From Diadema antillarum (taxonomy: Eukaryota): a stretch of 64,000 nucleotides of DNA. Location: assembly GCF_040938485.1 (NCBI RefSeq), contig NW_027272190.1:558001-622000 (forward strand), written 5' to 3'. The position numbers were made by a program, and so were the translations under genes. A model generated the notes under the pieces. It saw nothing but the letters and a program-made list of their open reading frames with translations. It had not been told where the DNA came from and did no database searches. Positions 1-64,000 of the stretch are shown here, one piece after another (positions within the stretch are counted from its first letter, which is position 1; every line of letters begins with the position of its first letter).

Positions 1-12121: not shown

Positions 12122-14158
12122 CAGTCAGACCGCAGCACCCGATAATTAATTCGCTCATATCAAATTCAACTCGTATGCAAGCCCCCTCGAGGCTTGCATA
12201 CCTAATGAGCTGCGGAAGGGGATTTTGTCCTTGGGCTTTCGGCAGCAAAAATACACCTTATATTCACAAATTTGGTATCAAATTCAAGGAAAATATGTAA
12301 GCTATCGTCACATGTTACTCAAATTATTGTAAATGAAAAATTTCATAGCGTAATTTGAGCTTGAAAAATAATGAAAAAGTAATTCGTGTAGTAGGCCTAC
12401 ACGTTCAAGACGTCAAAAGAATACCAAATTCACCTTGAGTCTCGATGAAAATGCAGTATTCGGTAGTCCATCTCTTAATCTTTGTATCTATGTAAATATC
12501 TTAACAATTTGTTGCTTAATCCGGTCAGGAACCAGTAAAATATACATCGATGTCAGTGCTGGTCAGCTTGAAAACGTGCAATATCAAGAGTAAGCTCTCT
12601 CATTGGACAGCGCTTGCTTTCAGCGCTTGCATTACGTCATTACGATGATACGGTTTGATCCGTTTCATGCCACTTGCGTGCATAGCGCATGCTTGCATAC
12701 AGGCACGCGTGTAGTTCAAGCCAAGTTCAGGGCTGAATGCAAGCACTGTCCAATGAGAGAGCTCTTTCGCGCCACTTACTGTACACTTTGTGTGGAGCAT
12801 ACTTCCGGCTTAAGAGTGAATTTTACAGACATTTCAAAACGGAAAAATCAGTATAAATCTTGCTTGCGTCTCCTCGACTCAAATATATGATGAGCATCTA
12901 AGTTTCTTCTCTACGAAAAAGCCAAAATCAGAAACAACAGTTTCTTAATCCGGTCAGGAACCAAAAACGAACTTCAGTCGACAAAATCTTCCGTGAAAAG
13001 CAGGTAATATTTACACAAATTCAACTGATAATATCGTCATGATAAAAACCGATAGTATGCGCAAATTTGATATAACAATAAAGATCACAGTCTAGAGAAC
13101 AATTCACCGTGACTTTTAGCCATGATGAATGTATGTACAAGTAGCTACACTGTGAAAACCATAGCCCTGTCACACTCTCGCCAAATCTCGCACGTACGAG
13201 ACAAAGTATGGTAGGTGTTCAACACACCGACCGTGTCTATAGAAACCGACCGCGCTCTAAATTATTATGGCATTGCGCGTACAGAAAGAAAATGTACGCA
13301 TGGGGACTACGCGCAACGGTGTTCGATTCTTCACTGGGCTACGCTACCGAGTGAAATGAGGCGAAAACAAATAAGTATTCCCTTTAAATTCCTGAAATTT
13401 AGCAAAATCGAATAAGATCTATCTTGTAACTACATATAACTCGGCCTACCTTTGCTGACTCATTATAGATGTAGAGTATCCTTCAGTAATAAATTTGACG
13501 ATTTTGACCGCAAAATTGTCATTATGCCGCTTTCTCAAACTCCGCCGCTTGTACGATCGTGCACACACGTTACACGTACACATGACATAATTGTTTTGTC
13601 GCCCGCTACGACCGTACGAGTTGAAGCAGAAACGGGAAATGAATGTGAAAGAACAAACCGACTCATCTAATTCATTCCAATTACGATGAAAAGTTTCCTA
13701 ATGAACATCAATTCAAATTCATCAAACAGTCCTTCAAAAGTGACATCGAAGGATTCAAAATATATTCAAATATTATTGGGGAAAAAATGACGGCTGGAAA
13801 AAAAAAACAGCAGCTTGTCGAAAAAACACATTTTTAGTGCGCTTCATACGTATTGTCAGGGTGGTCGGTTTGAATGTACAGGGCAACTGAGTGCGGAAAA
13901 AACGACACCCCACGCGTTCGAAGCCGCCATCTAGAGCGCGTACCTCAGATCGCATTTTCAGTTCGCGCTTATGAATCCAAAGTATTTTCTCCACACGTGA
14001 GTACAATTTCAGGCAAACTGTAAGATTTTTTACGTTTCCGTTAGGTGGTTGGTGTGATGAACACCCAACCATACCTTTCGAACGCAGAAATCGTCAACAA
14101 GAGTGCTGAATAAATCTTGCCGGATCGGCTCATTTGCATACGTGCTGCGATCTGACTG
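12122..14158. mobile_element. 2.0-kb non-autonomous DNA transposon, 17-bp TIR CAGTCAGA(C/T)CGCAGCAC, 4-bp TSD GATA; superfamily uncertain (possibly Academ-like)
   Basis: TIRs differ at 1 base; GATA flanks both ends; the paralogous site at ~38833-38845 is empty (gcagatacaacg). Confidence 0.85.
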
Positions 14159-16089
14159 GATACAACGATTTTCATGCCATGGTGCGTGATTGAGGTATAG
14201 GATAGATAATCATGATGCTTACTGAGCTTCCTTTAAACTGGCAAATTAACTTTTTGTTCATTCTCGGTGCACATATTCGAACTCGTGTATTTGACTCATC
14301 TGGGAATATACTTGTTATTTCGTCAGAGAATCATTGTTCCATCGAATATTATAAGCAACGAGACAGAATGCTAGGTTCCAAAGGTTATCGAATCATCTTA
14401 TTATCATAATTGCAATTGCGTATCAACGTTTAACCTCTTCAGAAAGTATCTTACATTAATTTCAGAAATGCTCTTACGCTGTAGACGCAATAATGTATAA
14501 TGTCAGAGTAGTCAGTGAATGGAAACAAACCTGTCTAAAAACCTTTTTTATTTTGTTTATTCTTGCAAACACTTTTAACACGTTCTTGTTGAATTCCCAA
14601 ATCGGCATAGTCTTAAAGACCACCCGGTTTGCGTAGGGAATTTGAAACAAACTAAAATTATTATGTGCCATTATCAAGCAAAACAGCAGCATCTTAAGAA
14701 AAAAACAACAACTGTAATTTGTTCCAAACTTTTGTTCATATAATCGTTGCCGGCCTGCAGGAATGCATGAAAATCAATTTAATAATCTTTATAACATCTA
14801 CGTTTTTCGAGTAATTTACATCTTTCCTACAAATAATCGTGAATTTAGAACGGCCGTAAATGCGTAACAAAAAAAAAAAAAAATCATGCTTTTTTAATTA
14901 CATTTACGGAAATTGAAAGGAAAATATAGAATTAAGGAATGAAAAGAAGATAAAGCAACTAACATAAGCAAAAAACAAAACAAAACAAAGACAAAAACAG
15001 GTATAACTAAAATTAACTAATGATACACCTATGAGGCTTCTTGAGTAATTTTCAAAGTAAGTCTAATAGCTATATCTTTTGTTCCCCACATTGATTATGA
15101 TTACATTATGACTTGAACTGTTGTTTTCGAACTAATAATAATGAAATGAAATGAATCAGTGATGTCTTGAGCTTAGAGCAGAATAACTCGTTATAAAGTG
15201 AAATTGTTGTGGTATGATGATTCATGACATATTTATACGCAGAGCCTCCGAAACTGATACCATAGGATTATTCCCACAATTACCGATCAATGGAACAGAC
15301 AGTAATAATTGTCACATATAAAGGTACAATCCATTTTCATAGGAATAATGCGTAATCATGGCAAATTTCGACTTGATACATGGAAACATTAATATTTCTA
15401 CGTGCTTTCTGCAGGATAGCATAAAGCTGGTATATATTAATTTTCATGAATTGTGGAGGCAACCTAACGAGCACAAGATGCTTTCAAGGCTACTGGCTCT
15501 CGTAAAAAAACACTTTCATGTGTTTTTGTGTTTTAGCTTGCCGAATAAATGGCATAATTGACCTCAATCGATTGATCAAATCAATCAATCCATCAATCAA
15601 AAAATCAAATAATACATATCAACAAATAGCATCAGAATCACCTTGCATTTTTTCTCTACCGCCTTAACAAATGTAACATAAACATTGTTGTATCATCACG
15701 AGTGATATTTTGGAATGCATATTCAAATTCTAGTTAAATGAATATACAAGGGGCTCGGTGCAACATTATAGGCACCGTGCTAACCCACAAAATAGTCGTT
15801 TTGAGATAATCGCTGTTGAATGTTTGGAAAGTCCATACATTGTACATTTATAAAACATGAATGCATGCATTTTTTTTCCATTTTATTGGTTGAATTCAAA
15901 TATGATATTTTCACGGAGGTTAGAGTGAAGGGTAAGGATTATGAAAATGCATGTAACTCATTTTTGACAAAAGAGTGGGTTAGCGCTATATTGCACCGAC
16001 CCCCTCAATTGTTAAAAATGATGTTATTTTCATTATCATAAACACACACACACACACAAAAAAAAAACAAAAAACTGGAAGATCATTAA

Positions 16090-16476
16090 AGGGTGTGTAC
16101 AGTTGTGGTCGAGGTGTAGGTTTAGCTTTTAACGTTTTGCGAGATATTCAGAAACCACTCTATGAGATGTCAAAAAGCATGCAGTTCTAGGGGGTATCAA
16201 AAGTTTATTCGATGAAAATCGATTTTGAAATGAATGAAATATCCAAAAACAAGGTGAAACAAAGAGATCCTAATAAAGTCGGGGCATGTCGCCTTTTATT
16301 ATTATCACTTTTTTTTTGGATATCTCAGCCATTTTGATAACCAATTTTCATCAAATAAACGTTGAATCCTTCGTAAAGTTACATAATCTTTCATATTTCA
16401 TAAGAGGCTTTTCATTATCTCACTTAGGAATGTTCAAAACATGAATCCCTACCTCAACCAGTACTGTACAGTCCCT
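16090..16476. mobile_element. TTAA-flanked MITE (Kolobok/T2-like, AGGG..CCCT termini)
   Basis: TTAA at 16086-89 and 16477-80; the paralogous site near 40405 has a single TTAA. Confidence 0.88.
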
Positions 16477-18878
16477 TTAAGTGCCGATTACTTTATTTCC
16501 TGTCCTCCCACAGCTAGGAAAAAAAACCACCCGAGTACGCTTGTAAGAACACACTTAACTGAAAAGACATGCTAAAAAAAAAAAAAATGGAGAGTAATAT
16601 TCTCACTGAATAGCAACGTTCTATACTCACCAGTTGAAAATTATGTTAAGTGACCGGATGCGCATTCTCGGTGTCCGGAATATATCTATACCGGTCTTTC
16701 GTCTCTCCTTTTGGGAAACCTCCTAAGAAACAACAATTAACATATATAAAACGTAAAACAACACAGTTTAACATATATTATGAAAAGGTGGTGCTTGTTA
16801 ATTTTACTGGATATACCAAAGGATTTGTTTTCGTCTTCTTTTGCATAACATTATTTTTATAACACTCAACGTTGACATCTGTGTAGTATTAATGTTTACA
16901 CTTTATAGACGAATAATTGTCTGTGCAAGAGATATAATGTAACACGTTCATTATCTTAGATGTTATAAGGTTCATCACAGATTGATGAAAATGGTAATGG
17001 ATTCTGTTATACGGTTTGACGGTCCTGGGGAAGATTTTTGTTTTCTTTCTGTAATGCTCCTCTCTATAAAGCTGTTAGAATAAATGCATGATTGAGGTTT
17101 GAAGTCAAGTAATATGAAAATCATGTTTGTGCAAGAGATGGCTAATGCAGGTGAACGTACTTTCCAATGGAGGAGTGACGGTACATTATGCGTATAACAG
17201 GCAATGGATAGGCATGATATTTTGGCACTATGATCCTGGGGAGATGTTTCCTGATTTCAAAACGAAGGACTCGAGTTCGAATCCTGACAAGGTTATTGTT
17301 CATATTATTGGACGATTTTTTTCCCCAACCACAGTGCTGTCCCTTTCCACGCATGTGTACAGGGTAAATGGGTATAGGCCCTATCTGGCAGTATGTGCGT
17401 GGTAACTGTAATTACAGGGTGAAAAAAAGCAGTACAGAGAGGCAACCATTTAAGGACGTAAAAAATGCCACAGCTGAGACGATGTTTTCTTTTTTTGGGA
17501 AGGGGGGGGGTGGGGTGTTATGAAAAAAAAGAACTTCATTCACATGGCCAACTACACCTCGGGTGTTGGGGTTATGAATTAGCCATTCAATCACAGCTAT
17601 CACTATTAAAGTATTTTGGAAAACAAACGAGAACGAAGGTACTAATGTTGATCTCACTGAACATAACTACGATCTCTACTTACCGATTCCTTGATAAATT
17701 CTTGGCTGAATATGGGTCTTGGAATTGACTTGTGGTTCACTTCAGCAACCTTCAACAGAATCTTTTCCGCATCTTCGTACTTTTTCTGAGACATGAGCCA
17801 GCGCACAGACTCAGGAATAAAACTGTATAGAATCATTATGTAGATGCATATCATATATCTTATATTTGAAAGGGAGCTCGAAAGCGGTAGTTTTGAAATT
17901 AGCAGGAAATAGGTGATATAATATGCTATTCTGCTGAGACAACATGTAGAGCTTATTAACGTCATAGAAAATAGATACTGTAATCGAAAGGTATAATACA
18001 GACAACAGAAACTGCGTTGAGAGGTATAGTTTTTATTTGTTTTTGTTTGTATTTATCACTAAAGCTGACTGTCTTAAGTTTTAAAAAGATCTAGCTTCAG
18101 TGGACTCGTTAACTCATTTTCATAAAATCGTTAGAAGGATTCACGTCAATATCGAAATCAGGATGTATTTCCGTAAAATTACCATGCATTTTTCTGTCGT
18201 GTCTTAAAAGAGACTAGATGAAAAATGATCAAATGAAAATTAAAACAGACCACTGGTCTAGATATCAAAAATGTATCCATAGAGATGCATACTATATGAC
18301 AGCACTGCTGGCAATTAACAGAGTGGACTATTCCTGAAAACGACAGTCGAATCGCTCACATTGATTATCAGTTTGGATAATCAGATCGTCACACAGTAAA
18401 GAGACCGTGATGAATGAAAAGGAGTGGGTATTTAAGTGGGAACTACAGCAAATTTGATCACAACTCTGCATACTTACAATATTGCTACAATGGATAAGGC
18501 GATTGGAGCTGATGTCACCAGTTGCAGCGTTTTCCAATCACGGAAGAGGAAGGCAATTAGGGCAAGGAACATGTACCCTAGGGCATACGGGATACCAAAG
18601 GCAATTCCAACTATGTTCCGCTTCAGAGGGCCAACGAACTCAGTTGCTGTAAGAGGGTAAAGAATGGAGGAAGAATATCATTTTAATACCATCACGTAAT
18701 TATGAAAAATCAAAGTATTTGAAAAAAGCAATATGAAAAATGACGTAGGAATTATAAAATGATAAAAATACAGACGGTCCAGATCATGGATGACTTACTA
18801 TCATATAAATATCAGCGGTAGCCCGGGGCTACCTGAATTTTCAACATGGCTCTAGTGTATATACATACATATATATGT

Positions 18879-19574
18879 ATGTTACCGTGCACCACAAAAA
18901 AAAAAAAAAGGTCGCACACAGTGATCTTGTGTGAGGACTGAAAACAGGTGAAATGGGTCAACCTAACCAATCTTGATTTTTTTTCATATTTTTTTGAAAG
19001 AGCAAGTCCTTTTCTGTATTATATTAAAGTTTGGGATCATAAAACAAACAGGAACTTGTGTTTTCAGCAGTTTTTCTCGAACACTTTTTGGTGGAATAGT
19101 GTGATTAGTTGTTTGTCATAGAACCCTCTTCCGGTTTCTCAAAAAAACCCTGTCCAATCACTTCACTTTCAACTCCAATAACATTAGAGAGAATAAAGCT
19201 ACTGCATTGAAAGTTGGTATTAATCATGTACAGAATGTGCTGATGACATATGCTTAATTTCAGTTTAATCTAATACATTGTAATCCCTTATTTGTTGTTG
19301 CTCCGGTGGTCAACATCCTGTTTTTTTGTTCAATTCATCCCACAGTTAGCATAGCTTGGTAAAAATTAAGCGCTTGAATACACCCTGTACTTCAGAGCCT
19401 GTTTTCTCAGTTCACACTTTCCAGAGTGTGTCCTTTCTTTCCAATATCAAGATAGGTTAAGAGAGTCCTTTTGAATCAAGTTATACATCATTTTAAAGCT
19501 TAGAGTCTGCTCTTTCAGATTGTACTCTTAACTCAAAACCATGATTGGCGACTTGTTTGTTTTCTGATGCAAGG

Positions 19575-19579
<5 letters not shown>
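18879..19579. mobile_element. ~700-bp MITE, TGTGACCGTGCACCACAAAA TIR family
   Basis: TIR at both ends; high similarity to 23060-23749, 47046-47650 and 63517-64000; absent from the paralogous intron. Confidence 0.85.
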
Positions 19580-19610
<31 letters not shown>

Positions 19611-20144
19611 GTATATACTAGTATATATATAGATTGGTTTTTTTTGGGGGGGGGGGCGATCGGGCACTTCTAGAATTTCGGGCAACTGCATTGCGTTTTC
19701 GATCCACCAAATTTCAGATTTAAGTATTTCAGTGATCCGAATGGGCCATCGGAGGAAGGCATCAATGGCGATCCATGATATCATATTTTCATAAGAAGTG
19801 CATAATTATGCTCATAAATGACGAATAAGTAAAACATTTGAGAGATCGTGATCGTTATATCAATCATGTCTGACATACAAATCTTGCCCTTATTGTACTT
19901 GCCATAATCATTAACGAATGTATTAGATGTCCTTGAATATGAACGTCTATTCATATTAGGAAAAATGAGGGTGTTGTTTTTTTTTTTCTTGCACCTTTGT
20001 TTGTTTGTTTGTTAGTTAGTTTTTTTTATTACCTAAGACGTAAGCAATGATGTAGGAACCGATTGCTGCCACACCCTGGAAGAATCGTAGCACGGAATAA
20101 ACTACCCAAGACGGAGAGATGGTAGTGAGAGCACCGAAGGCTAG

Positions 20145-20356
20145 TTGCACCGAAGGTTCTTTAATTCGAAAATGAAATAAGGTTCGTTATTTAGAAGGTT
20201 CGTTAATCCAAAAATGAAACAAACTCGTTATTCCTAAGGTTCGTTACGGACCCTGTATCATTTTGGATAAACGAGCCTTCGGAATAGCGAACCCTATTTC
20301 ATTTTCGGACTAACGAACCTTCGGACTAACGAACCTTCGGAATAACGAACAACACC
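20145..20356. mobile_element. Partial MITE with repeated GGTTCGTTA / TAACGAACC motifs, replacing the 5' part of SLC22 copy A exon 4
   Basis: Several inverted motif copies; absent from copy B, which has the exon start and acceptor at this position. Confidence 0.75.
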
Positions 20357-21759
20357 CAAATAATTTGTTTTCTAATTTCTCTGTCTCTGTCTGTCTGTCT
20401 AAATATCTTTAATCAGATTAATAGATTGTAAGTTTCTATGCATACGTACAATCATGAATATAAACATATCGATTACACAAAATCTTTATGTTTATGAATT
20501 ATATATAAGAAAAAAAAACCTTAAAACCTATCTGTTTAAGATAATATTTATGTTTATGGAACTAAACCTTATTAATGCAGTTATGCATGTCGGATGTATT
20601 GCAAAGTCTGTCCTTTTATGTACGTAAAAGAAATAGTTATTTTAGAATAATGCATTGTGTTTGGTAAATTGCAATTCTTGTTGTTATATTTATATTATGA
20701 TACAATTTGTAAAGCGCATTGAATTTGTTTTCAAGTCTAAAATGCTCTATATAAGAATTTGCTATTATTATTATTGATATTCTTATCAATGTCAACGTTA
20801 TCAATATCATTTAAAACATATGTGCATTGAAGCTTGTCTATCGAGATATGTATAACGGGGAATACGGTCTCTGTACACAGGTGTCTGTTTTAAAGTTAAA
20901 AAGTATAAGAAGGTGGAGTTGAACAAAATTCATGGGAAGAAAGAATGCCTTGATATACATTTACTTACAAGTCAGCGAGCAATCCGAGTATGAATGATCC
21001 GGCCAAACAGCCGCCATAGAAAACTGATTGAGTTACGTCGGGTAAGTCTTCCTTCCCGCATACCAGGTTAAACTGACAGGAGAAAGAAACGCCATACTTT
21101 ACAAAAAGAGTTAAACACATATCATTCGATTAATGAAGTTTATTGTAGTTAACTGAATCATTTAGTTAAGCTGAATAACTTACCCCACTCGATCGTTGTG
21201 TTTAGGAAAATTCTTGTAAAGGTTACCTTTTTAGTGTGTATATTGTGTTCTTATATGTGACCCTGCACCACACACAAACAAAAACCCCAACAAACAAACA
21301 AACAAAAAATCGCCAGATATGGATTTATAGTTTCATAGGACAGATTCTGAAAGAGAAAACTCTAAGCTTTCAATTAATGATGTATAACTCAATTCAGATG
21401 GACTCCCCTAACCTGTCTAAATACTGGAAAGAAAGCACACACTCTGGAAAAATGTGAACCGAGAAAAGAGGTTCTGCAGTACAGAGCCTATTCAAGCGCT
21501 TATTTTTTACCAAGCCGTGCTAGATGTGCGATGAAAGGGACAAAACGAAGGATGTAAACCACCTGAGCAACGACAATGAAGGGATTATCAGATTAAACTA
21601 AAATTGAGCATGTTTCATTAACACATTCTGTCCATCATTAATGCCAATTTTCAAAGCAGTACCATTATCCTTTAAAAGTGATTAAACTTGAGATTGAGCA
21701 GAGTGCTACCGATTTCAAGAAATGAAAATGGACCTCTACAACATACCTGATCATTCTAC

Positions 21760-21975
21760 TCTCCTCAAAAAGGGTTGTGGAAAAACTGCTGAAAACACAC
21801 TTTGTCATTTATGTTATGATCCCAAATTAAAGCATAATGTAGAAGAAGGATATTTCTTTTAGAAAATATGAGAAAAAACCAATATTGACTCAATTGACCC
21901 ATTTCACCTTTTTTTGACCTCTCACGTAAAATCAAGGGGTGCGACTTTTTATTTGTTTTGTGATGCACGGTCACA
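21760..21975. mobile_element. Old inverted partial copy of the TGTGACC MITE (paralog at ~45160-45296)
   Basis: Ends ttttgtgatgcacggtcaca; present at the same position in both duplicates; left coordinate approximate. Confidence 0.7.
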
Positions 21976-23059
21976 TTATCACTGAACTGGAACTGCAAAC
22001 ATCCTCAACGATTAAGACACTATAGAATTTTAAAGGATTATAAATATTGAAATCAAACAGAACTAATAATCAGTAATCATGAAATTACAACAGCATCTTT
22101 TAAAACTTGATCTTGATTACAAATTCAGTAGTTATGCTACCATAAAAGAAATGTGAAATTAGGGTGAGAGAGGAAAAATAAGAAAAAAAAATAAAGATGG
22201 ACTGAGACCAATAATTGGGCCACACTTTTTTATCATTTACAGTGCATTTCCTTAGAGAGTTTTTTCTTTGTTTCCTCTTTTGTCTGTTTGTATGAGAAGA
22301 GACAAGTAGATGCATCAAAACGACTCTTATCTACTGTCCTTGGTCAATTGAAAAAAAAAATTAAACGAATAAATCTTAAAGTATCTCTCATCAGAGAAAT
22401 GAGTTTATATAATTTCTACCTTTCTCCCTCCCCCCCCCCAAAAAAAAGGGGGGGGGGGGCAAAAAAACCAACCTCACTAGCAATGGAGGACTTGTATAAT
22501 GATGTATCATAGATCCATCCTTCGTCGCATGAGATGACGTCACCCAGTCCAGTGCTGTAGTTTGATGGAGAGAGTCCGGGCCAAAAATCGACCCCTGACG
22601 TGTTGTACTTGCGGCATTGCATGTACACAAGGTCGCCGTCAGAAGTTACGTTGAACGGGATGCTGGCGTTGCGCTTTGCCTCTTCTTCTTCTTCTTCTTC
22701 TGATTAAGTCTGCCTCCTTCAATAGACTGAAGATTCTTGCAGACTCTCCACAGAGCTCACCGGAGAGGTCAACTTCACTGCAGTCATAATCATCCCAGTC
22801 TGGTACCTTTATAGATTATTAGCGAAATAGTGCATACAGTCAAGCAAACAATCTATTTTGAAGTGTATTGTGCAGAACATTTTTTTTTTAATTTTCAGGA
22901 CGAACGCAGATGTCAAATAAAAAAAGAAAAGAAAAACACGAGGAAACATAGCCATTTGATTTTTATTTTTTTTTTGATTGTGTGAAAACCTCCCAATCTT
23001 TGTTTTTCTTACAAATTTATCGTTAAAAGAAGAAAAAAATAACAGTTTTGTACAATAAA

Positions 23060-23749
23060 TGTGACCGTGCACCACAAAACGAACAAAAAGTCGGACACAC
23101 TGATTTTTTGTGAGGTTTGAAAATAGGTGAAATGGGTCAACCGAGCTGATGTTGACTTTTTCATATTTTCTGAAAGGCAAGTCTTCTACATTATGCTAAC
23201 ATTTGGGATCATAAAACAGGCAGGAAAGTGTGGTGTTTAGCCGTTTTTCTTGAGCACTATTTGGCAGAATAGTGTGATTAAGTGTGTCTTTAGAGTCCCT
23301 TTTTCGTTTCTTGAAAACCTTGTACACCCTCTTCTCTTTCAAGTCCTATAACTTTTGAAAGGATAGGGCTACTGCTTTGAAAGTTGGCATTACTTAAGGA
23401 CAGAATGTGTTAATAAGGCATGATAAATTTGAATTTAATCTGATAATCCCTTCATTGTTGTTACTCCAGTAGTTTACATCCTGTTTTTGTCCCATTCATT
23501 GCACACCTAGCACGGCGTGGTAAAGATTAAGCGCTTGAGTAGACACTGTACTTCAGAGCCTCTTTTCTCAGTTCACACCTTTCCTGAGTGTGTGCCTTCT
23601 GTCCAATATTTAGATAGGTTAGGAGAGTCCATTTGATTTGAGTTATACATCATTTTAAAGCTAAAAGTCGACTTTTTTAGAATATGCTCTTAAGTAAAAT
23701 AAGTTTCATGTCTGGCGACTTATTTTTTGTTTTGTGGTGCAGGGTCACA
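23060..23749. mobile_element. 690-bp MITE, TGTGACCGTGCACCACAAAA TIR family
   Basis: tgtgaccgtgcaccacaaaa ... ttttgtggtgcagggtcaca; the paralogous site near 46560-46570 is empty. Confidence 0.88.
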
Positions 23750-23871
23750 AATAGTCTTTTAAGCAGATGCTAGCAATTCCATTGCCAAATTTACCAACGT
23801 TGTTGAAGGTTGTATCTAAGGTGGGACCCAATTTTCAATATGTCGCGGCGGAAATTATGTATTACAATTAA

Positions 23872-24852
23872 TCCTAAAAAGCCCAAAGGGGGGGGGGGGG
23901 GGGCACATTGCGCACTCCAACCAGATTTTCATTCGCCATTCCTTCGTCCTTAATCCAATTTTAACCAAATTGATGACTTTTCCTAAAATCTTATTCCAAA
24001 CATTTTGATATATAATTTAGCTATATGTGATGATGCTGGTTGCCATGGCAACCATAAACTGACAACCGTGTCAGTCAGATTTTTCGTATTTTTCTGTTCC
24101 AATTCCAATTAACAATAATTTAATGTATGAAATGGGCGTTTCTTGGCTGAAATTTGCTGACGAAGCAAAATGTGAAGATATTATTGCCCTGAAATATTTT
24201 TGCTATTATTTCCTTTGTTTTTCTGTGACAATGGCATAAAACAATAGATATAAAAGAGATACTTGAAAATAATTGAATTTTCCAAAGATTGCTGTTCTAT
24301 TTTGTGCCATTTTGATTCCCTCACCCAAGTTATACCTCTAATGTCATTTTTTATCACATTATCAATCTGCAAACTTAAAATTTCAGTTTTATGGGAATAT
24401 GAAATATGCTATAAAGTATGCATGAACCTATCCCTAACAATACATCACAGGTCTCATAATGTATTTCTTTATCCGTTATGAATATCGCCCCCCATGTGGT
24501 GACCTTCAAAAAATTTCAACCATAGCAAATAGTGAGCTTTGACTTGCACATCATTTGTGGCAAATATGAAAAATATTGGTCTATGATAACATATATATAC
24601 TGGGGATAAAGAAATTATACAGAAAAATCATGTTTTTAGCATATGTCGTATGTTTTTCCCTCTATGGGTGACCTTGAAAACATTAAAGTATGCAGTCATG
24701 TAGAATATGAATTGCTCTACCCATGTGCCAAATATGACGACGAAACATCAAACAGTAACAAAGTTATATCGGGGGGCACAATGTGCCCACAAGGTGCCCC
24801 CCCCCCCCCTCCTGAGCCTGGGAAGGGCCAAAAAAGCTTGGGCTTTATAGGG
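23872..24852. mobile_element. ~1-kb piggyBac-like MITE (TTAA-(T/C)CCTAAAAAGCCC .. GGGCTTTATAGGG-TTTA)
   Basis: Imperfect TIR, near-TTAA flanks, absent from the copy B intron. Confidence 0.6.
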
Positions 24853-25563
24853 TTTAGAATGTGGCTCCTCGTCTTTCTTTTTTCTGATTTGTTTGCGCTG
24901 CTCTATTTGAAACAGCAGTGGAATTATTTTCACACTTTTATTCTTCAAAGTGTTAAGAATATTGATGGAATGACTGCGAAATTATAGGGAGATCTTCAAG
25001 TATACAATGGGTAAGAACATTAAACAGATAATATAATAGTTTCAGTTGTATTTCAAGTAAAAAGTTGATTCCAGCTTTTATGATAGTACCGCTTTGTTAA
25101 AATCAAGTAGACTTTGTATGGTTTTTTATATTTTCTACGTGCTTTATTTGGTGAATACCGCGCATAAAATTGTTGAGATATTCACAAACAAAGTAGTCTC
25201 AATTAGATGTGGCTCCCATCTTTTAATAGGACCACTAATAACTGTTTTTTAAACTATATTTAAGGCATTTCAAAATCGATTTTCATGAAATAAACTTCAA
25301 ATTCCTTTGAAAACTGTATGCTTTATCATATTTCATATAAAGTAACTTCTAATCATCTCCCCCCCAAAAGATAATAATAGATATATGAATAAAAGAATAA
25401 GCCCAATTTCAGCCTTAATTGCATCATGCCTGTAATCTTAACCGGGATATTAAAAAAAAATAAAAACTATGTCAATTAATGCCTTTGAGAGTGTGTGTAA
25501 AATGCCTCATAGTTTTACGCAAAAAGAGATAAGCTTTCTCATATCAATTTTCATAGCCATTTG

Positions 25564-25725
25564 NNNNNNNNNNNNNNNNNNNNNNNNNNNNNNNNNNNNN
25601 NNNNNNNNNNNNNNNNNNNNNNNNNNNNNNNNNNNNNNNNNNNNNNNNNNNNNNNNNNNNNNNNNNNNNNNNNNNNNNNNNNNNNNNNNNNNNNNNNNNN
25701 NNNNNNNNNNNNNNNNNNNNNNNNN
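25564..25725. other. Assembly gap (162 N) in SLC22 copy A intron 1
   Basis: Run of N. Confidence 1.
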
Positions 25726-25989
25726 CAATTCAATTTCCCCAAAACAACAGCAAAACACTCTCTTACAAAAACTATCAAAAGAATTCATCATACATATTTC
25801 GAAGCCGTTAAAGTTTGACTATTTGACTATGAAAAATAAACATTGGGACTCTTAAGCAATTACTTGACAAAAACGCGAACTTTGATGTTTGTTCTATTTC
25901 AGGGCAACGTCTTTATACTTGATGTGGACTCAATAGGGCACCTGTAAAACGTTCAAGCATTAACCTTTTATCAACTAGTGTTATTACTT

Positions 25990-26026
<37 letters not shown>

Positions 26027-27776
26027 GGACCGAGGGAATACCTGGTTTCAGCCACGACTGTCAAACATCACACAGATTTAAATTTTTCTTTGTACCCTCA
26101 CCCCCGCAGGATAAATCATGCATTGTTATAATTTTTTCTTCACTTCATAATAACGAAAAGTGAAGTTCTGTCTGAATAAAGCGATTAAAAAGATACGAAA
26201 AGGCAAAAACAATTTCACGTCAAATGAGAAAATATCCAATCTATGCAGCAACGCCTACAGAAAACTCAGGTATACTAGTCTTCTAAAATTATCTAATTAC
26301 ATATCACCGTGCGTATGACGTTATAAAACATGCTGAAACGTGGGCACGTGTGTAAATATGACCCTGAGTTTTATTGAATGTGATAACCTCCGCTTCAATA
26401 AAGATAATGACGAGCGATGTACAGGTACACAGAGTTCAAAAAGTATAGTTCAATGATTTTATTTTCTGTTCCTCAGCCAGCTGTGCTTGGGATTGTTCTC
26501 TGAAAATGCCCAAATTACACTCAATGAATAATTTATGCAATGTATTTTGTAAAACTGGGAATAAATGTTAAGATATTGCACACAGAATGCTGAAAAAAGG
26601 GGGCATCTTTGATTTAAAGTAGAATATTGCCTGCATTTATTCTAGGTATGATATCATACGTGACTGTTATCTTCATAATTGTTATATCACAACAATTCTA
26701 GGTCAACATATACATTTGCCTTCGTTTGAACCAAACAATCAATGAACGCCAATGTTATTCTGATGAAATTAATATTCCGTCATCAATCAAAAAGAAGGCT
26801 GTAAAATTCGTTATTGCCCGGACATGGAATAAAATGATATAACAATAGTAATATAGAGAATTTTACAAAATATTATGTAGCATTTGTGGGTATACCTTCT
26901 GAGTATCTTGAGGATAATATCTTACCCTCCCCATCTCTCCCTTTACCAGAAGGAATTACTTTGAGTATACTCTTTCGTTATGCCATCTGAGAAAATTGGA
27001 ATACCATGCTCCATTAACTAAGTTTATTTATCATTCGTTTAATTCTCTATTTTTCATTGACTTCGGATTACACTGTTACCTGACTTGTAAGAAAGTTTTA
27101 GAGAGTTTTTAATAAAAAGGCAGTAGCATAACTTTTCTGCACCCACACATACACAGACACACATACATTCACTAAAGCATAGAAATCACATACTTTGCAT
27201 GCATGCATTGTTAGATTCTCATCCAACTTTGACTGCATTCTCGTATTATCATAGGTCCTATTTTACGCCCGGGTTATACTTCCCCTCAATATGGCGTTGT
27301 CGTAATGGTGGCACGGAAGAAAGATGAGAAGGTGACGTTCACCTTTTCAACGATTTTTTTTAAAACAAATTTTAATTCCTGTATTTCAAGCTTCCATATT
27401 TGATATCACTCGACCTACCGCACACCAGTGATCCATCGAGACGTTTAGAAACACTGATATCACGAACGACCAAGAGTTCAAGAAACTGACGGTGCAGACG
27501 AGAGTGAATACGCGCCATTGGTAGGGCCCCATTTCTCCGATCTCCTTCAAGATGTCGTCGAAGCTCTTCATTGTGATACCACTGATTCCTTCCTTTTCAA
27601 AAAGAATGCTAAAATCACGTTGATTTTCGAAGTCGAACTATCGTTCTTACCACAAAAGTGCAATAGCCTCGGCAGATTGTGACGGCACTTTTACTAACAA
27701 TGGTTATGATGGAACCACCGCAATGCAGTAGTCTTTGAACGTTCTAGGTATATTGCCGTCACGTCACGAAGGGAAG

Positions 27777-27783
27777 TTTTATA
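27777..27783 (-). promoter_or_regulatory. Candidate TATA box (TATAAAA) ~210 bp upstream of the SLC22 copy A ATG
   Basis: Same motif at the same spacing in copy B (50528-50534); no transcript evidence. Confidence 0.35.
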
Positions 27784-28001
27784 GTCAGAATAGAACAACA
27801 AACCAGTTTAGTCTAAAACAGGTGGATAAACATGCATCATGATATAATGATAAGACTTTTATAATATCTGTTCAGTCTTCGGGTTGATTGAGGGATACAC
27901 CCACTGTCCTCATTTTCAACGAACCTATCTTGATCAGGCAATGTGATTTGATACAGATATTCCCTGATCAGGGCGATGTGGGTGAGACTATCTGATGACT
28001 A

Positions 28002-28263
28002 TGTGGCCCGCAAAAAACAAAAGGATCCTAAAGTCGCTGACGGGTGAGCCGAGAAAATCGAGTTTGAAGTGAGATCACCAAAATCTGTCAAAACGTTTGG
28101 ATTTCTGTTTTTAACATAATTTTGTAGTCTAATGTATCTTCTATCATCTGCCGAAATTTCGAAGCTAAACGATCAAAGGAAAGGCCAGAAAATAGCATTT
28201 TTCTGGGCCATGATTGGCTCGCCCGTCAGCGACTCTAGGATCCTTTTGTTGTAGCGGGTCACC
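28002..28263. mobile_element. 262-bp MITE with ~48-bp imperfect TIR and TA TSD
   Basis: tgtggcccgc..aaaaggatcctaaagtcgctgacgggtgagcc versus ggctcgcccgtcagcgactctaggatcctttt..gcgggtcacc; TA on both sides. Confidence 0.8.
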
Positions 28264-28304
28264 TATGATAGAAGTGATGATTTCATCGTCTAACGCGTCT
28301 CGAA

Positions 28305-29120
28305 CCTTGCCAAAGCTCAGAAGACTTTTATTCATGCAGGTCCTAAATTCTAGAACTCCCTTCCCATGGATTAAAAAATGCACCTTCATTGAATTACTTC
28401 AAAAAGAGATTGAAAATGTTTCTTTTGAAGTTTTATAATGTAACCGAATGAATTTGATTTTGTAATGTATTTCGTAAGCACGACATTGTCTTCTCTTCTT
28501 TCACTATAGGCTGCGTTCTCTTGAGGCATAGATAATTTTCATTGCGTGCTAGTATTCCATACGTGCTCTCGTCCCCATGCACAGTTGCAATCTCTTCCGC
28601 TGGAAAGCAGCTCGACAATGTATCACTTTCGAAGACGCTTGGCTAATTTTCTCTGTGGGCTTTTGTCCTTGGTGATTGCATCAAAATTGTTTAGGCTTTT
28701 CTTTCTCTCCCCCCCCCCTCTCTCTCTCCCTCTTTTCCCTGTTTTTTGTTCCCTCTTTTCACACTTTTGCTTTTTTTTTCTCTCTATTCCCGACTTTCCC
28801 AGTTTCCCGCACTCTTTGTAGTTGTAAGCTTTTCACCCCCTTATTTCCCCCTTTCCCTCAGAGGTACCCACATGATACAAGCCTAGTCTTTTGATTGGGT
28901 ACCTCCATTTTTTTTTTTCGCAGAGTGTATGTAGAATGTATGTATTGTAATGTATTGTATGTATTTTTGTACTGATCATGTAGACATGAACATGTTGTTA
29001 ATCCTGTCTGGTTACGTATATTTTGTTACTCCCATGTCAAACTCATAATATTGTTTCTTGTACATTCTGTTGGAAAGAAAAAGTGAAAATAAAGTTTGAA
29101 TTTGAATTGAATTGAATTGA
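28305..29120 (+). mobile_element. 5'-truncated LINE 3' end(s) (CR1/L2/Crack group) with (TTGAA)n tail
   Basis: Decayed ORF2 C-terminal motif NSLPMD.KNAPSLNYFKKRLKMFLL at ~28350-28430, a second weaker one at ~28590-28660, then AATAAA plus TTGAA repeats; absent from the FBXO47 intron of unit 1. Confidence 0.75.
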
Positions 29121-30458
29121 AATAAACAAATGAATATACTGAACATTTTTAAACAAACGTAAAGATTTGTTGTCAATACACTGACATAGTAATGATGGGT
29201 TGATGCTCAAACCAAAGGTCGTTATTAATGTACAGAGCCAAAATAATCAAACGTTTCAATCCAACGTTTGATCAAAAAAAAAGAAAGAAAGAAGAAGATG
29301 ACGAAAATATAAATTTCATTAAAAGCGTGTTTAAAATTAAAATTCAAACTATACTTTACAGTAGCTCTGTCGTGACAGAGTTTACCTTCAAATATGATTT
29401 TAGTTTGTCCAACACAATAATAGATATTATGATGATCATTCGGCCATAAATAACGTGTTCGAAAGTTTGTAATTTCACTATAAACAGACACTATAGTTAG
29501 CCTATTATATAGAACATAATTATGTTGAACACAAAACATAAAGTTACCCTGTAAGAGTATGACCTCATAATGTACCCCTGCTTGTTGATACTGATATCTC
29601 ACCTTAGATACCAAGAACCGACGTTTCTCAATCATGTCAATACTATGCTATATTTGTGGATTTATATAAACAATAAACATAATATATTCAGTATTTTATT
29701 ATACCAACTTAATGTTAACATTAGGCTGAAATTTTCATTTGAAAACAGCCAGCTCTAGGGGGTAGTAACATACTCTAAAAAGCACACGCTTTTCTGGCAT
29801 TCAAGACACAACGCCCTCTGTTGACCACATGACATGTTTAACAACAACACCCAAAATAAAAAATCTTGCTTATGACGTAAACTACTAGTTCACAAAATAT
29901 TCATGAGGATTGATTCATAACAAAAAATCGACAGAATTACTTATCAGAAGAAATCGTACAGATAAATTTGCAGCATTGATGACAAATTCGTTTAACATGA
30001 CATTCTGGGACAGTGATTTTTTTTATCTATTTATTTATTCCTGTTCACAGGGTGGATAGCCCTTTCAGCACAAGACTGATTTTCAAAGGGGTCCACGTAA
30101 AAATACAAATATTTACAGGGTAAAACAATAAATACGAATTACATAAATAACTGTATACAACAAAACAAACGAATGAAAATAAAAGTACATATACTCAACA
30201 TATGAACATCTTCATTCTTTCTTTCTTTTTTATTTATTCATTCATATAATTTGCTATTTATTATTTATTCATTTATTTCTACAAACGTAGAAATGCATGC
30301 TAAATTCAAAATTCTCACAATAACTCGATGTGTGTGTCTATGTACGTATTCAGCTATATATTTATCTATTTGTTTATTCATGTAATTAGTATTACAACCA
30401 TAGAAAGGCACGCTAAAATGACGATTCCTTCCTGTAGAGTGTCAACGCGATAACTTAA

Positions 30459-30492
<34 letters not shown>

Positions 30493-31315
30493 TCTCGCTT
30501 GCATTCCTCCTTTCAAAGGCCGCATGATCATGTTCGAGGACGCTGTCAGCGCCTTTAAGACTGAAGAATAACTACCAACAATCTCGGAATGCTGACCTTT
30601 TGACGATGCTCTGAAAAGAGCAAACATTGCCAATTCTGCCTTGCTTTGAAATGGATGAGATATCATCCAAGTCCTGGTTATTGACAACAGCAGATTGGAC
30701 TTGGCGTTTTCAACATGGATATCAAGTTTTGAGTAGAGTTGATGACCATTTTGGCAATATCTAGGTTAAGTTGGAACGTCGCACCAATTCCGCTGTAAAT
30801 GACAGTAATAGTTTGCTTTATGTTTGCCAAAGAAGCGACCCTTATTTGATGACTATCACGCAGTTTGTGTGGTGATGAACTGCCTGTCATAAGTTTCCTT
30901 TTTAAGAATGCAATGAGATATTGTATGAAAGCCCTACGGTAGTCAAGTAGTGGATATGATCAACGCCAAGTAGTGTTACTCTGGAGACTTTTGAGTGAAA
31001 CATGTTTTTGTCTATGTTATTTCTTCTTTGATCTGGCTGACCTAACTTCTCTTTTTGATCTTGATATTCAAGATCAGTGGCGAAACATGAAGGACATCTC
31101 CCTACGATGTCGAACAGATATAAAAAATGTTTTCTATAGCGTGGTAGATATTAACCAAAACAGTCTTACAATGATACGATTTGGGGAAAGCTCTCGTTGA
31201 GTGTCACATCAACACCATCGGCGATGTGTAAAACACGATGTGGCAGAGCTCCATCCACCTTCCAAGAGAATGTATGGGGTTTGTCGGAAACTAACCTTAG
31301 CTTTGATATGCTCAT

Positions 31316-31369
<54 letters not shown>

Positions 31370-31760
31370 ACTATCAAAGGCTATACTCTCGTCGCCTAAG
31401 TCAAATTTTGCACTACGTTTAATATGGCTTTGTTAAATCGAGTGATTTGTCTAACAAACTCGTGAAGGTTTGTATATGTCACAAGTCATGGTGTAAGGTT
31501 TCATGCGTTTTCCATACGTACGCGATGTTTCAGAAGACACAATCACATTTGCCAAATATAATACCCTTTATATGCCTGCCCTGCAATGTTTGGGATCTTT
31601 ATCATATATTGTATATCATACATATATATATATATATATATACATTTATACATTATGATATACGTATTTATATACATATTTGTTTAATGAATTCAATAAG
31701 AAATAGCTGTATCCTTTAAATCCAAGCAAAGATAAGCTATACTGCTGGTGTACTTGCAGC

Positions 31761-31791
<31 letters not shown>

Positions 31792-32880
31792 TAAAAAAAA
31801 AAAAGAATTTTCTTGCTCATCTCAAGCGCGGAGTCGGCCCAGAATAGAATTGATAATACTGGTGCAATATGTATGTTGCCAGCATGATGCTCCATGTCTA
31901 GACGCTCAGGTCGGTGTGTATCACACGGCAGATTTACTAAGTGGTTTTACATATTAAAAAAAAAAAAAAATGGGCACACTGCTTTATGTTAGCCATTAAA
32001 AAATTCAGACTAGTTAAGCTGCTGTTGATATAACCAATTCACCATACTGAAACAAGTGGATAAGTCGTTCACTAGTTTAACTATAGTGTTAATAAGATGT
32101 ATATAAATGAAAAGACAGGACAGGAAATCGAAAGTCTCAAAATGAATGACAAATAGAAGAATTAATGTATGATGTATCTTTATAGATTGGAATCTTATTT
32201 AGATAAGTTACAGTCTCCTGAAAACGAATAGCATTCTAACTCAGTTTGGGACAGAATTCCTTGGACATGTATATTGATGTTATGTATTGCTATGACATAG
32301 AATATGATTTGTGAACTAGAACAATGTAGGGTTTTTGTTATGAAGAGGTTTGCACTTGAAGTACAGTCTGTATACATTTACGCTGCAGATCCATATTTCG
32401 TGATTAACTTGCAATATGTAGCGGGTAGAAGTATGATCTATTGAGACAATCGTTTTTTATATGAAAGCAAAATACCTATATTTAGATTCTATTTATCTGT
32501 AATAAAGGGTACTTCTATTTTGTCGTTTTATTTTGACATTGTCATGATGTATCGAGAACGTTTGTAGTCAGACTATTAAGTCAAGAAAGGAGACATGCCT
32601 TAAGAAGTGTACTGACTTGGAGTTTTAATGTCACAGGCAAACAACTTTCAGTTCATGGTTAAGAGAACTGAAAGCCAAATTACTTTTTTGTTTTCTACAC
32701 TTTACATCAAATTTCATTGGTCAGTGTATAAAGGGAAGCAGTAAATGAGTTTCCATAAAAACAAACAAACAAATAAACAAGTAAAAAAAAACCCAACAAC
32801 CAAAAGCCTATGGAAACTAAACACCTTTTTAAGCTCAATAACATCATTTTCCCAAGTTTTTTTTTACGACAACATGTTCG

Positions 32881-32927
<47 letters not shown>

Positions 32928-35391
32928 GAAGAAAATATAACAGGAGGAAACGTGTTCTACTTAAAGATTCGGACGTCTGTTGCCTGTAAGATTATTTCGT
33001 TTCATTACTTTTTTTTCAATTCAAACAAAAATACGAACAGTGTATACATGTATACAATTATTATCAACAGTATATAATCAATATATCGATATAAATTTAA
33101 CAAACCATTGTTATGTCCTTGTCATAAAAAAACACGTGATTTTGGACTGTCAATTCTATACGCATCCGCGGCATACGTGACAAAACAGCAACAACCAAAA
33201 CACACACACACTACAAAGACAAAAACAAAAACGGAAATAGAACTGTAACAAACAAGAGACAAGACAACAGAAAAAAAAGAGAATCGTCACGTATTCCATT
33301 CGCGTTAGAATTGTGTGCGTACATGCTTATAACCTTATACTTATCTAAAATTAATGTGTATACTTTACATTAACTCACAATCAAGATTTTAGCAACATAC
33401 ATTGATGGAAATGCACATTGGCACGACTGGAGTAGAAATAGCTGTATTTGTTATCTTTTTTTAAAAGGGAAAAACACTTCACAATTCATATTCCACTGTT
33501 GAAATAGTACAGAGCATACCATTGTAAAATAAATTAAAATTGGCTTTGAATGGCCGGGATATTTGAAAATGAAATAAAAGAAATCGATCCTGATAAAAAG
33601 TGAATGCCACCTTTCATTAGGATTGCTGAGTTTGCGATCTCAACCATTTCAAAACGAATTTTCATCAAATAAACGTTAAATCACTTTTAAAATTACATGC
33701 TCTATCGTATTTCATACGAGGTTTCTCATCTGACAAAAGGGTTACAAACCTGAATATACTAGTCGATGTTACTACGTTCGTGCACTAATTTTCAGCATTT
33801 ATAAAGATTTTCATCTCATTTTGGGTATGTCTGTGGGAGTATGTGTAAGTTTTGTGACTTTGATCATTTAGCTGAATAATTAGATACTCGTATTTACCAT
33901 AAAATTAATGTCATTATCGCTATTTCTCAGTGTTTACTTTTAAACGCATCGTCGGCACATTCAGCAGGATATTTCACAAGCGTACGTCCACGCAATTTGT
34001 AAGTACAATAAATTGTATTCGTATATTCTAATTTGGACGAAACTTCAGCAAAAAAACTTCAACAAACAATATTAATTGGATATAATATTATGGAGAGCAT
34101 GCAAGTACACTTCTCTTATATGTTTATGACGTGCTTATACTACGTTTTTAAGCATGGCGGAGGAATATCCCTACACTGTAGACTTCCGGAATAACGAAGT
34201 CTCGGGACCAGCAATTTTCTTTTGTTATATCGAATTTTCTTTATAACCGAATAAATTAACAATAAGAAAAATCAAAAAGCCGATAATTTTGCGACTCAGA
34301 TTTTTATTTCCTTGTAACCGGAAATTTGTTATAACCGTGATATCAAATAAACGGGAATGCACTGTAGTTCCATAGCGATATTTCTATTTTTAAACAATTT
34401 CGAACACTCAGTAGGCCTATAATAACTGAATGCCATTTTTTTTTTAACATACTCGAAACACTATCGGGCTGGCAAATAAACGTTGCTTTAGGATGTAATG
34501 CAGGCAGAAATACTACAAATAGGACCAAAGTAGTTATTTGGTGCGTCCACGCGATAGAAAACAAATTCCCTCCCACTTAGCCGAGTTACAGTGCCGAGCT
34601 TTGGCGAGTTGTGGCGAGTTGCCTCAAAGGGGCACTCGCGATAACTCGGGTAAAGCTCTTCATGTAACTCGTTATAACTCGCGACAACTCGCGAAACTCG
34701 TAGTGAATGTGCAAAACTCCCCGTGAACTCGCGAGTGGTTCAACGATTTTTGAACATGTTCAAAATTGTTTCATAACTCGAAGTAACTCGTGCTGAACTT
34801 TTTTTAAATTCGTAATATACTCGTACTACTCTAAACAAACTCTCAATACTCGGACGAAGCTCGCGATGAACTCTTCGTAACTCGCTACCTTCCAGTATAT
34901 ACGCGAGTTCTGCTCGAGTTTTGAAAAGTGCGATACGAGCACTACGACCCTACTACTATGTGGAAGGAGAGTTGCCCTCGAGATAAGCGTGAGTTTAGAT
35001 CAAGCTCTGCGACTTGACAACGAGTGATGTATTCGCTTATTGTGAGTGCATTGCACTGACCAATCAATATGAAATTATTCAAATGTTCCCAGCGTTTTCA
35101 TGACAAGAGACATTCATTCAACCCTACACGCAAGTGCACGTGCACAAAAATGGCCATTGCCATTACAATTCTAGAACTACGTAACAATTAAGACAAAAAA
35201 AAAAAAAAACATGCCTCGGCTCAAGAAATCCAAGAAAAAAACCTGAGAAGGAAACGGAGATCAATCAAGCAATGGAAGAAGAAGAAGTAGAAGAGCAGGA
35301 AGAGACAGTAGAAAGAGAAGAGATCATCCGTGATGGGCTACAGAGGCAGTCAGAAGACCAAGCCTCTGAACAATTAGACCCAAAGGACCAG

Positions 35392-35798
35392 AGCCCCATT
35401 TCGTACTCTCTAAAAAAAAATCGAGTGAATTTAGAGTGAAATTGGAGTAAATTTTGAGTGAAAATTTTCATTTTCATTTTAGAGTGACCTCAGAGATCAC
35501 TCCAAAATATTCGAGTGATGCCTGAGGTCACTCCAAAACGAGTAAAAATGAATATTTTCACTCAAAATTCACTCCAATTTCACTCCGTCTCTCTTTTTTG
35601 TATTCACTCCTTCAAGAGTGTATATTTTCACTCCATATTTTTTAGAGAGTAGAAGATGTTGGGATATAGCAACTCTTGCTGGAATGGCAACTTCCAATAG
35701 CAGCAGTCAATCAGGAAACTGGATTCTTCCCGTTTCCATGACGATTGTCATTCCAACAAGACTTACTATCGTATAAACTTGTTTTATGAAATGGGGTC
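35392..35798. mobile_element. Harbinger-like MITE (TSD CAG), itself interrupted by a TA-MITE
   Basis: After removing 35406-35651 it aligns with 57568-57728; CAG at 35389-91 and 35799-801. Confidence 0.8.
35406..35649. mobile_element. 244-bp near-palindromic foldback MITE, TA TSD (CTCTCTAAAA..TTTTAGAGAG)
   Basis: TA at 35404-05 and 35650-51; long internal inverted arms (gagtgaaattggagt / actccaatttcactc). Confidence 0.85.
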
Positions 35799-35801
35799 CA
35801 G

Positions 35802-35947
35802 GGGCCCATTTCATAAAACTTGTCATCAGTGACAACTGCCACATTTCTATGACAAATTTGCTCTCAACCATTCAGCTGCATGGATTTCAGTAGCTTGTCA
35901 TATCTATGACAACTTGTCACTGATGACAAGTTTTAAGAAACAGGCCC
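35802..35947. mobile_element. 146-bp Harbinger-like MITE (TIR GGGCC..TTTC.TAAAACTTGTCATCAGTGACAA, TSD CAG)
   Basis: Long TIR; CAG at 35799-801 and 35948-950. Confidence 0.82.
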
Positions 35948-36369
35948 CAGGTCCCAATAGAAGAACATGGGAGGAAAGACCCCTCTGGAGTCCAAGCAAA
36001 CCGAACATTAGAGACTGCGTGAACTCATAACGGGCTCGTAACGGGATCGTAACTAGCTCTTTATATTGCAATCGATGAAAGCTCGGTTTAAGTCGTACAC
36101 AGGTCATCACAACTCACACCGAGATCGGTATGACTCGTATCACGCTCGGATCACTCATACATCTATCGTAGGAAATTAGATGTTGCCTCGCAGATGACTC
36201 ATGCGCAGCTCATTAAAATTGACAAATTTCACTCGAGTTCTCGCGAGTTCTCGCGAGTTCAAGCTTGCGCAGTTCGGCACAACTCGAGACCCCAACCGGG
36301 CTAAGTGGGACCCTTGCTTAGGAGAATAAGTTCTCCGTCCGCTGCCAGACTCGTAATCCTATACTCTGT

Positions 36370-36565
36370 CTAGAGGCGCGTAGATTCCTTCCCACCGTCA
36401 GTACATTCGTCCAACCCGATATCATCCTCCTTGTCATCGAAACCAACGTTGACTGCCCCTCGTTCCATGCCCACAACTCCTCCGTGATGGCCGGTCTCAG
36501 GTGTGGTTTCGTCCTTTGGAGGCCCAGTCTTCTCTCTTCTCTTCTCTGACCCATTGTGGGTGTTG
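36370..36565 (-). CDS. SLC22 copy B exon 11 (acidic cytoplasmic tail ending ESTRL*)
   Basis: aattcag acceptor; 196 nt; TAG at 36372-36370; same length and same STRL* end in copy A. Confidence 0.85.
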
Positions 36566-63516: not shown

Positions 63517-64000
63517 TGTGACCGTGCTCCTCAAAACGAGCATAAAGTCGCACACACTGATTTTGCGTGAGTACTGAAAATAAGTGAAATGGGTCAACCC
63601 AGCCGAACTTGACTTTTCCATATTTTCTGAAAGAGCGGGTCTTCTTTTACATTATGCTATAATTTGGTATCATAAAACGGCAGGAAAGAGCGTTTTATTT
63701 GACACTTTATCTCGAACATTTTTGGTAGAATAGTGTGATTAGGTGTGTCTTTAGAATCCCTTTTTCATTTCTGAAAAATTTTGTCCACACTCTTCACTTT
63801 CAACTCTAATAACTTTTGACAGGATAGGGCTACTGCTTTGAAAGTTGGCATTAATTATGGACAGAATGTTTTAATGAGGCATAGTCAATTTCAGTTTAAT
63901 CTGATAATCCCTTCACTGTTGTTACTCTGGTGGTTTACTTCCTGTTTTTTGTCCTATTCATCGCACAGCCAGCACGGTTTGGTAAAGATTAAGCGCTTGA
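63517..64000. mobile_element. MITE, TGTGACC family, runs off the window; interrupts a LINE remnant
   Basis: Left TIR and internal sequence match 23060-23749. Confidence 0.85.

What the first reader, a model, noticed from the sequence alone, without database searches (positions are those of the whole stretch)
22680..22760. Frameshifting insertion in an exon paired with a cryptic GT-AG intron that would restore the frame (candidate intron gain)
Seen: copy A exon 2 carries 64 extra nt relative to copy B. On the minus strand these form a hairpin (AGTCTGC..TTCAGT-CT-ATTGAA..GCAGACT) with a (GAA)n tail, flanked by GGAGAG/GAAGAG. Unspliced, the frame stops at 22641-22639. Copy A alone reads CCG|GTGAGC 11 nt upstream of the insert (copy B has ACCGATGACG, no GT), and the insert contains CTTAATCAG just before the GAA tail. 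Splicing out 22760-22700 (61 nt) gives ..DLS-EEEEEEE-AKRNASIP.., back in frame, with the repeat tail exonised as poly-Glu. Inference: a tiny retroelement-like 3' end supplied the acceptor, the host exon supplied the donor, and a new intron was born. Against: the intron is short, its polypyrimidine tract is weak, one loop Cys is lost, and the gene has two other lesions.
Basis: partly seen in the sequence, partly recalled or inferred. Interest (0 to 1): 0.78.

Follow-up and report, generated by a model that had tools for sequence, protein, structure and literature searches.

The report
LINE tail inserted in a pseudogene exon
The extra 64 bases in this transporter gene copy are the very end of a common jumping gene (a LINE) that landed in an exon of a duplicate gene that is broken elsewhere too, so the neat GT-AG "new intron" is most likely a coincidence, not a gene rescue.

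Summary
Copy A exon 2 (22806..22473, minus strand) carries a net 64 nt more than copy B. The frame stops at 22641-22639. Removing 22760..22700 (61 nt, GT..AG) restores the frame.

The retroelement guess is right. The insert (22745..22680) matches base for base the last 45 nt plus the (GAA)6GAG tail of a very abundant, young non-LTR retrotransposon. That element encodes a reverse transcriptase, and its copies are cut short at different 5' points.

The "intron was born" reading is not supported:
- All three A-type copies in the assembly share a +1 frameshift in exon 8.
- The window's copy has also lost the start of exon 4.
- The GAA tail offers an AG every 3 nt, so 45 different GT..AG pairs restore the frame.
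- The proposed acceptor has a pyrimidine fraction of 0.33, against 0.56-0.89 for real acceptors of this gene.
- The splice would delete a cysteine that is invariant in homologues.
- Neutral drift makes an in-phase GTRAG in 3-6% of simulations.

Verdict: an ordinary 5'-truncated LINE insertion in a decaying tandem duplicate. Low interest.

The parts
10422..27568 (-). Copy A of a tandemly duplicated SLC22/OCT-like transporter gene (at least 10 exons found). It is a pseudogene.
   Evidence: tblastn of homologues P0006, P0014 and P0020; self-alignment of the window; exon-by-exon alignment to copy B.
37029..50316 (-). Copy B, the paralogue. All exons examined are open.
22473..22806 (-). Copy A exon 2 (334 nt = 270 + 64). 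It encodes the large extracellular loop.
22680..22745 (-). Extremely 5'-truncated LINE copy in sense orientation. It has 45 nt of 3' UTR hairpin (22745..22701), (GAA)6 (22700..22683) and GAG (22682..22680).
   Evidence: 100% identity to the 3' end of many genomic copies; fold; RVT_1 in the parent element.
22700..22760 (-). Candidate 61-nt GT..AG interval: donor CCG|GTGAGC at 22760, acceptor AATCAG| at 22700. Its use is not shown.
   Evidence: No RNA data.
22639..22641 (-). Premature TGA reached when exon 2 is read unspliced.
12029..12031 (-). Exon 8 lesion: AAA where copy B has AA (+1 frameshift, with a stop 43 codons later).
   Evidence: (present in window A and in both A-type copies on contig C710).
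20149..20150 (-). Junction of a 215-nt deletion specific to the window's haplotype. It removes the exon 4 acceptor and about the first 43 nt of exon 4.
   Evidence: The C710 A-type copies keep this stretch.
20134..20340 (.). MITE-like palindromic repeat in intron 3 of copy A, next to the deletion.
   Evidence: Inverted self-match; alignments.
46016..46285 (-). Copy B exon 2 (90 codons, open, no insert). Used as the reference state.

Best explanation
A non-LTR retrotransposon (LINE) inserted by target-primed reverse transcription into exon 2 of copy A, one of two tandem SLC22-like transporter genes. Reverse transcription stopped, or the cDNA was joined, right after the 3' hairpin. Only the last 45 nt and the (GAA)6GAG tail were therefore left behind, a net +64 nt that shifts the frame.

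Copy A is an unprocessed pseudogene. It also carries a +1 frameshift in exon 8 in all copies, and in this haplotype a 215-nt deletion that takes away the start of exon 4.

The GT at 22760 and the AG at 22700 are a fortuitous cryptic pair. The tail gives an AG in the same phase every 3 nt, so any in-phase upstream GT restores the frame. If the pair is ever used, it does not rescue a working protein.

Shown: the origin of the insert, the lesions and the splice-site comparison. Inferred: the insertion mechanism and the lack of function.
For: Origin of the insert:
- 999 first-look candidates, with many copies 100% identical to the insert.
- Full copies continue upstream where copy A has host exon sequence.
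- 5' ends vary between copies.
- The parent element has a 462-aa open frame with RVT_1 at 1.5e-37. Its nearest solved structures are LINE-1 ORF2p and R2.

Lesions in copy A:
- The exon 8 +1 is in window A and in both A-type copies on contig C710. Translation is broken, while B is open.
- The exon 4 deletion is in the window haplotype only.

Against a real intron:
- 45 frame-restoring GT..AG pairs exist, including one that uses the conserved GT at 22778.
- The acceptor's pyrimidine fraction is 0.33, against 0.56-0.89 for nine real acceptors.
- The deleted cysteine is invariant in 8 homologues.
- Drift alone gives an in-phase GTRAG in 3-6% of simulations.
Against: - The donor CCG|GTGAGC is as good as the gene's real donors. 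Both of its key bases are derived in copy A, which drift alone does in only 3-6% of runs.
- GAA repeats just downstream of a weak acceptor are classical exonic splicing enhancers (established knowledge, not tested here). The AG at 22700 could therefore be used more than its pyrimidine tract suggests.
- Counts of synonymous and non-synonymous changes do not show copy A to be significantly more relaxed than B (13/23 against 11/15).
- No transcript data of any kind were obtained.
Confidence: 0.82

Rival explanations
1. Cryptic splicing without function. Copy A is transcribed, and the strong new donor is sometimes joined to the AG in front of the GAA tail, which acts as a splicing enhancer. Part of the transcripts then lose the 61 nt. 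The mRNA is still broken by the exon 8 frameshift (and by exon 4 here), so it would be a nascent or accidental intron in a dead gene.
For: The donor GTGAG is of real-donor quality. The arithmetic is right. GAA repeats are known splicing enhancers (established knowledge).
Against: - Pyrimidine fraction of 0.33 at the acceptor.
- The only yUnAy match near the acceptor lies 4 nt from the AG (read from the sequence).
- 61 nt is far below this gene's own introns (about 0.6-5.6 kb) and the 1,753-bp mean reported for a sea urchin (PMC3460201).
- No run held copy-A-specific words.
Confidence: 0.13
2. True adaptive intron gain. The LINE tail supplied the acceptor and the host exon evolved a donor under selection. 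Splicing rescues a working transporter with a poly-Glu stretch in its loop, and the other lesions are recent or limited to some alleles.
For: - Two derived substitutions create GTGAG exactly in phase.
- The insert and donor are kept in three copies.
- Exons 8-10 are nearly identical to B.
Against: - The exon 8 +1 is shared by all three A-type copies.
- An invariant loop cysteine would be lost.
- The acceptor is weak.
- Many alternative in-frame pairs exist.
- The insert shows no difference from the LINE consensus, so it is probably younger than much of copy A's own divergence (inference).
Confidence: 0.04
3. The extra 64 nt are an assembly artefact or filler DNA from double-strand-break repair, not a retrotransposition.
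For: The target-site duplication is ambiguous, and 2-3 nt of the B-type sequence (TCT) are unaccounted for at the junction.
Against: The same insert with the same flanks is present in three independently assembled copies on two contigs. It ends precisely with the element's own 3' terminus and tail, as expected for target-primed reverse transcription.
Confidence: 0.01

Closest known systems
5'-truncated insertions of 'stringent' LINEs, whose 3' end is a stem-loop followed by a short tandem-repeat tail (L2/CR1-type elements such as eel UnaL2; recalled from my own knowledge, not tested against those sequences)
   Same: A hairpin directly followed by a short repeat tail at the element's 3' end, a reverse transcriptase in the parent, variable 5' truncation among copies, and hundreds or more near-identical copies.
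   Different: The clade was not determined and no endonuclease domain was examined. This copy is extreme: only 66 nt, just the hairpin and tail.
Introners and other transposon-derived intron gain (Gozashti et al. 2022, PMC9860276)
   Same: The idea is the same: the element carries one splice site, and the other is recruited from the duplicated target or from neighbouring exon sequence. Small in-frame additions to the protein are described there too.
   Different: - Introners are families whose many copies sit in genes as working introns, and those examples come from DNA transposons.
- Here there is one locus, a retroelement tail, a weak acceptor, no transcript evidence and a host gene that is otherwise broken.
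Removal of exonic transposon insertions by cryptic splicing (Tc1 in C. elegans, Ds/dSpm in maize; recalled from my own knowledge)
   Same: A transposon in an exon could be removed from the pre-mRNA through splice sites in and near the element, giving a near-normal reading frame.
   Different: Those cases were shown by cDNA analysis and give partial gene function. Here nothing is shown at the RNA level, and the frame is broken again downstream.
SLC22 (organic cation/anion transporter) family of the major facilitator superfamily
   Same: - Homologues of 534-596 aa align along at least 10 exons.
- The large extracellular loop has invariant cysteines.
- Single exons give weak Sugar_tr and MFS_1 matches.
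   Different: The single-exon Pfam matches lie below the curated cut-offs. A joined protein model was not built or searched.

Membership tests
Non-LTR retrotransposon (LINE) insertion | Sequence identical to the 3' terminus of a multi-copy element, ending in its simple-repeat tail | tested here: met
   66 nt are 100% identical to many copies, which share the (GAA)6-7 tail.
Non-LTR retrotransposon (LINE) insertion | Parent element encodes a reverse transcriptase of the non-LTR type | tested here: met
   RVT_1 at 1.5e-37; the best solved relatives are LINE-1 ORF2p and R2.
Non-LTR retrotransposon (LINE) insertion | Variable 5' truncation among copies | tested here: met
   copies of 165, 250, 285 and 325 nt; other copies extend into the reverse transcriptase frame.
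Non-LTR retrotransposon (LINE) insertion | Target-site duplication flanking the insert | tested here: inconclusive
   GAG/GGAG at both ends cannot be told apart from the tail, and 2-3 nt of the B-type sequence are missing.
Non-LTR retrotransposon (LINE) insertion | Endonuclease domain in the parent element, and assignment to a clade | not tested
   Only the 3' 1.8 kb of one copy was read. That copy has no long frame upstream.
Spliceosomal (U2-type GT-AG) intron | GT...AG boundaries whose removal keeps the frame open | tested here: met
   However, 44 other pairs in the exon do the same.
Spliceosomal (U2-type GT-AG) intron | Polypyrimidine tract before the acceptor | tested here: not met
   pyrimidine fraction 0.33 at -20..-3, against 0.56-0.89 in nine real acceptors of copy B.
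Spliceosomal (U2-type GT-AG) intron | Branch site at a workable distance from the acceptor | tested here: inconclusive
   Read. TTAAT lies 4 nt from the AG. The near-match TTCAG lies 28 nt from the AG but only 32 nt from the donor. No scoring model for this species was at hand.
Spliceosomal (U2-type GT-AG) intron | Removal seen in transcripts | not testable with these tools
   - no run holds copy-A-specific words.
- no short protein fragments found.
Introner-type transposon-derived intron | Many copies of the same element serving as introns in different genes | not tested
   No gene annotation or RNA data for this genome were available. The copies inspected were not examined for a genic context.
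Unprocessed pseudogene of a tandem duplicate | Keeps the exon-intron structure but has frame-breaking lesions that the paralogue lacks | tested here: met
SLC22 / MFS transporter | Full-length similarity to family members, including the cysteine-rich loop after TM1 | tested here: met
   The per-exon Pfam matches are below the cut-offs.

The most novel reading that the evidence does not exclude
A nascent intron caught just after birth in an animal. A 66-nt LINE tail supplied an AG with a built-in GAA splicing enhancer, the host exon acquired a consensus GTGAG donor 15 nt upstream, and the 61-nt interval is spliced from copy A transcripts. This would show a retroelement route to intron creation that resembles Introners but works from a LINE 3' end.
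Probability: 0.1. Interest if true: 0.55.

Novelty: already known. Interest (0 to 1): 0.2.

Why it matters
As it stands this is an ordinary event: a truncated LINE copy landed in an exon of a redundant gene duplicate that is decaying.

It is a useful caution. A (GAA)n tail creates an AG in one phase every three bases, so frame-restoring cryptic introns around such inserts are expected by chance.

If RNA data showed that the 61 nt are removed, the locus would be a rare, datable animal example of an intron made from a retroelement tail plus a mutated host donor. The host gene would still be non-functional.

Tried and rejected
RNA evidence:
- The look-up of sequencing runs on exon 2 of copy A returned only runs holding 2 of 29 words, probably the repeat part. 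None is on record as RNA.
- My local script did align the whole window, that stretch included, to loci already fetched from the same genome.

Protein fragments: a word search with the post-insert part of exon 2 found nothing. That search sees only proteins of 41-131 aa, so it says little.

Rfam on the parent repeat gave nothing meaningful.

The hairpin's stability is not significant against shuffles.

Lineage-specific synonymous and non-synonymous counts have no power (Fisher p = 0.79).

A full-length parent element was not recovered: the copy I extended has no long frame upstream.

The literature gave no minimum intron length for sea urchins, only a mean of 1,753 bp.

Full report
**What is there**

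The window holds a tandem duplication with a period of about 24.5 kb: 5.5-28 kb matches 30.3-50.7 kb. Each unit carries a minus-strand gene. Its exons align to 534-596-aa SLC22/OCT-like transporters found with copy B exon 2. Single exons give weak Sugar_tr and MFS_1 matches.

Copy B exon 2 is 46285..46016 and has 90 open codons. Copy A exon 2 is 22806..22473, which is 334 nt or 64 nt more. Read through, copy A stops at TGA 22641-22639.

**What the insert is**

A search of the window's own 1.75-Gb genome with the insert gave 999 first-look candidates. All 40 scored hits were 99-100% identical. In those copies the same 45 nt (AGTCTGC...AATCA) and a (GAA)6-7 tail form the 3' end of a longer repeat. 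That repeat continues upstream (...TAAATAGCACC) where copy A has host exon sequence.

The copies have different 5' ends: 165, 250, 285 and 325 nt. Others run on into a 462-aa open frame with a reverse-transcriptase domain (RVT_1, 1.5e-37). Its nearest solved relatives are LINE-1 ORF2p and R2 proteins.

The insert is therefore an extremely 5'-truncated copy (22745..22680, 66 nt) of a young, abundant non-LTR retrotransposon. It lies in sense orientation and consists of just the terminal hairpin and the repeat tail. The hairpin folds at -14.2 kcal/mol, which is not remarkable against shuffles. The target-site duplication is ambiguous, and 2-3 nt of the B-type sequence are missing at the junction.

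**The state of copy A**

The genome holds a second version of the locus on contig C710. It is 99.4-99.9% identical and arranged B-A-A, so it is an alternative haplotype or a very recent duplication. Both of its A-type copies carry the identical insert and donor.

- All three A-type copies share a 1-nt insertion at the third codon of exon 8 (AAA at 12029-12031; B has AA). It breaks the frame, with a stop after 43 codons. B is open there.
- The window's copy A also lacks 215 nt at 20149|20150. That removes the acceptor and about the first 43 nt of exon 4, beside a MITE-like palindrome. The C710 copies keep this stretch.

Copy A is thus an unprocessed pseudogene. Even perfect removal of the 61 nt would not give a full-length protein in any copy seen.

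**Is the GT-AG pair more than chance?**

- The (GAA)n tail puts an AG in the same phase every three bases. Exon 2 of copy A contains 45 GT..AG pairs of 30 nt or more that restore the frame without a stop. Seven of them use the conserved GT at 22778, which B and C also have. The frame arithmetic alone therefore carries no weight.
- The donor is the interesting part. A has CCG|GTGAGC, B has CCGATGACG and a third paralogue 100 kb away has CCGCTGACA, so the GT and the +5 G are derived in A. The site lies in the most variable stretch of the loop. There all 6 polarisable A/B differences in the 66 nt upstream of the aligner's gap (22806..22741) fall on the A lineage.
- A simulation of neutral drift from the inferred ancestor produced an in-phase GTRAG in 3.4-5.8% of runs. 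That is low, but it is not compelling for a feature picked after the fact.
- The acceptor is poor: its pyrimidine fraction at -20..-3 is 0.33, against 0.56-0.89 for nine real acceptors of copy B.
- The only clean branch-site match lies 4 nt from the AG (read).
- The gene's own introns are about 0.6-5.6 kb. The mean intron in the sea urchin S. purpuratus is 1,753 bp (PMC3460201).
- The splice would delete Cys19 of exon 2, which is invariant in B, C and six homologues.
- In favour of some use: the donor matches real donors of this gene, and GAA repeats are known splicing enhancers (established knowledge, not tested here).

**Transcript evidence**

None could be obtained.
- No public run held copy-A-specific words. 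The 0.07 share is 2 of 29 words, probably from the repeat. The listed runs belong to a coded organism and to echinoderm metagenomes.
I sent none of those letters to any database search afterwards. A local script did align the whole window to loci already fetched from the same genome.
- A word search for short protein fragments found nothing. Its length limits make that blank uninformative.
- The joined, spliced protein model was translated only locally and was not searched or folded. The N run 25564-25725 was not touched.

**Selection**

With paralogue C as outgroup, exons 1, 2, 3 and 5 show 13 synonymous and 23 non-synonymous changes on the A lineage, against 11 and 15 on B. The difference is not significant. 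In exon 2 alone, A has 5 and 13 and B has 7 and 5. The insert shows no difference from the LINE consensus, so it is probably younger than much of copy A's own divergence (inference).

**Comparison with what is known**

It also matches the classical splicing-out of exonic transposons (Tc1, Ds; recalled from my own knowledge). This locus fails or cannot be tested on the features that define a working intron: pyrimidine tract, branch site and RNA evidence. It is a single insertion, not a family of intron-forming copies.

What is firmly established is ordinary: a 5'-truncated LINE insertion in an exon of a decaying tandem duplicate.

**Verdict**

- Observation: confirmed.
- Retroelement origin: confirmed and made precise.
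- Intron birth: unsupported and functionally moot.
- Probability that the 61 nt are spliced at some detectable level: about 0.1-0.15.
- Probability that this rescues a working gene: about 0.04.
- Interest: low (0.2).

Noticed in passing
G000:C710:418500-497499 (loci L050-L059) against window 10249-51336: A second, 99.4-99.9% identical version of the locus on another contig has three gene units (B-A-A) where the window has two (B-A). This is copy-number variation between haplotypes, a very recent duplication, or an assembly collapse.
   Followed up: partly
window 10422-12038 against 37029-38757: Exons 8-10 of copies A and B are 98-100% identical (exon 9 has no difference), while exons 1-2 differ by 12-16%. 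The nearby intron sequence is also very similar apart from indels. This suggests recent gene conversion of the 3' part, and the exon 8 +1 in A would then be younger than that.
   Followed up: partly
window 22430-22470 and 45965-46010 (minus strand, just after the exon 2 donor): Intron 2 of both A and B starts with an odd homopolymer block, about C12 T8 G10 (CCCC..TTTT..GGGG). It could fold back on itself. It is absent from paralogue C.
   Followed up: no
window 20134-20340: A MITE-like palindromic repeat built of CGAAGGTTCGTTA-type units lies in intron 3 of copy A. The 215-nt deletion that removed the exon 4 start in this haplotype begins inside it.
   Followed up: partly
window 18879-19583, 21296-21977, 23057-23753, 44690-45296, 47043-47642, 63513-64000: A dispersed repeat of about 700 nt occurs six or more times in both orientations in the introns and flanks of both gene copies. 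It flanks exon 2 of copy A as an inverted pair.
   Followed up: no
G000:C1302:464888-481321 (loci L061, L053, L060): A third paralogue of the transporter (copy C, plus strand, about 81% identical in exon 2) lies about 100 kb from the window. Exons 1-5 are open. It was used as the outgroup.
   Followed up: partly
L020:302-1690 and L008:1241-1565: The parent LINE has an open 462-aa reverse-transcriptase frame and hundreds of copies at about 100% identity, so the family looks recently or currently active in this genome. No clade was assigned.
   Followed up: partly
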